A DNA stretch of 64,000 nt from positions 20,964 to 84,963 of the forward strand of contig CADASF010000006.1 of assembly GCA_902790465.1 (NCBI GenBank), read 5' to 3'. Below, piece after piece: positions 1 through 64,000 of the stretch. The stretch is from an uncultured bacterium (GTDB taxonomy: Bacteria; Vulcanimicrobiota; CADAWZ01). The notes under the pieces are model-generated. The model was not told the DNA's origin, did not search any database, and saw only the letters and a program-made list of their open reading frames with translations. Position numbers and translations under genes: made by a program. Numbering within the stretch: position 1 is the stretch's first letter; every line of letters begins with the position of its first letter.

Positions 1-265
1 CTGTATATTTTGTAGCTTCAACCTTTACAAATGGAGCTCCAGTCAATTTTGCAAGTCTTCTTGCTATCTCTGTTTTACCTACTCCAGTAGGTCCTATCAT
101 CAATATGTTTTTAGGAATAATCTCATCCTTTATATATTCTGGAAGATGATCTCTTCTATATCTGTTTCTAAGAGCTATAGCAACAGCTTTTTTTGCTTTT
201 TTCTGTCCAATGATAAATTTGTCTAGCTCTTCTACAATTTGTGCTGGTGTCAATGAATTAATCAT
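1..265 (-). CDS. hslU: ATP-dependent protease ATPase subunit HslU, N-terminal part (runs off window edge)
   Basis: Minus-strand translation from ATG at 265: [38 protein letters not shown]...[24 protein letters not shown]; Walker A plus HslU N-terminus. Confidence 0.93.
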
Positions 266-1349
266 TTTCTTCAGATTTTTTCTCCCTATTTGAATTGAAT
301 ATTATTTTTTTGATTTCTTTTCTGCCGATCTTTACGGTTTTTCCACTTGGAGTTTTGAAATTAACCCCATCTACACTTAATGAAAAAAGACCTTTTTCTT
401 TTTTACCGTTTTTAAAAATTAAAACATCAAGTCCGCTTTTCTTTTCATTAAATGTTATATCTGAAATTTCATCTTTTTTTACTCGTCTTCCTTTTATTAC
501 TCCCTCAAAATAAAAATCTTTATTATTTATCTTTCCCCAAACCAATCTGCCGTCATACATTTCAATCATATCTATTTCTTTCCAATCATCGGCTGATTTA
601 TTGGGAATCAACATTTCATCTGTGACAGGTGAATCTTTTAATGTAATTACAGGAACTGGAAATCCTGCTGAATATTCCATTATATTTGTTTGAAATCTAA
701 GTCCATCAAGTTGATCAGGCCATAAAAGAGGCTTTAAAATAACTTTTCCTTTTCCTTCAGTTCTTATTGCAGAAACTGCATTATCTTCAGAAAGTTTATA
801 TTTCAAAAGTGCAGTAGTTCCGCCTCCAGTTTTGACAGCACTAAATTTTTCGTTATCTATTTTTACTATAAAAACAACAGCCCCATTTACGCCATTTAAT
901 GTTGGATGACTTCCGTAAGATGAAGCTACAATGGCTTTACCTTCTGTTTTTCTTGAACCAACTTCACCGACCATATCTTTACTAAGTGTTCCATCTGGGT
1001 TTATTGGATCACTTACCATTCCAAAATATTCAGCCAATCTTGAATCATAGACCCAAAGACTGCCACCATTTTCTCTTACCCAAGTCATTATTGGTTCAAT
1101 CATTTCCTTTGGAAATTTTTCAAAACTTGTCTGTAATACTAGGATTTTGGCATATTCTGGATTAGATTTTAAATTTTCAATATCGCTTATATTTGAATCT
1201 TTTATTACTTTTACGCCACATTCTTTTTCAGAATGAGCTTGCCTTTTTATATATTCAGGAATGTCTCCTCCATCTATAACTCCCATTAAGAAAAAAGAAG
1301 CCATAAATAAAATAAAAAGTGAGAAGATTTTAAGATTTTTATTTTTCAT
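258..1349 (-). CDS. Exported hypothetical protein
   Basis: ORF 258..1394; likelier start at ATG 1349 (MKNKNLK) after a GAGAGGA RBS; hydrophobic N-terminal signal; in operon between miaB and hslU. Confidence 0.7.
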
Positions 1350-1360
1350 GATAATTCCTC

Positions 1361-2677
1361 TCAATCTGAAATAAATTTTCCCATAAAGCCCCAAGTAAAT
1401 GCTTTTTCAAGTTTTACTTTTACAATTTTGCCTATCAAAGATGAATCTCCAGTAAAGTTAACAACTGTCTTTTTGTCTGTCTTTCCTGTTACAAATTCTC
1501 CATCTTTCTTAGAAAGAGTCTCAACAAGAACAAGAGCTTCTGATCCTTCAAGTTTTTTGTGCTTTTCAAATGTTATGTTATTTTGCATTTCTATAAGTTT
1601 ATTCAACCTATCAAGTCTTTCCTGTGGAGGTACTGATGGATTTATTTTAACAGCAGGTGTTCCTTCTCTTTCAGAATATGCAAACATAAATGCACCGTCA
1701 AAATTCATTTGTTTTACAAAAGACATTGTATTTTCAAATTGTTCATTTGTCTCACCTGGAAAACCAACAATTATATCTGTTGTAATCGCTATTTCTGGCA
1801 TTGCTTGGCGAAGTTTTTCAACTATTGAAGCATAATCTTGAGTTGTATATCTTCTTCCCATTCTTCTTAAAATCGTGTCATCTCCTGATTGAAGAGGAAG
1901 ATGAATATGCCTGCATACATGTTCAAGAGAAGCCATTGTCTCAACAAATTTATCATCAAAATTTGCAGGATGTGGGGACATAAATCTTATTCTTTCAATA
2001 CCTTTTAAGTTATTAATTTTCTTTAAGATATCGTTAAATGAGCCATATTCAGGTTTATCTTTTCCATAGGCATTGACATTTTGACCCAATAATGTAATTT
2101 CGAGACCACCTGAATTGACAAATTCTTCTGCTTCTTTCATTATATGTTCAAGAGGGCGACTTACCATTGCACCTCTTACATAAGGAACTATGCAATATGT
2201 ACATCTATTGTCGCAACCTTCTGTTACAGGAATCCAAGCAGAAAAACTTCTATCTCTGTCAACAGGCATAACTTCAAAATTCATATCTCCCAATTCACAC
2301 AATGCTCTTCTTTTGCCTGTTCTCTGTACATATTCAACTAAATATGGAATTGAAGAAATATTTCTTGGACCAACAACAATATTTACATTTGGAAATCTAC
2401 CCAAAAGTTTTTTTCCGTCTTTTTGGGCAAGACAACCTGAAACTATTGTTATCAAATTGGGTTTTAATTTCTTTAATTCTCTGTACTGTCCAAGTCGACC
2501 ATAGACTTTGACATCAGCTTTATCTCTTATTGAACAAGTGTTTATTACAAGAATGTCGGTTTCTGTGATTTCTTCTGTTTTTTCATAACCACATGATTTT
2601 AAAAGGGCTGAGATAAGCTGTGAATCATATTCATTTTTTTGACAGCCAAGTGTTATTATATAATATTTACCTTTCAT
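1361..2677 (-). CDS. miaB: tRNA-2-methylthio-N6-dimethylallyladenosine synthase MiaB
   Basis: TLGCQKNEYDS, INTCSIRDKA, GCDNRCTYCIVPYVRG radical SAM motif, LLGQNVNAY, C-terminal TRAM domain. Confidence 0.93.
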   Translation of the reverse strand: MKGKYYIITLGCQKNEYDSQLISALLKSCGYEKTEEITETDILVINTCSIRDKADVKVYGRLGQYRELKKLKPNLITIVSGCLAQKDGKKLLGRFPNVNIVVGPRNISSIPYLVEYVQRTGKRRALCELGDMNFEVMPVDRDRSFSAWIPVTEGCDNRCTYCIVPYVRGAMVSRPLEHIMKEAEEFVNSGGLEITLLGQNVNAYGKDKPEYGSFNDILKKINNLKGIERIRFMSPHPANFDDKFVETMASLEHVCRHIHLPLQSGDDTILRRMGRRYTTQDYASIVEKLRQAMPEIAITTDIIVGFPGETNEQFENTMSFVKQMNFDGAFMFAYSEREGTPAVKINPSVPPQERLDRLNKLIEMQNNITFEKHKKLEGSEALVLVETLSKKDGEFVTGKTDKKTVVNFTGDSSLIGKIVKVKLEKAFTWGFMGKFISD

Positions 2678-2679
2678 GA

Positions 2680-4029
2680 TTACTTATTTTTCAAGTATTC
2701 GACCGCTGCTTTAAGTTGTATATCACCAGGTCTTCCTACTCTTGTTACATCCATTTCTTTTTTAATATCTGGCGTAATGCCTATTTTGTTTATATTTCTA
2801 TTTTTAGGAGTGAAATAATGGGCTACTGTTATTTTGAAAGCTCCACCGTTTCTAAGTGGAAGAAGTTCTTGGACTGATCCTTTTCCATAGCTTTTTCCAC
2901 CCATCAATTTTGCAAGTCCATAATCCTGCAAAGCTCCTGCTGTGATTTCGGAAGCACTTGCTGTATATTTATTTATTAGAACAACACATGGAATTTTTAG
3001 ATCAGATACACCATGTGATTTTAAATAATTTTTTCTACCTGTTCTATCAGATACTGAAACAACGGTTTTTCCTGCTCCAAGCATATAACTACATAAATCT
3101 TGTGCCGCATTTATGAGACCACCGCCATTATTTCTCAAATCAATTATCAAACTTCTTATATTTTTGCTTTCAAGGGCATTCATTGCTTTTGCAAATTCTT
3201 TAGCAGTATCATCTCCAAAAGTTCTAATCTTGATATAGCCTACAGACTTATTTATCAATTTACAGCTTACAGAGTGGATTTTTATGTTTTCTCTGACTAT
3301 TGTAAATTTTAAAAGTTTATCGCTTGTTTTTCTCTTTATCAAAAGAACAACAGATGTTCCTACTTGACCTCTCAATTTTGCCATTGCAACATCTATTGGC
3401 ATTGTCTTTGTCGGTTCATCATTTATCTTTATAATTAAATCTTCTGGAAGAATACCTGCTCTATATGCTGGTGTTCCCTCAATAGGCTCAAAAACTGTAA
3501 GTTGATTTCCATTATTTTTATCTTGTTGGATAAATACTCCTATTCCTCCAAAAGTACCAGCCTGCATCTGCTCCATTAGTGATCTATAATCTTTTGGTGT
3601 TAAAAGCAGAGTATATGGGTCGTCCATTGCTGCCATTAAACCCTGTATAGTAGCATACCACAAAAGAGAACTTGAAAGACCTGTTGAAGCTGAAAGAGAA
3701 GCTACTTCTGAGGATATAGTATTTAGAGAAGAAATATGTGCAGATTGATTTATTTTTGCAGTCTTAAAGAGAATATTTAATTCTCTATTTATTCCTGCAA
3801 TCAATGTCTGTTCAGTTGGATTTTCAATAAATTTCTGTTGCATTTGGTTCAATGCTGAAATAAAAAGTGAATAATCAGGAGTAAAACCAAGTGCTGACGG
3901 ATTTTTTACAAATTTAGAATAATCTGTCTCACTCTGATATCCTTTTTCTTCAGCAAAACAAAAATTTATACAACAACAAAATAATAAAATAATAAGTGAT
4001 AAAATTGTAAACTTATTTAATTTCTTCAT
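2680..4029 (-). CDS. S41 family C-terminal processing protease (CtpA-like) with PDZ domain
   Basis: DPYT, FGGIG (PDZ), IIDLRNNGGG, TASASEI, GKGSVQ; start taken at ATG 4029 (MKKLNKF signal peptide). Confidence 0.9.
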   Translation of the reverse strand: MKKLNKFTILSLIILLFCCCINFCFAEEKGYQSETDYSKFVKNPSALGFTPDYSLFISALNQMQQKFIENPTEQTLIAGINRELNILFKTAKINQSAHISSLNTISSEVASLSASTGLSSSLLWYATIQGLMAAMDDPYTLLLTPKDYRSLMEQMQAGTFGGIGVFIQQDKNNGNQLTVFEPIEGTPAYRAGILPEDLIIKINDEPTKTMPIDVAMAKLRGQVGTSVVLLIKRKTSDKLLKFTIVRENIKIHSVSCKLINKSVGYIKIRTFGDDTAKEFAKAMNALESKNIRSLIIDLRNNGGGLINAAQDLCSYMLGAGKTVVSVSDRTGRKNYLKSHGVSDLKIPCVVLINKYTASASEITAGALQDYGLAKLMGGKSYGKGSVQELLPLRNGGAFKITVAHYFTPKNRNINKIGITPDIKKEMDVTRVGRPGDIQLKAAVEYLKNK

Positions 4030-4046
4030 GTTGTCTTGCCTCTCTT

Positions 4047-4412
4047 TTATGCAAAAGCATTTGTATCCATTATACCGCCACCCATACAGGCAGTACATAA
4101 AACTTCACCAGTTCCACCACATTCAGGACATTTTTTTTCTTGACTCTCTTTATCGTCTCTGCAATCTACAATATTTTTGCTATCTTCTCTATCTTCGCAC
4201 TTGCACAAAGTTTCTTTTTCTTGACTCTCTTTATTGTCTCTGCAATCAACAATATTTTTATTGTCTTCGTTATTTTCGCCATTGTCCAAAGTTTCTTTTT
4301 CTTGACTTTCTTTATTGTCTCTGCAATCTACAATATTTTTGCTATCTTCTCTACAAACAGGGCATGGCACTTTGCCTTTTCCTTTACATTCGGGACATAT
4401 AACTTGAATCAT
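4047..4412 (-). CDS. Small DnaJ-type zinc-finger protein with internal tandem repeat
   Basis: CPECKGKG-CPVC ... CPECGGTG-CTACMGGG motifs; GGGGG RBS upstream; overlaps the upstream gene. Confidence 0.75.
   Translation of the reverse strand: MIQVICPECKGKGKVPCPVCREDSKNIVDCRDNKESQEKETLDNGENNEDNKNIVDCRDNKESQEKETLCKCEDREDSKNIVDCRDDKESQEKKCPECGGTGEVLCTACMGGGIMDTNAFA
4131..4352 (-). repeat. 81-bp coding tandem repeat, about 2.7 copies
   Basis: Encodes 27-aa units of the type REDSKNIVDCRDNKESQEKETL-x5. Confidence 0.85.
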
Positions 4413-5517
4413 ATTTTTTACCCCCTACTAAATTTGATAAAGCCATTAATCCACCATTTACAACTGAATGACCTCCCAAAATGATTGGTACTTTGCTTTC
4501 AGAAACTCTTTTGGTAAAAGATTTTATAAATGGATTCTTTATTTTTTTCCACATTTGCATATCTGATAAATAGGCATCTTCTTGGTTATATTTATCTGCA
4601 AATAGATAAAATATAACCCTTGTATCTAAAATACAAGCATTACAAATATTTTCAAACATATCAAAAAAAGTATCAAAATTTTTTGATTGGAAGATACTAT
4701 TTAGAATACTTGCAGAAGCTCTCCCTCTTACTTTAAGTCCTCTTTCTTCAGATAAAAATCTTATTTTACATGGAGTGTTTCTCTCTGCTAAGTATAAATT
4801 TAGCGGATTTATTCTGCCATATACAAATATCTCATTTGATTTAGATGATAGAATGTTTATAAAACTATCCAAATCTATATTTTTAAAGATACTATTTGAT
4901 ATATAATTTCCTATTCTGCCTGAATTATTTGTGATTTTTGACAAAATAGCAAAGTCATTTGGTGTGTCAATATCAAAAATACTACCCAAACTATTTGGTA
5001 TTTTTACATATTTTAGAGAAGTTTCTTTCATCAAATATGACGAAAAATAATTGTCTATATTCGGAAAATTTAAAATAATTTTTTCATCTAAATCAGACAG
5101 AGAAAATGTAATAAAATCTGAAGATACTAAATTATTTGAAAGGAATTGTCCTTGTATTGTTTTTTCAGATATAAATTTTAGTTCATCTGTTTTTAAAAAA
5201 TAACAGCTTCCAGCTCCAAAATAAAATATTTTATCAAGTGAATATTTATTTTTGATATTAATTAGAGATTTTCCAAAATTAAAATTTTCTCCAATTTTTT
5301 CTGATATTATAAATGGAAGTTTTTGATCTTTGTTATTGAACTTAAGATCTCCAATAACTATTGCGGGATTGAAATAACCACTTTCAAACATTTTTTGACA
5401 AGTGTCAAAAATCATTAATTCTCTTGCATCTTTTATAATCTTGGAAATACTACCTTCAGGAGGTCTTATATTCCAATTTTCTATAATTACTGGAGTTATT
5501 TTTTTAGAAGTCATCAT
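4384..5517 (-). CDS. Hypothetical protein, possible CofC-like/nucleotide-diphospho-sugar transferase fold
   Basis: Long ORF; FDIDTPND motif typical of CofC/MobA-like NTP transferases; start taken at ATG overlapping the ansA stop. Confidence 0.55.
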   Translation of the reverse strand: MMTSKKITPVIIENWNIRPPEGSISKIIKDARELMIFDTCQKMFESGYFNPAIVIGDLKFNNKDQKLPFIISEKIGENFNFGKSLINIKNKYSLDKIFYFGAGSCYFLKTDELKFISEKTIQGQFLSNNLVSSDFITFSLSDLDEKIILNFPNIDNYFSSYLMKETSLKYVKIPNSLGSIFDIDTPNDFAILSKITNNSGRIGNYISNSIFKNIDLDSFINILSSKSNEIFVYGRINPLNLYLAERNTPCKIRFLSEERGLKVRGRASASILNSIFQSKNFDTFFDMFENICNACILDTRVIFYLFADKYNQEDAYLSDMQMWKKIKNPFIKSFTKRVSESKVPIILGGHSVVNGGLMALSNLVGGKKYDSSYMSRM

Positions 5518-6511
5518 CTGAAGAAAATTCACCAGCAACAGGTGTTAACATCATATCAGATATTTCTCTTGGAGTTTCACAATTTCCCAAGACCCACATC
5601 AATTTTACGAGAGCAGATTCTGGAGTCATATCATTTGCCATAATAGCACCAGTCTTTTTTAATAATCTACCTGAAGGATATAAATCATCTGTGTATCCAT
5701 ATTCACATTGTGAAGCTATTACTATTGAAACTCCTTTTTCAATAGCTCTTTTTATTGGAGGAATTAATGATTTTTCACCTACTGGGATATTTCCAATTCC
5801 AAAACTTTCTATAACTATTCCTTTATATCCCATTTCAGTTATTTTATCTATAACTTCAGGATTAATTCCAGGATATATCTTTAAAAGAAAAACATCTGAC
5901 AATAGTTTTTTTCTCAAAATTGGACGGTGTCTTCCACGCTTCTTACATTCTCTTGTAAGTGTCAATCTAACACCTGCATGACCGAGTGGGTCGAGTGAAA
6001 AAGAGCCAAAAGCGTTTATATCTGTTCCACTTATTTTTTTTGCTCTATTTGCTCTCAAAAGAACATTTCCAAAAAATATACAGACCTCGGCAATGTCCAT
6101 TGAAGCATATCTAAATGAATATAATAAATTATTTTTGGCATCACTTCCAAATGTATTTGAAAGAGGTATTTGAGAACCTGTAAAAATAACAGGTTTTCCT
6201 AAATTAGTTATTAAAAAAGAGACGGCAGAAGCCGTATAAACCATTGTATCAGTGCCATGAACAACTACAAATCCATCATAATTATCATATTCATCATATA
6301 TTTTTTCAGAGAGTGCAACCCAATTTTCAGGTTTCATTTCAACACTGTCAAAATTACTCAACTGATATAGGTCTATGTCGGCAATTTGTTTTGCTTCTGG
6401 AACTTTTCCTAAAAGCTCATCTGCAAGTGTCAATGAGGACAGTGTTTCGCTGTCCATGGCTATTGTACCACCAGTACAGATACATAGTATTTTACTTTTT
6501 TTATTTATCAT
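5504..6511 (-). CDS. ansA: Type I L-asparaginase
   Basis: ICTGGTIAM and HGTDTM signature motifs, TGSQIP, DMTPESALVKLMW. Confidence 0.92.
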   Translation of the reverse strand: MINKKSKILCICTGGTIAMDSETLSSLTLADELLGKVPEAKQIADIDLYQLSNFDSVEMKPENWVALSEKIYDEYDNYDGFVVVHGTDTMVYTASAVSFLITNLGKPVIFTGSQIPLSNTFGSDAKNNLLYSFRYASMDIAEVCIFFGNVLLRANRAKKISGTDINAFGSFSLDPLGHAGVRLTLTRECKKRGRHRPILRKKLLSDVFLLKIYPGINPEVIDKITEMGYKGIVIESFGIGNIPVGEKSLIPPIKRAIEKGVSIVIASQCEYGYTDDLYPSGRLLKKTGAIMANDMTPESALVKLMWVLGNCETPREISDMMLTPVAGEFSSDDDF

Positions 6512-7127
6512 TTTCTTCTTCTTCTAAATCGTCTTCTTCAGAATTATTTTCATTTGAATCGTCTTTTTCGTCTTTTGTATTTAAAGCCTTTAAAAAATCA
6601 CTTGGTTTCAAACTGTCTATGTATTTTCTAAGCATTTGCCTGTCATGTTGGCTTATTTCTCTATCTCGAGAAGAATTTTCTAAATCATCATAATTTGCTT
6701 CTGGCTCTTCAGCTCTTGCATTTCCCTTCTTTTGACTTATACTTTCTTCTATCAATATATGATCGGCTATGTATATTGGTGCTTTAGTCCTCAGAGCAAT
6801 AGCAATGGCATCACTCGGTCTTGAATCAATATCAAATGTTTTATCATCCTTTTCAAGAACAATAGTTGAATAAAATGTGTTATTTTTTATTTCTGTGATA
6901 TTTACACTCTTAACAATAGCACCTAATTCTTCTATTATTGAAACCATTAGATCATGTGAGAGCGGTCTCGGAACTTTTGATCCTTCAAGAGCTAATGCTA
7001 TTGCAGTTGCTTCAAAAGGTCCTATCAATATTGGGAGATATCTCGAATTAGATTCATCTTTTAGTATTATAACAGGATCATGCGTCAAAAGGTCTATGCC
7101 AAGTTTGTCAACATACATTTTTTTCAT
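6501..7127 (-). CDS. Bifunctional nuclease family protein (DUF151)
   Basis: LPILIGPFEATAI, RPLSHDL, DSRPSDAIAIALR; acidic tail. Confidence 0.9.
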   Translation of the reverse strand: MKKMYVDKLGIDLLTHDPVIILKDESNSRYLPILIGPFEATAIALALEGSKVPRPLSHDLMVSIIEELGAIVKSVNITEIKNNTFYSTIVLEKDDKTFDIDSRPSDAIAIALRTKAPIYIADHILIEESISQKKGNARAEEPEANYDDLENSSRDREISQHDRQMLRKYIDSLKPSDFLKALNTKDEKDDSNENNSEEDDLEEEENDK

Positions 7128-7437
7128 GTTTTAACTATACCGCCTTATTTAATGGTTATTTTGTCAAGATTTTATATAGGAATTAATTATAATTAATAAC
7201 AAAAAGTCCTTCAGAATATTTTTTTCAATAAAAAACAAAAATTTAGTCAAATGTTAACAATAATTTCATTGCTAAACTAAAAAAAATGTTTTATTATATT
7301 TTCAGTAAAGATAGAAAAAGGAAAAAAAATGTAAGTTTAGTGTCCGCCGACATGTTATGAGGTAGTAATATTTGGAAATAGTAAATTAAGAATTAATCGG
7401 CAAAAAGAAGGACATTTGAAATTGGAGGTGCGTTAAA

Positions 7438-7743
7438 ATGGATTCCATACATGGAATTAATCATTTTTCTTCATATATTTCACCACAGCACAATAATTTA
7501 TTTGAAAAAACAAACATAAATAACAAATCTGAGATATCTTCTGTTTCAGATGGTTTCGAACATACAAAAAATATAGACAGTTCTGTTATGAATCAGACAG
7601 ATGCACTTAAATTTTTGTCTTATGCTGATAAAACAGAAAAAACAGCTCAAATTGCTGATTCAACACCTATTTCTAATATAGGTTCGTTTGAGTTGTCTTT
7701 AAACGGAATAAATAGTAAAGAATTCTTTTATTTAAATATATAG
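7438..7743 (+). CDS. Small hypothetical protein (101 aa)
   Basis: Strong GGAGGTG RBS at 7424-7430; followed by its own terminator. Confidence 0.75.
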   Translation: MDSIHGINHFSSYISPQHNNLFEKTNINNKSEISSVSDGFEHTKNIDSSVMNQTDALKFLSYADKTEKTAQIADSTPISNIGSFELSLNGINSKEFFYLNI

Positions 7744-7753
7744 TATAAATAAG

Positions 7754-7781
7754 AAAAAGCCTCCAATGGGGGCTTTTTTTT
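7754..7781 (+). terminator. Rho-independent terminator
   Basis: aaaaagcctcc-aat-gggggcttttttttt. Confidence 0.8.
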
Positions 7782-7965
7782 ATTTGCATTTCAAAATTGA
7801 AAAAAATATATAAACAAAAAATTTTTAAAAAATAAAAAAACAGGAAGCAGGCCTCTAAATATAGAAGTTAAGATAACTCTTGTTTTTTTATTGTAAATAT
7901 TAATTTTAGATATAATCATTATATCTAATGGGTAATCAAAAATATATAATACCGGGAGACCCAAA

Positions 7966-9252
7966 GTGAATTTAAAAAGGTTTACCGTACGAGAAGAATA
8001 TTTTGGCTCTCTTATTTATGATTTGGAGAAAAAAGATTATATTCCGTTTGATGAAGAAGCAACATTAATTTTTAAAAAAACTGCTGAAGGTCAAGCTTTA
8101 TCAGATATATATTCCAAATATTTAAGTAACAAATCTGAACAAAACTTCAAAACATTTATAAATCTATGTAAATCAATAGGTTTATTAAATGACAATGATG
8201 TTTTCGATGGAGTTTTTATTAATAGGCAAAATATTGATGAAAAACAAAAATGTTTATCAGCTCCATTAAAAGTACATCTACAAGTAACCAATGAATGTCC
8301 TTTAAAGTGCAGACATTGTAGTCAATCAAGCAGAGAACCAAGAGAAAATGAATTGACATTTGAACAGATATCTCATTTAATTTCTGAATTATCTGAAATA
8401 GGCACTAAGGAGATATGTTTTTCAGGTGGAGACCCTTTCTGTAGAGAAGATTTTATAAATATTGTAAATATAGCTGTCAGAAGAGGTCTTTCTGTTTCAA
8501 TTTCTTGTTCAGGATTGTTTGTAAGCAGAGCAATTGCGAAGAAAATAGCTGAATTGGATATAAAACAGATAAAAGTGAGTTTTGATGGTTCTTCTGAAAA
8601 ATCTTATGACTATTTTAGAGGAAAAGGTACATATAGAAGAGCAATCAGGGGTATAAAAACAATAAGAGAAATGTTCAAATGCAAACTTGTTCTTCATTCT
8701 GTCATAATGAAGCCAAATATTGGAGAACTTTTAAGTTTGTTTAGAGCTATTCAAAAGTTGGAAGCTGATGAATGGACTATTGATTTTTTCAGACAGATAG
8801 GAAGTGCTTCTACACATAAAAATTTTGCTTTGCAACCCGAAGATATAAATCTTGTACGAAGAACTGTTAAAAAATTTTCTGAAACATCAGAGATGAAAAT
8901 AAAGATTCCATCTCTTCCTGAAATTAGTTCTAAAATTTCAATATATAGCAATTTTGGCTGTCCTGCAGGTAATATATATTGTTATATTAATTCATCAGGA
9001 TTTGTAAAGCCATGTGGATTTATGTCTGATTCAACATTTGCAGGTAACATAAAAAATGATTCATTGCAAAATATTTGGTTAAATTCAAAGTTATTTTCTG
9101 ATATGCGTGCTTCTCTAGGTGTTGACAAATGTAGAAACTGTGGATTTTATAAATCCTGTAGAGGTGGTTGTAGAGCTAGAGCAACAGAAATTGGAAAAAA
9201 TATTGAAGTAAATGATCCGTTCTGCTTTATAGCTACTTCAGAAGAAAAATAG
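7966..9252 (+). CDS. Radical SAM/SPASM protein with N-terminal PqqD/RRE-like domain
   Basis: CPLKCRHC (CxxxCxxC), SGGDP, SPASM cysteines CPAG..PC..CRNC..CRGGCRA..DPFC; N-terminus VREEYFGSLIYD resembles MftB-type RRE. Confidence 0.88.
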   Translation: MNLKRFTVREEYFGSLIYDLEKKDYIPFDEEATLIFKKTAEGQALSDIYSKYLSNKSEQNFKTFINLCKSIGLLNDNDVFDGVFINRQNIDEKQKCLSAPLKVHLQVTNECPLKCRHCSQSSREPRENELTFEQISHLISELSEIGTKEICFSGGDPFCREDFINIVNIAVRRGLSVSISCSGLFVSRAIAKKIAELDIKQIKVSFDGSSEKSYDYFRGKGTYRRAIRGIKTIREMFKCKLVLHSVIMKPNIGELLSLFRAIQKLEADEWTIDFFRQIGSASTHKNFALQPEDINLVRRTVKKFSETSEMKIKIPSLPEISSKISIYSNFGCPAGNIYCYINSSGFVKPCGFMSDSTFAGNIKNDSLQNIWLNSKLFSDMRASLGVDKCRNCGFYKSCRGGCRARATEIGKNIEVNDPFCFIATSEEK

Positions 9253-9276
9253 AAAAACCACTTGGTGAAAAAAAAT

Positions 9277-9528
9277 ATGAATTCAAATGTTAAAAGAAGA
9301 GCATTGGAACCTAAAAATATGTTTTGTTCAATGTTAAAGAAAAAAGTTTCAGTGCTTGTTGAATATGATGATTATAAAAATAGAAATAACAAAGGATTTC
9401 CAGGAACATATTACTGTGAAAATATAATTTCATGCTATGGTGCAGGTAAAAGATGTAGATATAGTGGGATAAGTCCTTTGTATCCAGATCCGTTAATTCC
9501 AGAAGAGTTTTCAGAAGAAGACAGATAA
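9277..9528 (+). CDS. Small four-cysteine hypothetical protein
   Basis: ORF 9262..9528; ATG 9277 after GGTGA; FCSM...YCENIISCYGAGKRC. Confidence 0.7.
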   Translation: MNSNVKRRALEPKNMFCSMLKKKVSVLVEYDDYKNRNNKGFPGTYYCENIISCYGAGKRCRYSGISPLYPDPLIPEEFSEEDR

Positions 9529-9552
9529 ATTTCTAAATTTAGGAGAAATTAT

Positions 9553-10134
9553 ATGAGTAATATTTCAAAACTATCAGTTATACTATTGGTATTCTTTTCT
9601 TTTATTTTATGTGGTTGTAATTCTCCTGAAAAAAATAATAACGATAATAAAAATACCACAACAAATAAAGTTTCTAAAAAAGAGAAAAAGCAATATTATT
9701 ATACAAATAGCACTGTGGGGTATAAAATTCCAATAACTTCATCTTGGAAAATAGAGGAAGTACCTAATACTGATATTTTTTTAGTAAATAAAGATGGCAC
9801 TTTTACCCCTGAGCCTTCTGTCAATGTAGTTACTGTCAAGGCAAATAAATATGAACTTTGGGATAAAAAAGCTCAAAAAAAACTAAAAGATGAAATAGAT
9901 AAAAATCTTGTTACTGCCTCAGAAAAAGAAGTTACATTGGCAGGACAACATGCATATAATATTGTGTATGGACTTGAAAATAAAGCTGTTTCAATAATAG
10001 TAAATCAAACATATCTATTTTACAATGGATATTTTATGGTTATAACTTGTTCTTCAAGAGAATCTGAATATAATAGATTTGAAGAAATATTTAATGATTT
10101 TATTGAAAAAATAGACTTCACTGAAGCTAAATAG
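9553..10134 (+). CDS. Lipoprotein, PsbP/DcrB-like domain
   Basis: Lipobox ILCGC; GYKIPITSSW, EVTLAGQHAY, YNRFEEIF pattern of PsbP-like fold. Confidence 0.7.
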   Translation: MSNISKLSVILLVFFSFILCGCNSPEKNNNDNKNTTTNKVSKKEKKQYYYTNSTVGYKIPITSSWKIEEVPNTDIFLVNKDGTFTPEPSVNVVTVKANKYELWDKKAQKKLKDEIDKNLVTASEKEVTLAGQHAYNIVYGLENKAVSIIVNQTYLFYNGYFMVITCSSRESEYNRFEEIFNDFIEKIDFTEAK

Positions 10135-10144
10135 GATATAAAAA

Positions 10145-10780
10145 ATGGAAAAATTAAATGAAATAACAGAGAAAATATCATCGAAATTTACTGGTATAAC
10201 AAATGCAAGAGATGAAATTTTACAACTTCAAAGAGAAGTAATAAGATGTGCATCTCTATCAATAAGAGCAACACATCGTGGAGAATTTGAAAAAGCTAAA
10301 GAGATATTGGCAAATGCTGATAATATGATAGATGGCAAAAGAGAAATTTTTTCAGCATATCCTGAATTATATTATGCTGGTTATTTTCTTGATGCCATGA
10401 AAGAACTCGCAGAGGCTAGGATAACTCTTGCCTTAATAAAAGGGGAAGATATACCAGATCCAGATGAAATCAAATGTGAATATTCTTCTTATGTAAATGG
10501 TATGGGTGAAGCAATAGGTGAATTGAGAAGATATGTCCTCGACAAGATAAGACATGAATCATTTGATGGCGGAGACGAAGTTCTCGATCGTATGGAAGAA
10601 TTATATTGTGTTTTGACATCTCTCGATTTTCCTGATGCAATAACAAGAGGACTCAGAAGAACTGCAGACATAGCTCGCTCGATAATAGAAAAGACAAGAG
10701 GAGATTTGACATTAAATATAGCACAAAAAAGATTATCTGAAAAAATCGATTCTGTCGTTTCAATAACAAAAGAAAAATAA
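10145..10780 (+). CDS. Translin/TRAX family protein
   Basis: SIRATHRG, KELAEA, YVNGMGEAIGELRR, LRRTAD motifs. Confidence 0.82.
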   Translation: MEKLNEITEKISSKFTGITNARDEILQLQREVIRCASLSIRATHRGEFEKAKEILANADNMIDGKREIFSAYPELYYAGYFLDAMKELAEARITLALIKGEDIPDPDEIKCEYSSYVNGMGEAIGELRRYVLDKIRHESFDGGDEVLDRMEELYCVLTSLDFPDAITRGLRRTADIARSIIEKTRGDLTLNIAQKRLSEKIDSVVSITKEK

Positions 10781-10782
10781 TT

Positions 10783-11697
10783 ATGGATATAGATTCTTTC
10801 GTTGTTGATGAAAATTTTGTTGGAAAAAGAATAGATGTATTTTTGGCAGAAGTTACAGAAAATTCGAGAAGCTATATTCAAAAAAGTATATCTTCAGAGC
10901 TTGTAAAACTCAATTCAAAAGTAATATCGAATTGTTCAACAAAATTAAAATTAGGCGATATAATAGAAATACAAGAGCAGGAATTGCAAAAAGATATAGC
11001 AGAACCTGAAAATATTCCTATTGATATTATATATCAGGATTCTGATTTGGTAATTATAAATAAGCCAAGAGGTATGGCTGTACATCCTGGAGCAGGTAGA
11101 TATAATGGAACATTGGTTAATGCAATTCTCTACCACATAAAAGATCTCTCTGGGATAGGTGGTACATTACGACCTGGAATTGTCCATCGACTTGATATGA
11201 ATACATCTGGTATTATTTTAATAGCCAAAAACGACAAAACCCATGATTATTTATCACATCAATTTGAAAATAGATTGATACAAAAAGAATATTTTGCTAT
11301 TGTTCATGGAAAACTTGACCATGGATTGAGGCAAATTGTGGCTCCCATTGCAAGAAATCCTTATAATAAATTGAAAATGGCAGTAAAAGAAGGGGGAAAA
11401 TACTCAGAAACTCTTTTTACTCCACTCGATGTATTTAGATCGTTTTCTTATATAAAAGTACAACCTAAAACAGGAAGAACACACCAAATAAGAGTTCACC
11501 TTTCTTATATAGGTTATCCTATAATGGGAGATCTTTTATACGGAGCTCCAAAAAATAAATATGGCATAGAAGTTCAAATGCTTCATGCTGGTTCTATAAA
11601 ATTTACACATCCAACTTTAAAAAAAGAAATGAAATTTGAAGTTGAATGTCCACAAGATATGAAAAACATTCTCGAAGATTTAAAAAAAGAAAAATAA
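10783..11697 (+). CDS. rluD: RluA-family pseudouridine synthase (RluD-like)
   Basis: S4 domain, INKPRGMAVHP, RPGIVHRLD, TGRTHQIRVH. Confidence 0.9.
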   Translation: MDIDSFVVDENFVGKRIDVFLAEVTENSRSYIQKSISSELVKLNSKVISNCSTKLKLGDIIEIQEQELQKDIAEPENIPIDIIYQDSDLVIINKPRGMAVHPGAGRYNGTLVNAILYHIKDLSGIGGTLRPGIVHRLDMNTSGIILIAKNDKTHDYLSHQFENRLIQKEYFAIVHGKLDHGLRQIVAPIARNPYNKLKMAVKEGGKYSETLFTPLDVFRSFSYIKVQPKTGRTHQIRVHLSYIGYPIMGDLLYGAPKNKYGIEVQMLHAGSIKFTHPTLKKEMKFEVECPQDMKNILEDLKKEK

Positions 11698-11710
11698 TGG
11701 AGGCGTTAAT

Positions 11711-13654
11711 ATGGAAGAAGAATTGGATAATGAAAAAATATTGATGTGTCAAAAATGCAAGGCTGTTGTTGCTATAAATTCTGTTTCTGATGATGTAAAT
11801 CTCACTTGTTGTGGAGAACAAATGATTCCAGTTAACACCGTAGAAGAAATAGAAAATGAGTTTTTAAAATGCAAGGAATGTGGTACTGTTATATGTGTAG
11901 AAGGTTCAGAGCCTGAAGATGGTTCAACTTGCGAATTTACCTGTTGTGATAAGGTAATGGAGTCATGTTCTCCTTTAGATGAAGAGAGAGATGAAGATCA
12001 GATTGTTTTAGTTTGTACAGAAAAAAATACAGTTGTTTCTGTTGTAAGACTTGGTAAAAAAGGCAAAAAATTAAATATCAAATGTTCTGGTATAAAAATG
12101 GAGACAATGAGTGAAGATGATGACATTGAAGAATATGAAGATATATTCTTAAAATGTGAAAAATGTGGAACAGGTATTTTTGTAAATGAAATGCCAATAG
12201 ATGATCAAGATTATTCATTTACTTGTTGTGATCAAGAAATGGTAGAATATACCCCTGAAGATGATGTATGTACATGTGGTTGTGAAACAGAACATATACT
12301 TGTTGAGCCAAAATTAAATGTAGTTGTTTCTGTTCTTGAAGGTGGAGAAAATTGCAGTATCAAATGTAATGGCAATCAACTTATTTCAATAAATGAAACT
12401 GCTTCGTTGGTTTGTAAAAAGTGTGGAATGAATATTTCTGTAATAAATAATGGTGACTTTTTCAAAGAAAATAGAGAATATAATATCTATTGTTGTGGTG
12501 AAAAAATGGAAATAGAAGAACCTCAAAAAGAAATAGAACAAAATAAAGAAGTCCATGAACATCATGAACATGGATGCTGTTGTTGTCATGACCACTCGCA
12601 AGCAGAAGATATAGATGATTTTGACGATGATTTGATATTTTTATATTGTCCAAAATGCCACAAAAGAGTAACCGTAGCAGAGGAACCTAAAAATGGAATA
12701 ATTGATGTTAAATGTTGCGGTGAAAAAATGGTAAATCTTGATGAAGTACAATCTTACACAGGTTATGTTTTTGAATGTAAAAAATGTGGAATAAAAATTT
12801 CAGTCGAAGAAGATTGCTCATGTTTTACAGATGATAAAGAACATGGATTTACTTGTTGTGGTGAAAAAATGGAAATAATTGACATTCCTGATCCAGAAAG
12901 TTGCTCAGGTGATTGTTGTTCTTGTTGTGGCTGTGATGATGAAGCCGAAGAAGAGCATGGCTGTTGTGAAGGTGGCTGTTGTTCATTTGATAATGATGAA
13001 CCTGAAGAGAAAGGGCATGGTTGCTGTGAAGGTGGCTGTTGCTCATTTGATAATGATGAGCCTGAAGATGAAGAAGATTGTTGTTCTTGCGGTTGTGAAG
13101 AAGACAAAGAGTTTTTGGTCTGTACAAAATGCAAAAGGGTTGTATCAGTAATATCACCTTGCAATGATGAAAAGTGTGAAGGTGTTAAATGTTGTGGTGA
13201 AAAAATGCAAAGTTTATCATCACTCAAAGATAATTCAGGTAAATTTTTTAAATGCAAAAAATGTGGAACTGAATACTATATCGATGCTGATTCAATGTAT
13301 AAACACATAGAAGATTATAAAAATATAATCTGTTGTGGAGAAGAAGCAGTTGAAATAGAAAAGGAAGATTCAGAAAATTTTGATGAAACTGCTCCAGATG
13401 GAATTTCATATTTCTGTACAGAATGTGAAAGACTTGTAGTTGTATTTGATGAAAAAGAAGATAAACCACAACCTATCTGTTGTGGCAAAAAGATGGTTGA
13501 TATCAATGAAGTAGAGGAAAGTGAAGGAGAGATGTATGTCTGCAAAAAATGTGGACTTAAACTCATAATAGAAAATCACTGTCTCTGTGGAGTTGCAGAT
13601 GAGCCATGTCAAATGATATGTTGTGGAACTCCGATGAAAATCGTCAAAAAATAG
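11711..13654 (+). CDS. Cys-rich acidic protein with 12 desulforedoxin-like CxxC...CCG..M modules
   Basis: Repeated CKKCG...CCGEKM-type units; GGAGG RBS; His/Cys-rich linkers. Confidence 0.85.
   Translation: MEEELDNEKILMCQKCKAVVAINSVSDDVNLTCCGEQMIPVNTVEEIENEFLKCKECGTVICVEGSEPEDGSTCEFTCCDKVMESCSPLDEERDEDQIVLVCTEKNTVVSVVRLGKKGKKLNIKCSGIKMETMSEDDDIEEYEDIFLKCEKCGTGIFVNEMPIDDQDYSFTCCDQEMVEYTPEDDVCTCGCETEHILVEPKLNVVVSVLEGGENCSIKCNGNQLISINETASLVCKKCGMNISVINNGDFFKENREYNIYCCGEKMEIEEPQKEIEQNKEVHEHHEHGCCCCHDHSQAEDIDDFDDDLIFLYCPKCHKRVTVAEEPKNGIIDVKCCGEKMVNLDEVQSYTGYVFECKKCGIKISVEEDCSCFTDDKEHGFTCCGEKMEIIDIPDPESCSGDCCSCCGCDDEAEEEHGCCEGGCCSFDNDEPEEKGHGCCEGGCCSFDNDEPEDEEDCCSCGCEEDKEFLVCTKCKRVVSVISPCNDEKCEGVKCCGEKMQSLSSLKDNSGKFFKCKKCGTEYYIDADSMYKHIEDYKNIICCGEEAVEIEKEDSENFDETAPDGISYFCTECERLVVVFDEKEDKPQPICCGKKMVDINEVEESEGEMYVCKKCGLKLIIENHCLCGVADEPCQMICCGTPMKIVKK
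12956..13065 (+). repeat. 60-bp coding tandem duplication
   Basis: HGCCEGGCCSFDNDEPE occurs twice. Confidence 0.85.
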
Positions 13655-13664
13655 AAAATAAAAT

Positions 13665-15119
13665 ATGAAATTCGTAATGATTGAAACGGCTGGGCATGTC
13701 GATCATGGAAAGACTTCGCTTGTCCAAGCCGTTTCTAAAAATAATACAGATACACTTCCTGAAGAAAAGAAAAGAGGTATGACCATAGAGACTGGTTTTA
13801 CCTCTTTTAAATTAAATGAAGAAATAACTGCCGTTATTGCAGATGTACCAGGGCATGAAAATTTTATAAGTAATATGCTTATGGGAAGTTGTTTTGCAGA
13901 TATTGTCTATCTTTTGATTGACTCTAAAGAAGGTATAATGCCTCAAACAATAGAGCATTTAAAATTGATTTCACATCTATCACCTAATGCCACAATAATT
14001 GCAATAATTTCAAAAATTGATTTAATTGACCATGAAAGATTAAAAGAATTAAAAGATGAAATTTATAATTTTTTAGTCAAGGAAAAAATCAAAAATTTTT
14101 ATATACAATATTTTTCTGCTATTTCAAAAAGTGGACTTGAAGAAATACTTGATTTAACAAGAAAAATTGCAGTTTCAATAGATAGAAAACAAGACTTTAG
14201 ACCCTTTAGAATGTCGATAGCAAGAGTTTTTTCTTTAAAAGGAATAGGGACAGTTATAACAGGATATCCAATTTCAGGTGAAGTAAATCTAAATTCTAAA
14301 CTTGAATTACTTCCTTTCAAAAAAAGTTGTACAATAAAAAATATACAGATTGCAGGAAATAATGTAAAAAATGCCTCTATAGGTTCTACAATAGCATTAA
14401 ATTTAAGAAATATATCGAAGGAAAATGTTAGGGTAGGAGATACTATTGCAGAGCAGAAGTCTTTTGAACTAAAGATAAAAGCAGTTGCAGATATAAAAAT
14501 AGATAATTCTGATGAATTCAATTCAGGAAAATATATATTTTTTTCAGGAACATTTAAAGATATTGTAAAGATAAAATTTTTAAATGATTCTAAAAAAGAA
14601 TGTACAATATTTTTTAAAGAAAATGTTATATGTGAAGAAGGGGATAAATTTATTTTAAGGACAATAAATCCTCAAAAAACTATAGGATTTGGAACGATAA
14701 CAAAAACTTTTATAAAAAATACAGAAAAAGCAGAAAAAATAAAAAATAATAATAAATTAGAAGATTCAATAAGAAATAAATTTATAAAAGTATTGAAAAA
14801 ATATTCAAATAGTGGAATTGCTTTGGGAAATCTCGAAAAAGAAATAACCATGACTAAAAATAAGTTCTTAAGTTCTATAAAATTATTAGAAAAAGAAAAG
14901 TTATTAAAAATATTTAATAACTTTGTATTATTAAAATCTGATTATGAGGATATAAAAAATAAATTTATTTTATTTCTTAATAAAAGGAAAGTATGTGGTT
15001 TAAATGATATTAGAGAATTGAGTAATGGAGGCAGACATTTTTTGATATCACTTTTGGAAGAATTTGATAGAGATGGAATTACTTTGAGAACTGAAAAAGG
15101 AAGAATTTTAAAAAAATAA
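13665..15119 (+). CDS. selB: Selenocysteine-specific elongation factor SelB (short form)
   Basis: TAGHVDHGKT, EEKKRGMTI, DVPGHE, MPQTIEHL, GIGTVITG; C-terminal winged helix LLEEFDRDGITLR. Confidence 0.82.
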   Translation: MKFVMIETAGHVDHGKTSLVQAVSKNNTDTLPEEKKRGMTIETGFTSFKLNEEITAVIADVPGHENFISNMLMGSCFADIVYLLIDSKEGIMPQTIEHLKLISHLSPNATIIAIISKIDLIDHERLKELKDEIYNFLVKEKIKNFYIQYFSAISKSGLEEILDLTRKIAVSIDRKQDFRPFRMSIARVFSLKGIGTVITGYPISGEVNLNSKLELLPFKKSCTIKNIQIAGNNVKNASIGSTIALNLRNISKENVRVGDTIAEQKSFELKIKAVADIKIDNSDEFNSGKYIFFSGTFKDIVKIKFLNDSKKECTIFFKENVICEEGDKFILRTINPQKTIGFGTITKTFIKNTEKAEKIKNNNKLEDSIRNKFIKVLKKYSNSGIALGNLEKEITMTKNKFLSSIKLLEKEKLLKIFNNFVLLKSDYEDIKNKFILFLNKRKVCGLNDIRELSNGGRHFLISLLEEFDRDGITLRTEKGRILKK

Positions 15120-15125
15120 CAAATT

Positions 15126-15160
15126 TTTACAATATTAACAAGAAATTTACAATATTAACA
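15126..15160 (+). promoter_or_regulatory. Four TT(A/T)ACA hexamers (OmpR/PhoB-family-like site) upstream of TATAAT boxes
   Basis: tttacaatattaacaa duplicated with 20-bp period; hexamers at 15126, 15135, 15146, 15155. Confidence 0.5.
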
Positions 15161-15239
15161 ATTTTTTTTTATATTTTTTTGATATTATAATTTATAATAT
15201 AATCAGAATAAAAATGATTTGAATTTGGAGGAATTAAAT

Positions 15240-16295
15240 ATGGCTTACGGATTGAATTTAATTCAAGCTGGCGGTGCTTGTGCAGCAGGTGGAATGAATA
15301 TTGGTTCACAAATCAACAGCAGTGGTGGCGGATTTGGTTTAGGATTAATTGGAAATGGCGGTGCTTGTGCTCCAACAGGAATGAATATTGGTACACAAAT
15401 TAATGGTGGAACAAATGCACAGAATATAAATGGTGGTTCAAACGGATTCGACCTTTCATCTATGCTTGGCGGAGTATCCTCATTTACTCCTTCTGCAGAT
15501 ATTATGTCCATGGCTGGAGATATGGGTAATACAATCCAGAGTACAACCCAACAAATGATGACCAACCTTCTCGGTGGTATGGGTGGCGGAATGGATATGA
15601 GTTCACTCGGTCTCGGTGGAATGCCAGGATTTGGCGGAATGCAAGGAATGCAGGGAATGCAAGGTAGTGGATTCAATGGTCAGTGTGGTCAGCCTACAAT
15701 GTATGGCATGCTCCAGATGATGATGAAAATGATGGAAATGATGGCTATGATGATCATGATGAACATGATGAATCAGATGTCTCAAGATATGGGTAATATG
15801 ATGGGCAACATGATGGGCGGAGGTCCTGGAGCAGGCGGTTGTGGTGCCTGTGGCGGAGTTGGCGGTCCTAATGGTGCTCAGCAAGCAGGCGGTTCATCAG
15901 GTTCAGCAACAGTAGATCTTGCAAGAAAATATTTAGGTCAGACAACACATGATATCAAAGGTCTCAATAACCTTGATAAATCAATCGGTTACAACCTCAA
16001 CTGTGCAAACTTCGTAAGTGCTTGCTTACAGCAGACAGGAAGACTTCAAGGTCACTACAATGGTTGTAAAGGTCTTGAACAAGCTCTAAAGAGCCAAGGT
16101 TGGAGACAGGTTCCAGCAAATCAGGCTCAGCCAGGTGATGTATGGTTCAATGCAAAGAGAGGACATACAGAACTCGTAGAAAAAGCTGGAAATCCACCTA
16201 CATTGATTGGTTCAAACAATGGTGGCGACAGCATTCAAGAAGTCACCGAAGATAGAGGAAGCGGAAGAGGCGGAGTCTTCTATCACAAAGATTAG
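15240..16295 (+). CDS. Gly/Met-rich protein with C-terminal NlpC/P60-like (papain-fold) amidase domain
   Basis: ATG 15240 after GGAGG; LARKYLG, NCANFVSACL, PGDV, GHTEL (Cys-His dyad). Confidence 0.8.
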   Translation: MAYGLNLIQAGGACAAGGMNIGSQINSSGGGFGLGLIGNGGACAPTGMNIGTQINGGTNAQNINGGSNGFDLSSMLGGVSSFTPSADIMSMAGDMGNTIQSTTQQMMTNLLGGMGGGMDMSSLGLGGMPGFGGMQGMQGMQGSGFNGQCGQPTMYGMLQMMMKMMEMMAMMIMMNMMNQMSQDMGNMMGNMMGGGPGAGGCGACGGVGGPNGAQQAGGSSGSATVDLARKYLGQTTHDIKGLNNLDKSIGYNLNCANFVSACLQQTGRLQGHYNGCKGLEQALKSQGWRQVPANQAQPGDVWFNAKRGHTELVEKAGNPPTLIGSNNGGDSIQEVTEDRGSGRGGVFYHKD

Positions 16296-16318
16296 TTAAA
16301 CTGTTATAAATTATGAAT

Positions 16319-16362
16319 AAAAAAGTGGCTGTGAAAAAGTATCTTTTTTACAGCCACTTTTT
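16319..16362 (+). terminator. Rho-independent terminator
   Basis: aaaaagtggctgt ... acagccacttttt. Confidence 0.75.
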
Positions 16363-16379
16363 ATTTTATATAATCTTCA

Positions 16380-16573
16380 TAAATTAACTCTTTGTGATAG
16401 TTAGTGAAAATAAATAAAATGTGCTACAAACTATCCAATATATGCCTGTATACTGCCATATTGTCATTGCGAGGGAGCTGTGCGACCGTGGCAATCTAAG
16501 CCTGTAAATTATTATTTACTTAAAAATTAAGTCGATCGCCTTTATTTAAAATGCTGTACTCGATCTATTTGAT
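16380..16573 (+). repeat. REP-bearing dispersed element, left flank of CRISPR locus
   Basis: Contains GTCATTGCGAG...GCAATCT hairpin; matches the reverse complement of about 19120-19367. Confidence 0.8.
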
Positions 16574-16791
16574 ATTTTCAATACCGCTTTTTAAATAAAA
16601 GAGGAATATAATAATTAAAGAAAGAAAATTATATTCGTAAAGATTAAGAAAGTTTTGCAAACCTTGGTCTTAATTTTACAAACCTCGGTCTTAATTTTTT
16701 AAAAAGGTAGTTATTAGACAAAAAATAATGTATCATGTTATTTGAAATTTAATGTCTAATAATAATTTTGTAGTATTTTGACCCCGTAAGG
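16574..16791 (+). promoter_or_regulatory. CRISPR leader with anti-repeat
   Basis: AT-rich non-coding region before the first intact repeat; tandem acc(t/c)ggtcttaatttt-like duplication at about 16661-16700; AAGGTAGTTATTAGAC at 16704-16719. Confidence 0.75.
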
Positions 16792-18337
16792 GTCTAATAA
16801 CTACCTTAAATGCCTACTATTGTAGGTATTTTCCATATCATTGCAAAATATTTTAACGTCTAATAACTACCTTAAATGCCTACTATTGTAGGTTTGACAT
16901 CTTGAACGAAATTTATTTTCGTCTAATAACTACCTTAAATGCCTACTATTGTAGGTACCAGTGATAGTATCTAGGAGCTTCTGGTCTAATAACTACCTTA
17001 AATGCCTACTATTGTAGGTTCATAAATTGAAGTCTATCAGAATTTAGAAAGTCTAATAACTACCTTAAATGCCTACTATTGTAGGTCTTCATACATAAAA
17101 GACTTGTCAATCGTTGTCTAATAACTACCTTAAATGCCTACTATTGTAGGTCTAATAACTACCTTAAATGCCTACTATTGTAGGTACTTTGGTACCAGAT
17201 TAAGAATCTTTCAAAGTCTAATAACTACCTTAAATGCCTACTATTGTAGGTTTTTTTAGACGGTACTGTTAAAGTTTGCGTCTAATAACTACCTTAAATG
17301 CCTACTATTGTAGGTTGTTCCATGTAGACAAATTCTTCATTGAGTCTAATAACTACCTTAAATGCCTACTATTGTAGGTAGGTAACACTTTTTACCCTTG
17401 ATCATGTCTAATAACTACCTTAAATGCCTACTATTGTAGGTATTGTTATTTAAACCGTATTATTTATATGTCTAATAACTACCTTAAATGCCTACTATTG
17501 TAGGTCAAAGCCATTTCCAGTCTGATCTGTAAGTCTAATAACTACCTTAAATGCCTACTATTGTAGGTCTTTTGTGTCTATTGCTATGATTTGTGTTTTG
17601 TCTAATAACTACCTTAAATGCCTACTATTGTAGGTAATTGCATGTGAATTTATTTGCAATGATGTCGTCTAATAACTACCTTAAATGCCTACTATTGTAG
17701 GTGAACTATCAATCCTGTAATCAAAATACCGTCTAATAACTACCTTAAATGCCTACTATTGTAGGTATTAAAAATATGACTATTCAAGAAATTAGGTCTA
17801 ATAACTACCTTAAATGCCTACTATTGTAGGTTGAGTAACCCAATTCGGAGTTGTCAAGGTCTAATAACTACCTTAAATGCCTACTATTGTAGGTTTGAAT
17901 GCACCATCATGTGCTCCACAATGTCTAATAACTACCTTAAATGCCTACTATTGTAGGTAAATATTTTTTAATTTTTTCAAGATCATGTCTAATAACTACC
18001 TTAAATGCCTACTATTGTAGGTAACTTCGTCAGCTGTATAAGTTTTCTTAGTCTAATAACTACCTTAAATGCCTACTATTGTAGGTATCCATAACCCCAT
18101 TCTATGGAAGATACGTCTAATAACTACCTTAAATGCCTACTATTGTAGGTAAATTCATAATGGGGACAGGTGTAATCGGTGTCTAATAACTACCTTAAAT
18201 GCCTACTATTGTAGGTTTAGGCATTCTTATTATTGATTGCCAAAGTCTAATAACTACCTTAAATGCCTACTATTGTAGGTTTAGGCATTCTTATTATTGA
18301 TTGCCAAAGTCTAATAACTACCTTAAATGCCTACTAT
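16792..18337 (+). CRISPR. CRISPR array with type V-A (Cas12a-like) repeat GTCTAATAACTACCTTAAATGCCTACTATTGTAGGT; 24 full repeats + 1 truncated; 23 spacers of 26-31 nt
   Basis: Identical 36-nt repeats read directly; 3' hairpin CCTAC-TATT-GTAGG; truncated terminal repeat 18309-18337 supports + orientation. Confidence 0.97.
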
Positions 18338-18948
18338 CTTTTCAACCCCCTAACCCCCATTCTTGGGGGCGGTAGGCGGTGCCAGCCGGCACCTGTGGGT
18401 CGGCTCATCCTCCCTAACCCTCCTTTAGAAGGAGGGAACAGGACTTAAATGTCTATTGTCTTTTCAACTATTTTACCCCAATCTTGGGGGCGGTGTTCGG
18501 GGTCAGCTATACCTGTTTGTAAAAATTACTTGTAATTTTTACTTGGTTTCCTTAGCTTTGGAAGTGGCTCAACCACCCTAACCCTCCCAATGTTTTTCCT
18601 CCTTCATTTATGAAGGAGCATATTTGCTAGAAGGAGGGAACAGGAGTTAAATGCCTAATATCGTATATATCTAACTATAAGGCACCTTCAAAATTGGCTA
18701 CTAATCACTCCAAAAAGCTAATAACTAATTCCTCTCCAAGCTGGAGAGGGGACAATTAAGCTCCTTCAATGAAGGAGAAAAAAAATGGGTGAGGGTGGAG
18801 ACTCTCAGGCTCCGTCAGGAGCCGTCCCCATATATTTCCCTCACATGTTTTTTCTCCTTGCTTGCAAGGAGCTGGATTGACACTGAGGGGTTAGGGGAGT
18901 TGACTCTTTCCTTATAGTTTTCTACCTTAAATGCCTACTGTATTAGGT
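18338..18948. repeat. Cluster of GC-rich REP-like hairpins interleaved with degenerate CRISPR repeat fragments
   Basis: ccctcctttagaaggaggg, ctccttcatttatgaaggag, cctctccaagctggagagg, ctccttgcttgcaaggag; repeat remnants near 18444, 18647, 18718, 18922. Confidence 0.75.
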
Positions 18949-18988
18949 GGTAAAAGAATCAATATTATCACAGATTGGTTAATACTAA

Positions 18989-19367
18989 TTTAACTCTTTT
19001 TGCTATTTAATTAATATTTTAAAATACACTCGAATAGCCTATATTTAGAAGCGATGTCATTGCGAGGGAGCTGTGCGACCGTGGCAATCTCAACCGCTTA
19101 ATTTAAATTTAGTAATTTATTGAATAGATTAGGCAGAAATTGAGTAAATATAGGCGATCGACTCAATTTTTAAGTAAATAATAATTTACAGGCTTAGATT
19201 GCTGGGCTTCCCCCTCGTGAGGATATTTTTTTAAAAACTCGTTAGAGTTTTTAACTATTTCCAAGCCTCGCAATGACAAAGTGGCAGTAAATAGCCATAT
19301 ATTGGATAGTTTATAGCAACTTTTTATTTACTTATTTTTTTAATAAATAGCACAACGAGTTAATTTA
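18989..19367. repeat. Palindromic REPIN-like element with two inverted GTCATTGCGAG REPs, right flank of CRISPR locus
   Basis: REP at 19056-19089 identical to 16463-16496; inverted REP ending CTCGCAATGAC near 19277; ends TTAACTC...GAGTTAA. Confidence 0.75.
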
Positions 19368-19458
19368 AGTATTTTTAAAGAGGAGAAAAAAGCATTCACA
19401 AAATTGGCTATTGGATAGTTTATCAACATGTCATAATAAGAACAAATTAATAAGAATA

Positions 19459-19502
19459 AAAAAAATCTCTATTTTGAAATATTTCAAAATAGAGATTTTT
19501 TT
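19459..19502. terminator. Bidirectional terminator (perfect palindrome)
   Basis: aaaaaaatctctattttgaaat|atttcaaaatagagattttttt. Confidence 0.75.
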
Positions 19503-19518
19503 GTACTTATTTGCTGCT

Positions 19519-20382
19519 TTACTTTAAATTAAGTGCTAATGGTGGTCTTGAAGTTGTTGACAATATTAGTTTTGCAGGTTCAGATTCCTGTGGAACTTCA
19601 AAAACTATATATCCAAAGTTTGAACCACCTGGTCTTAAAACTACGAGCCAAAAATTGCTAAGACCTTCGCTATATTCATAAATTCTTTGCTTGTTGTCCA
19701 TCAATGCAAATTTTCCTGTATAAATTTGTACTTCATCAGAGACATTTTGCTGTGATAAATGAACTATAACAAATTTATTTGAAGGGTTTGAGACACTCTG
19801 TGCTTTTACTTGATCTTTATTTTCGACATTTGTAACAGCAACTTTAAAAACATCATTTTCACCAACTACTGGTATAAAAGGTTCTTCAATAAATCCACCT
19901 GCTGGTGCTTTAATAGCTACTGTATTTGATTTAATATTACTGCTTTTTGGTATTGAAGCAGTTTTTATCAATTTTGTATTTCCCATAAATGAAGCTATAT
20001 TTGATGAATTTGCTTCATAAGAATATATGACACTTTGACTTTTTCCATCATATATTGAAGCTATTCCTGTGCAGTTTGCTATTTCATAATATGGAATATA
20101 TATTGTACTTCTATATCTAATCGCTTTACCTACTACATTTTTGCCATTTATAATGATTCTTTTCTGACGAGGATTCCATTTACAAGATTTACCAAGAGCA
20201 TTTGTTACTGATTTAACTGGTACATATACAGTACCTTTGTTTATTATTCCAGTACCTACTGAATTATTTCCAACAATTACATTTACTGTTTTTATTTGGG
20301 TATATCCTGGGGTACAGAAAAGAAAAATGGATATAAGTAAGGATAATGTCAAAAATGTAGTTTTATTCATTATTTTTGCCAT
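19519..20382 (-). CDS. Exported protein: copper-amine-oxidase-like N-terminal domain plus DUF4352-like domain
   Basis: Signal peptide, GTVYVPVKSVTNALG, LRPGGSNFGYIVFEVP. Confidence 0.7.
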   Translation of the reverse strand: MAKIMNKTTFLTLSLLISIFLFCTPGYTQIKTVNVIVGNNSVGTGIINKGTVYVPVKSVTNALGKSCKWNPRQKRIIINGKNVVGKAIRYRSTIYIPYYEIANCTGIASIYDGKSQSVIYSYEANSSNIASFMGNTKLIKTASIPKSSNIKSNTVAIKAPAGGFIEEPFIPVVGENDVFKVAVTNVENKDQVKAQSVSNPSNKFVIVHLSQQNVSDEVQIYTGKFALMDNKQRIYEYSEGLSNFWLVVLRPGGSNFGYIVFEVPQESEPAKLILSTTSRPPLALNLK

Positions 20383-20447
20383 AAAAACTCCATCCTTAAT
20401 TTTTTTTTACCCCTCTTTTAAATTTTTTTGGGGTATATTTTCCTTTT

Positions 20448-21716
20448 TTATTTAACACCTGTTAAAAGATCTTTTGAAATGTCAGCAGCTCTATTGAGTG
20501 CTTCTTCTGGTTCTTCTACATTTGAAACAGCATCGAATAATGCGTCACTTATCAATCCTCTTATAGATTCCCAAGCAGATGTACGAGGTTGAGTAACTCC
20601 GTATTTCAACTCTTCCATTCCAACTTTATATCCTGGAAATTTTTCAACATATTTTTTATATATTGGGCTGTTATATGTTGAATATCTAACTGGGAGATAG
20701 CCTGTTTTCATTGCAAGTTCTGCATTATTTTCTGTGTTTGTAAGATACTTTATTAATTTCCAAGAAGCAAGTTTCTTAGTTTCATCTTTTGAGAAAATAG
20801 CAAGATTTGTTCCTGCACATTGTACTGCCTTTGATGTTCCTGAAGGTAATGTTGCTACACCAGAATGAAATTTACATTTATTTTTTACATCTTCTATTCT
20901 TGCACTTGTTTCAATAGTAAATGCGGCATTTCCATCTAAGAACTCTTTATATGAATTAAAAGTCGGTTTACCTGCTTTTCCATCAACTGCATTTGCAAGT
21001 TCTGTCCAATACTTTAGAGCTTCAACACCTATATTGTCATTAAAAGTTGGTTTATTGTCTTTTATAAAAGAACCATTATTAGAATAGATTAAATGTCCTA
21101 TTGCATCTACGACTGGAGTGTAGATTATTCCATATTTAGAAGAATCTGATTGAGCAATTTTTATAGAGGCTTCTTTTAATTCTTTCCAAGTTTTTGGAAC
21201 TTTAACTCCGTATTTGTCAAGAATATCTTTATTGTAATATAGAACAAAAACGCTTTTATTAAAAGGTATTGTCCACATAACTCCATTATATGAACATGCA
21301 TTTTTAAATAAAGGAATAAAATCTTTTTTGTCAGCCTCGGTCATAGCATAAGGGGTATTATCAAAATGAGAAAATGGTGTTATTGCATTTATCTCTACAA
21401 ATTGGGTTGTCCAATTTTCATAAACCTGTGATATATCAGGTTGTTTTCCTTCTGCAAGTCCTTGTATAAGTTGACGATAAAGACAAGAATAATTGTTTCC
21501 GTAAAGTCGTAAATCAGGAGTTGATATTGCTTTTGTATTTACAATTATGTCAGGATTTTCCTTCATAAAATTAGCTGTCAATTTATCAACTACTTCTTTT
21601 TTCTCGCCTCTCATAGCATGCCAAAGTTCTATAGTAACTTTTTCTTTTGCAAAAATAGGCATGGCAGTTATAACTAACAAACATAAACAGAAAAAGAAAG
21701 CAAATACTTTTTTCAA
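20448..21716 (-). CDS. ABC transporter substrate-binding protein (UgpB/carbohydrate family)
   Basis: TIELWHAM, PDISQVY, IPFNKSVFVLYYNKD, TGYLPVR; TTG start after AAGGAGG. Confidence 0.85.
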   Translation of the reverse strand: MKKVFAFFFCLCLLVITAMPIFAKEKVTIELWHAMRGEKKEVVDKLTANFMKENPDIIVNTKAISTPDLRLYGNNYSCLYRQLIQGLAEGKQPDISQVYENWTTQFVEINAITPFSHFDNTPYAMTEADKKDFIPLFKNACSYNGVMWTIPFNKSVFVLYYNKDILDKYGVKVPKTWKELKEASIKIAQSDSSKYGIIYTPVVDAIGHLIYSNNGSFIKDNKPTFNDNIGVEALKYWTELANAVDGKAGKPTFNSYKEFLDGNAAFTIETSARIEDVKNKCKFHSGVATLPSGTSKAVQCAGTNLAIFSKDETKKLASWKLIKYLTNTENNAELAMKTGYLPVRYSTYNSPIYKKYVEKFPGYKVGMEELKYGVTQPRTSAWESIRGLISDALFDAVSNVEEPEEALNRAADISKDLLTGVK

Positions 21717-21762
21717 TTAACTTTTCCTCCTTAATCAGTCCTGAAAAAAGACTCTAATTTTT

Positions 21763-22719
21763 TTACCCATGTATTAAGTCAATAGCTAATGGTGGCTGAT
21801 TTAAGGCATTCAATATAAGTTTAGAAGCTCTAGAACTTTTTGGTACTTCAAAAACCAAATAGCCGTAATTTACTCCACCTGGTTTTAAAATTGAAAGCCA
21901 ATAATTACTCAGTCCTTCCATATAATCATATATATGAGAATTTTCATCTGAAAGAGTGAATTTTCCTGTATAAATTTGAACATCTGAAGAAATATTTTGT
22001 TGGGAAACATAGATGACAAAATATTTATTTCCTGCTGAAGCATTATATCTGTTTTTTATAACAGAAATTTCTTCCATGTCTGTTACTGTTACAGAAAAAA
22101 CAGAATTTTTTCCGCTTTTCTGAGCAAAAGCTCCTTTTGATTGAATTGCTGGAATATTTGTCATATATGTTGACAACTTACTTTCAGGTGAAGGAACTCC
22201 AGAATATGAAACATTTCTTGGAAGTTTTAGTCCTTCTGCCAAAGTTCCTTTTGCTCCTACAGGTCTTATTGTATTTTTTGGATTTGATTTGGCATTACTT
22301 GAAGGATATACAGTTGTCAGATCATCATCTATTGAATTGCTTTTATTTGCAACATTATTAAAGGGCATGTTACCTACAGATAAATATAAATCTCTTGTCT
22401 GTTTATTATATTTTATTGCTCCTCCAAATGTATTGGCAACTTCTTTTGCAGAAGCATATATTATTCCATTTCTTCTTACAAATTGTGAAATTTGTACTCC
22501 ATTGAATATTACTATACGAGAAGAAGGAAACCAAGCGACATAAGTTCCAAGTTTTTCAGCTACAACTTCAAGAGGTATATAAGCTGTTCCATTAGATAAT
22601 ATAATTTTGCTTCCTGTGTCATTTCTGTTTATAAATAACTTTTCTGCGGCTTCAATTTTAGAAAAACTTAATAATGTAATTAATATTCCAAATATTAGAA
22701 CCGCTAAATTCCGATTCAT
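21763..22719 (-). CDS. Exported protein, paralog of 19519..20382 (DUF4352-like C-terminus)
   Basis: Shares SQQN.S..VQIYTGKF and Y.EGLSN.W motifs; ATG 22719 after GGAGGT. Confidence 0.7.
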   Translation of the reverse strand: MNRNLAVLIFGILITLLSFSKIEAAEKLFINRNDTGSKIILSNGTAYIPLEVVAEKLGTYVAWFPSSRIVIFNGVQISQFVRRNGIIYASAKEVANTFGGAIKYNKQTRDLYLSVGNMPFNNVANKSNSIDDDLTTVYPSSNAKSNPKNTIRPVGAKGTLAEGLKLPRNVSYSGVPSPESKLSTYMTNIPAIQSKGAFAQKSGKNSVFSVTVTDMEEISVIKNRYNASAGNKYFVIYVSQQNISSDVQIYTGKFTLSDENSHIYDYMEGLSNYWLSILKPGGVNYGYLVFEVPKSSRASKLILNALNQPPLAIDLIHG

Positions 22720-22976
22720 ATTTTTACCTCCTTTTGTATTCATTTCATATTATTTGATATTATTATAATCTATATCTTTTACAGAATTGTTACAATTTTT
22801 AGTAAATTTTATATTTTTTGTAAATTTTTTATTACATATATTAAAATTTTTTTAAATTATTAAAAAAGAGGAAAAGAATAACAAATATTTAAAATATATT
22901 TTTTTAAAAATAGTTGATATTTTTTTTTTGATGTTGTATAATTACAAAGCTAATCTTTATATGGGAGCTTTTTTTT

Positions 22977-23990
22977 ATGGAACCCGGCGAAGCCGAATTT
23001 AAGGAAAGATTCTCTCTTGTAGGGAGCAATGTCAAAATTTTTTCGGGAAATGCCCATCCACGGCTTGCTTATGATATATGCCGTTATTTGGGACTCCCAT
23101 TGGGTAGATCACTTGCTTCAACTTTTCAAAATGGTGAGACTCGTGTAAAAATTGAAGAGACAGTAAGAGGAAAAGATGTATATATTGTACAGCCTATCTG
23201 TGGAAGAGTAAATGACAGTCTTGTCGAACTACTCTTGATGATAGATGCTGTTGCAAGGGCATCTGTCAAAAAAGTAACTGCCATAATACCATATTATGGC
23301 TATGAAAAACAGGAGAAAAAAACTTCTGGAAGAGAGCCTATAGCTGCAAAATTATTTGCAAATATATACACAGTTGCTGGAGTAAACAGAATTATAACAG
23401 TTGATTTACATTCAGCAGCTATACAGGGATTTTTTGATATACCTGTTGACAATTTGACTTTTTTCCCATTGTTGTTTAACTATTTTGAGAAAAAATTAAA
23501 AGGCGAAGATATTGTTGTTGTATCACCTGATTCTGGAGGTGTTTCAAGGGCAAAAGTATTTGCAGATCAGATGAGAGCTTCACTTGCTATTATTTTCAAG
23601 AGAAGAAATAGACCCGACCAAGTCGAAGCTATTGATTTTATCGGAGATGTAAAAGGTAAAACTGCCATTATAATAGATGACATGATATCTACTGGTGGGA
23701 CTTTAATTCAAGCATCGAGAATATTAAAGCAAAATGGAGCTGAAAGAATTTTTGCTTGTGCCACACATCCTTTATTGGCAGGAAGTGCGATAAAGGATAT
23801 TGAAAATTCTGATATTGAAGAAGTTGTTGTTGCAGATACTGTGCCACTTCCTATTGAAGCACAGAGAGGAAAATTTTTGTATTTGTCCGTTGCGCCTCTT
23901 ATAGCAGAGTCTGTAAGGCGCGTTCATTATAATTTATCGGTAAGTATGCTTTTTGACTGGAGGAAAAAATATGAAGCAAATAGCGATTGA
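22977..23990 (+). CDS. prs: Ribose-phosphate pyrophosphokinase
   Basis: FSGNAHP, PYYGY, DLHSAAIQGFFD, VSPDSGG, DDMISTGGT. Confidence 0.95.
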   Translation: MEPGEAEFKERFSLVGSNVKIFSGNAHPRLAYDICRYLGLPLGRSLASTFQNGETRVKIEETVRGKDVYIVQPICGRVNDSLVELLLMIDAVARASVKKVTAIIPYYGYEKQEKKTSGREPIAAKLFANIYTVAGVNRIITVDLHSAAIQGFFDIPVDNLTFFPLLFNYFEKKLKGEDIVVVSPDSGGVSRAKVFADQMRASLAIIFKRRNRPDQVEAIDFIGDVKGKTAIIIDDMISTGGTLIQASRILKQNGAERIFACATHPLLAGSAIKDIENSDIEEVVVADTVPLPIEAQRGKFLYLSVAPLIAESVRRVHYNLSVSMLFDWRKKYEANSD

Positions 23991-24603
23991 AGCAAAGAAA
24001 AGAGAAATGGGTAAAAAAGAAAGAAACATCATTCGCAAGGAAGGCGGAATTCCATGTGTTGTTTACGGAAAAGATATAACATCTTTTTGTATTTCTGTAA
24101 ATGAAAGAACATTTGAAAAAGAACTTCATGCCCATGGAATGAATGCACTTTTTAATTTGGTTATAGACAAAGACCAATATACAGCAATGATTGCTGAAAT
24201 TCAGAGAGAACCATTGTCAAAGAAGATTAAACACATTGATTTCCACAAAGTAGCTCTTGATACAGCTGTTACAGCAACTGTTCCTGTACATCTCGATGGA
24301 GATTGCAAAGGTGTAAGAGAAGGTGCTATATTAGAACAACTTATGTGGGAAATTGAAATTGAAGCTCTTCCATTGAATGTTCCAGACCATATCGTAGTTG
24401 ATGTAACAAATCTTGGTCTTGGCGAAGAATTAAAGGTAGCTGAATTAAAGGCTCCAGAGGGTGTTTCTTTTGTATCTCCTGCTGATGAAGTAGTAGTAAT
24501 TGCTGCAAAACCAAAGAAGGAAGAAGAAGAGACAACTGAGACAGCTGAAGCAACAGCTGAGCCACAGGTTATCAAAAAAGGCAAAGAAGAAGAGGAAAAA
24601 TAA
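23971..24603 (+). CDS. rplY: 50S ribosomal protein L25/Ctc
   Basis: IPCVVYG, HIDF, GVREGAILEQ, acidic tail EPQVIKKGK; ATG 23971 after GGAGG. Confidence 0.92.
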   Translation: MKQIAIEAKKREMGKKERNIIRKEGGIPCVVYGKDITSFCISVNERTFEKELHAHGMNALFNLVIDKDQYTAMIAEIQREPLSKKIKHIDFHKVALDTAVTATVPVHLDGDCKGVREGAILEQLMWEIEIEALPLNVPDHIVVDVTNLGLGEELKVAELKAPEGVSFVSPADEVVVIAAKPKKEEEETTETAEATAEPQVIKKGKEEEEK

Positions 24604-24622
24604 TAACTTTTCTACAGAATGT

Positions 24623-24666
24623 AAAAAAACGGTGTTGGAAAATTTTTCAACACCGTTTTTTTTTTT
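24623..24666 (+). terminator. Rho-independent terminator
   Basis: aaaaaaacggtgttg...caacaccgttttttttttt. Confidence 0.85.
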
Positions 24667-24852
24667 GTTATGAGCGTATTTTCTTAGGAACTTTACACGC
24701 CCTCATATTTTTGAAAATTACATTTAAAATCACTACAACAAGATAAAACAGGAAAATTACATATACACAAAGAAGTAATATAAGCAATGCCATGAGTTTT
24801 ATTTGTGGCATTGCTTTTTTATTAATGATAATAATGAGGTAAAATTTTATAT

Positions 24853-26376
24853 ATGTATATGAATGCTATTGCTGTAGGAGTAACAGCAGGGGTATCTGAA
24901 ACAGCACAACAACAAGTTAAAGCTGGTGATTTAGTAACAAATATAATAATGCTTGGAATTCTTGCTGTTGTTATATTGATATATTTTTTGAATAATCCAC
25001 TAAAACACTCTAAAGATTTTCGTATTCGCTGTTTTTTAAATTGGTTTCCACTTGGTTTGACTTATGCCTTTTTGTATATGGCAAGGTATAATTTAACAGT
25101 TGTAAAAGGTTCTCTTGGAAATCTCCTTTCCAATCAAAATTTTGGAGATATTTTTGGTATTGGCTCAGTTATCTATGGCTGTGCCTTTCTTATTAATGGA
25201 CCACTTACCGAAAAAATAGGTGGAAAAAAGGCAATAATGATAGGTTCTGCTGGTTCTGCATTGATGAATATATTGATGGGAATCTGTCTTTTCCAAGTTA
25301 TGAATAAAAATTGGACAGTAAATGTCCTTGTTGTGTCATTCATGATTTTATACGCACTTAATATGTATTTTCAGAGTTTTGGTGCTGTAGCAGTTGTCAA
25401 AGTTAATTCACAATGGTTTAATATCAAAGAAAGAGGAGTTTTAGGAGGTATATTTGGAACTCTTATTTCTTTGGGATTGTTCTATGCTTTTAATTGGGGA
25501 AGTATGATTGCAGAAGCTACAAAGGCAAAACCAGATGATATTGGTATTATGGAATTGTGGCTCAGAAATATTTTAAATATACATGGTGAAATAGATCAGC
25601 TTTGGTATGTATTTTTTATTCCTGCCATTATTTTGGCAGTGTTTTTCTTTATAATACTTTTTTTGATAAAAGATTCACCAGAAGAGGCGGGATTTCCAAA
25701 TTTTGAACTTGGAGATGCCTCTGAAAATGAAAATAGCGAAGAAGTACATGGTTTGGCTCTCATTAAAAAACTGCTCACTAATCCAATAATATTGACTATT
25801 GCATGTATTGAGTTCTGTTCAGGTATTTTGAGACAGAGTGTAATGCACTGGTATCAATTATTTGTTAAATTTTATTCCGCTAAACCAGATTTTGTTGAAA
25901 TCTTTAAACCTGCCGAATTTTTCTGTGATAACTGGGGACTTTTACTCTGTTTTGCAGGAATTATGGGGGGAATGTTCGCTGGATTGATTTCAGATAAATT
26001 ATTTGGTTCAAGAAGAGGACCTTCAGCCGTATTTTTATATGGAATAATGCTTGTCTGTTCTATTATTTTAGCCTGTACACTCCGAGGAAATCAAATTCTT
26101 GTCGGCTGTATTATGTTTATGATGTCTCTTGCTGTAATTGGTGTTCATGGTATGCTCTCTGGTACGGCTACAATGGACTTTGGAGGCAAAAAAGCTGCTG
26201 CTACTGCAACAGGTCTTGTCGATGGCTTTGTCTATTTAGGTACTGGATTCCAAGCATTTGCTCTTGGAAGACTTACAAATATAGACTGGATATACTGGCC
26301 ATTGTTTATGATTCCGTTTGCAATAATTGGATTGATTCTTTCACTCAAAATTTGGAAAGCATTTCCAGGAAAATAA
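24853..26376 (+). CDS. MFS transporter, organophosphate:Pi antiporter (GlpT/UhpC-like)
   Basis: YAFLYMARYN, QWFNIKERG, GLISDKLFGSRRGP, multiple transmembrane helices. Confidence 0.85.
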   Translation: MYMNAIAVGVTAGVSETAQQQVKAGDLVTNIIMLGILAVVILIYFLNNPLKHSKDFRIRCFLNWFPLGLTYAFLYMARYNLTVVKGSLGNLLSNQNFGDIFGIGSVIYGCAFLINGPLTEKIGGKKAIMIGSAGSALMNILMGICLFQVMNKNWTVNVLVVSFMILYALNMYFQSFGAVAVVKVNSQWFNIKERGVLGGIFGTLISLGLFYAFNWGSMIAEATKAKPDDIGIMELWLRNILNIHGEIDQLWYVFFIPAIILAVFFFIILFLIKDSPEEAGFPNFELGDASENENSEEVHGLALIKKLLTNPIILTIACIEFCSGILRQSVMHWYQLFVKFYSAKPDFVEIFKPAEFFCDNWGLLLCFAGIMGGMFAGLISDKLFGSRRGPSAVFLYGIMLVCSIILACTLRGNQILVGCIMFMMSLAVIGVHGMLSGTATMDFGGKKAAATATGLVDGFVYLGTGFQAFALGRLTNIDWIYWPLFMIPFAIIGLILSLKIWKAFPGK

Positions 26377-26394
26377 ATTTTGTGAAAATGATAC

Positions 26395-26434
26395 AAAAAC
26401 AGCGTGCGAAGAATTTTCTTCACACGCTGTTTTT
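26395..26434 (+). terminator. Rho-independent terminator
   Basis: aaaaacagcgtg...cacgctgttttt. Confidence 0.8.
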
Positions 26435-26482
26435 GATTTAGTATTCCTTTCTCAATCTCAATAAAGAAGTGAATTTATAAAA

Positions 26483-26511
26483 AAAACTCCAGTCAAAATC
26501 ACTGGAGTTTT
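26483..26511 (-). terminator. Terminator for the Rpn gene
   Basis: aaaactccagt...actggagtttt with A-tract on the left. Confidence 0.7.
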
Positions 26512-26559
26512 AAACACATTCATTTTTTATGTAAACATTTGTTGAAGGAGACCAGTTTT

Positions 26560-27603
26560 CTATAATGTCAATGCCTTTACATCTGCAAGTTTCAATTTTG
26601 TAAATTTAGCTACATTATCTACTGAAAAACCTTCTTTTAGAAGATTTTTAGCAGTTTCCAAAATGCCCTCAAATTTTGCTTGTTTTGCTTTCTTTTCCGC
26701 TTCTTTTCTTGCTTTTTCTTCAGCTTTTTGTGCTTGTTTAGCCTGTTTTTCCGCTTCTTTTCTTGCTTTTTTTTCGGCTTTTCTTGCTTTTTCTATTTCT
26801 TTTATTTTAGCTTCTGCATCTTTCATAGCTTCTTCTTTAGCTTTTAGTATTTCTTTTTCAAAAAAGTCGAGCATAAATGTTTCTCCCTCCTTTGTTTCTT
26901 TTAAATATTTTACAGGTTCTCTCAATTCTTCGCAGTACATGTCACGATAATCTACACAATGAAGATCGTGCAAAGCTCTCTCAAGTTCTGTTAATCTTTC
27001 TTTTGGAAGACCTTTTTTGCCTTTTAGTGAAGCATTTACATAAATTATATGAGCCCCATCATTAAAAAATTCTCTTCCCTCTACATTGCCATTTTCATCT
27101 TTCCATTCAATATAGCGGTCAACATAATAAATAGTTTTTCCTTTTTTAAAAACATCATGTTCAGTTATGAAAATAATATAACTTTCTGTAAGGTCTTTAT
27201 AGTCTTGCTTTTCTCCAAGATTTTCAGCATCAAAAGTAGCACTATAAAATCGAGCTCTTTTGGGGTCTGCTCCTGCACTAACTCTTTGTATTTCTATATT
27301 GTACCTGATTTTGATTTCTTTTGTAGTCTTTTTTTGAGTTTTAGGATCGATAGCTTCAACAGTTTTTATTTCTTCACCATAAGCGTCAAAAACAGTTATT
27401 TTTCCCCCTGAACTTGTTATTTGGTATTGTCCAACAACATTTGTAATAACAATTTTGTCATTGTTAAGCAATAATCTTATAAGATATTGCATAGGGTTAA
27501 AATCTTTGTTTTTGAGGCAAAGGCTAAAAAATTTGTCAGTGAAAAGAGAAGAATTTTTGAGGAATAGAATCACTTCTTCTCTTTTCAATCCACTTTTAAT
27601 CAT
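26560..27603 (-). CDS. Rpn family PD-(D/E)XK nuclease
   Basis: D...YNIEIQR, KRARFYS, YIIFITEHD, HIIYVN, EA/K coiled repeat, C-terminal helix-turn-helix AKNLLKEG. Confidence 0.85.
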   Translation of the reverse strand: MIKSGLKREEVILFLKNSSLFTDKFFSLCLKNKDFNPMQYLIRLLLNNDKIVITNVVGQYQITSSGGKITVFDAYGEEIKTVEAIDPKTQKKTTKEIKIRYNIEIQRVSAGADPKRARFYSATFDAENLGEKQDYKDLTESYIIFITEHDVFKKGKTIYYVDRYIEWKDENGNVEGREFFNDGAHIIYVNASLKGKKGLPKERLTELERALHDLHCVDYRDMYCEELREPVKYLKETKEGETFMLDFFEKEILKAKEEAMKDAEAKIKEIEKARKAEKKARKEAEKQAKQAQKAEEKARKEAEKKAKQAKFEGILETAKNLLKEGFSVDNVAKFTKLKLADVKALTL

Positions 27604-27845
27604 TGTATTTTTCTCCTTTAATTATATATGAATATAAACAAAGAATCAATAAAATTTATAATATTATTTATCGAGCTATTCATATTGTATTTTTTCATTA
27701 TTACAAATTATAAGTACATATCGTTAAAATTGTGTTAAGTTTGTTAATTTTTTATTAAAGTGTGCTGGTAAAAGGCAAAATAAAATAATTTGGCAAAAAA
27801 AAAGGCGTGCAGTTTATAATCACCGACACGCCTTATTTATTTTCT

Positions 27846-30800
27846 CTACATTTTCAACGGAATTGTGTTTAAAAGCTCGAGATAATCAATCAAAACCTCA
27901 ACCCAATATTCATCATACAAAATGTCAAGCATTGTTATTTTGCCTTCAGTAATCCCCAAAGGAATACCTTTTGAACGCATTTTTGCAATTTGATTTTTGC
28001 CAAAACTCAAAAATGGTGCAGATATTACAATATTTTTCCCAGAATAATAAAGTCGAGGAATATAAGATTTTTTCATCAAAATTTTTATTTTAGCAACATC
28101 AAATAAATTATATGTTTCTTCTGGCATTTTGCCAAATCTATCTTTTAATTCAACTTTTAAATCGTCAATTTCTTCAAATGTTTTTATCTGCCCTATTTTT
28201 CTATAAATAGTGAGTTTTTGCTTTTGATCTGCAACATAGAAATCAGGAATATATGCGGAAAGTGGAATATCTATTTTTGGCTCTAAAAGCTCTGAATCAT
28301 TTAGATTTTTATTTCCCTTTAATTCCTCAACAGCTTCAGATAACATGCGACAATAAAGGCTAAATCCAACTGATTTTACAAATCCATGTTGAGCTTTTCC
28401 CAATATATCGCCTGTTCCTCTCATTTCCAAATCTTTCATTGCGATATGGAAACCACTTCCAAGTTCTGTAAAATCTCGCAAGACTTCCATGCGTTTTTTT
28501 GCGTCAGATGTCAAAAGTCTGTTTGGAGGATACATCAAATAGGCATAAGCCCTGTGATGACTTCTTCCAACCCTTCCTCTTATTTGATATAGTTGAGCCA
28601 AACCAAATGAATAGGCATTGTTAATTATAATTGTATTGACATTTGGCATATCTATACCACTTTGTATAATTGTTGTACATACCAAAACATCATAGACACC
28701 TTCTGAAAAATCTTTCATTATCTTTTCAAGTTTAGCCTCTGACATCTGTGCATGTGCATAAGTTATCTTTATGTTTGGAATCAAATTTTCTATTTCTTTT
28801 GTAACAGTTTCAATGCCTTCAACTCTGTTGTGGAGAAAGAATACCTGACCACCTCTTGCCTTTTCCCTCATTATAGCACCTTTTACAGCGTCTTTTCTGA
28901 AAGGCATTATATATGTTTTTACTGGCAATCTATCCTGTGGAGGCGTAGTAATAACAGAAAGGTCTTTTACTCCACTCATAGTCAAATGAAGTGTCCTTGG
29001 AATAGGAGTTGCAGATAATATCAATGTGTCGACACCAGCACTCATCTCACGAAGTTTTTCTTTGTGCATAACGCCAAAAAATTGTTCTTCATCAATAATT
29101 ACAAGACCGAGGTCTGAAAATGAGACATCTTTTGATAAAAGCCTGTGTGTGCCAATTACTATGTCTGATTTTCCTGTTGCCATATTCAAAACTGATTCCT
29201 GCTGTTTTGCTTTTGTCCTAAATCTTGAAAGTAATTCTATTCTCACAGGGAAAGAGGCAAATCTCTCTGAAAATACTTCATAGTGTTGTTCAGCAAGAAG
29301 TGTAGTAGGAGCTAAAATTGCAACTTGTTTGCCGTCCATTACAGCTTTAAAAGCACATCTTAGAGCAACTTCTGTCTTTCCATAACCTGCATCACCACAG
29401 ACAAGCCTTTCCATAGGGTGTGGAGCTTCCATATCTCTTTTTGCGTCTTCTATTGCTTTTATCTGATCAGGAGTTTCTATATAAGGAAAAGCCTCTTCCA
29501 TTTCTTTCTGCCAAGGTGTATCTGCTGAAAAAGCATGACCTTCTGCAAGATTTCTCTTTGCATATATCTCCAAAAGCTGTTTTGCAATTTTCTCAACTTC
29601 TTCTTTGACTTTTGCCTTTTTCTTTTGCCATTCCTTACCACCCATTTTAGATAGTTTGGGTTCTTCATCTTCAAGATCGTATTTTTCAAGTAAATAAATC
29701 TGTTCAACAGGAATGAAAATAAAATCTCCGCCAGCATATTCGAGTTTTAAAAATTCTGACGAATAGCCATTTATTTCTTTTGTTTCAAGACCTCTGTAAA
29801 CACCAACTCCATGTGTTGAATGGATTATGTAATCGCCTATTGTGAGGTCTTCAAGTTTCATTGGAACTTTTTTGGAAACTTTTTTGGAATTTTTTCTCTT
29901 TACACCAAAAAGTTCTCTATCTGTTACAATGTAAAAATTGTGATTTATACAAAAACCTTCTGAAAAATTTTTCTTTACTGTGGCAACTTTTGTTTGAAAA
30001 TCGAGTTGATTTATCAATCCAGAATTTGGAGATAATAATTTTGTTACAGAAATTTTTGATTCAGAGACTATCTCTGCAATTCTCAATGCCTGTGGTGAAA
30101 CGACGAAAAATTTTGTATTTTCATCACTATTTTTGACAAATTCAACAAAATCAGAAACTTTTTTACCAAATGAAGGAGCTTGTGATATATCAATATTTAT
30201 GTCTTCAACTGTTCCCCAATCGGCAAAAGAGATGTTTTGGAAATCCTCTATATGTTTTTCAAATTCGTTAAAAGCATATTTATTTTGATTTTCATCTATT
30301 ATAGGCTCAAAGTCAAAATCGCCATCTTCATCAAGAGAAAAATCTTCTCTTGTCCTTATATTTTCCCAAGTTTCAGATTCCAAATATGACAATTTTAGAA
30401 GAGCAGGCTCATCTTTTACAATTATTGTATTTTTTTTATCAAAATAATCTGCCAAAAATGCAGAAGAATCTTTTGAGTATTTAGGAAAATATATTGTTAC
30501 TTCAGAAATTTTTCTCTGTGATCTCTGTGTTTCTATATCAAAAATTCTTATAGAATCTATCTTGCTTCCAAAAAATTCAAGCCTTATAGGTTCTCCATTC
30601 ACAGGATATATGTCAAAAATGCCACCTCTCTGTGAAAAATCTTTTCTTTCTTCTGTTATATTTCTTTTGTGGAATCCTTCATCAACCAATCTTTCTGAAA
30701 GTGTAACAGGTGATATGCTATCCCCTATTTTTATTGAAATAGAATTGTTTTTCAATTTTTCAGGTGATTCAATTTTTTTAAGTGCAGAATAAATGTCTGT

Positions 30801-31088
30801 TACTATTATTTTAAATTTCTTTTCTGCTTCAGAAAGTGAAAAATTGTTGTCTGTATTGTCTGAAAAAACAAAATTAGAAACAGGAATATTGTTTCCAGAA
30901 CAAATGGAAATACCTTCAGAATAAATTTCAGCAGAAAATTCATCAGATGTTATAAAAAGAATATTCTTTTTAGTCTTTTCATGTAAAAAAGAAATAAAAA
31001 GAGATTTTGCTGAAGAACTGAGACCAGAAATTTTTATATTCTTTTTGTTATTTAATTCATTGTATATATTTTCAAAATCAGTAATCAT
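27846..31088 (-). CDS. mfd: Transcription-repair coupling factor Mfd
   Basis: RGGIFDIYP, CarD-like HGVG, ETPDQ, CGDAGYGKTEVA, IDEEQ, SATPIPRTL, QIRGRVGR; start taken at ATG 31088. Confidence 0.95.
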   Translation of the reverse strand: MITDFENIYNELNNKKNIKISGLSSSAKSLFISFLHEKTKKNILFITSDEFSAEIYSEGISICSGNNIPVSNFVFSDNTDNNFSLSEAEKKFKIIVTDIYSALKKIESPEKLKNNSISIKIGDSISPVTLSERLVDEGFHKRNITEERKDFSQRGGIFDIYPVNGEPIRLEFFGSKIDSIRIFDIETQRSQRKISEVTIYFPKYSKDSSAFLADYFDKKNTIIVKDEPALLKLSYLESETWENIRTREDFSLDEDGDFDFEPIIDENQNKYAFNEFEKHIEDFQNISFADWGTVEDINIDISQAPSFGKKVSDFVEFVKNSDENTKFFVVSPQALRIAEIVSESKISVTKLLSPNSGLINQLDFQTKVATVKKNFSEGFCINHNFYIVTDRELFGVKRKNSKKVSKKVPMKLEDLTIGDYIIHSTHGVGVYRGLETKEINGYSSEFLKLEYAGGDFIFIPVEQIYLLEKYDLEDEEPKLSKMGGKEWQKKKAKVKEEVEKIAKQLLEIYAKRNLAEGHAFSADTPWQKEMEEAFPYIETPDQIKAIEDAKRDMEAPHPMERLVCGDAGYGKTEVALRCAFKAVMDGKQVAILAPTTLLAEQHYEVFSERFASFPVRIELLSRFRTKAKQQESVLNMATGKSDIVIGTHRLLSKDVSFSDLGLVIIDEEQFFGVMHKEKLREMSAGVDTLILSATPIPRTLHLTMSGVKDLSVITTPPQDRLPVKTYIMPFRKDAVKGAIMREKARGGQVFFLHNRVEGIETVTKEIENLIPNIKITYAHAQMSEAKLEKIMKDFSEGVYDVLVCTTIIQSGIDMPNVNTIIINNAYSFGLAQLYQIRGRVGRSHHRAYAYLMYPPNRLLTSDAKKRMEVLRDFTELGSGFHIAMKDLEMRGTGDILGKAQHGFVKSVGFSLYCRMLSEAVEELKGNKNLNDSELLEPKIDIPLSAYIPDFYVADQKQKLTIYRKIGQIKTFEEIDDLKVELKDRFGKMPEETYNLFDVAKIKILMKKSYIPRLYYSGKNIVISAPFLSFGKNQIAKMRSKGIPLGITEGKITMLDILYDEYWVEVLIDYLELLNTIPLKM

Positions 31089-31347
31089 AGTTGTTATGTT
31101 GTTTTTACGGAAATCAATTTTTGTTATTAATTTTGTTATTTTACCATGTTTTTTTACACATTGCAATTTTATTAATTTTTTATCTACTATGTTATTAATC
31201 GTTTCAACGATAAAAACAACAGTTAGACAATATTTGTCCAAAATTGCAAAAAAATATAAAAAAAAATGTTTTTTAATATTTTAATGAAATTTTAAGATAA
31301 ATATGTTAAAATACAACTGTGAAAAAAAATAAGAGAGGTATATTTTT

Positions 31348-32100
31348 ATGAAATTTACAAATGTTCTCGTAGCTGCAGCTATTTTTGCAACAACTTCAGT
31401 ATTTGCATTTGCTCCTTCATTTGCTCAGCAACATGATGAAGATGCTTTCCCACCACCACCTCCACCACATGGAGACAGAATGGAAAGAGGTGAAAGACCA
31501 CCACATCCACATCACAAGGATAAATTAAATCTTACAAATGAACAGAAAGAAAAAGCAAAAGCTATTTTCCAAAAAGCACAAGATGATAAAAATGCTCTTT
31601 TGACAGATGAACAAAAAGCTCAGATGAAAGAGAGAATGGAAAAAAGAGATCATAAAGATTTCAAAAAACATAAAAAACATCATGGATTTGGTCATGGATT
31701 GAATCTTACAGAAGAACAACAAGCAAAAATCAAAGCCATAGATGAATGGGAAAAGACAGAAAGCACTAAAATAATAACAGACGAACAGAGAGCTAAAGTC
31801 AAAGAGATAAGAAAAAAAGCAAAAGAAGACAGAATGAATGTGCTTACTGATGAACAAAAACAACAGATGAAGGACATGAAGGCTAATAAACATAAACATC
31901 ATGGAAAACATCACAAAATGCACAAGGGAAATGAAAATTTCAGAGGTGTAAAACTCACTGATGATCAAAAAACAAAGTTCAAAGCCATAGATGAAAAAGC
32001 AAGAAAAGATTTTGAAAAAATTCTCACAGATTCACAGAAAAAAGCATTAAAAGAAGCAAGAGAAAACTCAAGAAGACATCATGAACATAATGATAGATAA
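31348..32100 (+). CDS. Exported Spy/CpxP-like LTxxQ-repeat protein, His-rich
   Basis: Signal peptide AFA-FAQ; about seven LT(D/E/N)(E/D/S)Q motifs; upstream of a two-component system. Confidence 0.8.
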   Translation: MKFTNVLVAAAIFATTSVFAFAPSFAQQHDEDAFPPPPPPHGDRMERGERPPHPHHKDKLNLTNEQKEKAKAIFQKAQDDKNALLTDEQKAQMKERMEKRDHKDFKKHKKHHGFGHGLNLTEEQQAKIKAIDEWEKTESTKIITDEQRAKVKEIRKKAKEDRMNVLTDEQKQQMKDMKANKHKHHGKHHKMHKGNENFRGVKLTDDQKTKFKAIDEKARKDFEKILTDSQKKALKEARENSRRHHEHNDR

Positions 32101-32188
32101 TAAAGATTGAAATTATTAGATAATTGCCATCCTTTGTGAATATTTGTCTCATAGGATGGCAATTTGTCTATTTTAAAAGGGGGAAATT

Positions 32189-32869
32189 ATGAAAATATTA
32201 TTGATAGAAGATGATAGAGCTATTAGCGATTTGATTAAAAGAGGTCTTGAAGATGACGGAAATTACAAAGTAATAGTAGCTGAAGAGGGAAATAGCGGTT
32301 TAGAGATGGCATTAGATGATGATTTATCATTGATAATAATGGATATAATGCTTCCGAATATGTCAGGATTTGATATTTGTCGTCAAGTTAGAAGTGAAGG
32401 ACTTATGACTCCTATTTTAATGTTGACAGCAAAAGATGGAATGGACGACATGATAAAAGGTTTTGAAATAGGTGCAGATGACTATTTGACAAAACCATTT
32501 CATTTTGATGAACTTTTTGCAAGGGTAAAAGCTCTTATTAGAAGAGATTGTCTTTTGAGGGGCAATGTAATAACAATAGATGATCTTGAGATAGATACAA
32601 ATTCAAGAATAGTAAAATTAGCAGGTAAAAAGTTGAATTTAGGTTCAAGAGAATATACATTACTTGAAGCACTTGCAAGAAATGAAGGACGTCCAATTAG
32701 TAGGGAAACTATTCAGTATAAAATTTGGAATAATGAGGACATAATGTCAAATACTGTTGATGTATATATAAGAATGTTGAGAAAGAAAATAGATGATAAC
32801 AGACCTAAAAAATTGATACATACAGTATATGGATTTGGTTATATGATAAAAAAATCAGATAAAAAATGA
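32189..32869 (+). CDS. OmpR/PhoB-family response regulator
   Basis: LIEDD, DIMLP, GADDYLTKPF, winged helix VDVYIRMLRKK, HTVYGFGY. Confidence 0.93.
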   Translation: MKILLIEDDRAISDLIKRGLEDDGNYKVIVAEEGNSGLEMALDDDLSLIIMDIMLPNMSGFDICRQVRSEGLMTPILMLTAKDGMDDMIKGFEIGADDYLTKPFHFDELFARVKALIRRDCLLRGNVITIDDLEIDTNSRIVKLAGKKLNLGSREYTLLEALARNEGRPISRETIQYKIWNNEDIMSNTVDVYIRMLRKKIDDNRPKKLIHTVYGFGYMIKKSDKK

Positions 32870-34302
32870 ATAAGAATTCAATAAAATACAAACTTATAAT
32901 TTGGAACATAATATCTTTGATTCTTCTATTTGCATTGATTTTAATTATAATGCAAATTTCTGTAACATCTATAATAAGATTCAATATAGATGAAAAATTA
33001 CATGTAATTGCAAATAGAGAATTACAGATGTATATTGATATGGGAGGAGTAAGACCCCCTTTCCCTTATAAACATAAAAAGTATAGAAGACAAGTTAAAT
33101 ATAATAGAAAGTATCTTCTTCCCCCACTTATTTTTAATTTAGATGGAACTATTTCTAAATTTGCAGACCCAGAAGGTAAATTAAAAACATTAAAACCATT
33201 AGATTTATCTTCATTTGAAAAATCAAAATTAGGAAAAGAAATATATAAATCTGTTTTATTTACAGATGAAGAAATAGAACAAGAACCTGTTAGGGTTCTA
33301 TATCTTCCTTATATTGAAAATGGAAATGTAAAATGTATTGCTCAAGTTATAATGCCTGAAGCCGAATTAAAACAATTTAATTCAGTATTTAAATCTATAA
33401 TGTTTGCCATGATTCCTATTGTTGTGATATTTGCTATTTTAGGAGGATTGTTAATAACTAAGAGGCTTTTAAAACCAATAGAAAATTTAAATAAAAATAT
33501 AGATAAAATAAATGAAACTGGAATTGAAAATATATTACCAATAGAAGGAAATGATGAATTTGCAACTCTTTCAAATAAGATAAATGAAATGCTCAATAGA
33601 ATAGATATACAGTTTATAGCACTGAAAAAATCAATTGAAAGGGAAAAAACATTTACTTCAGATGTATCTCATGAGTTGAGAACTCCACTAACTGTTATAA
33701 AAGGCAATACATCTTTAACATTAAAAAAAGAAAGAAATACAGAATATTATATAAAAACAGTAACTGAAATAGATAAAGCTGCTGATTCAATGCTTGAAAT
33801 TGTAGAATCTCTATTGCTTCTTTCAAGAGCTGAAAGTGGAAATGCAAAATTGAGATTAAAATCGGTAAATCTATATTCTTTGATAGAGGAAATCATATCA
33901 AACTTTGTTATAAATACGAGTAAGTCTATAAAGATAGAAGATTTTGATAAAAATATAAATATAGAATGTGATTATTCTTATATAAAACAAGCTATGACAA
34001 ATTTATTAACAAATGCAATTAGATATACTGATGATAGTGGAAAAATAAAAATAACTGCAGATATTGAAGATAAATTTGTAAAAATAAGTGTTTCTGACAA
34101 CGGCTGTGGTATTGCAGAAAATCATATTCCACATTTAACAGAGAGATTTTATCGAGTTGATTCTTCAAGAAATAGAGGGCAAGGGGGAACAGGTTTAGGA
34201 CTTGCAATAACAAAAACAATAGTAGATTTACATAATGGAAAACTTGAGATAAAAAGTAAAGAGGGAGAAGGAAGTATATTTTCAATATATTTGCCAAGGT
34301 GA
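32866..34302 (+). CDS. Sensor histidine kinase (HAMP, HisKA, HATPase)
   Basis: Two TM helices, SHELRTPL, NLLTNA, DNGCGI, GTGLGL. Confidence 0.93.
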   Translation: MNKNSIKYKLIIWNIISLILLFALILIIMQISVTSIIRFNIDEKLHVIANRELQMYIDMGGVRPPFPYKHKKYRRQVKYNRKYLLPPLIFNLDGTISKFADPEGKLKTLKPLDLSSFEKSKLGKEIYKSVLFTDEEIEQEPVRVLYLPYIENGNVKCIAQVIMPEAELKQFNSVFKSIMFAMIPIVVIFAILGGLLITKRLLKPIENLNKNIDKINETGIENILPIEGNDEFATLSNKINEMLNRIDIQFIALKKSIEREKTFTSDVSHELRTPLTVIKGNTSLTLKKERNTEYYIKTVTEIDKAADSMLEIVESLLLLSRAESGNAKLRLKSVNLYSLIEEIISNFVINTSKSIKIEDFDKNINIECDYSYIKQAMTNLLTNAIRYTDDSGKIKITADIEDKFVKISVSDNGCGIAENHIPHLTERFYRVDSSRNRGQGGTGLGLAITKTIVDLHNGKLEIKSKEGEGSIFSIYLPR

Positions 34303-34419
34303 ATTAACTTGTTGTGGCACTTTATAAGAAAAATTAGTTAAAAACAGTAGGGCGTGTTGGTAAAGTCCTAAAAAATAATAATATTCTCTAAAAAAAGGTT
34401 ATTTTTTATAGCCTTTTTT

Positions 34420-35305
34420 TTATTTTGTGGATAAATCTTTTATATTGTGGATAAAATAAATAAAATTGTGTATATTATTTTGAATATTATGTGAATTTAA
34501 AAAAATCATGACCTATTTTAAAAATCATGTACATAAGTCATGATAAAAAAATATATAAAATGTTTATAACTATGTGGATAAGTGGATAAGTTGAATAATT
34601 TATTTTATAAATTTTAGTTTAATTTTTGGATAAGTGAGTTTTTTATTTTATGGCTTGTTGGAATTTTTATTGCCATGACTTAACAATATTTTTATGTTTT
34701 AACTGGCTAAAAAATATTGTTAACAATAATTTCTTTTTTGAAATAAAAAATAAAAAATAAAATTTTGATATTAAACAGGTTAAAAAATATTTTTTAATTG
34801 TGGATAAAATATTTTTAAAAATGTCCATGCCTTATTTTAAAAATCATGTACATAAGTCATGGTAAAATATAAAAAAAGTTATTATTTATGTGGATAAGTG
34901 GATAAAATAATTTTTAAGTGGTCATGGCAAAGAATTAACTAAATAGAATGCTATAATATATTATTTTGTGAATTTTAGAACAAAAAAATGTGGATAATTA
35001 AATAAATTGATGTGGATAATAAGTCATAAATTAAATAGATACTATATACTTATTTTATCCACATATTTATTTTTAAATCGGTGGATAAGTGGATAAGTCT
35101 ACTTATTTATTTTTAAATTATTATTTATCCACTTATTTTAGTGAATAAAATGTGAATATAAGTGAATTTAAAATAAAATTTGCTAAATAATAATTATTAT
35201 GTGTATATTTTTAAACATGTTTATAAACATATAATTATTGTTTAATAGCAATTTAATATGAAGTTATACACATATTTCACATATACTATAACTACATATT
35301 ATTTT
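34420..35305. other. Probable chromosomal replication origin (oriC)
   Basis: Perfect TTATCCACA/TGTGGATAA boxes at 34426, 34446, 34573, 34799, 34889, 34989, 35011, 35055, at least 7 one-mismatch boxes, and a box pair followed by TAC TAT AAC TAC trios at 35264-35295. Confidence 0.85.
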
Positions 35306-35401
35306 TTTTAATAATAAAATAAAAAAAATGAGTAGTAAAAATATTTCTCCACTATTTACAGAATGTGGTATAATTATTATAAAAAAGGTAATAAATAAAA
35401 T

Positions 35402-35845
35402 ATGTTTAAAAAAATATTTCTGTTTTCATTGTTGCTTACTTTTGTCTTTCTAAATTTTGGTTGTTTTAAAAAGGTTGAAGAAGAGCCTTTATTGAAAAAT
35501 GATGTAGTTATTGGATATGGTTCTAATTTTGAAGATGAAGTTTTAAATGTAAAAGATAAATATGTCCTTGTAGTTTTTTATGAAACACAATCACATTGGT
35601 CAAAAAGTCAAGTTGAAGCTTTGGAAATTTTTAAAAACGATAGAGAAATTGGAAATAAAATTAAAATAGTAAAAATTAATGTTGAAGAAGAACCATTTTT
35701 TATGGAAAAATATAATTTAGAGGTACCTTTAGCACATTTACTTTTTTACAATGGGGAAATTCTATACAGAAATGTAGGTTATGTTGATTCACCTCATTTG
35801 AATCAATATCTGAAACCTTATGTCAAATTTGATGAAAGGCAATAA
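35402..35845 (+). CDS. Thioredoxin-fold lipoprotein, SxxS (redox-inactive) variant
   Basis: LNFGC lipobox-like motif; VVFYETQSHWSK. Confidence 0.82.
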   Translation: MFKKIFLFSLLLTFVFLNFGCFKKVEEEPLLKNDVVIGYGSNFEDEVLNVKDKYVLVVFYETQSHWSKSQVEALEIFKNDREIGNKIKIVKINVEEEPFFMEKYNLEVPLAHLLFYNGEILYRNVGYVDSPHLNQYLKPYVKFDERQ

Positions 35846-35852
35846 ATGAAAT

Positions 35853-36296
35853 ATGTTTAAAAAAATATTTTTGTTCTTATTTTTGATTGCTTTTATCTTT
35901 CTAAATTTTGGTTGTTTTAAAAAGGTTGAAGAAGAGCCTTTATTGAAAAATGATGTAGTTATTGGATACGGTTCTAATTTTGAAGATGAAGTTTTAAATG
36001 TAAAAGATAAATATGTTTTTGTAGTTTTTTATGAGCCAAAGTGTCATTGGTGTAAAAGTCAAGTTGATGCATTGGAAATTTTTAAAAACGATAGAGAGAT
36101 TGGAAATAAAATTAAAATAGTAAAAATTAATTTGGAAGAAGAACCATTTTTTATGGAAAAATACAGAATAGAAAATGATCCAACTCATATTCTTTTTTAC
36201 AATGGGGAAATTCTATACAGAAATGTAGGTTATGTTGATTCACCTCATTTGAATCAATATTTGAAACCTTATGTTAAATTTGATGAAAGGAAATAA
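35853..36296 (+). CDS. Thioredoxin-fold lipoprotein, CHWC active site
   Basis: Near-identical tandem paralog of the preceding gene; VVFYEPKCHWCK. Confidence 0.85.
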   Translation: MFKKIFLFLFLIAFIFLNFGCFKKVEEEPLLKNDVVIGYGSNFEDEVLNVKDKYVFVVFYEPKCHWCKSQVDALEIFKNDREIGNKIKIVKINLEEEPFFMEKYRIENDPTHILFYNGEILYRNVGYVDSPHLNQYLKPYVKFDERK

Positions 36297-36300
36297 AAAA

Positions 36301-36696
36301 ATGTTGAAAAAAGTTAGTTTGATTTTGTTTGCCTGTTTGATTTCATTTTTCATGTTTGGAATAAGTTTTGCAGATATAAAGCATGCAGATGACAGTAATT
36401 TTGAAAAAGAAGTTTTAAATTCAAAAGGCATTGTTCTTGTTGATTTTTGGGCAACTTGGTGTGGTCCTTGTCAAAAACAAGCTCCTGTTTTAGAACAGCT
36501 TTCAAAAGATCCTTCGATGAAAAATGTAAAAATCGTAAAAGTTGATGTTGATAAAGCTAAAAAAGTTTCTTATGAGGCTGGAATAAAATCAATTCCTACT
36601 TTGATGATTGTAAAAGATGGTGAAATTGAAGAACAATGGTCTGGTTATACTGATTTAGGTAAATTAAAAACAAAACTTTCAAAATATTGCAAATAA
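36301..36696 (+). CDS. Exported thioredoxin
   Basis: Signal peptide ending SFA; VDFWATWCGPC; SIPTL. Confidence 0.9.
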   Translation: MLKKVSLILFACLISFFMFGISFADIKHADDSNFEKEVLNSKGIVLVDFWATWCGPCQKQAPVLEQLSKDPSMKNVKIVKVDVDKAKKVSYEAGIKSIPTLMIVKDGEIEEQWSGYTDLGKLKTKLSKYCK

Positions 36697-36722
36697 TATT
36701 ATTTAAAATGGAGGAAAGATAA

Positions 36723-37130
36723 ATGTTAAAGAAAGTTAGTTTAATTTTGTTAGCTTGTTTGATTTCTGTTTTTATGTTTGGAGTAAGTTATGCTGATGTA
36801 AAACATGCTAATGATTCTTCTTTCGATTATGAAGTTTTGAATGCAAAAGGTGTTGTTCTTGTTGATTTTTGGGCTAGTTGGTGTGGTCCTTGTCAAAAAC
36901 AAGCTCCTGTTCTTGAACAACTTTCAAGAGACCGTCTCATGAAGGATGTTAAAATAGTTAAAGTGAATGTAGATGAATCAAATGCTGTTTCTGACAAATT
37001 TGGTATAAGCTCAATTCCTACTTTGATGATATTTGAAGATGGTCAGAAAAAAGAGCAATGGTCTGGTTATACTGATTTCAATGGATTAAGACAGAGACTT
37101 GCAAAATATGTACTAAAGCAAAATATTTAA
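36723..37130 (+). CDS. Exported thioredoxin (paralog)
   Basis: Signal peptide ending SYA; VDFWASWCGPC; SIPTL. Confidence 0.9.
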   Translation: MLKKVSLILLACLISVFMFGVSYADVKHANDSSFDYEVLNAKGVVLVDFWASWCGPCQKQAPVLEQLSRDRLMKDVKIVKVNVDESNAVSDKFGISSIPTLMIFEDGQKKEQWSGYTDFNGLRQRLAKYVLKQNI

Positions 37131-37164
37131 GCGATAAATTTCGTTAACGAGTAATTTATTTAAC

Positions 37165-37194
37165 AAAACTCCCCAAAATTTGGAGGAGTTTTTT
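37165..37194 (+). terminator. Rho-independent terminator
   Basis: aaaactcc...ggagtttttt. Confidence 0.7.
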
Positions 37195-37324
37195 AATATA
37201 TTTATTAAATCTGTAATTAAAATATAAAAAATGCGAATTACAGCAATTTTCAAAATTGCCATAATGTCAACAAAACTATTAAAATTATTTAAAACAGACT
37301 ACTTAATATTTTTTTGGAGAAAAT

Positions 37325-38974
37325 ATGCCAATAAAAGCAAAGGGAAATACAAAGGGGCTAAAACCACTTCAGAAAAAGCTTGTTGATAAACTATTTGAAA
37401 GAAAATTGAATCCTAAATCAGCTATAAGTCCTGAATTTGCAAAGGCCTTGGCTTCTATTTCTGCTGACATAAAAAGACAGATAGGAATTTTGGTTGACAG
37501 AAAAGGACATGTTGTTGATGTTTTTATCGGAACAGCAAAAGGAGTTGTTATAAGCGATTTTGGAAGATATAGAGCTGGGGCTTCAAGACTTAGAGGACTT
37601 AGGCTCATACATACAAGACTTTTTGAAAATTCATTAAATACAGATGATTCCTCTGATCTTGTTCTTTTGAGACTTGATATGATCATCTCATTGGAAGTTT
37701 TAGAATCTGGGCTTCCAGGTGGTCTTACAATAGCAAATCTTCTTCCATTTAAAAATGACGGCAAGATATATGAAGAAAATGTATATAATTCTGTTTCTGC
37801 TGTAAATTTTGATTTCATAAGATTTATTGAAGACCTTGAAAATGAGATTGAATTTTCAACAGAATCACAAAAGACTGATGATTCATCAAAAAGAGCTATC
37901 TTAATTCATGTTTCTACAGATAAGGATGAAGATTCAGATTATGCTATGGAAGAATTAAAAGAACTTGCAACATCTGCAGGAATACATATTATTGAAGCGA
38001 TAGTTCAGCACAGAAAAGAACTCGATCCAAAATATGTCATCGGTAAAGGCAAAATAAAAGAAATATTGCTTTTATCAATGGAGAAAAATGCAAATTTAAT
38101 CGTTTTTGACAGTTGTCTTTCTGCTTCACAAATGCGATCTATTGAGGCTGAAACTGGTATTGAAACAATAGACAGAACTCAGATGATTCTCGATATTTTT
38201 GCAAGAAGAGCAAAGAGCAGAGAAGGAAAATTACAAGTAAAACTTGCACAATTGAAATATAGTCTTCCTCGATTGACTGCAAAAGACGATTTTACTTCAA
38301 GAATAACTGGCGGAGCTGGTGGCATTCGTTCAAGAGGACCTGGGGAAACTAAATTAGAGATAAGTAAAAGAAGGGTTAGAGAATCAATAACATCACTTGA
38401 AAAAGAACTAAAAGAGATAGCAGAAGCAGAAAAGGAACGGAGAAAAAAGAGAGATAAAAGTGATATTCCAATTATTTCTATCGTGGGATATACAAATTCT
38501 GGAAAATCAACATTGTTAAATACTTTGACTCAAAGTGATACATATACAGAAGAAAGAATGTTTGCAACTCTTGATACTGCAACTAAAAGGGTTAGATTTC
38601 CTAAAGATACAGATATAATAGTAACAGATACTGTTGGATTTATAAGAGATCTTCCAGAAGAGCTTATTTCTGCATTTAGAGCTACACTTGATGAAATGTG
38701 TGATTCTGATATATTGATTCATCTTTTTGATATTTCTTCAAAAGGTTGGAAAGAACAGATTGCTTCTGTAAATAATATTTTGGGTGAGCTTGCACTTGAT
38801 AATATTCCAGTCATACTTGTTGGAAATAAAATAGATATAGCAGATATTGATACAGCACTTGAAATTCAAAAAGAGACATCTTGTCTTTTAGTTAGTGCAA
38901 AAGAAAAACAGAGTTTAAAACCACTTTTTAATGTTTTAGAAAAGAAAATAAGAGAGGTTTTGGAAAATGAATGA
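37325..38974 (+). CDS. hflX: GTPase HflX (long form with N-terminal extension)
   Basis: ILDIFARRA, RGPGETKLE, VGYTNSGKST, FATLD, DTVGFI, NKID. Confidence 0.93.
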   Translation: MPIKAKGNTKGLKPLQKKLVDKLFERKLNPKSAISPEFAKALASISADIKRQIGILVDRKGHVVDVFIGTAKGVVISDFGRYRAGASRLRGLRLIHTRLFENSLNTDDSSDLVLLRLDMIISLEVLESGLPGGLTIANLLPFKNDGKIYEENVYNSVSAVNFDFIRFIEDLENEIEFSTESQKTDDSSKRAILIHVSTDKDEDSDYAMEELKELATSAGIHIIEAIVQHRKELDPKYVIGKGKIKEILLLSMEKNANLIVFDSCLSASQMRSIEAETGIETIDRTQMILDIFARRAKSREGKLQVKLAQLKYSLPRLTAKDDFTSRITGGAGGIRSRGPGETKLEISKRRVRESITSLEKELKEIAEAEKERRKKRDKSDIPIISIVGYTNSGKSTLLNTLTQSDTYTEERMFATLDTATKRVRFPKDTDIIVTDTVGFIRDLPEELISAFRATLDEMCDSDILIHLFDISSKGWKEQIASVNNILGELALDNIPVILVGNKIDIADIDTALEIQKETSCLLVSAKEKQSLKPLFNVLEKKIREVLENE

Positions 38975-39923
38975 AAGTAAAGATGAAAGTAAAGTTACCA
39001 TAAAAAGTTCCTTCTTGATAGGTTTAATAGTATTTGCTCTTATATTATTAATTACAGTTGTTTTTTTATTTGGTTTTTTGATAGGTTCTGGTAAAAATAA
39101 ACAAACAATAGTAACCAAAATAGATGAATTTACAATTGGAAATTCATCTGGAAATAAAGAAAATATTACTAATACAAATGCCATTACACAAAGGGAAGAT
39201 AATTTTAAACAAAATAAAAAAAATGAAAATCTTTCAACACAAAAAGAAGAAGATAAAGATACAGCTTTAAAAAGACTTGGTTTTGTTCCTTATGGACATA
39301 AAAAAGAAGAGTCAAGTAAATCATCATCTTATAGTTCATCAAGTAAAAATGACGAAAGTAAAAAAGATACAAGAAATTTAAGTGCATTGTTTAGCTCAGT
39401 CAATGAGGATGAATCAAGCAGTTTTAAAAGTAATAGTAATTTAACTACTTCAAATCAAATAAATTCAAGTTCTAATTACACTACTTCATCATCACAAAAT
39501 TATTCCACAAATAATGTTTCATCTGAATCAGGAAAAGAAGCTGTTAAAAATTATTTTATGGAATTGGAATTAAAATTGGCTGGAAGTAAAACTTGGAGTG
39601 ATCCCAATCAATTTGCAGAACAACTGTTAAAATCTGCAATGAGTGGAGATTTTTCTGATTTAAATGAGCTTACTGCAAATATGAAAAGGGTTGCAAATGA
39701 TATATCAAGAATGAGTGTTCCTGCTGAATGTGCAGAACATCGAGATGCTGTAGTTAATTCTTTAAATGACTCAATAAGTATTTTGAATAAGGTTAAAAGA
39801 GGAATTAATGAAGGTGATATGAATATTATAATGTCCTTGACTTCAGAGGCAGATAGAATAAAAGCATCTGCTGGAAGATCAGATGAATTGATGAAGCAAT
39901 TAAAATCGAAATATAATATATAA
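38967..39923 (+). CDS. Membrane-anchored hypothetical protein with Ser-rich linker
   Basis: One N-terminal TM helix, Ser/Asn-rich middle, helical C-terminus. Confidence 0.7.
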   Translation: MNESKDESKVTIKSSFLIGLIVFALILLITVVFLFGFLIGSGKNKQTIVTKIDEFTIGNSSGNKENITNTNAITQREDNFKQNKKNENLSTQKEEDKDTALKRLGFVPYGHKKEESSKSSSYSSSSKNDESKKDTRNLSALFSSVNEDESSSFKSNSNLTTSNQINSSSNYTTSSSQNYSTNNVSSESGKEAVKNYFMELELKLAGSKTWSDPNQFAEQLLKSAMSGDFSDLNELTANMKRVANDISRMSVPAECAEHRDAVVNSLNDSISILNKVKRGINEGDMNIIMSLTSEADRIKASAGRSDELMKQLKSKYNI

Positions 39924-40102
39924 AAAATCGTGAAATAATATATAATATATGCAGGATTTTAATATTAAAATATATAAAATAATAAAAATAGAATGTTATT
40001 GTATTCCTGTAATATTTATTACAAATGTGAAAAAAGTTCTGTTTATTACTACGGTAAAATATTCCGTCATTTTAAGTGGATATTATTGGAGAGGAGTATC
40101 TG

Positions 40103-40690
40103 ATGAGGGATTATTATTTAGAGCTTGGTGTAAAACCATCTGATGATATAGAAGATATAAGAAAAGAATTTACAAAACAGTCAAGAGCTATTGGTAGCAA
40201 ATCAGAAAAAGAACAGATTGCTTTTTTTAATGCTTGGAAAATTATTCAAGATGTTGACAAAAGAAAAGAATATGATGAGCAACCTCAATTTCAACTGAGA
40301 AAAACAAGTCCTCGTTTAACTGCGGGAACTAAAAAGAAAGGCGGAGAACGTCAGCAGTTCAGATGGGGTATTCCATTGATGGAAATATTGATGATGCCTT
40401 TCAAAAAAGAAGAAAATACAGAAGAAATTCAAACTCCAGAAGAAAAGGCAAATCTTCATTTTACTCAGGGCGTTTTATATGCTGGTGATGTTGCTACATT
40501 TGTACAAGCCAAAGATGAGTTTAAAGCAGTCCTTGATATTATTCCTGATCTTGAAGAAGGTCAATATAATTATGCCATAATGTGCTATAAAATGGGACAA
40601 TTTAAACAAGCTCTTGAATGTTTTCGTAAATATTCAACTGCATTCCCAAAAGATTTACAAGCTAAGAAAATGATAACATTACTTGAATAA
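40103..40690 (+). CDS. J-domain-like plus TPR protein
   Basis: MRDYYLELGV...AWKII.D..KRKEYD; TPR helices at C-terminus; ATG 40103 after GAGGAG. Confidence 0.7.
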   Translation: MRDYYLELGVKPSDDIEDIRKEFTKQSRAIGSKSEKEQIAFFNAWKIIQDVDKRKEYDEQPQFQLRKTSPRLTAGTKKKGGERQQFRWGIPLMEILMMPFKKEENTEEIQTPEEKANLHFTQGVLYAGDVATFVQAKDEFKAVLDIIPDLEEGQYNYAIMCYKMGQFKQALECFRKYSTAFPKDLQAKKMITLLE

Positions 40691-40798
40691 TATAAGTTTT
40701 TTATTGCCTTTGACATTATGTTAAAGGCTTTTTTTTGTCAAAAAATAGGGAGTTTATTATACTCCTTATAAAAAAAAATAAAAGGAAGGTATTAAGAT

Positions 40799-43700
40799 TT
40801 GCTTACAACAGAAAAAATAGATTTCAAATCTTCTCTATCTGAATCATTAAAAGTTATAGATAAAGAGCTTTTTAATGTAATAGACCTTGAAGACAAAAGA
40901 CAAGAGAAAAAGTTGATAATGATCGCCTCTGAAAGCGAATGTCTTAAGCCAGTAAGAGATGTTTTATCATGTTCATTTACAAATATATATGCTGAAGGTT
41001 ATCCTTCACGCAGACTTTTGAGGGAGACAACAGAAAATCTTCCAGACCTCGACGATCAACTTTCATATCTAAGGCGTTATTCAGATAGACGTTATTACAA
41101 GGGCGTTGAATATGCTGATGTTCTTGAATCCCTTGCATGTCGAAGAGTAGCAGCTCTTTTTGCAAATGAAAATGTAAAGGCTTCTGAGATCTTTGTAAAT
41201 GTTCAATCACTTTCAGGTGCTGCTGCAAATAATGCTGTATATGAAGCATTTGTAGAACCTGGTGATACTGTAATGGGCATGGATTTGAGTCATGGCGGAC
41301 ATTTAACACATGGAAGCCAAGCAAACAGATCAGGCAAAGTTTATAATATAGTTCCATATCATGCAGATATTGAAACAGGCGAAATTGATTTCAAAGAAAT
41401 TGAAGAACTTGCAAACAAACACAAACCCAAAATGATAATTGCAGGCTACAGTGCATTTCCTCGTATCATTGATTGGAAGAGATTCAGAGACATAGCCCAT
41501 TCTGTTGGTGCAATATTACTCGCAGATATTTCACATATTGCTGGACCAATCGTTGGAGGAGCATTCCCTTCACCTGTTGGAATTGCAGATGTAGTTTCAT
41601 TTACAACACATAAAACACTTTGTGGTCCTCGTGGAGCTGTAATTCTTACAACAAGAGAAGATTATGGAGATAAAATAAATAATGCTGTTTTCCCAGGTGA
41701 GCAAGGTGGTCCACATCTAAACTCAATAGCAGCAAAAGCACTTCTCTTTAGACTTGCAAATACAGACGGATTTAAAGAAATGCAAAAACAAGTCGTCAAA
41801 AATGCAAAAGTTCTTGCTGATTCATTTGTAAAAGCAGGTTGTAAATTGGCATTTGGTGGCACAGATTCACATATGGTTCTTTTGGACATAAGAAAAATAA
41901 TGGGACCAGATGGATTCAATTTGAGAGGTGAAATAGCTTCAAGAGTTCTCGATATGTGTGGAATAACATGTAACAAAAATACAATACCAGGTGATACAAA
42001 TGCCGTTCACCCAGGTGCATTGAGATTTGGAACAACATGGCTTACCCAAAGAGGATTCAAAGAAGAAGATATTGCTGAACTCGGTGATATAATTACAACT
42101 CTACTAAAATCAATGGTTCCATACAAATATCTTGAAATTTCAGGTGATGTAGGAAGAGCTAAAACTCCTCTAAGTGTAATTGAATCAACTTATGATAGAG
42201 TTCAAAAACTTATAAACAAAGTTGAGAATAGAACAGAAGAGAAAAAAGAAAAAATAGAAATTCCTGCTCGTTATCCAAATTTCAATAGAGAAGCTCCTGC
42301 TTTTGTAACAGATGCATCAAAGAATGGAATAATTGAAATAAGAGGAGATAGGTGTGAATATTTCCTCGATGAAGTTTTGACATTCAGTGCTTCTGCAATG
42401 CCTATAGGTAAAGCTAAAGTTGGATTTGTTTTGACATCTGATGGAAAAGTTTGCAGTTTTGTAAATGTATGTAAAGTTGCAGACAAAAAATATATCATAA
42501 TAACTCCTCCAAATACAGCAGATAAACTTGTTGTTATTTTAAAAGGTCTTTCAGATGGCTATATAATGTTTGATGAAAAAGACATCTATGCAAAAATTCA
42601 AGGACCATGTGTTGTAAAAGACAGAAGAATTTTTGATGGTTACTTCCAATTTTCAGATATAGATGACCGTTTGACAGCTGTTGAAGTATTTGCTAAAGGC
42701 GAAATTGCTGAAAAATTGGCAAAGATAGGAGCAGATATTCCTGCAGGTAAATATTCTGAAGCAAAATTATTTGGAATAAATTGTCAAATAGCAGTTTGCT
42801 CTTGCAGACATCGTGCTGTAATTCTTGTAAAACCTGATGATGTAAAAGAACTTTGGAAAAATTTGATTTCAAATGGATTTGAAGCCGTCGGTTCCGAAGA
42901 TACAAAAGAACTTCTTGAATCAATAATGGAATTCAAGCCTTACAAAGCACAGACAGCAGATGAAGCATTTGAAATAGACAAAGAGTCAAAAATGGATATG
43001 ATCGACATGACAAAACCATATTTCTTGGGAATGTCATATCTAAATGAAAAATATCCTTGTGAAAATGACAAAAAAGCATTTGAATATGTCGAAAAAGAAG
43101 AACCATTGAAAAAGACTCTTCTTTATGACAAACATGTTGCTTTGAAAGCACGCATGGCTCCATTTGCAGGCTATTCAATGCCAGTTTGGTATTCAGGCAT
43201 AAATGATGAACACAATGCCATGAGAACTTCAGCAGGTCTTTTTGATGTAGGACACATGGGAATCCTTTCATTTGAAGGACCAGATGCATGCAGATTCATT
43301 GACACATTGACTTCAAATTACATTCCAAAACTTCTCAATGGTCAATCACAGTATGGTTATTTACTCGATGCTTTTGGCAAAGTAATAGACGACATTATGC
43401 TTTACAAGAGAGCGGAAGACAAATTTATGCTTGTTGTAAATGCAGCAAACTTTGACAAAGTAAAGAGATATTTAAAAGGTGTTGTTGATGGTGAATACTT
43501 CCTCGACAGTGAATGTAAATCTAAAGAAATCCACAAGAGAGTTACAATAAAAGACCTCTCAGCTGAAGAAGCAGGAAAAGACAGAAAAGCAGATTTAGCT
43601 TTCCAAGGACCAAAATCACAAGAAGTTCTCGCTTTGCTTTTAGATGATGTTGAAAGAAAACGCTTCTTACAGGTAAAGAAAAATGAATTCATTGAAACAA

Positions 43701-44347
43701 AGATAAAAGATATGGATGTCATTATCTCTCGCACTGGATACACAGGAGAAGATGTAGGCTATGAACTCTATCTAAATCCAAATGATTCTATCAAAATGTG
43801 GGATTTGATACTCGAAGTTGGAAAAGACTTTGGAGTTAAACCATGTGGTTTAGGTTGTAGAGATTCAGCAAGAACAGAGGCTGGTCTTCCACTCTATGGT
43901 CATGAATTGGCAGGAGATTATGGTATATCTCCAAATGAAGCAGGATATGCCCCATTTGTAAAGTTCCACAAACCATTCTTTGTAGGAAGAAGAGCATTGC
44001 TCGAAGCCGAAAAGACAAGAAAAATGGAACTTGTAAGATTCTCTCTTGTAAATAAAAATGCAAGACCAATCAAACATGGTTCTGTACTTGTAAGCAAAAG
44101 AGGAGAGACAATGGGTTATGTTACAAGTTCTGTCATCATAAATGGTTGGCAGGTTGGTCTTGCCTATGTTTCAAAGAAACACACAGCCCCAGGTACAAGA
44201 GCAGAAGTCTTTATTTTGGGTGGCAAAAATACAGAAAAACAAAAAGACCAATTAAAACCTGGTGATAGAATCCTTCTTTCAGAAGAAGCTGTCATTATGA
44301 CACGCTTCCCTTCAAAAGAAGAATTTGAAGAGAGATATAATAGATAA
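40799..44347 (+). CDS. glyA: Fusion of serine hydroxymethyltransferase (GlyA) and glycine cleavage T protein (GcvT)
   Basis: IASE, YAEGYP, GGHLTHG, FTTHKTL (PLP lysine), FPGEQGGP; C-terminal FAGYSMPVWY, GLFDVGHMG, SRTGYTGED, GLGCRDSARTEAG. Confidence 0.92.
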   Translation: MLTTEKIDFKSSLSESLKVIDKELFNVIDLEDKRQEKKLIMIASESECLKPVRDVLSCSFTNIYAEGYPSRRLLRETTENLPDLDDQLSYLRRYSDRRYYKGVEYADVLESLACRRVAALFANENVKASEIFVNVQSLSGAAANNAVYEAFVEPGDTVMGMDLSHGGHLTHGSQANRSGKVYNIVPYHADIETGEIDFKEIEELANKHKPKMIIAGYSAFPRIIDWKRFRDIAHSVGAILLADISHIAGPIVGGAFPSPVGIADVVSFTTHKTLCGPRGAVILTTREDYGDKINNAVFPGEQGGPHLNSIAAKALLFRLANTDGFKEMQKQVVKNAKVLADSFVKAGCKLAFGGTDSHMVLLDIRKIMGPDGFNLRGEIASRVLDMCGITCNKNTIPGDTNAVHPGALRFGTTWLTQRGFKEEDIAELGDIITTLLKSMVPYKYLEISGDVGRAKTPLSVIESTYDRVQKLINKVENRTEEKKEKIEIPARYPNFNREAPAFVTDASKNGIIEIRGDRCEYFLDEVLTFSASAMPIGKAKVGFVLTSDGKVCSFVNVCKVADKKYIIITPPNTADKLVVILKGLSDGYIMFDEKDIYAKIQGPCVVKDRRIFDGYFQFSDIDDRLTAVEVFAKGEIAEKLAKIGADIPAGKYSEAKLFGINCQIAVCSCRHRAVILVKPDDVKELWKNLISNGFEAVGSEDTKELLESIMEFKPYKAQTADEAFEIDKESKMDMIDMTKPYFLGMSYLNEKYPCENDKKAFEYVEKEEPLKKTLLYDKHVALKARMAPFAGYSMPVWYSGINDEHNAMRTSAGLFDVGHMGILSFEGPDACRFIDTLTSNYIPKLLNGQSQYGYLLDAFGKVIDDIMLYKRAEDKFMLVVNAANFDKVKRYLKGVVDGEYFLDSECKSKEIHKRVTIKDLSAEEAGKDRKADLAFQGPKSQEVLALLLDDVERKRFLQVKKNEFIETKIKDMDVIISRTGYTGEDVGYELYLNPNDSIKMWDLILEVGKDFGVKPCGLGCRDSARTEAGLPLYGHELAGDYGISPNEAGYAPFVKFHKPFFVGRRALLEAEKTRKMELVRFSLVNKNARPIKHGSVLVSKRGETMGYVTSSVIINGWQVGLAYVSKKHTAPGTRAEVFILGGKNTEKQKDQLKPGDRILLSEEAVIMTRFPSKEEFEERYNR

Positions 44348-44458
44348 AATTTTGTCATAAAATAAAAAGTGGGGTGTGAAGTTTTTTATTTCACACCCCA
44401 TAAAATTTTATTTTATAGAAGTTTTATGCAAAAGTGAATAAAGTATTATAAAAATATT

Positions 44459-44908
44459 ATGTTAAATATAAAAAAAATATCAATTATAGCAATTTGTTTT
44501 ATTATTATTTTATCGTGTAAGATCAATGCAAATCCAATATTTGTCAATTCTTTACACAAAGATTTTAAAGAAAATGGATATAAAGTTACTTTTTATATCG
44601 GTTTAAATGATAGAGAAAAATATGTACAGCTTATTTCTTCAGATGATGCTGAAAATATATTACAAAATATTTTACTAAAATATATAGAAGGTTTTACCAT
44701 TTTAAAATCAAAAGGAGTTTGGCATGATGGTAAGCAAATTACTTTTGAAAATGGATTTATTATAATAGTATATTTTGATATTTCAGATAGAGAATTTTTA
44801 GAAGAATATGCTTCTTTTATCTCTGAAGAAATAACAGAAAAATTGAATCAATCTTCTGTTTTAGTTGAATTTACTCCAATAAATAGTAAATTTATAGATC
44901 ATAAATAG
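44459..44908 (+). CDS. Exported hypothetical protein (DUF3574-like)
   Basis: FYIGLND, GFTILKSKGVW, LNQSSVL. Confidence 0.6.
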   Translation: MLNIKKISIIAICFIIILSCKINANPIFVNSLHKDFKENGYKVTFYIGLNDREKYVQLISSDDAENILQNILLKYIEGFTILKSKGVWHDGKQITFENGFIIIVYFDISDREFLEEYASFISEEITEKLNQSSVLVEFTPINSKFIDHK

Positions 44909-44961
44909 AATTTGCAGAAAAATACAAAATGAAAAACATACATAGATGAAAGGTTTTTATT

Positions 44962-45948
44962 ATGAAAATAACAGCTCCTGTCAGGATTGATTTAGCTGGT
45001 GGAACACTTGATATTCATCCACTATATATATTTGAAGATGGTTCTTCTGTTGTAAATATTGCAATAGCCCCTGGAACTGAAGTGAATATTGAAAAAAGAG
45101 ATGATAAAAAAATTTTTCTTAGATCAGATGATTTAGGAATTGAAGAAGAATATTCTAATTATTCTGAAATTGATGTTGATTCAAAACTTGGTCTTTTGGG
45201 AAGTGCTGTAAAATTTTTTGAACTTGATTATGGCTTGAATATATCAACATTTAGTAATGTTCCAAAAGGTTCTGGTCTTGCTGCTTCATCTTCTATGCTT
45301 GTTGCTTTGATGTATGGGCTTATGAAATTAAAAGGAATTGAAGTTGATTCAAATACTTTTATTGACTGGTGTGCAAATATTGAAGCAAGACTTCTTGGAA
45401 TTCCAACAGGTAAACAAGATTATTATGCTGCATATTTTGGTGGATTAAATAATATCAATTTCAATTCTCGTGGAATTGTAAATGAAAATTATAAAGTGTC
45501 TGATTTTAAAATAGAAGATTATATAATATTGTCTTTTACTGGAATTTCTCATTTTTCAGGAACAAATAATTGGGCTATGATGAAAAGATATATAGATGAT
45601 GCTGAAAATTCGAGAAAATCAATGCATAAAATAAAAGAGACAGCTATAAAAATGCACAAGGCAGTTCTATCAAAAGATATAAATGAGATTGCAAAAGTAT
45701 TAAATGAGGAATGGGAAAATAGAAAAAAGTTGGCTGATGGCGTTTCAAATGAAAAGATAGATAAGATCGTTGAAAATGCCAAGAAATCAGGTGCATTGGC
45801 ATCAAAAATATGTGGTGCAGGCGGTGGAGGTTGCCTTATAACTCTTTGTAATCCTAAAGATAGAGAAAATGTAATAATAGCATTAAAAGAAGCTGGGGCT
45901 GAAATATTGGATTTTAAGTTGGCAAATTGCGGAGTAAAAATTTTTTAA
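44962..45948 (+). CDS. GHMP-family sugar kinase (HddA-like)
   Basis: APVRIDLAGG, PKGSGLAASS, GKQDYY, KICGAGGGG. Confidence 0.88.
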   Translation: MKITAPVRIDLAGGTLDIHPLYIFEDGSSVVNIAIAPGTEVNIEKRDDKKIFLRSDDLGIEEEYSNYSEIDVDSKLGLLGSAVKFFELDYGLNISTFSNVPKGSGLAASSSMLVALMYGLMKLKGIEVDSNTFIDWCANIEARLLGIPTGKQDYYAAYFGGLNNINFNSRGIVNENYKVSDFKIEDYIILSFTGISHFSGTNNWAMMKRYIDDAENSRKSMHKIKETAIKMHKAVLSKDINEIAKVLNEEWENRKKLADGVSNEKIDKIVENAKKSGALASKICGAGGGGCLITLCNPKDRENVIIALKEAGAEILDFKLANCGVKIF

Positions 45949-45977
45949 AAAAAATTTAAAAAATTGTGAAAAAATGC

Positions 45978-46006
45978 TTGATTTATTTTTCATTTAGTGT
46001 TATAAT
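45978..46006 (+). promoter_or_regulatory. Sigma70-type promoter
   Basis: TTGATT-17 bp-TATAAT with TG extension. Confidence 0.65.
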
Positions 46007-46012
46007 ACAAAA

Positions 46013-46137
46013 TTGTGATAGGGTTTTGACAAACCCGTTAGGAATTGGTTACAATTCTTAAAAATCCAAGAACCTCCTTTCTTGTTTTTGGAATGTCAAC
46101 TCATCTCTGCCGGTGAATCCCGGCAGCTTTTCATTTT
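46013..46137 (+). ncRNA. Candidate small RNA or structured leader
   Basis: Promoter, three hairpins (third loop CCTCCTT) and terminator-like ctgccgg..ccggcag-cttttcatttt. Confidence 0.5.
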
Positions 46138-46211
46138 AATCTCTTCTCTTTTTTGCTCCCATAATTTTAATTATTATGGGAGTTTTTTTTTATAACATAA
46201 TGGAGGATTTT

Positions 46212-47684
46212 ATGGATTCTAATTTACTTCACTTTATATTATCTGAATTAAATACAATGCTTAGTGGTGGAGTTTTAAGACAGATAAAAGAAGAATCAAG
46301 GGGTTGTTTTTTATTTACAATATATACTGGAAGCGAAAAAACTATTTTAATTAGACTTGAAGAATCTGAATTACCTGTAATTTGCCTACAATATGGAAAA
46401 AATCCACCTGCTTCTGTTCCTTCTTCTTTTTGTATGCTTTTAAGAAAATATATATTAAATAGAAGAATTGAGGATATTGTCCAATATGAAACTCAAAAAA
46501 TTGCAATAATTAAATTTTCCGATTCTCTATCTTCTGAATTAGTAATAGATTTTACAAAAAAAAGAGGAAACATGATTTTATTGTGTGGTGAAAAAATAAA
46601 AGGTTCTTATTTTCAACTTGCAGAAAATTCAAGAACTAAAGACAATCAATTTGTATTTCCTCCTTCCAAATTTGAAAATCTAAATCTTCCAAATGTTGAA
46701 GAATTATGTCCTTGCATATTAAATAAAAATGGCAAAAAAGAATATTTTTTAACAGAAGTTGAAAATGCAGAAAAATATTCTTCATTTAATGAAATGTTTT
46801 TCAATTTTGTTTTTGACAAAAAAGAAGAGACAGATTTGGAGACAAAAAAGAAATCTATAATAAGTTTAATAAAAGCCGATTTAAAGAAAATGTCAAGAAG
46901 AAAAGAAGCAATAAAAGGCGATTTAGAAAAACTTATAAAAAATACTGCTAATTGTGATAAGGGAAATACAATACTTGCAAATATTGGATTGATTCCTCAT
47001 AAAGCAGAAATTGTAGAATTACCAAATATATCAAATCCTGATGAGATTTTAAAAATAGAATTAGACCCAAGCAAAAATCCATCTGAAAATGCCCAAGAAT
47101 ATTTTGAAAAATTTAAAAAATCAAAAAGAGGCATTCCAATTTTAGAAGAGAGATTGCAACAGACAGAAGAACATGAGGAATATTTAAATTCATATATTGA
47201 TATTATATCAGAAACTGATAATTTACAAGAATTGGAGGAGATAGAAGACAATTTAAGACATGGAAAACCAATTTCTAAAAATTCTCATGTTCAGATATCT
47301 TCTCCTCGAAAATATAAATTTATGAATTTTACAATAATTTCTGGAAAAAATCCAGAACAAAATGATGAAGTAAGTCTAAAAATAGCAAGTAAAAATGATA
47401 TGTGGTTCCATGCAAGAGGAATGGGGGGAAGTCATGTTATTATCAAATCAGATAAAAATGAAAAACCTCCCAAAGAAGTAATTGTAAGGGCAGCAGAAAT
47501 AGCAGCATATCATTCAAAAGGCAAAAATTCTTCAAAAGTTCAAGTAACACAGACTTTTGCAAGACATGTTCAAAAGAAAAAAGGTATGGCTCCAGGGGCT
47601 GTTAGAGTAACAAAGGAAAATTCAATAACAGTAAATCCAACTAATTATGATTTTCTTGAATGGCTAAAAAAGCAAAATGTGTAA
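46212..47684 (+). CDS. rqcH: Ribosome quality control protein RqcH (NFACT/FbpA family)
   Basis: FCMLLRKY, ENAQEYF.KFKK.KR, GKN..QND, WFHARGMGGSHVII, AAEIAAYHS. Confidence 0.88.
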   Translation: MDSNLLHFILSELNTMLSGGVLRQIKEESRGCFLFTIYTGSEKTILIRLEESELPVICLQYGKNPPASVPSSFCMLLRKYILNRRIEDIVQYETQKIAIIKFSDSLSSELVIDFTKKRGNMILLCGEKIKGSYFQLAENSRTKDNQFVFPPSKFENLNLPNVEELCPCILNKNGKKEYFLTEVENAEKYSSFNEMFFNFVFDKKEETDLETKKKSIISLIKADLKKMSRRKEAIKGDLEKLIKNTANCDKGNTILANIGLIPHKAEIVELPNISNPDEILKIELDPSKNPSENAQEYFEKFKKSKRGIPILEERLQQTEEHEEYLNSYIDIISETDNLQELEEIEDNLRHGKPISKNSHVQISSPRKYKFMNFTIISGKNPEQNDEVSLKIASKNDMWFHARGMGGSHVIIKSDKNEKPPKEVIVRAAEIAAYHSKGKNSSKVQVTQTFARHVQKKKGMAPGAVRVTKENSITVNPTNYDFLEWLKKQNV

Positions 47685-47870
47685 TAATTAGAACATAGAT
47701 TTACCATTATGAATTATGAAAAAATATAGAATAAAAAACAGGTTTTTGGCCATACATATAAAAAAATAAAAATATCAGTTAAAAATAAATCATTAGATTT
47801 TATAGGGTTGTGAAAAATTTACATTATATTTTTTTGCTACCCATTTTTTATAATGGAAAGGTATTTAAGC

Positions 47871-48893
47871 ATGAAAAAAATTAGTTTTTTTTATTCCCTT
47901 TTATTTGTACTTATATGTACATTTGTTGCAAATGCTGAAGAAATGAAATTTACAGATAGCATGATTTGGATTCAAGTAGGAAATCAAATAAAAGATGTAG
48001 ATGATGAAATGATTGACAAAATAAAAGAATGTGGATTCAAAAAAATTGTTTTACTTCATTCATCTATAGATGACAAGGGATATTTTCCAAAATTAAATAG
48101 CATTGTTAAAAGAGCTCATAAAAAAGATATTTTAGTCTCTGTTGGAACTCTTGTTTTTAAAGACACATTTCAAAAAAGATATTGGACAAAACACCCTGAT
48201 TTGAGACATAGAGGAAAAGATGGCAAAGAAAGTCCTAATAAATATTATCACTATCAGATATGTCCAAACAATCCATTAAATCATGAATATATGGCTGATT
48301 TTATGGTTAGAAAAGCAAGAGAAAGTGGAGCTGATGAAGTACATATCGACTATGAAATTGCACCTTGTTATTGTGATTACTGTTGCAATAAATTTAAAGA
48401 GGCTACAGGATTAGATGCAAAGGAAATTTCAGAAACAGACCCACGTTGGATGGAATGGAGATCGAAGTCAACAAGAGATTTCTTCAGTCTTCTTGCAAGA
48501 AAATGTAGAACACAAGATAAACCTTTAATGCTCAGTTCTACTGCTCCTGTGATTGGATATGCTGGAGGATTTTCAGCTTATGGAACAGATATGAGATATG
48601 AAGATTTGACAATATCTGTAGATGAATTTCAGCCAATGATATATATATCTGTTAAAAATCCACCAGAGATGGCTGGAGATAAATACGAAGCTATAAAAAT
48701 AAGGGTACTAGGTAGAAAAGTTGTTCCAGGTATAATAATAAATGAAGAGGGAACTATGAATATAAAGACAAGGGAAAGAGTTGAACAGGAAATGCGTTCG
48801 CTTTTTGAAAAAGGAGGAAATACCCTAGCCGTTTTTGAAGTCAGATATATAAATGATGAGTTGAAAGAATTATTCAAAGAAACTTTAAAATAG
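47871..48893 (+). CDS. Exported glycoside hydrolase-like TIM-barrel protein (GHL10-like)
   Basis: Signal peptide, CPNNP, VHIDY, CYCDYC, W..WR, PMIY. Confidence 0.65.
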   Translation: MKKISFFYSLLFVLICTFVANAEEMKFTDSMIWIQVGNQIKDVDDEMIDKIKECGFKKIVLLHSSIDDKGYFPKLNSIVKRAHKKDILVSVGTLVFKDTFQKRYWTKHPDLRHRGKDGKESPNKYYHYQICPNNPLNHEYMADFMVRKARESGADEVHIDYEIAPCYCDYCCNKFKEATGLDAKEISETDPRWMEWRSKSTRDFFSLLARKCRTQDKPLMLSSTAPVIGYAGGFSAYGTDMRYEDLTISVDEFQPMIYISVKNPPEMAGDKYEAIKIRVLGRKVVPGIIINEEGTMNIKTRERVEQEMRSLFEKGGNTLAVFEVRYINDELKELFKETLK

Positions 48894-48968
48894 TAGCAAA
48901 AGTGAAATTGAAACATTTTACAGAAAAATACCTCACTATATGTAAATAACAAAATTGGAGATAATATT

Positions 48969-50225
48969 GTGAAAAATAAATTTTTCTATAGCTTTATATA
49001 TTTGTTTGTTTTTCTTTTATGTGTAAATACAGCACATGCACAACAGCAAAATTATATAATAAAAAGTCTCCTCGATATTGCCTCTACGATAAGAAGTGAA
49101 TTTTATAAACAAGTACCAGAAGAAACATTGTATAACGGAGCATTAAAAGAAATAAAACAAAAATATAATTTAGATGTTCCAGCAGTAAAAGACCAGAGAC
49201 AATTTGTTTCTGCTATCTCATCTTTTTTTAAAAAATACCCATCTGATTCTGGAAAAATAGGCGAATTGGCTGTAAAGGGAATGATAAAAAGTCTAAACGA
49301 TCAATATTCTCTTTTCTTTGATACACAGCAATGGGAATATTTTAAAAAAGTTTCAAGTGGCAGTGAATTCACAGGAATAGGTGTTGAGCTTGCAAAAAAG
49401 AACGGCAATTTTATTATAGTTTCACCTGTCTATGGTAGTTCAGCTCAAAAAGCAGGATTGCGGGCAGGCGATGTAATTGTAGGTGTTGCTGGTAAAAATG
49501 TAAAAGGAATGGACGATTTAGATGTCTTAAATCTTTTTGACGGATATGCTAATACAATTCTTGATTTACAAGTTGTGAGAAATGGGCAAGTAAAAAATTT
49601 TAAGGTAAAAAGAACTCCACTTTCAATGCATGCTCCCAAAGGCTCTATTTTAAAAGCAGGTGATCAAGTTGGTTATGTCAGGATTTTTTATTTTTCAGAT
49701 AAAACAGATTTAGAAGTTAAAAAATATCTTGAAAATATGAAAAATCGTGGAATCAAAAAATTGATAATTGATTTGAGAGACAATCCAGGGGGAGATTTTA
49801 AGGCTTCTGTTAGATTGGCTTCAATGTTTTTAGGAAGACAAACAGTTGTTACAAGAACAAGAAATGGTGGAGTTTCTGAAAAAGTAGTTGGCGATTCTGA
49901 TAAAATTTTTGATTTTAAGACAGTTATTCTTGTAAATAGAGGTTCCGCAAGTGCTTCTGAAGTTTTTTCAGGGGCAATGCAAGATTATAAAATAGCAACT
50001 TTAATAGGTGAGCAGACTTTTGGAAAAGCATTGATTCAATCTGTTTATGGACTTCAAGGAAATGCAGGTTGTAAAATAACAACAGCAAAATATTATCCAC
50101 CTTCAGGGCGTGATATTTTGTACAAAGGATTGACACCTTCTTTTAAAGTCGCAACTCCAGAACCAAGAGAAAAAGTTTCTGATGATGTCTGTATAAATAC
50201 GGCATTGAATTATTTGAAAAAATAG
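48969..50225 (+). CDS. Second S41 family protease with PDZ domain
   Basis: FTGIGV, IDLRDNPGG, SASASEV, FGKA. Confidence 0.88.
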   Translation: MKNKFFYSFIYLFVFLLCVNTAHAQQQNYIIKSLLDIASTIRSEFYKQVPEETLYNGALKEIKQKYNLDVPAVKDQRQFVSAISSFFKKYPSDSGKIGELAVKGMIKSLNDQYSLFFDTQQWEYFKKVSSGSEFTGIGVELAKKNGNFIIVSPVYGSSAQKAGLRAGDVIVGVAGKNVKGMDDLDVLNLFDGYANTILDLQVVRNGQVKNFKVKRTPLSMHAPKGSILKAGDQVGYVRIFYFSDKTDLEVKKYLENMKNRGIKKLIIDLRDNPGGDFKASVRLASMFLGRQTVVTRTRNGGVSEKVVGDSDKIFDFKTVILVNRGSASASEVFSGAMQDYKIATLIGEQTFGKALIQSVYGLQGNAGCKITTAKYYPPSGRDILYKGLTPSFKVATPEPREKVSDDVCINTALNYLKK

Positions 50226-50233
50226 GGGGATTT

Positions 50234-50719
50234 ATGAAAAAGTATTTATTTAGATTTTTTATTTTCTTGTTTTTGTTTATCTGCTTTGTACCAGTAAATG
50301 CTGATAATACCAATTTCAAAGAGTATGTAAATGCTCGATATGGCTTTAAGATAACTTTTCCTGATATATTCACTGTTTCAAGAGAATCTCAAAATGGTGA
50401 TGGTATAACACTTTTAAATCCAGAAAAAAAGTTACATTTATTAGCTTGGGGTTCACATAATGTTTTAAATGAAACATTGGATTCATATTATAAAAAAGAG
50501 ATGAATTTTTTCACAAAAGTTGAAAAAAACATGATCGGTAATAATTTTTATATTATTGAAGGAAGCATCCCAACATTTGATGATCTTTACACATCAGAAG
50601 CAGGTAAGGTAACTGAAGACAAAATAATCGTTTATAGATTTTCATATCCCAAAAAAGATAAAGAAAAATTTGCAACAATGGTTTCTATTTTAAATGGAAA
50701 TATTGTAAACGGCAAATAA
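50234..50719 (+). CDS. Exported hypothetical protein
   Basis: Signal peptide; YVNARYGFKITFP...NGDG. Confidence 0.7.
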   Translation: MKKYLFRFFIFLFLFICFVPVNADNTNFKEYVNARYGFKITFPDIFTVSRESQNGDGITLLNPEKKLHLLAWGSHNVLNETLDSYYKKEMNFFTKVEKNMIGNNFYIIEGSIPTFDDLYTSEAGKVTEDKIIVYRFSYPKKDKEKFATMVSILNGNIVNGK

Positions 50720-50729
50720 AAATAAATAA

Positions 50730-50769
50730 AAAAAATGGTGGCTCAATATCTGAACCACCATTTTTTTTC
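50730..50769. terminator. Bidirectional terminator
   Basis: aaaaaatggtgg...ccaccatttttttt between convergent genes. Confidence 0.8.
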
Positions 50770-50771
50770 AC

Positions 50772-51428
50772 TTAGTCAAAAGTTATTGTATTTATAAGTT
50801 TATAAGCATCTTTTCTTGATTTTTCAAATCTGCTTGGAATACTTGAGATTGTTATTACATAACCACGATTTCCAACTGCTATGTATAATTGTTCTTGTTG
50901 TATTGTTGGACCGTTAGCATTTTGAGTAAATTTTATTACTCTTCCTTCATATCCATCTATTGTAACTTTTCCTTTAGCTAATAATTTGAAATTTGAAATT
51001 GAATTGCTCAATTGTTTTAGACTTAAATCAAAATATTCTTGGCTATTCATTTCTTGTGGAAGAGTTTCACCACATATCAACATATTATCTCTAAAACTAT
51101 TATCATCAGCTAATGGAAGAAAACTCAAAAATAATATTGGATTTTGAGCTGCTTCATCATTTACGATCCAAGATGCTGGAAATTGGAAATTTATTCCAAA
51201 TATACTTTTGGATATCATTCCCTTTTGTACTGCTTTTTTAGATGTGTTAGTTCTCTGTTGTTGAGTATATACTGGTTTATTAGATGATGGTGATGATTTT
51301 TGTATTTGTTGTCTTCCAGAACCTCCTCCGTCAAGATCGGAAGGCCATTGAGCATAGGCAACTTGTGAAAATGTAAATACAGCACAAATCGACAATACAA
51401 AAGCAAATGTTTTTAAAATTTTATTCAT
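50772..51428 (-). CDS. Exported PsbP/DcrB-like protein
   Basis: Signal peptide AYA; FQFPASW, VTIDGYEG, GYVITIS. Confidence 0.7.
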   Translation of the reverse strand: MNKILKTFAFVLSICAVFTFSQVAYAQWPSDLDGGGSGRQQIQKSSPSSNKPVYTQQQRTNTSKKAVQKGMISKSIFGINFQFPASWIVNDEAAQNPILFLSFLPLADDNSFRDNMLICGETLPQEMNSQEYFDLSLKQLSNSISNFKLLAKGKVTIDGYEGRVIKFTQNANGPTIQQEQLYIAVGNRGYVITISSIPSRFEKSRKDAYKLINTITFD

Positions 51429-51504
51429 AAAATATCTCCTAAAAAGCCTATAAAAAATCTTTACACAAAGGTTTTTTATAGGCTTTAATAAAAATTAAAT
51501 GTAA

Positions 51505-52020
51505 TTAATCATTGATTCCAAGTAGCTCTACATCAAAAACAAGTGTTGCATTTGGTGGAATTATATATTGACCAGTGCGTCTATCCTGTATGCCTCTTGG
51601 TCCATATCCCAATTTTCCAGGGACGATCAATTTTCTTTGACCGCCAATTTTCATTGTTGCAACGCCTTCATCCCAACCAGGTATCACTTGACCTACTCCA
51701 AGTCTGAATTTAAATGGAGTGCCTCTGTCTCTACTTGAATCGAACTTTTTGCCATCTTCAAAAGTTCCTACATAATGAACAGTAACTACATCTCCAACTT
51801 TTGGTGAAGCACCTGTTCCTACTTTTATATCTTCATATTGAAGACCTGTTTGGGTTGTAACCACTTTTTTATTTCCTTTCTTGTTGATTTTATTGCTCTT
51901 GTTTGCCTTTTTGTGTTGCTTTGCAGAAACTAAATTAAAATCGGTATTTGCATAGGCTTGAACTGTAAAAGCCAATAAAACAAAAAGACTTACATAGAGA
52001 ATATTAAAAAATTTTTTCAT
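51505..52020 (-). CDS. FKBP-type peptidyl-prolyl isomerase
   Basis: [40 protein letters not shown]. Confidence 0.95.
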
Positions 52021-52272
52021 GTTCTTACTCCTTTCATTTAAAAAAACATTCTTTTTTTAGTCTTCTTAAACCTCTATTTTAATAAGACGATTTTTTTATA
52101 ATATTATTTCAAATGTTCAAAATTCAAAAAATAACTTTTGGGGCTTGAAATCAATTTTGAAATATTTTTAAAAAATTACAGTTTTGAAACTTTTTTGAGA
52201 AGTATTTTCAAAGGATTAATAATAGTTTCAAAGAAAATATTTTTTATAATTTTTTTATATGGAAGAGTTCTT

Positions 52273-54669
52273 ATGCCAAAATACATATTGACATTAAATG
52301 TTGGTTCATCAGGAATTGATTCTTGTCTTTTTGATGAAAGTTTGCAATCAGTAGCAAATGTTTTTGTTCCTTTGTCAACTTATACTAGTGAGATACATCC
52401 AGATACTTTGATAAATATGTTTATTGACAGTGTAAGAAGGCTTTTGATGAAAATGAAGTCAAAGCCTGGAACTGTTTCGGCTCTTTGTGTTACTGCAGAG
52501 CCTTATTCTTATGTCTGTGTTGATAAAAATAACAATCCTATATCTTTGATATCTCTTTGGAGTGATGGAAAGAATTTAACAAAAAATGAATTAAAAGTTT
52601 TTGAAGGTAGGGAAGAAGAGTTTTATAAAAAAACAGGTTGTCCTTTATCTTCTGCTTTTCCATTTAAAAGAATGTATTGGTCAAAGTTGAGAAATTATGA
52701 TAAGTTTATAGATACTTATAAGTTTTTGTCATTGAAAAGTTATTTAGTCGCCATTTTAACTAAACAATTTGTTGAAGATATTGCAACTGCTTCTTTATCT
52801 GGTTTATTTGATATTAATGATAAATATTGGAGTTTTGATTCTTTAAGACTTCTTGAAATTACTGAAGCCAAGTTGCCTGTTTTAAAATCTCCTTATGATA
52901 TTGTTGGTTGGCTTTATCCTGATATAGCTAAAAAATGTGGTTTAGGTGGTAAAGTTCCTGTTGTTTTGGGAATGTCTTCTGTTGCTGCCGTAAATTTGGC
53001 TTCTAGTGTTATTCCTTCAGAAGAAATATGTATTCACATGGATTATTGCACTTCTATGCAGGTTTTAGCTACGTCATTGCCACGAATTGCTGAAAATCAG
53101 TCATTATGGTATTCCCTTGCAGATGAAATGACTTATATTTGGGGAGGGATAACAAATGCTGGAAATGGAATTATACGCAATTTTTTAAAAACTTTCTTTT
53201 CAGGTGGAATTGATCCAGACCTATTTAAAATGGAAATGGAAAAAAGATTTGCTAATCCAACTGATTTGATGTGTTTTCCTTTTTTCCATGGAGAGAGAAC
53301 TCCTATTTGGAACTCTTTAATTAGAGGATCATTTATAGGCATGGATTATAATACTTCTTCTTTTGATTTTATGGCCTCTATATTTGAAAGTATAGCTTTT
53401 TGTATTTATAGTATATATAAACAGATGATTTCTATCGGGGGAAAATTTAAAAAAGTTAAATTTATAAATACATCTGGTCAATGGTCATTTTTTGTTCAGT
53501 TTTTAGCAAATATATTCAATAGAAATATAGAATATTCTGATTCACCTTCTATAGTTTGTTTGGGAGCAGCTATAGCTTCAAAAGTTGCTCTTGGCGAAAA
53601 TGTATCTGCAGCACAGTCAATTAAATCTGCTGGATTTAAACAGATAAGACCAGAAAATTCTATTTTTACCTCCATAAGTGAAAGATATGCTAATTGGTTA
53701 GAAGAATTGAATTATCAATATAATTTAAATGGTAATTATTATATCGATAATAATCCATCTTCTTTTAAGAATAGTGATGATTATCCAGTTACATCTAATT
53801 TTCAGCAATCATCTAATAAGTTTCAAACTCAGCCTCTTATTTCTTCAGTTGAATTTAAATCATCTAAAAATATTCAATCAAAACAAAATGTTGAGGCGAC
53901 ATCTGCAAGAGTTTCAGATAAGAAAAAGTTAGGTTCTTTAAAAGTATATAGAATGCCTAATATATCATCTGTGAATGATAATCAAATGCAATCTAATATG
54001 GGTATGCAAGGAAATCAAATGCAACAACAACGCATGCCTGCTCCTCCGCCTGTTCCTAATATGGCTCCGCCTCGTATTCCAAATATGCAGGCACCAGCTA
54101 TACCAAGAATGCAGGCTCCTGCTCTTCCGCCTATGCCGAGAATGCAGGCTCCGCCAGGTATGCAGGCTCCGCCTCCTCCGCCTATGCCGAATATGCAGGC
54201 TCCGCCTCCTCCGCCTATGCCGAGTATGCAGGCTCCGCCTCCTCCGCCTATGCCGAGTATGCAGGCTCCGCCTCCTCCGCCTATGCCGAGTATGCAAGCT
54301 CCGCCTCCTCCGCCTATGCCGAGTATGCAGGCTCCACCTCCACCTCCGCCTATGCCGAGTATGCAGGCTCCGCCTCCTCCTCCGCCTATGCCGAGTATGC
54401 AGGCTCCGCCTCCTCCTCCGCCTATGCCGAGTATGCAGGCTCCGCCTCCACCTCCGCCTATGCCGAGTATGCAGGCTCCGCCTCCACCTCCGCCTATGCC
54501 GAGTATGCAAGCTCCGCCTCCACCTCCACAGGGAATGGGTGGAGGATTGCCACCACCGCCTCCACCACCACAGGGAATGGGTGGAGGATTACCACCGCCG
54601 CCTCCACCACCTCGAATGGGAGGAGGATTACCACCACCGCCTCCGCCACCTCCAGGGATGAGGCGTTAA
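52273..54669 (+). CDS. FGGY/gluconokinase-like protein (catalytic motifs degenerate) with polyproline C-terminal tail
   Basis: [33 protein letters not shown]; start taken at ATG 52273 (MPKYIL). Confidence 0.8.
54160..54660 (+). repeat. Coding tandem repeat with 33/36-bp units
   Basis: 5x [10 protein letters not shown](S/N), 5x [12 protein letters not shown], one partial unit, then 3x MGGGLP7-8. Confidence 0.95.
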
Positions 54670-54695
54670 TTAGATAATTAAGTAAGGATAAATTT

Positions 54696-56138
54696 ATGGA
54701 ATCTATTTTATTTGATTTGAATCCTTCTATGAAGCAATTTACAGATAATGCTTTAAGAATGAATAATATGCTTCACAAGGCACAACATCATGAATCTAAA
54801 GCTAAAACATCTAAAGCTTCAAAAACAGCTGGTTCAAATATAGGAACAGATACAGCTTTTTCTGGAGATGATATGATGGGAGGCATGGATTTAGGAGATT
54901 ATAGGGGAGGAGGTTCTTCTTCTTTTGAATCATTTAGACAGAGTGAAGATGATTCAGATTCTCCTGATAGAAAGCCACCAAATTTATCGGCTATGCTTTC
55001 ATGCATGAATAATAATTCTACTTCAGAATTGCCCAGTAATATTTATCAAGACCAGAAAGTTAATAATCAAGTTTTGCCTGTATCGGAAAATTCTTATAGA
55101 CAAAATGATTCAGAAAATAATTTAAGTGTAACTTCTCCAGAAAATAATAATGGAGATGTTTTGAGTGGGAATGACGATAAGAATTATTCTGAATCTCAAA
55201 ATTCACAAGAAATACCTCTTGCCCAAGAAGAGATTTTGAAAGAACATAATTTTTCTGTTGATGTCGAACCGACAAAAGAAACAAAAGAATCTGAATCAGA
55301 TTCTGCTTCAACTGTATCTGAAAAAACAGAAAATAATAAAAAACATAAGAGTTCCAAATCTCAAGATCAAGTAGTAATATCTAAAGAACCTGAAAAGAAA
55401 CAGGAAGAAAAGACTGAGCCGAAAGCTGAAGTTAAAAAAGAATCTGCTTGGAATTCTCTTCTTTCTTTTGATGAGGGATTTTTGATTGCAACAGATGAAA
55501 AATTTTTACAGTTAGGGGCGGTTGACGAAGTCAATCCAGAAGAACCAGAAGCTGTTTCTTTTGAGAAAGTTTCAGTGCCAGTAGTAGATACTTCTGTTTC
55601 TGAGGTTGAAATTTTGAATTCTATGATTCCTATAAATGCTTTTAGTGATTATGAACATTCAATGCTTGTATATTATTTGTCATTTTATGGAAAAAAGATA
55701 TTGAAATTGTGTGCTGATTTTGGAATAAAGATTCTTCCAAATGGTATGAATAGTTCTTTGGGTATATATTCAAAAAATGAAAAGACTTGTTTTATACTTC
55801 CAAGTTCTTTAAATTCAAATGAATTATTTATAGCTCCAAGATTATATATGGCTGTTGCTTTCGATCATGCACTTGGTGGAGAAGATTTTTCTTCAGAAAA
55901 ATCACCAGCTGTTTTAAGTAGTTGGCAGATGTGTAGAGATAGAATTAATGGACATTTATTCCAAGATATATTTTCTTCAAGCACTCCTTCAAGATATTTT
56001 GCCCAATCTGTAGAATCTTTTTTGAGACAGAGAGATGAATGTCCCTATTCTTATTTTTTCAATCATGATCAACTTTATGATTATGACCGTTCAATGTTTT
56101 CTTATGTAGAATATCTATTTAATCAGATGAAAGGTTAA
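54696..56138 (+). CDS. Hypothetical protein: disordered acidic N-terminus plus degenerate ATLF-like zincin domain
   Basis: LGIY..., AVAFDHALG, RYFAQSVESF, LYDYDRSMFSYV recall the ATLF fold without HExxH. Confidence 0.6.
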   Translation: MESILFDLNPSMKQFTDNALRMNNMLHKAQHHESKAKTSKASKTAGSNIGTDTAFSGDDMMGGMDLGDYRGGGSSSFESFRQSEDDSDSPDRKPPNLSAMLSCMNNNSTSELPSNIYQDQKVNNQVLPVSENSYRQNDSENNLSVTSPENNNGDVLSGNDDKNYSESQNSQEIPLAQEEILKEHNFSVDVEPTKETKESESDSASTVSEKTENNKKHKSSKSQDQVVISKEPEKKQEEKTEPKAEVKKESAWNSLLSFDEGFLIATDEKFLQLGAVDEVNPEEPEAVSFEKVSVPVVDTSVSEVEILNSMIPINAFSDYEHSMLVYYLSFYGKKILKLCADFGIKILPNGMNSSLGIYSKNEKTCFILPSSLNSNELFIAPRLYMAVAFDHALGGEDFSSEKSPAVLSSWQMCRDRINGHLFQDIFSSSTPSRYFAQSVESFLRQRDECPYSYFFNHDQLYDYDRSMFSYVEYLFNQMKG

Positions 56139-56139
56139 C

Positions 56140-56457
56140 ATGTGTCAACTATTGATTTATCCACTTGTAAGAAGCAGTATTGGATATATTCCAGATGAAA
56201 ATTCACTTATTGCAAAAGTTACATTGGCAGAAGATGGAATATTTTATACTGAATGTGTTGATTGGGCTTTGAAAGAAAAAATAAATTCCATATTTAATAC
56301 TCCGATTTATGTAAGAAAATCAAATATGGATAACAACTATTTTTCTTTTGAATATTCAATTTTAAATCCTTCTAAGGGAGAGTTTTTGGAAGAAATTCTC
56401 TATAGGCTTACTCTTTATAATTTATGGGGAAAATATTATGTTCCCAAAAAAGATTAA
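56140..56457 (+). CDS. Hypothetical protein
   Basis: ORF tightly coupled to both neighbours. Confidence 0.65.
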   Translation: MCQLLIYPLVRSSIGYIPDENSLIAKVTLAEDGIFYTECVDWALKEKINSIFNTPIYVRKSNMDNNYFSFEYSILNPSKGEFLEEILYRLTLYNLWGKYYVPKKD

Positions 56458-56716
56458 TTTTGAAGACCTTCCATGTGCTAAATGCAAAGACCATTGTTGT
56501 GAAAAGTTTTTTATTATATTGACAGGTGTGAAAGATAAAGATTGGATAAAATGGCTAGCTTATCATGAGGGAGTAGATGTGAAGAGGCTTGACAAAGAAA
56601 ATATTCAAGTTTGGATTAACAATAAATGTTCTTATCTAAATGAGGATAAGTCATGTTCAATATATAATAAACGACCTGATGTGTGTAGAAAATTTCAATG
56701 TCCATATAAAAAGTGA
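56438..56716 (+). CDS. YkgJ-family (CxxCxxCC) metal-binding protein
   Basis: CAKCKDHCC...CSYL....CSIYNKRPDVCRKF. Confidence 0.85.
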   Translation: MFPKKINFEDLPCAKCKDHCCEKFFIILTGVKDKDWIKWLAYHEGVDVKRLDKENIQVWINNKCSYLNEDKSCSIYNKRPDVCRKFQCPYKK

Positions 56717-56729
56717 GTTTTTTAGCTTT

Positions 56730-56860
56730 TTATTAACTTGGAAATTAAATAATTAGTGCAAAGAGAAAGTAATTGCAAAATTAATAACAAAAATTGATTT
56801 CTTAAAAAAAGACACCACACAAAAGTTGCTAATTCAAATTATTTAATATCTGACTTATTA
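56730..56860. repeat. Shortened copy of a palindromic MITE-like element
   Basis: Shares ttattaact.ggaaattaaataatt and cc.cacaaaagttgctaattcaaattatttaa with 63712-63907. Confidence 0.7.
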
Positions 56861-56953
56861 ACTTGCTTTAAAATATATTTTCTTTATCAATTTAGAAAAT
56901 AAGACTGAATAAGTTTAAAAAGTGAAAAATAAAATATGAAATGGGGTGATTTT

Positions 56954-58039
56954 GTGTCTAAATTTGATAATCTGTCAATAAGAGAACGATTTGAACATCG
57001 TGAAGTTGCTCTTCTATCAAAAAGAGCTTGTCTTTCGATAAATTCAAAAGGCAGAAAAGTTTTTGAAGAAAAATGTTCTACAAGAACAGATTTTCAAAGA
57101 GATAGGGATAGAATTATTTATTCAAAAGCCTTTAAAAGACTTAAACACAAAACACAATGTTTCATATATCCAGAAGGAGATTATTTTAGGACAAGACTTA
57201 CACATACACTTGAAGTTACACAGATTGGAAGATCTATTGCAAGAGCATTAAATTTAAATGAAGATTTGACAGAAGCAATAGGTCTTGGTCATGATTTAGG
57301 ACATGCTCCATTTGGACATGCAGGCGAAAAAATACTCGATTCAATTTTGACTTCAATTTCTCCAAATGAGCGTTTCAGACACAATGAACAGTCTTTGAGA
57401 GTCGTAGATGTCCTTGAAAATAATAGAAAAGGATTAAACTTGACTTATGAAGTCAGAAATGGAATTTTAAAACATACTAAAGGTCGTTCTGATTTGCATG
57501 TTGGAGATTCTGATAAATCATTTATGCCATGCACTCTTGAAGGCAGAATAATAAGAATTTCCGACAGGGTTGGATATTTAAATCACGATATAGATGATTC
57601 TATTATGGCAGGGATTATAAAAGAATCCGATCTTCCAAAAGAAGTTGTTAAAGAAATTGGTTCAACATCTTCTCAACGACTAAATGCGATGATTTCAGAT
57701 ATTATAAACATGAGTTTAGAAAAAGATGACATATACATGAGTGAAAAAATGTATGAATGTTTAAATATTTTGAAAGAATTTATGTTTCAAAGAGTTTATA
57801 CAGACCCTAATGCAAAATTAGAGGAAGTAAAAGCAAGAAGAATGTTGGAAAGTATGTTTGAATATTTTAGAAAAAATCCAAATAAAATTCCAAGCGATTT
57901 TTTAAATGATGATATATCTCTTGAAAGAAGTATATCTGATTATATATCTGGAATGAGTGATTCTTTTGCAATTTATACTTATGAAGAGATATTTATTCCA
58001 AAAGTTTGGGATTTTTCTGTTTTAAAACGTGAAAATTGA
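56954..58039 (+). CDS. dgt: Deoxyguanosinetriphosphate triphosphohydrolase
   Basis: FQRDRDRI, RTRLTHTLEV, GHDLGHAPFGHAGE; GTG start after GGGGTGA (ORF is open from 56936). Confidence 0.92.
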   Translation: MSKFDNLSIRERFEHREVALLSKRACLSINSKGRKVFEEKCSTRTDFQRDRDRIIYSKAFKRLKHKTQCFIYPEGDYFRTRLTHTLEVTQIGRSIARALNLNEDLTEAIGLGHDLGHAPFGHAGEKILDSILTSISPNERFRHNEQSLRVVDVLENNRKGLNLTYEVRNGILKHTKGRSDLHVGDSDKSFMPCTLEGRIIRISDRVGYLNHDIDDSIMAGIIKESDLPKEVVKEIGSTSSQRLNAMISDIINMSLEKDDIYMSEKMYECLNILKEFMFQRVYTDPNAKLEEVKARRMLESMFEYFRKNPNKIPSDFLNDDISLERSISDYISGMSDSFAIYTYEEIFIPKVWDFSVLKREN

Positions 58040-59793
58040 TGAATGAACAATTAAAAGAAAAAGTAAATGAAGTTTTACAAGCCGTAAAAATTGAAGAAGT
58101 TATTTCTGATTACATACAACTAAAAAGAGTCGGAAAAAGGTATGCTGGAGTTTGTCCATTTCATAATGATAGAGACCCTTCTCTCTCTGTAAATACGGAA
58201 AAAGGTTTTTTTCACTGTTTTGGTTGTGGAGTTGGCGGAAATGCAATCAATTTTGTAATGAAAGCAGAAAATATTTCCTTCAAAGAGGCACTTGCAAAAG
58301 TTGCTTCAAAGGCTGGAATAAAAATAGATATTTCTGTTGAAAAATCTGCAGAACAGATAAAAACTGAAAATATAGAGAAAATAATAAGAGAATCTGCACT
58401 ATTTTATTTCAATAATTTACAATCAGGTAATTATCCAAATAATTTTGAATATCTTGAGAAAAGAGGTATATCTAAAGAAACAATTAGGCGTTTTGGAATT
58501 GGTTGTTCGCCAATAGGAAGAGCAAATTTAGTCTATTATCTGCAACAAAAAGGTTATGCTATTGACGATATAATTGATTCTGGAATGGCTACAAAATATG
58601 ATGATGGAAATGTTTCAGATTGTTTTAGAGGAAGAATTACAATTCCCATTGTAAACTATTTGGGCAAATTTGTAGCAATGGGCGGACGAACTCTTGACAG
58701 TGCCTATTCAAAATATATAAATTCTCAAGAAACAGTTATTTTTTCTAAAGGGAAAAATTTTTTTGGCTTGAATTTGTCAAAGTCATATATTCAGAGAAAA
58801 AATTGTGCCATTGTTGTTGAAGGATATTTTGATATGATTTCACTTTGGCAACATGGAATAAATAATGCCTGTGCTTCCATGGGTACATCTTTGACATCAA
58901 TGCAGGCTTCTCTTTTGAGGAAATTTACATCAAATGCTATCTTGATGTATGATTCTGATTCAGCAGGAAAATCGGCTTCAGATAGGAATCTTGAGATTTT
59001 TTACAATGTTGGAATAACTCCTAAAGTGGCTATCTTGCCAGAAGGATATGATCCTGACCTCTATGTAAGAGAATTTGGGGCTGAAGGAATAGAAAAAATT
59101 GTTGAAAATTCGCTAGATATAATGGATTTTTATATAAGCGAATTGAAGGTAAAATGTGATCTGTCAACACCTACTGGCAAATCTGAATTTGCAAATAAGA
59201 CATTGACACATTTAATAAAATTGAATGATCCTGTTATCGTTTCAGAATATTTAAAGAAAATTGCTGAAGAATCTCAGACTTCTGAAGAAGTTTTGAGGAA
59301 AATGATAACAGGAAAATCTGATATAACTCCTAAAAATTTTTTTAAAAATAATAATATCTCATCTATAGAAGAAGAAATTTTATCAGTGTTATTCCGTTAT
59401 CCAAAATTTCTTCCTGATGTTGTAGATATAATGAATTCTGTAGATTTTAAAGATAAAAATCTCAAAAAAATATATGATATATTGATTTTAATAGAACCAA
59501 ATTCTCCACTAACAATGGAAGATTTTTCTGCTTATGTAGAAGAAGAAGGATTAATAAATAAAATAATTGAATTGTTAATTTCTGAAAATAGTGGAGTAGA
59601 TAATGAAGATTCAGCGAAAATACTTATAGATGAATTAAAAAATAAATTATCTGAAAAAATTTTGAAAGAAAAATTCGCTGTATTAAAAAAAGAAGTTGAG
59701 GAAGCTTTGATCAATAATACAATAGATCGTAATGATGAACGATTTATAGAATATCAACGGCTTTATCGTCATTTTAAAGGGAGAAGAACATGA
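58039..59793 (+). CDS. dnaG: DNA primase
   Basis: CPFH...CFGC zinc finger, KYINS, EGYFD, YDSDSAG TOPRIM, DPD. Confidence 0.95.
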
Positions 59794-61376
59794 GGAAAGA
59801 TAAACCACCAGTAGAATTGCCACCGCCACCACTTACTGAACCGTCTCCCGAGGTTAAAAAAATCCTTGAGGAAGGACGCAAAAAGGGTGTTTTAACTTAT
59901 GAAGAAATAATAGATATTCTTTCCGTAAAAGCAGACATCAGCCCAGAACAACTTGAAGATATTTTAGAGCGTCTTGTTCACGAAGGTATAGAAGTCGTTG
60001 AATCAAAAGTACCTGAAGTACCAGATTCTGATTTAACAGACGATGATGCTTGGACAGGTGGAATAGCCATTGACGATCCTGTGAGAATGTATTTAAAAGA
60101 GATCGGTAGAGTTCCATTGCTTTCACAGGAAGAAGAAACAGAAAAAGCTAAAAAAATCGAAGAAGGAGAAAATGCAAGCAAAAATCTCGTTATGATTAAT
60201 GATGTTTGGGATTTAGTTTGTGATGAATTTTCTTCTAAATTTGGAGTTGATTTTTCTAGTATAAAAGAAACACACAGAGAAATAAATCTTGATGATGAAG
60301 AACAGGATTCTTATTCTGTTCCTTCAGAAGAAAATCAGCTACTTGAAAAAGTAAAACATGCAAGATTTTCTTCCCATTTCCCAGAAGAAAGGCTTGATAT
60401 TCTTGAGGGAAATAAACCTATTGCCGATGCTTGGAATTCTGCTTTTGAAAAGTATGTAAAACATTTGAAAGATACAGGAGATCTTGAAAATTATACACAT
60501 ATACAAGCCCTTGAAAGAATAAAAAATTTGGGTAAGAAAGCAAAGAGAGCTCTTATTGAAGCAAATTTGCGTTTAGTTGTAAGTATTGCAAAAAAATATG
60601 TCAGTAGAGGAATGTTATTTCTCGACTTGATTCAAGAGGGAAATTTAGGTCTTATAAGAGCAGTTGAAAAATTCAATCACCGTAAAGGATATAAATTCAG
60701 CACTTATGCAACTTGGTGGATAAGGCAGGCGATTACAAGAGCATTGGCTGATCAAGCTCGTACAATCAGGATTCCTGTTCACATGGTTGAGACAATGAAT
60801 CGTCTTGTAAAAGTCTCAAGACATCTTCTCCAAGAAAATGGTAGAGATCCTTCTGTTGAAGAGATTACAAGAGAGATGTTCCCTGTTGACAAGGAAGAAA
60901 TCAGAGTTCAGGTCTCAAAGATTGAAAATGCTCGTGGCGACTTACTTCCATTGGATCATCCTAAAGTTATTGAAGAAATTCAAAAAAGAGAAAAATATTC
61001 GCAAGAGAGAGTTAGAGATATTATGAAGGTTCTTCAAGAACCAATTTCACTTGAAACTCCTATTGGTGAAGAAGAAGATTCTCATTTGGGAGATTTTATA
61101 GAGGATTCAGATGCTATTGCTCCTGCAGAAGCAGCTTCATCTCTCCTTTTGCGTGAAAAAATGGAAGATGTTTTGCAATATTTGACTTCAAGAGAAAAGA
61201 AAGTTCTTCAGTTGAGATTTGGACTTGAAGATGGAAGACCAAGAACACTTGAAGAGGTTGGACAGGAATTTGGAGTTACAAGAGAGCGGATAAGACAAAT
61301 TGAAGCAAAGGCACTTCGTAAACTTCGTCATCCAACGAGAAGTCATTGGTTAAAAGATTATTGGATGGGACAGTAA
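59790..61376 (+). CDS. rpoD: Primary RNA polymerase sigma factor
   Basis: [57 protein letters not shown]. Confidence 0.96.
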
Positions 61377-61424
61377 AATCAATGAGGGAACTTAAAATAG
61401 GTTCCCTTTTTTTTTAAGGAGATA

Positions 61425-62108
61425 ATGGTGAAAAAAATAAAAATTTTATTTGTTACTTTGTTGTTTTTGTTAATTCCTGTTTGTGCATGTGCAAATGAAG
61501 TTAATGAAAAAATTGTTGACTGCATGAAAAAAATGAGTGCAGTTCAAAGTTATGTCGAATTTTATTATATGAGTACAGGAAATTATCCACAAAGTCTTAA
61601 AGACTTGAATTACATATTTAACAGTGATGTAAAAAAAGATAGTGAAAGAATAGTTTTTCCAAATGATCCTGCAACAGGAAAGCCATTTGTGTATAAAGTT
61701 TCAACAGATTTAAAATCTTATGTTTTATCAGTTCCAGACCCTTCACTCTATAAAGTAAATAAAATAGAGATGAAAAATGTAGAATGGGCATGGATGAATA
61801 GTGTTGCAACTCAAATTAATGTAGAAACTAAAAGTGAGTTATGTGGTAAATATATGACTGGAATTGTTCAAGTCGCAAAGAAATATCAAGAAGATAAGAA
61901 TAAACTTCCTTCAAAAATTGAAGATTTAGTTCCAAATTATATTAAGGCTATTCCAAAGTGCCCTCTTTGTGGCAAAGATTATTCATTGAAATTGACTTCA
62001 TCAGACTTGATTATATATTGTCCTTCTCCTAAATCACATAGTTGTGAATCATTTCACTATTCATTGAAAAAAGGAATGATAGTTAGACCATTGGAAAAGA
62101 AGAAATAA
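61425..62108 (+). CDS. Exported hypothetical protein, pseudopilin/GspG-like motifs
   Basis: Signal peptide; GNYPQSLKDL..DPATGKPFVY and LPSKIEDLVPNYIKAIP. Confidence 0.6.
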   Translation: MVKKIKILFVTLLFLLIPVCACANEVNEKIVDCMKKMSAVQSYVEFYYMSTGNYPQSLKDLNYIFNSDVKKDSERIVFPNDPATGKPFVYKVSTDLKSYVLSVPDPSLYKVNKIEMKNVEWAWMNSVATQINVETKSELCGKYMTGIVQVAKKYQEDKNKLPSKIEDLVPNYIKAIPKCPLCGKDYSLKLTSSDLIIYCPSPKSHSCESFHYSLKKGMIVRPLEKKK

Positions 62109-62146
62109 AAAAAATGGGGTATTTTTTATATACCCCATTTTTTTTT
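62108..62146. terminator. Bidirectional terminator
   Basis: aaaaaaatggggtat...ataccccattttttt between convergent genes. Confidence 0.8.
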
Positions 62147-62942
62147 AGAATGTAATTAATTTTACATTTTCAATTTCTTTATTTAACAAAAGCGAAGCAG
62201 TTGATTTAAATTTTTCAGGATTAGAACTTACGCAGTAAATATCTTCTTTTTTATCTTCGCCTTTATTTTCCAAATTGTTTTCTTTTAGTATTTGAGCAAG
62301 TTCTTTTGCAGTTTCTTTTGCAGGGTTTATTATTTTTATTTTGTTTTTACAGGCTTTTTGTATTTCTTTTTCAAGAAATGGATAATGAGTACAACCCAAA
62401 ATCAATGTATCTAACTCAATATTGTCAAAAGCTGCTAAGTATTTGTTAATACATCTTTCGACTTCTGGTCCTTCTATTAAACCACTTTCTACAAGTGGAA
62501 CAAAATCGGGACATGCCTTTCCTATGATTCCATGTTTTCCATTTGACATTTCTTGCATTAGTTTGTCATGAACTCCGCTTTCAACAGTAACATTGTTAGC
62601 AAATAGTCCTGCTTTTTCTGCTTTCATTATTTTTAGTGCTTCCCTGATTCCAGGTTTTATAACACCAATTATTGGAAAATCAAAGCATGGTTTTGCTTTG
62701 TCTAAAACTATTGCAGAAGATGTGTTACATGCAAAAACTACAGCTTTTACTTTTTGAGTTTTTAGATATTTTAGAATTTCAAAAACAAAAAGTCTTATTT
62801 GAGAAGGTGATTTACTTCCATAAGGGACATTTGCTGTATCTCCAAAATAAATTAATTGTTCATTAGGGAGAATTTTTTTTATTTCTTTTAAAACTGAAAG
62901 ACCTCCTACACCTGAATCAAGAACTCCTATAGGTGCATTCAT
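62145..62942 (-). CDS. murI: Glutamate racemase
   Basis: DSGVGGLSV, PYGSKS, ACNTSS, LGCTHYP. Confidence 0.95.
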   Translation of the reverse strand: MNAPIGVLDSGVGGLSVLKEIKKILPNEQLIYFGDTANVPYGSKSPSQIRLFVFEILKYLKTQKVKAVVFACNTSSAIVLDKAKPCFDFPIIGVIKPGIREALKIMKAEKAGLFANNVTVESGVHDKLMQEMSNGKHGIIGKACPDFVPLVESGLIEGPEVERCINKYLAAFDNIELDTLILGCTHYPFLEKEIQKACKNKIKIINPAKETAKELAQILKENNLENKGEDKKEDIYCVSSNPEKFKSTASLLLNKEIENVKLITF

Positions 62943-63139
62943 AATATTAATTCACTTTCTAATTAAAAATTCTTATTATTATAATCTAAATTGTGAAATT
63001 TGACAATAGATTTTCAAGGGAAATAATAAAATAAAATAGAAATTTTTTTTTGAAGTTTGTAAATTAATTTTTAACCCCCCAAACTTAAATTTAGTAGCTA
63101 ATTTTCTGAATGGCAGAAAATTTTATTTTTAGAGGTTTT

Positions 63140-63706
63140 ATGAAATTTAAACTTAGTAGGTATATGACTTTAATTATAATTGCATTTAAAATAGGTATGT
63201 ATATTATTTTGTTATCTATTCCTTTTATTATATTTTGTTTTAACACTTTATCAAAAGGTCTTGTTTATCTAAATGAAATTGCTTTACTTATTCCAGTTGT
63301 TTTATTTTTTGTATTTGTAATGATTCTCTATATTCTATTTCCAGTAAGTATTATAAGATTATTTACAGCTTTACAAAAAAATGGATTTATTTCTTGTGAT
63401 GAAAAAAATATAAAATTATTTGCAATAACAAGAATGATAGATGTAGAATGGAAAGATATTGAAAAAATTCAATTAGTAACTGCAAAAAATGGGAAAAAAT
63501 GTATTGGAATTATTTTTTCTACATTAGAAAATTTGCCAAAATCAACAGCTAATTTTTTAGATGTTATGAAAAGTCATTCAGGTTATCATTTAAGTTATTC
63601 TCAAGCCAATTTTGCAGAAGACTTAGAAGATATTTATATAAAAATCAACCAAATTTGTAAAAGTTCTATCTCTTTAAAAAAAGAAGATAGCATATCTCAA
63701 ACATAA
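63140..63706 (+). CDS. Membrane hypothetical protein
   Basis: Two TM helices then a VEWKDI PH-like motif; ATG 63140 after GAGGT. Confidence 0.65.
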   Translation: MKFKLSRYMTLIIIAFKIGMYIILLSIPFIIFCFNTLSKGLVYLNEIALLIPVVLFFVFVMILYILFPVSIIRLFTALQKNGFISCDEKNIKLFAITRMIDVEWKDIEKIQLVTAKNGKKCIGIIFSTLENLPKSTANFLDVMKSHSGYHLSYSQANFAEDLEDIYIKINQICKSSISLKKEDSISQT

Positions 63707-63711
63707 TATTT

Positions 63712-63907
63712 TTATTAACTCGGAAATTAAATAATTGGTTTATTTTTTATTATGCAACTTTTTGGGTATAAGTCACTCACTAGTCCTTTTTTTTCCGCAA
63801 ATATAGTTCTAATTTTAAGAAACTACTATGGAAAAAAAACATATCGTTCGCTGACTTATACCGCACAAAAGTTGCTAATTCAAATTATTTAAAAGCCGAA
63901 TTAATAA
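63712..63907. mobile_element. Palindromic MITE-like element
   Basis: Imperfect arms ttattaactcgg..ttaaataatt..gcaactttt..ggtataagtca / tgacttatacc..aaaagttgc..aattatttaa..ccgaattaataa. Confidence 0.6.
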
Positions 63908-64000
63908 GAATTTTCCCTTAAAAGGGAAAAATATATTTAAATAGAAAAATAATTGTTAGTTTTTTATGATATTGTTTTATTTTTTAGATAAATGATTGTT

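Follow-up and report, generated by a model that had tools for sequence, protein, structure and literature searches.

The window, a stretch of 64,000 nucleotides from the genome of an uncultured bacterium, carries a gene for an acidic, cysteine-rich protein that lies between genes for a pseudouridine synthase and a selenocysteine elongation factor (Table 1). With 152 Asp and Glu residues the 72-kDa protein has a net charge of about -88, it lacks a basic tail, and its cysteine count is the highest among the 2110 long ORFs of the source genome. Contigs of RNA libraries from four studies align near-identically to parts of the gene and three RNA-library contigs span the junction with rluD, but such libraries can contain DNA, and the contigs need not reflect expression of the gene or its co-transcription with rluD. 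An Rfam search of the 64-kb window and of the loci of two relatives returned no match, no tRNA was found in the window and a promoter scan was uninformative (64 found versus 49 expected). A horizontal origin was considered and rejected because the GC3 of the gene (0.17) is close to that of the whole genome (0.18) and orthologues occur throughout the order.

Table 1. Features of the poly-desulforedoxin-fold locus (positions in the window).
Feature	Position	Strand	Basis or remark
Poly-desulforedoxin-fold protein gene	11711..13654	+	647 aa, 79 Cys, 13 His, pI 4.3
GGAGG ribosome-binding-site-like motif	11699..11703	+	sequence; 7 nt 5' of ATG
Pair 1: A1 (C13/C16/C33/C34) and B1 (C54/C57/C78/C79), both intact	11726..11965	+	pattern and pair profile
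Pair 2: A2 degenerate (only C102 and C125 kept), B2 intact	11993..12244	+	alignment and pair profile
Pair 3: A3 degenerate (no CxxC; C219 kept; CTCGC precedes), B3 intact	12296..12514	+	alignment and pair profile
Pair 4: A4 and B4 intact; B4 with two extra loop cysteines	12626..12880	+	pair profile
Pair 5: A5 (two loop cysteines) and B5, both intact	13100..13351	+	pair profile
Pair 6: A6 and B6 (three loop cysteines) intact; modelled pair	13400..13645	+	profile and model
His/Cys-rich linker motif HEHHEHGCCCCHDH (residues 282-295)	12554..12595	+	inside predicted disordered residues 271-306
Long Cys/acidic linker, residues 394-464, predicted disordered	12890..13102	+	contains 60-bp tandem repeat
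RluA/RluD-family pseudouridine synthase	10783..11697	+	13 nt upstream; conserved among close relatives only
selB, selenocysteine elongation factor	13665..15119	+	TIGR00475 above cut-off; 10 nt 3' of gene

Tandem units and their pairing

The original prediction of twelve CxxC...CC modules, two of them degenerate, was confirmed by pattern counting, alignment and shuffling. Ten of the units are intact (CxxC-x16..22-CC) and two are degenerate, and together they are arranged as six pairs of an A and a B unit. The CxxC motifs of the intact units start at residues 13, 54, 149, 235, 313, 356, 471, 515, 569 and 611 and the spacers that separate them from the CC motifs are, from the N to the C terminus, 16, 20, 19, 22, 18, 22, 19, 22, 17 and 22 residues long. 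The strict unit pattern matched the protein 10 times; among 2000 shuffled versions, 1992 gave no match and 8 gave one. The degenerate units (CTEKN...KCSG and VEPKL...KCNG) could be aligned with the ten intact ones. Besides the ten Cys4 sites, 39 cysteines are found together with 13 histidines in the loops and linkers, and 4 of the 10 intact units have extra loop cysteines.

A pair profile was built from 16 pairs chosen as intact, and all eight ligand positions are invariant in these 16 selected pairs. This profile detected exactly six pairs within the gene (E 6e-31 to 2e-9) and nothing convincing across the rest of the source genome, where the sole other match had an E value of 0.03. A-type and B-type units are distinct, the latter having CxxCG and a spacer of mostly 22 residues, and both degenerate units are of the A type. 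In each of the four intact pairs 21 residues separate the CC of A from the CxxC of B, and in two-unit relatives 18-21 residues do so; between neighbouring pairs the corresponding distances are 28, 52 and 89 residues. The profile and the fixed spacing thus bear out the organisation as six pairs. From the fixed spacing we infer that the single chain of each A+B pair may reproduce the desulforedoxin dimer. Such packing would account for the retention of two A units that have lost ligands. The pTM of 0.58 for the predicted model of pair 6 is compatible with it, but the structure matches of this model span one unit, not the pair; a complex prediction with unit A6, unit B6 and two zinc ions scored 0.25 (mark 0.32) and was counted neither for nor against the dimer.

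Two of the five linkers between pairs are long and rich in Cys and His and the other three are short and acidic. The motifs that had been quoted as metallothionein-like, HEHHEHGCCCCHDH and a twofold HGCCEGGCC, are both present, but such a character applies to only two of the five linkers. HGCCEGGCC was doubled by a recent 60-bp tandem duplication at 12936-13068, and the sequence around the other motif differs among orthologues. Across orthologues the long linkers keep their Cys/His/acid composition and not their sequence, and their lengths range from 32 to about 100 residues. Compared with the relative G001 their dN/dS values are 1.44 and 0.53, which are rough values from short windows.

Predicted fold of the units

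Searched as a whole, the protein matched no Pfam or NCBIfam family above cut-off. Although the units had been described as desulforedoxin, none of them passed the curated cut-off of the Desulfoferrod_N model PF06397 (23 bits; that of TIGR00319 is 36 bits): the best single unit scored 14.9 bits, and weak matches were obtained for 4 of the 12 units and for three of four scanned pairs but not for the whole protein. The set of four cysteine ligands is complete in 10 of the 12 units. According to PMC3116461 and PMC11980386 the canonical desulforedoxin spacing is CxxC-x15-CC, and none of the ten intact units has this 15-residue spacer since all have 16-22. Single units also gave scattered weak zinc-ribbon matches.

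When the pair profile was compared with PDB sequences the top match was desulforedoxin (E 0.013). The predicted model of pair 6 (pLDDT 83.6) was then compared with known structures. Its six best Foldseek rows were all desulforedoxin or desulfoferrodoxin, with a TM-score of 0.89 on the target for 1dxg at an E value of 0.14 and no row at E 0.001. VIA-align likewise placed desulforedoxin first with a middling Z of 5.7 (35 of 36 residues aligned, rmsd 1.1 A), the runner-up row having a Z of 3.9, and zinc-ribbon structures ranked below desulforedoxin in both searches. The full-length model has a low pLDDT (58.8) and shows the same strand pattern in all twelve units; it leaves residues 271-306 and 394-464 disordered, and a Foldseek search with it returned only meaningless immunoglobulin-like rows. 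The desulforedoxin fold is therefore supported by the PDB sequence match and by both structure comparisons of the predicted pair. The spacers of 16-22 residues and the HMM scores below cut-off argue for a long-loop variant and not canonical desulforedoxin. Judged by their sequences and models, the units are homologues of desulforedoxin that belong to a long-loop subfamily and are not members by strict definition.

In agreement with the original prediction the protein contains no superoxide reductase (SOR) domain, the catalytic His4Cys domain (PF01880) having no match in the 647-aa protein or in the source genome. No metallothionein family matched the protein above cut-off, the MymT model (E 0.01) being far below it, and 647 residues with predicted folded units do not make the small, largely unstructured chain of a metallothionein.

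Distribution, copy number and selection

The gene was found in all seven genomes of the order, that is, orthologues are present in 6 of the 6 other genomes. These relatives are recorded as Candidatus Xenobia and their sources include rumen and horse faeces. Three genomes, those of the source genus, carry six pairs, three genomes of other genera in the same family carry three pairs and one genome of the second family of the order carries one pair only. Among 201 sampled genomes from the phylum just two others matched, one with a single unit and one with an ordinary SOR. A HMMER profile scan of 1.84 billion representatives gave 47 matches, four of them (655, 350, 304 and 288 aa) at E < 1e-30; the remaining matches examined were proteins of one to four units, fragments and chance zinc-ribbon matches, and 13 of the 37 profile matches scanned pass PF06397. 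A search for longer proteins led to 8 matches, all from the same family and none above 678 aa. Longer versions of canonical four-unit arrays (P0020 type) were absent from 292 candidates, which is weak evidence.

In a tree of the pairs, from which the rows P0012_pair1 and P0013_pair1 were disregarded as spurious overlapping matches, pair 4 clusters with the first pair of the six-unit orthologues (support 97/91), whereas the three N-terminal pairs that were added fall into a single, weakly supported group (88/88). This grouping suggests that one pair was copied repeatedly. Across the order the array has grown from one to three to six pairs. Relative to G001 the dN/dS of the whole gene is 0.22; in short windows that give rough values it is 0.03-0.35 for the intact units, 0.20 for the degenerate A2 and 0.18 for A3. 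These ratios indicate that the units, A2 and A3 included, are under purifying selection.

Gene neighbourhood

The most widely kept neighbour of the gene is selB. It follows directly on the 3' side in four of the seven genomes (the source genome G000, G001, G002 and G003), one ORF further on in G005, and on the same strand 6.5 kb away in G006; in G004 the gene is followed by an unrelated gene and not by selB. In the loci fetched from G005 and G006, selB is the sole gene that maps to the source contig (one among 11 other ORFs in the first locus and among 13 in the second). The genes selA, selD and tRNA-Sec are present in the five genomes tested, and selA, selD and selC are unlinked to the poly-desulforedoxin-fold gene. 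The upstream neighbours differ among genera.

The SelB proteins themselves differ in length, with 484 aa in the source genome, 484 in G001 and 490 in G003 versus 632-652 in G005 and G006; the short source SelB retains the last winged-helix domain and has seemingly lost part of the C-terminal region. Two selB genes that share 34% identity are present in G006 (C20:170366-172413 and C25:16892-18754), one beside tRNA-Sec and the other near the two-unit desulforedoxin-fold gene, the latter scoring nearer to the selB of the family. A 5'-nucleotidase gene beside selB in G006 (L055:2893-4689) has its best source-genome match beside tRNA-Sec (G000:C71:14890-16855), a placement that hints at a possible ancestral selB-selC cluster. 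The idea of a special SelB for cysteine insertion was dropped as the genome has one selB, one tRNA-Sec (UCA) and one ordinary tRNA-Cys, and a home-made scan of the genome for selenoprotein genes gave shadow frames only, the two candidates that were checked having proved not real.

Elsewhere in the window, positions 15219-16295 encode a protein rich in Gly, Met and Gln whose C-terminal part weakly matches CHAP/amidase, and G001 carries two similar genes there. Positions 7966-10780 hold, on the same strand and with short gaps, radical SAM/SPASM, 88-aa Cys-containing ORF, PsbP-like lipoprotein and translin-like genes, an order that is conserved in G001 and largely in G003.

Distant relatives with long-loop or tandem units

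A metagenome scan gave 25 loci, of which 22 were examined after three repeats of L070 had been left out. They comprise six SOR-type genes (L092 unconfirmed) and 16 genes of one or two free-standing units, which represent about 12 different contexts. In two of these roughly 12 non-SOR contexts a long-loop relative sits directly upstream of a metal transporter, cbiMNQO (L085/L086) or mntP (L078/L079), and thioredoxin- and reductase-like genes adjoin one distant single-unit gene (L077). None of the 22 loci, many of them on short contigs, has selB beside the desulforedoxin-type gene. A long-loop unit with extra cysteines heads true SORs at L070 and L081, with a profile match of 90.7%.

In these two SORs (L070:7980-8378 and L081:98-463) the loop of the N-terminal desulforedoxin domain has a CxCxxC-type insert, and the L070 gene lies after a Fur-family gene. 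At L086:7950-8478, and also at L085, cbiMNQO and a cation-efflux gene are directly preceded by two long-loop genes, one of two units and one of a single unit, neither of which has a Pfam or NCBIfam match. One profile match, P0021, is fused to a FeoB-associated domain, and in P0022 a two-unit domain is joined to a STAS domain. Many one- or two-unit relatives (L068, L078, L080, L087, L091; P0012-P0016) have Lys/Ala-rich tails, which we take to recall those of histone H1. P0020 and P0024 are canonical four-unit arrays of 195 aa with a similar end tail (F.FQ.GG), possibly a carrier-type terminus.

Comparison with known proteins

The closest known system is desulforedoxin (Desulfovibrio gigas Dx, 1dxg/1cfw; PF06397; TIGR00319), with which the units share the CxxC...CC ligands, the CCGxxM ending and the predicted fold. 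Desulforedoxin, however, has a 15-residue spacer and is a homodimer of 36 residues, whereas here the spacers have 16-22 residues, 4 of the 10 intact units have extra loop cysteines, and twelve units of two types, all below the Pfam cut-off, are joined in one chain. The centre I domain of 2Fe-SOR (desulfoferrodoxin) is alike in fold (Foldseek ranks 2-6) and heads the L070 and L081 SORs in a long-loop version, but the catalytic SOR domain is absent from this protein and was not found in the genome. Tandem units without SOR also occur in two- and four-unit proteins retrieved with the pair profile (P0019, P0023, P0028, P0020, P0024); those examined have at most four units in 77-195 residues and no long Cys/His linkers, and some end in a tail that is missing from the 647-aa protein. 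Metallothioneins are Cys-rich like the linkers described here, with their predicted disorder, CC and CxC motifs and His clusters; in contrast to metallothioneins, most cysteines of this acidic, 647-residue protein lie in beta units predicted to be folded. Polyferredoxins carry tandem small iron-sulfur modules in one chain, as does this array, but here the module is a mononuclear Cys4 site and not [4Fe-4S], there is no hydrogenase or dehydrogenase operon and the chain has long flexible breaks.

The architecture had not been recognised in the original prediction, and indeed the twelve-unit arrangement was not found in Pfam, NCBIfam or the PDB. No description of an array of twelve or more units was found in the literature searched, which covered titles and the opening of abstracts of, in the main, openly accessible papers. 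We conclude that this is a real and conserved gene whose desulforedoxin-kind architecture, for which we found no description, is confined to one order, and whose function has to be inferred. The module is old and it is the twelve-unit chain that is undescribed in the literature searched. The natural series of 1, 2, 6 and 12 units makes the role of desulforedoxin-type sites without an attached SOR testable, and the search revealed a widespread subfamily with long loops and extra cysteines, most of which escapes the Pfam model.

Iron and oxygen-defence genes

Ferritin was found in three of the seven genomes of the order and SOR in the same three, which are high-completeness relatives with shorter arrays. 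Neither matched in the three 12-unit genomes (98, 97 and 89% complete) or in G004 (69% complete), and the PF00210 match of the source genome reads as rubrerythrin. Fe/Mn superoxide dismutase is present in one of the seven genomes and both rubredoxin and rubrerythrin in all seven. When the cysteines that lie outside intact units are counted, degenerate units included, the 12-unit proteins have 28-30, that of G004 has 16 and those of the three ferritin-bearing genomes have 7, 9 and 0. This relation of ferritin to array length represents one or two events among related drafts and is a lead, not a test.

Possible functions

We give about an even chance to a cytoplasmic thiolate store or buffer for a divalent metal, iron and/or zinc. 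Each intact unit would bind one metal ion through its four cysteines, making ten sites, and the remaining 39 cysteines and 13 histidines would add looser, metallothionein-like ones. Reduction and oxidation of the thiols would drive metal uptake or release, and capacity would scale with copy number, the largest arrays being found in the genus without detected ferritin. Among the functions originally proposed (metal store, redox buffer, electron wire), a metal store or buffer fits best and a wire fits worst because ligands are lost at two sites and the two long linkers are predicted to be disordered and vary in length; the wire is accordingly unlikely. The fold basis of the store is weakened by the lack of a Foldseek row at E 0.001 and by the middling Z of 5.7. 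The reading also draws on linkers that keep their composition and not their sequence, and on the distant relatives next to metal transporters or fused to a FeoB-associated domain. Such transporters adjoin the gene in only two of the roughly 12 non-SOR contexts, and none lies beside it at the loci of the seven genomes. A general loss of oxygen-defence genes explains the ferritin pattern as well, because SOR was lost in the same genomes, and the conserved selB neighbour is left unexplained. Ferritin far surpasses in capacity the ten, or perhaps as many as twenty-five, ions that this 72-kDa chain would hold. If the protein is a store, an uncultured gut lineage manages iron or zinc without ferritin.

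A redox capacitor or electron carrier, in which the intact sites would cycle between Fe3+ and Fe2+ and supply some ten stored electrons to rubrerythrin or further enzymes of oxygen defence, much like a polyferredoxin chain made of desulforedoxin units, appears unlikely. The nearest solved fold is an iron-Cys4 redox centre, which in SOR (centre I) titrates at about -120 to +60 mV according to PMC11980386. The long-loop unit is also the N-terminal domain of the true SORs L070 and L081, all seven genomes encode rubredoxin and rubrerythrin, and the single-unit gene of L077 has thioredoxin- and reductase-like neighbours. The loci of the seven order genomes, however, show no redox-enzyme neighbour, and searches of the 12-unit genus gave no SOR, which is the textbook partner. 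The loss of ligands at two sites tells against this role, predicted disordered linkers of 32 to about 100 residues are ill suited to a wire, and Cys/His linkers would be superfluous for electron transfer.

Two other readings are drawn from gene neighbours only. We regard as doubtful a structural zinc scaffold, in which the metal would serve folding only, the protein would act in translation or RNA handling by binding to RNA or to other proteins, and the extra copies would reflect easy internal duplication with little added function; if true, the array would be a curiosity of one small order. The RNA-handling neighbours rluD, mnmG/gidA, tex and selB speak for it, as do the Lys-rich N-terminal tails of two-unit relatives, the scattered weak zinc-ribbon matches of single units and the retention of degenerate units without ligands. 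Yet the 12-unit protein, at a net charge of about -88, has no basic tail, purifying selection acts on the added pairs, whose dN/dS is 0.03-0.35, the upstream neighbours are not constant between genera and zinc-ribbon structures score lower than desulforedoxin. Very doubtful, in our estimate, is a selenium helper, a thiol-rich protein made together with SelB that would hold selenite or selenide, or buffer precipitating metals, for selenocysteine synthesis. In its favour, selB lies directly 3' in G000-G003 and further along in G005 and G006, where selB is the only gene shared with the source contig, the G006 copy near the array gene scores closer to the selB of the family than the second copy, and selA, selD and tRNA-Sec were found in the five genomes tested. 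But G004 has the gene with an unrelated downstream neighbour, no selB was seen at the 22 metagenome loci (many on short contigs), selA, selD and selC are unlinked, no orthologue match has an in-frame TGA, and inherited gene order among seven related genomes accounts for the selB link without any function.

Starting from the metal store that we prefer, a bolder version would be that gut Xenobia swapped ferritin for a new iron store, a thiolate chain of desulforedoxin fold with Cys/His linkers that doubled in length as ferritin and SOR were lost. With no mineral core, such a chain would bind ferrous iron one ion at a time and release it on oxidation; we hold this to be decidedly improbable. Two further very Cys-rich ORFs with signal-peptide-like starts were observed in the source genome (G000:C54:3300-4500 and G000:C12:37862-38476), the former with a long CKDCKDCKKA-type repeat and one frame change in the assembly.

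What the first reader, a model, noticed from the sequence alone, without database searches (positions are those of the whole stretch)
16704..16827. Perfect 16-nt anti-repeat in the leader of a Cas12a-type array
Seen: AAGGTAGTTATTAGAC (16704-16719) is the exact reverse complement of repeat nt 1-16, 72 nt before repeat 1; a short repeat-like TGTCTAATAA (16753-16762) offers a competing pairing partner. Known: type V-A needs no tracrRNA and keeps only the last 19-20 nt of the repeat, so the anti-repeat covers almost exactly the part left on the 3' end of the preceding crRNA; leader-repeat pairing is known to tune processing in Cas9 and Cas13 arrays. Inference: an undescribed leader switch or a tracr/scout-like helper RNA for this effector clade.
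Basis: partly seen in the sequence, partly recalled or inferred. Interest (0 to 1): 0.75.

Follow-up and report, generated by a model that had tools for sequence, protein, structure and literature searches.

The report
Conserved anti-repeat in Cas12a array leaders
The leader of this Cas12a CRISPR array carries a 16-base stretch that can pair, as RNA, with the part of each repeat that Cas12a throws away; the same feature recurs and co-varies in one branch of Cas12a systems, and I found no paper describing it.

Summary
Window 16704-16719 is the exact reverse complement of repeat nt 1-16 and ends 72 nt before repeat 1.

It is not a one-off:
- The genome's second full array has the same anti-repeat with one change, which gives a G.U pair.
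- A sister species changed repeat nt 14 and the anti-repeat together.
- Of 52 Cas12a arrays fetched through the protein alone, 13 carry an anti-repeat ending 72-85 nt before repeat 1. It matches each array's own, different repeat.
- Across 17 leaders, 93.8% of cells pair (shuffles 70.4%, 0 of 500 as high) and 12 of 16 pairs change on both sides.
- Mismatches are 21 G.U against 0 A.C. That asymmetry points to pairing in the sense RNA rather than to a DNA motif.

The element covers exactly the excised "separator" and leaves the Cas12a handle free. Carriers fall in two adjoining Cas12a clades (13 of 16 rows, against 0 of 34 in the large clade).

Best reading: a transcribed leader "anti-separator" that forms a helix next to the first crRNA handle. 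Its effect on stability or processing is inferred, and the transcription start was not settled. A tracr- or scout-like role is not supported.

The parts
16653..16694 (+). Two tandem 21-nt copies (16653-16673, 16674-16694) of the widespread V-A leader motif (TT)GCAAACC-N3-GTCTTAAT, called motif A here. It is a possible promoter -35 region or protein site.
   Evidence: D15. The motif is present in + orientation in 34 leaders of the protein-anchored Cas12a loci, usually 111-135 nt before repeat 1. The second array of the genome has 7 copies.
16704..16719 (+). Anti-repeat (anti-separator), the exact complement of repeat nt 1-16
   Evidence: Conserved and co-varying in 17 leaders.
16753..16762 (+). 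Repeat-like start TGTCTAATAA inside the leader. It could pair with the 3' half of the anti-repeat. Seen only in this genus.
   Evidence: (D20). No direct run over 8 nt in the other anti-repeat leaders.
16780..16794 (+). Small hairpin GACCC-CGTAA-GGGTC across the leader-repeat junction. It uses repeat nt 1-3 and holds the conserved TAAGG leader end.
   Evidence: Read. Identical in the three leaders of the genus. A TAAGG-like leader end is seen in most anti-repeat leaders.
16792..16807 (+). Separator of repeat 1 (nt 1-16), the pairing partner closest to the anti-repeat
   Evidence: The separator concept comes from PMC8478413 (passages).
16808..16827 (+). Cas12a handle of repeat 1 (nt 17-36, stem CCTAC/GTAGG), left unpaired by the anti-repeat
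   Evidence: The handle hairpins stay folded in the MFE structure printed for the window's leader.
16792..18344 (+). CRISPR array of 25 repeats, the last one (18309-18344) degenerate after nt 28

Best explanation
The 16-mer is a transcribed 'anti-separator'. It lies in the leader part of the pre-crRNA, on the array strand. It base-pairs with the first 16 nt of a repeat, which is the AT-rich separator that Cas12a cuts off. The most likely partner is repeat 1 in cis, 72 nt downstream. The helix closes the leader into a stem-loop and ends at the Cas12a cut site, so the handle and spacer 1 stay free. I infer that this tucks the 5' end of the precursor into a duplex. That would shield it from 5'-end-dependent decay, keep the long AU-rich leader from misfolding with the first handle, and so favour the newest crRNA. 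Shown here: the complementarity, its conservation at a fixed distance, co-variation with different repeats, the G.U-only mismatch pattern, and the restriction to a Cas12a sub-clade. Inferred: transcription from upstream of the element, repeat 1 as the partner, and the effect on stability or processing.
For: (1) Own genus. The array on contig C9 has the anti-repeat 72 nt before its repeat 1 with one A>G change, which gives a G.U pair. In sister species G002 the repeat has C14>T and the anti-repeat has the matching G>A. (2) Unbiased sample. Of 52 Cas12a arrays fetched through the protein, 10 have 13 or more of 16 complementary bases. The same-strand, reversed and complement-only controls give 0, 0 and 1. 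With G.U allowed, 13 of 52 score 13 or more of 14, all ending 72-85 nt before repeat 1. (3) Seventeen leaders: 93.8% of cells paired against 70.4% in shuffles (0 of 500 as high), 12 of 16 pairs changed on both sides, and partners slid by 1-3 columns pair at 34-47%. (4) There are 21 G.U cells, 0 A.C cells and 17 other mismatches, the latter mostly at the outer end. A symmetric scan that allows A.C instead of G.U adds no hit at that position. (5) Each full array has its own copy at a fixed distance. (6) In 8 of 17 leaders a -10-like hexamer lies 16-19 nt after the TTGCAA-like hexamer of motif A and 4-11 nt before the first paired base. In the mini-array on C36 and three metagenome copies, TTGACA-17-TATAAC is followed 7-8 nt later by an anti-separator fused to the first handle. 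(7) Contigs from RNA libraries of three studies run unbroken from motif A through the anti-repeat into repeat 1. (8) The duplex is stable, -12 to -22 kcal/mol. (9) Structure next to the Cas12a cut site and the leader are known to affect crRNA output (PMC8478413 and PMC7102956, passages).
Against: The transcription start in this genome is unknown. In the window's own genus the -10 after the last motif A copy is poor, and a start there would cut into the helix. RNA-library contigs can hold DNA, and they also cover sequence upstream of motif A. Equilibrium folding pairs the anti-repeat with a distal repeat instead of repeat 1 (P about 0 for repeat 1 in 12 of 12 leaders), so the partner is not settled. 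A fixed distance to repeat 1 would also fit a DNA-level role. The 17 leaders used for the pair counts were picked for complementarity, so those counts lean towards the structure. The unbiased figures are those. No experiment bears on function.
Confidence: 0.58

Rival explanations
1. Helper acting on all repeats. The leader RNA, or a fragment released from it, pairs in trans or while tethered to the polymerase with the separator of every repeat. The short duplexes mark the separators for a host double-strand RNase, or help each handle to fold.
For: The complementarity fits every repeat equally and stops exactly at the separator's two ends. Equilibrium folds pair it with distal repeats. The enzyme that removes the separator's other end is unknown (PMC8478413, passages). 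RNase III and RNase J genes are present in the genome. In the C36 mini-array the 5' anti-separator pairs with the terminal truncated repeat, not with the first one.
Against: There is one anti-repeat per transcript against up to 25 repeats. No terminator or separate transcription unit was found. Every full array keeps its own copy at a fixed distance from repeat 1, which a diffusible helper would not need. Cas12a is known to mature crRNAs without a tracrRNA (PMC7102956, passages).
Confidence: 0.15
2. DNA-level leader motif. An inverted copy of the repeat end, about 75 bp upstream, is brought beside repeat 1 by DNA bending. It helps Cas1-Cas2(-Cas4) dock for spacer integration, as inverted repeats do in type I-F leaders.
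For: The distance to repeat 1 is fixed at 72-85 bp. It lies next to a widely conserved, orientation-specific leader motif. Inverted repeats in I-F leaders are bound in the integration complex (bioRxiv 10.1101/2023.05.26.542337, passages). The genome encodes a type V cas4-cas1-cas2 set.
Against: The 21 G.U against 0 A.C mismatches are not expected for a double-stranded protein site. The Francisella V-A integrase needs only about 3 leader bases in vitro (PMC13034035, passages). The mini-array version sits directly after a promoter and is fused to a handle.
Confidence: 0.12
3. Relic. It is an inverted half-repeat left by a faulty integration or rearrangement and has no function.
For: Leaders of this genus also hold a direct repeat-like piece at 16753-16762. 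Decayed repeat pieces lie downstream of the array.
Against: It is kept at the same place in hosts of at least four named phyla, plus the window's own unnamed phylum. It matches each array's own repeat, with compensatory and wobble changes.
Confidence: 0.03

Closest known systems
Leader-repeat RNA hairpins of type II-A and type VI-B and related CRISPR arrays (PMC13187072, passages read; the II-A paper, Nat Microbiol 2022, could not be opened and is known to me only through those passages and recall)
   Same: A transcribed leader pairs with the first repeat, and the pairing is conserved across related systems.
   Different: Those systems have the guide-repeat layout, where the first repeat would give an extraneous crRNA. 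Their hairpin destroys the repeat's functional fold to block it. Cas12a has the repeat-guide layout, so the first repeat gives the newest real crRNA. Here only the discarded separator is paired and the handle stays free. The same paper reports no leader-repeat hairpin in VI-A (the repeat-guide control) and says that V-A handles the extra repeat by mutating the terminal repeat.
tracrRNA and scoutRNA anti-repeats (types II, V-B, V-C, V-D and others)
   Same: A sequence complementary to part of the repeat, encoded beside the array.
   Different: Those are separate RNAs that pair with the repeat part kept in the mature guide, and the effector needs them. This element is in cis in the leader and pairs with the part that is removed. 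It belongs to an effector known to work without a tracrRNA.
CRISPR separator of Cas12a arrays (PMC8478413, passages)
   Same: The target of the anti-repeat is exactly this 16-nt AT-rich segment, which is thought to keep the Cas12a cut site accessible.
   Different: That paper treats the separator as an unstructured insulator. A conserved complement to it in the leader is not mentioned in the passages I read.
Inverted-repeat motifs in type I-F leaders bound by Cas2 after IHF bending (bioRxiv 10.1101/2023.05.26.542337, passages)
   Same: Inverted sequence motifs at fixed spacing upstream of repeat 1.
   Different: Those work as double-stranded DNA, and both arms lie in the leader. Here one arm is the repeat itself, and the mismatch pattern is RNA-like.
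Standalone repeat-like sequences in V-A loci (PMC10120712, passages)
   Same: Repeat-derived sequence outside the array in about half of V-A loci, with unknown function.
   Different: Those are described as mostly next to cas12a and as repeat-like units. A leader anti-repeat at a fixed distance, with co-variation, is not described in the passages read. The supplements were not seen.

Membership tests
Type V-A (Cas12a) CRISPR array | 36-nt repeats whose 3' 19-20 nt form the Cas12a handle stem-loop, transcribed repeat-then-spacer | tested here: met
   25 repeats ending in CCTACTATTGTAGGT. The terminal repeat is degenerate at its 3' end.
Type V-A (Cas12a) CRISPR array | A cas12a gene in the genome | tested here: met
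   An 1147-aa ORF on contig C9 scores 589 bits against TIGR04330, cut-off 300. His, Lys and Lys stand where I recall the RNase residues of Cas12a to be (the residue assignment is recalled, not tested).
Type V-A (Cas12a) CRISPR array | Array adjacent to cas12a-cas4-cas1-cas2 | tested here: not met
   No cas gene was found among the 14 large ORFs scanned between 7966 and 31241, which flank the array. cas12a stands alone about 33 kb from the C9 array. The type V cas4-cas1-cas2 genes are on a separate 3.2-kb contig. The assembly is fragmented into 121 contigs.
tracrRNA / scoutRNA | Own transcription unit with a promoter and a terminator | tested here: inconclusive
   The consensus scan found no terminator-like site between 16719 and 16792. 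The transcription start is unknown.
tracrRNA / scoutRNA | The anti-repeat pairs with the repeat part retained in the mature crRNA | tested here: not met
   Pairing covers nt 1-16, the excised separator, and not the handle nt 17-36.
Leader-repeat hairpin that blocks extraneous crRNA (II-A, VI-B) | Leader complementary to the first repeat, conserved across relatives | tested here: met
Leader-repeat hairpin that blocks extraneous crRNA (II-A, VI-B) | The hairpin disrupts the repeat fold that the effector or tracrRNA needs, and the first repeat is the one without a spacer of its own | tested here: not met
   The handle is untouched (handles stay folded in the window's MFE structure). In the repeat-guide layout the extra repeat is the last one, which is mutated here at 18309-18344.
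DNA-level leader motifs for spacer integration (I-E, I-F type) | Recognition as double-stranded DNA, so no strand-specific wobble rule | tested here: not met
   21 G.U against 0 A.C. The symmetric A.C scan adds nothing at this position.
DNA-level leader motifs for spacer integration (I-E, I-F type) | Needed for integration by Cas1-Cas2 | not testable with these tools
   This needs integration assays.
boxA antitermination element (considered for motif A only) | Likeness to the host's rRNA-leader boxA and binding by NusB/S10 | tested here: inconclusive
   No 16S gene is present in this assembly. In the complete genome behind L106, no motif A-like sequence lies in the 500 nt before the three 16S genes.

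The most novel reading that the evidence does not exclude
In one branch of Cas12a systems crRNA maturation has a second, RNA-guided step. The leader-encoded anti-separator stays near the transcribing polymerase, or is released as a stable leader RNA. It pairs with the separator of each repeat. The duplex is the long-sought signal for the host nuclease that removes the separator and trims crRNA 3' ends. This would be a cis-encoded functional cousin of tracrRNA in a system held to need none.
Probability: 0.13. Interest if true: 0.85.

Novelty: new variant of a known kind. Interest (0 to 1): 0.7.

Why it matters
Cas12a arrays are used widely for multiplexed editing and are taken to need nothing but Cas12a and the repeats. 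Leader-repeat RNA pairing has been shown for Cas9 and Cas13 arrays, where it silences a useless first guide. In Cas12a arrays the first guide is the newest and most useful one, so that logic does not apply. A conserved, co-varying leader element that pairs exactly with the discarded separator therefore points to an unrecognised layer of control over precursor stability or first-guide output. It occurs in a Cas12a branch that includes cultured strains, so it can be tested directly. It could also be copied into synthetic arrays, or removed from them.

Tried and rejected
- Rfam gathering scan of the whole window: no family matched.
- Promoter and terminator consensus scan of 16250-16900: it did not place a start, and the only terminator belongs to the upstream gene.
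- Metagenome scan with the 20-nt handle: it gave no new canonical leader of this repeat type. It returned only mini-array copies, another array type and two chance coding hits.
- Viral-contig scan with motif A: 75 loci, of which only 2 are Cas12a arrays and 73 are chance matches. Two further motif hits, in own-genus genomes (L197, L202), lie in coding sequence.
- Motif A in a 401-genome sample of the window's phylum: found only in its own genus, 3 of 401. This gave no further leaders.
- Reads: depth and uncovered parts of the laid RNA contigs say nothing about expression or starts. The contig starts at 16668-16670 coincide with the tandem 21-mers and are probably assembly breaks.
- Equilibrium folding could not name the pairing partner.
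- boxA idea for motif A: not supported and not excluded.
- The roughly 170-nt inverted repeats that flank the array looked like transposon ends. They are two copies of a dispersed element with over 100 copies in the genome.
- Papers that could not be opened: Santiago-Frangos 2021 and 2023, Liao 2022, Stringer 2020. They may bear on leader motifs of V-A arrays.

Full report
**Observation.** The window holds a 25-repeat CRISPR array on the + strand, 16792-18344. The repeat is GTCTAATAACTACCTTAAATGCCTACTATTGTAGGT.
- The 3' 20 nt form the Cas12a-type handle.
- The last repeat (18309-18344) loses its stem, as expected for the far end of an array read left to right.
- AAGGTAGTTATTAGAC at 16704-16719 is the exact reverse complement of repeat nt 1-16 and ends 72 nt before repeat 1.
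- No shuffle of the leader reached such a run (0 of 200).
- In the whole assembly, allowing up to 2 mismatches, the inverted 16-mer occurs outside arrays only here and in one other leader.

**Context.**
- None of the 14 large ORFs scanned around the array (7966-31241) is a cas gene.
- The assembly has 121 contigs and is 97.8% complete.
- It has a 1147-aa cas12a standing alone on contig C9 (589 bits against TIGR04330).
- A type V cas4-cas1-cas2 set lies on a 3.2-kb contig, and part of a type I-C system on another.
- Three arrays share this repeat: the window's, a 12-repeat array at the start of C9, and a mini-array on C36.

**Own genus.**
- The C9 leader is homologous to the window's. It has the anti-repeat at the same 72-nt distance with one A>G change, which turns an A-U pair into G.U.
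- In a sister species (G002) all repeats read ...ACTTT instead of ...ACCTT. Its leader anti-repeat reads AAAGTAG... instead of AAGGTAG..., a compensatory double change.

**Wider sample.** I fetched 80 loci through a Cas12a protein alignment, not through any leader feature, and found arrays by the handle pattern (65 arrays). One array per locus was kept if its repeat consensus was at least 34 nt and enough leader was present. This left 52 and dropped the rest.
- Ten of the 52 had 13 or more of 16 complementary bases in the 300-nt leader. The same-strand, reversed and complement-only controls gave 0, 0 and 1.
- All ten sit 72-77 nt before repeat 1.
- With G.U allowed, 13 of 52 score 13 or more of 14 at 72-85 nt. 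One further locus (L121) scores 13 of 14 at 65 nt and was not counted.
- Their separators differ (GTTTAATACCTATATT, GGTTAATAAACCCTTT, GTTATATAGAACATTG, GGATAATAACCCCTAA and others), and each anti-repeat fits its own repeat.
- Two viral-collection contigs added one more repeat type with the same feature.

**RNA or DNA.** I aligned 17 leaders: 13 from the protein search, 3 from the window's genus and 1 from the viral collection.
- 93.8% of 272 cells pair, against 70.4% in shuffles (0 of 500 as high).
- 12 of 16 pairs change on both sides.
- Sliding the partner by 1-3 columns drops pairing to 34-47%.
- These 17 were chosen for complementarity, so the unbiased evidence is that.
- The informative point is the kind of mismatch. 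There are 21 G.U cells, 0 A.C cells and 17 others, mostly at the outer end.
- A transition in a Watson-Crick pair gives G.U or A.C with equal chance. On the opposite strand the two swap.
- By my count the G.U cells stem from at least about 15 separate position-and-lineage events. That count is by eye, not by a tree.
- A scan that allowed A.C instead of G.U found nothing extra at this position.
- This asymmetry is what selection for pairing in an RNA read from the array strand would give. It is not expected for a double-stranded protein site or for an antisense RNA.

**Leader architecture.**
- The two 21-nt tandem units at 16653-16694 are copies of a motif, (TT)GCAAACC-N3-GTCTTAAT.
- I found this motif in + orientation in 34 leaders of the protein-anchored loci. 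They include Moraxella, Smithella, Bacteroidota and archaeal bins, and the motif usually lies 111-135 nt before repeat 1.
- Where the anti-repeat is present it follows this motif.
- In 8 of 17 leaders a good -10 hexamer lies 16-19 nt after the motif's TTGCAA. The first paired base then lies 4-11 nt further on. A start there would put the anti-repeat at the very 5' end of the precursor.
- In the window's own genus the -10 is poor, and a start from the last motif copy would cut into the helix. Upstream tandem copies (2 here, 7 in C9) might serve instead. This is inference.

**The mini-array.**
- On C36, and in three metagenome contigs, a near-consensus promoter (TTGACA-17-TATAAC) is followed 7-8 nt later by AATTAGCTGAGTTATTAGA fused directly to the first handle.
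- That stretch is the complement of the truncated terminal repeat plus its flank (TCTAATAACTCAGCTAATT, then a T run).
- Here too the first handle is preceded directly by one strand of a 17-19-bp helix that holds the transcript's 5' end. No compensatory change was available among these copies.

**Transcription.**
- Contigs from RNA libraries of three studies run unbroken from a motif copy through the anti-repeat into repeat 1. They are record 2 (16653-16826), records 13 and 14 (16670-16799) and record 17 (16668-16804).
- They carry the C9-type and G002-type variants at 16709 and 16706.
- Such libraries can hold DNA, and contigs show neither starts nor strand. This is only consistent with the anti-repeat being transcribed together with repeat 1.

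**Distribution.**
- On a quick Cas12a tree of 53 rows, carriers fall into two adjoining groups: 7 of 8 rows and 6 of 8 rows, the window's protein among them.
- A 34-row clade has none (support 99). It holds Bacteroidota, Moraxella, Smithella and others.
- The label needs 6 changes on the tree, against 12.4 in shuffles (0 of 500 as low).
- One carrier (L113) sits on an untrustworthy long branch.
- Hosts of carriers span Bacillota, Melainabacteria, Bdellovibrionota and Bacteroidota, plus the window's own unnamed phylum. The element therefore travels with the effector and array.

**Mechanism.**
- The anti-repeat matches, end to end, the 16-nt separator. This is the AT-rich repeat part excised by Cas12a on one side and by an unknown enzyme on the other. 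It is thought to keep the cut site accessible (PMC8478413, passages).
- The duplex is stable, -12 to -22 kcal/mol, and leaves the handle free.
- I take it to be a cis helix between the 5' part of the leader RNA and the separator of repeat 1.
- That helix would sequester the precursor's 5' end and loop out the AU-rich leader. The leader is known to disturb Cas12a guides (PMC7102956, passages).
- RNase J and RNase III genes are present. That is only permissive.
- Equilibrium folding prefers distal repeats as partners, so a role on all repeats remains open.

**Known work.**
- Leader-repeat hairpins are described for II-A and for type VI systems with the guide-repeat layout, where they block an extraneous first crRNA. 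The same paper finds none in VI-A and says V-A solves the problem by mutating the terminal repeat (PMC13187072, passages).
- Inverted repeats in I-F leaders act as DNA (bioRxiv 10.1101/2023.05.26.542337, passages).
- The Francisella V-A integrase needs about three leader bases in vitro (PMC13034035, passages).
- Repeat-like units are common in V-A loci, mostly beside cas12a, with unknown function (PMC10120712, passages; supplements not seen).
- Five of my ten full-text searches bear on this question, with terms around Cas12a or V-A, leader, anti-repeat, first repeat, upstream motif and leader RNA. None returned a paper describing a V-A leader anti-repeat.
- Four relevant papers could not be opened.
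It agrees with this reading but is not independent proof.

Noticed in passing
window 16653-16694; L042-L121 leaders: The motif (TT)GCAAACC-N3-GTCTTAAT is conserved in + orientation in 34 leaders of the protein-anchored Cas12a loci across phyla, usually 111-135 nt before repeat 1. In this genus it is tandemly amplified, with 2 copies here and 7 in the C9 leader. I found no description of it. It could be a promoter core, a protein site or a boxA-like signal.
   Followed up: partly
G000:C36 about 5100-5420 (L014); L035, L036, L040: A mini-array of 3-4 units is conserved in three metagenome contigs. It has a strong promoter. Its first handle is preceded by the complement of its own truncated terminal repeat. 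An inverted handle copy lies just downstream on the other strand. It sits beside a SocA-like antitoxin gene and a BbrUII-type restriction gene.
   Followed up: partly
L021 (G001:C279), about 1500-1521 of the reverse strand: A solitary Cas12a handle (2 mismatches to the window's) with no array, in the sister species that also has a different cas12a.
   Followed up: no
window 16380-16548 and 19055-19367: The array and its decayed tail are bracketed by inverted copies of an element of about 170 nt. That element has well over 100 full or partial copies across the genome, so it is a dispersed MITE/REP-like repeat and not array-specific ends.
   Followed up: partly
window 17116-17185; 18217-18244 and 18281-18308: Two repeats overlap by 2 nt with no spacer between them. 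The last two spacers are identical 28-mers.
   Followed up: no
window 18322-18966: Downstream of the terminal repeat lie several decayed repeat pieces (for example 18444-18462 and 18922-18948), mixed with duplicated G+C-rich segments. The first part of this tail is shared with the array end in sister species G002.
   Followed up: no
G000:C9 34131-37574; C103; C66: cas12a stands alone about 33 kb from the nearest array. The type V cas4-cas1-cas2 genes are on a separate small contig. A type I-C system is also present.
   Followed up: partly
window 16780-16794: A 5-bp G+C hairpin spans the leader-repeat junction and competes for repeat nt 1-3 with the anti-repeat. It is identical in the three leaders of the genus.
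   Followed up: no
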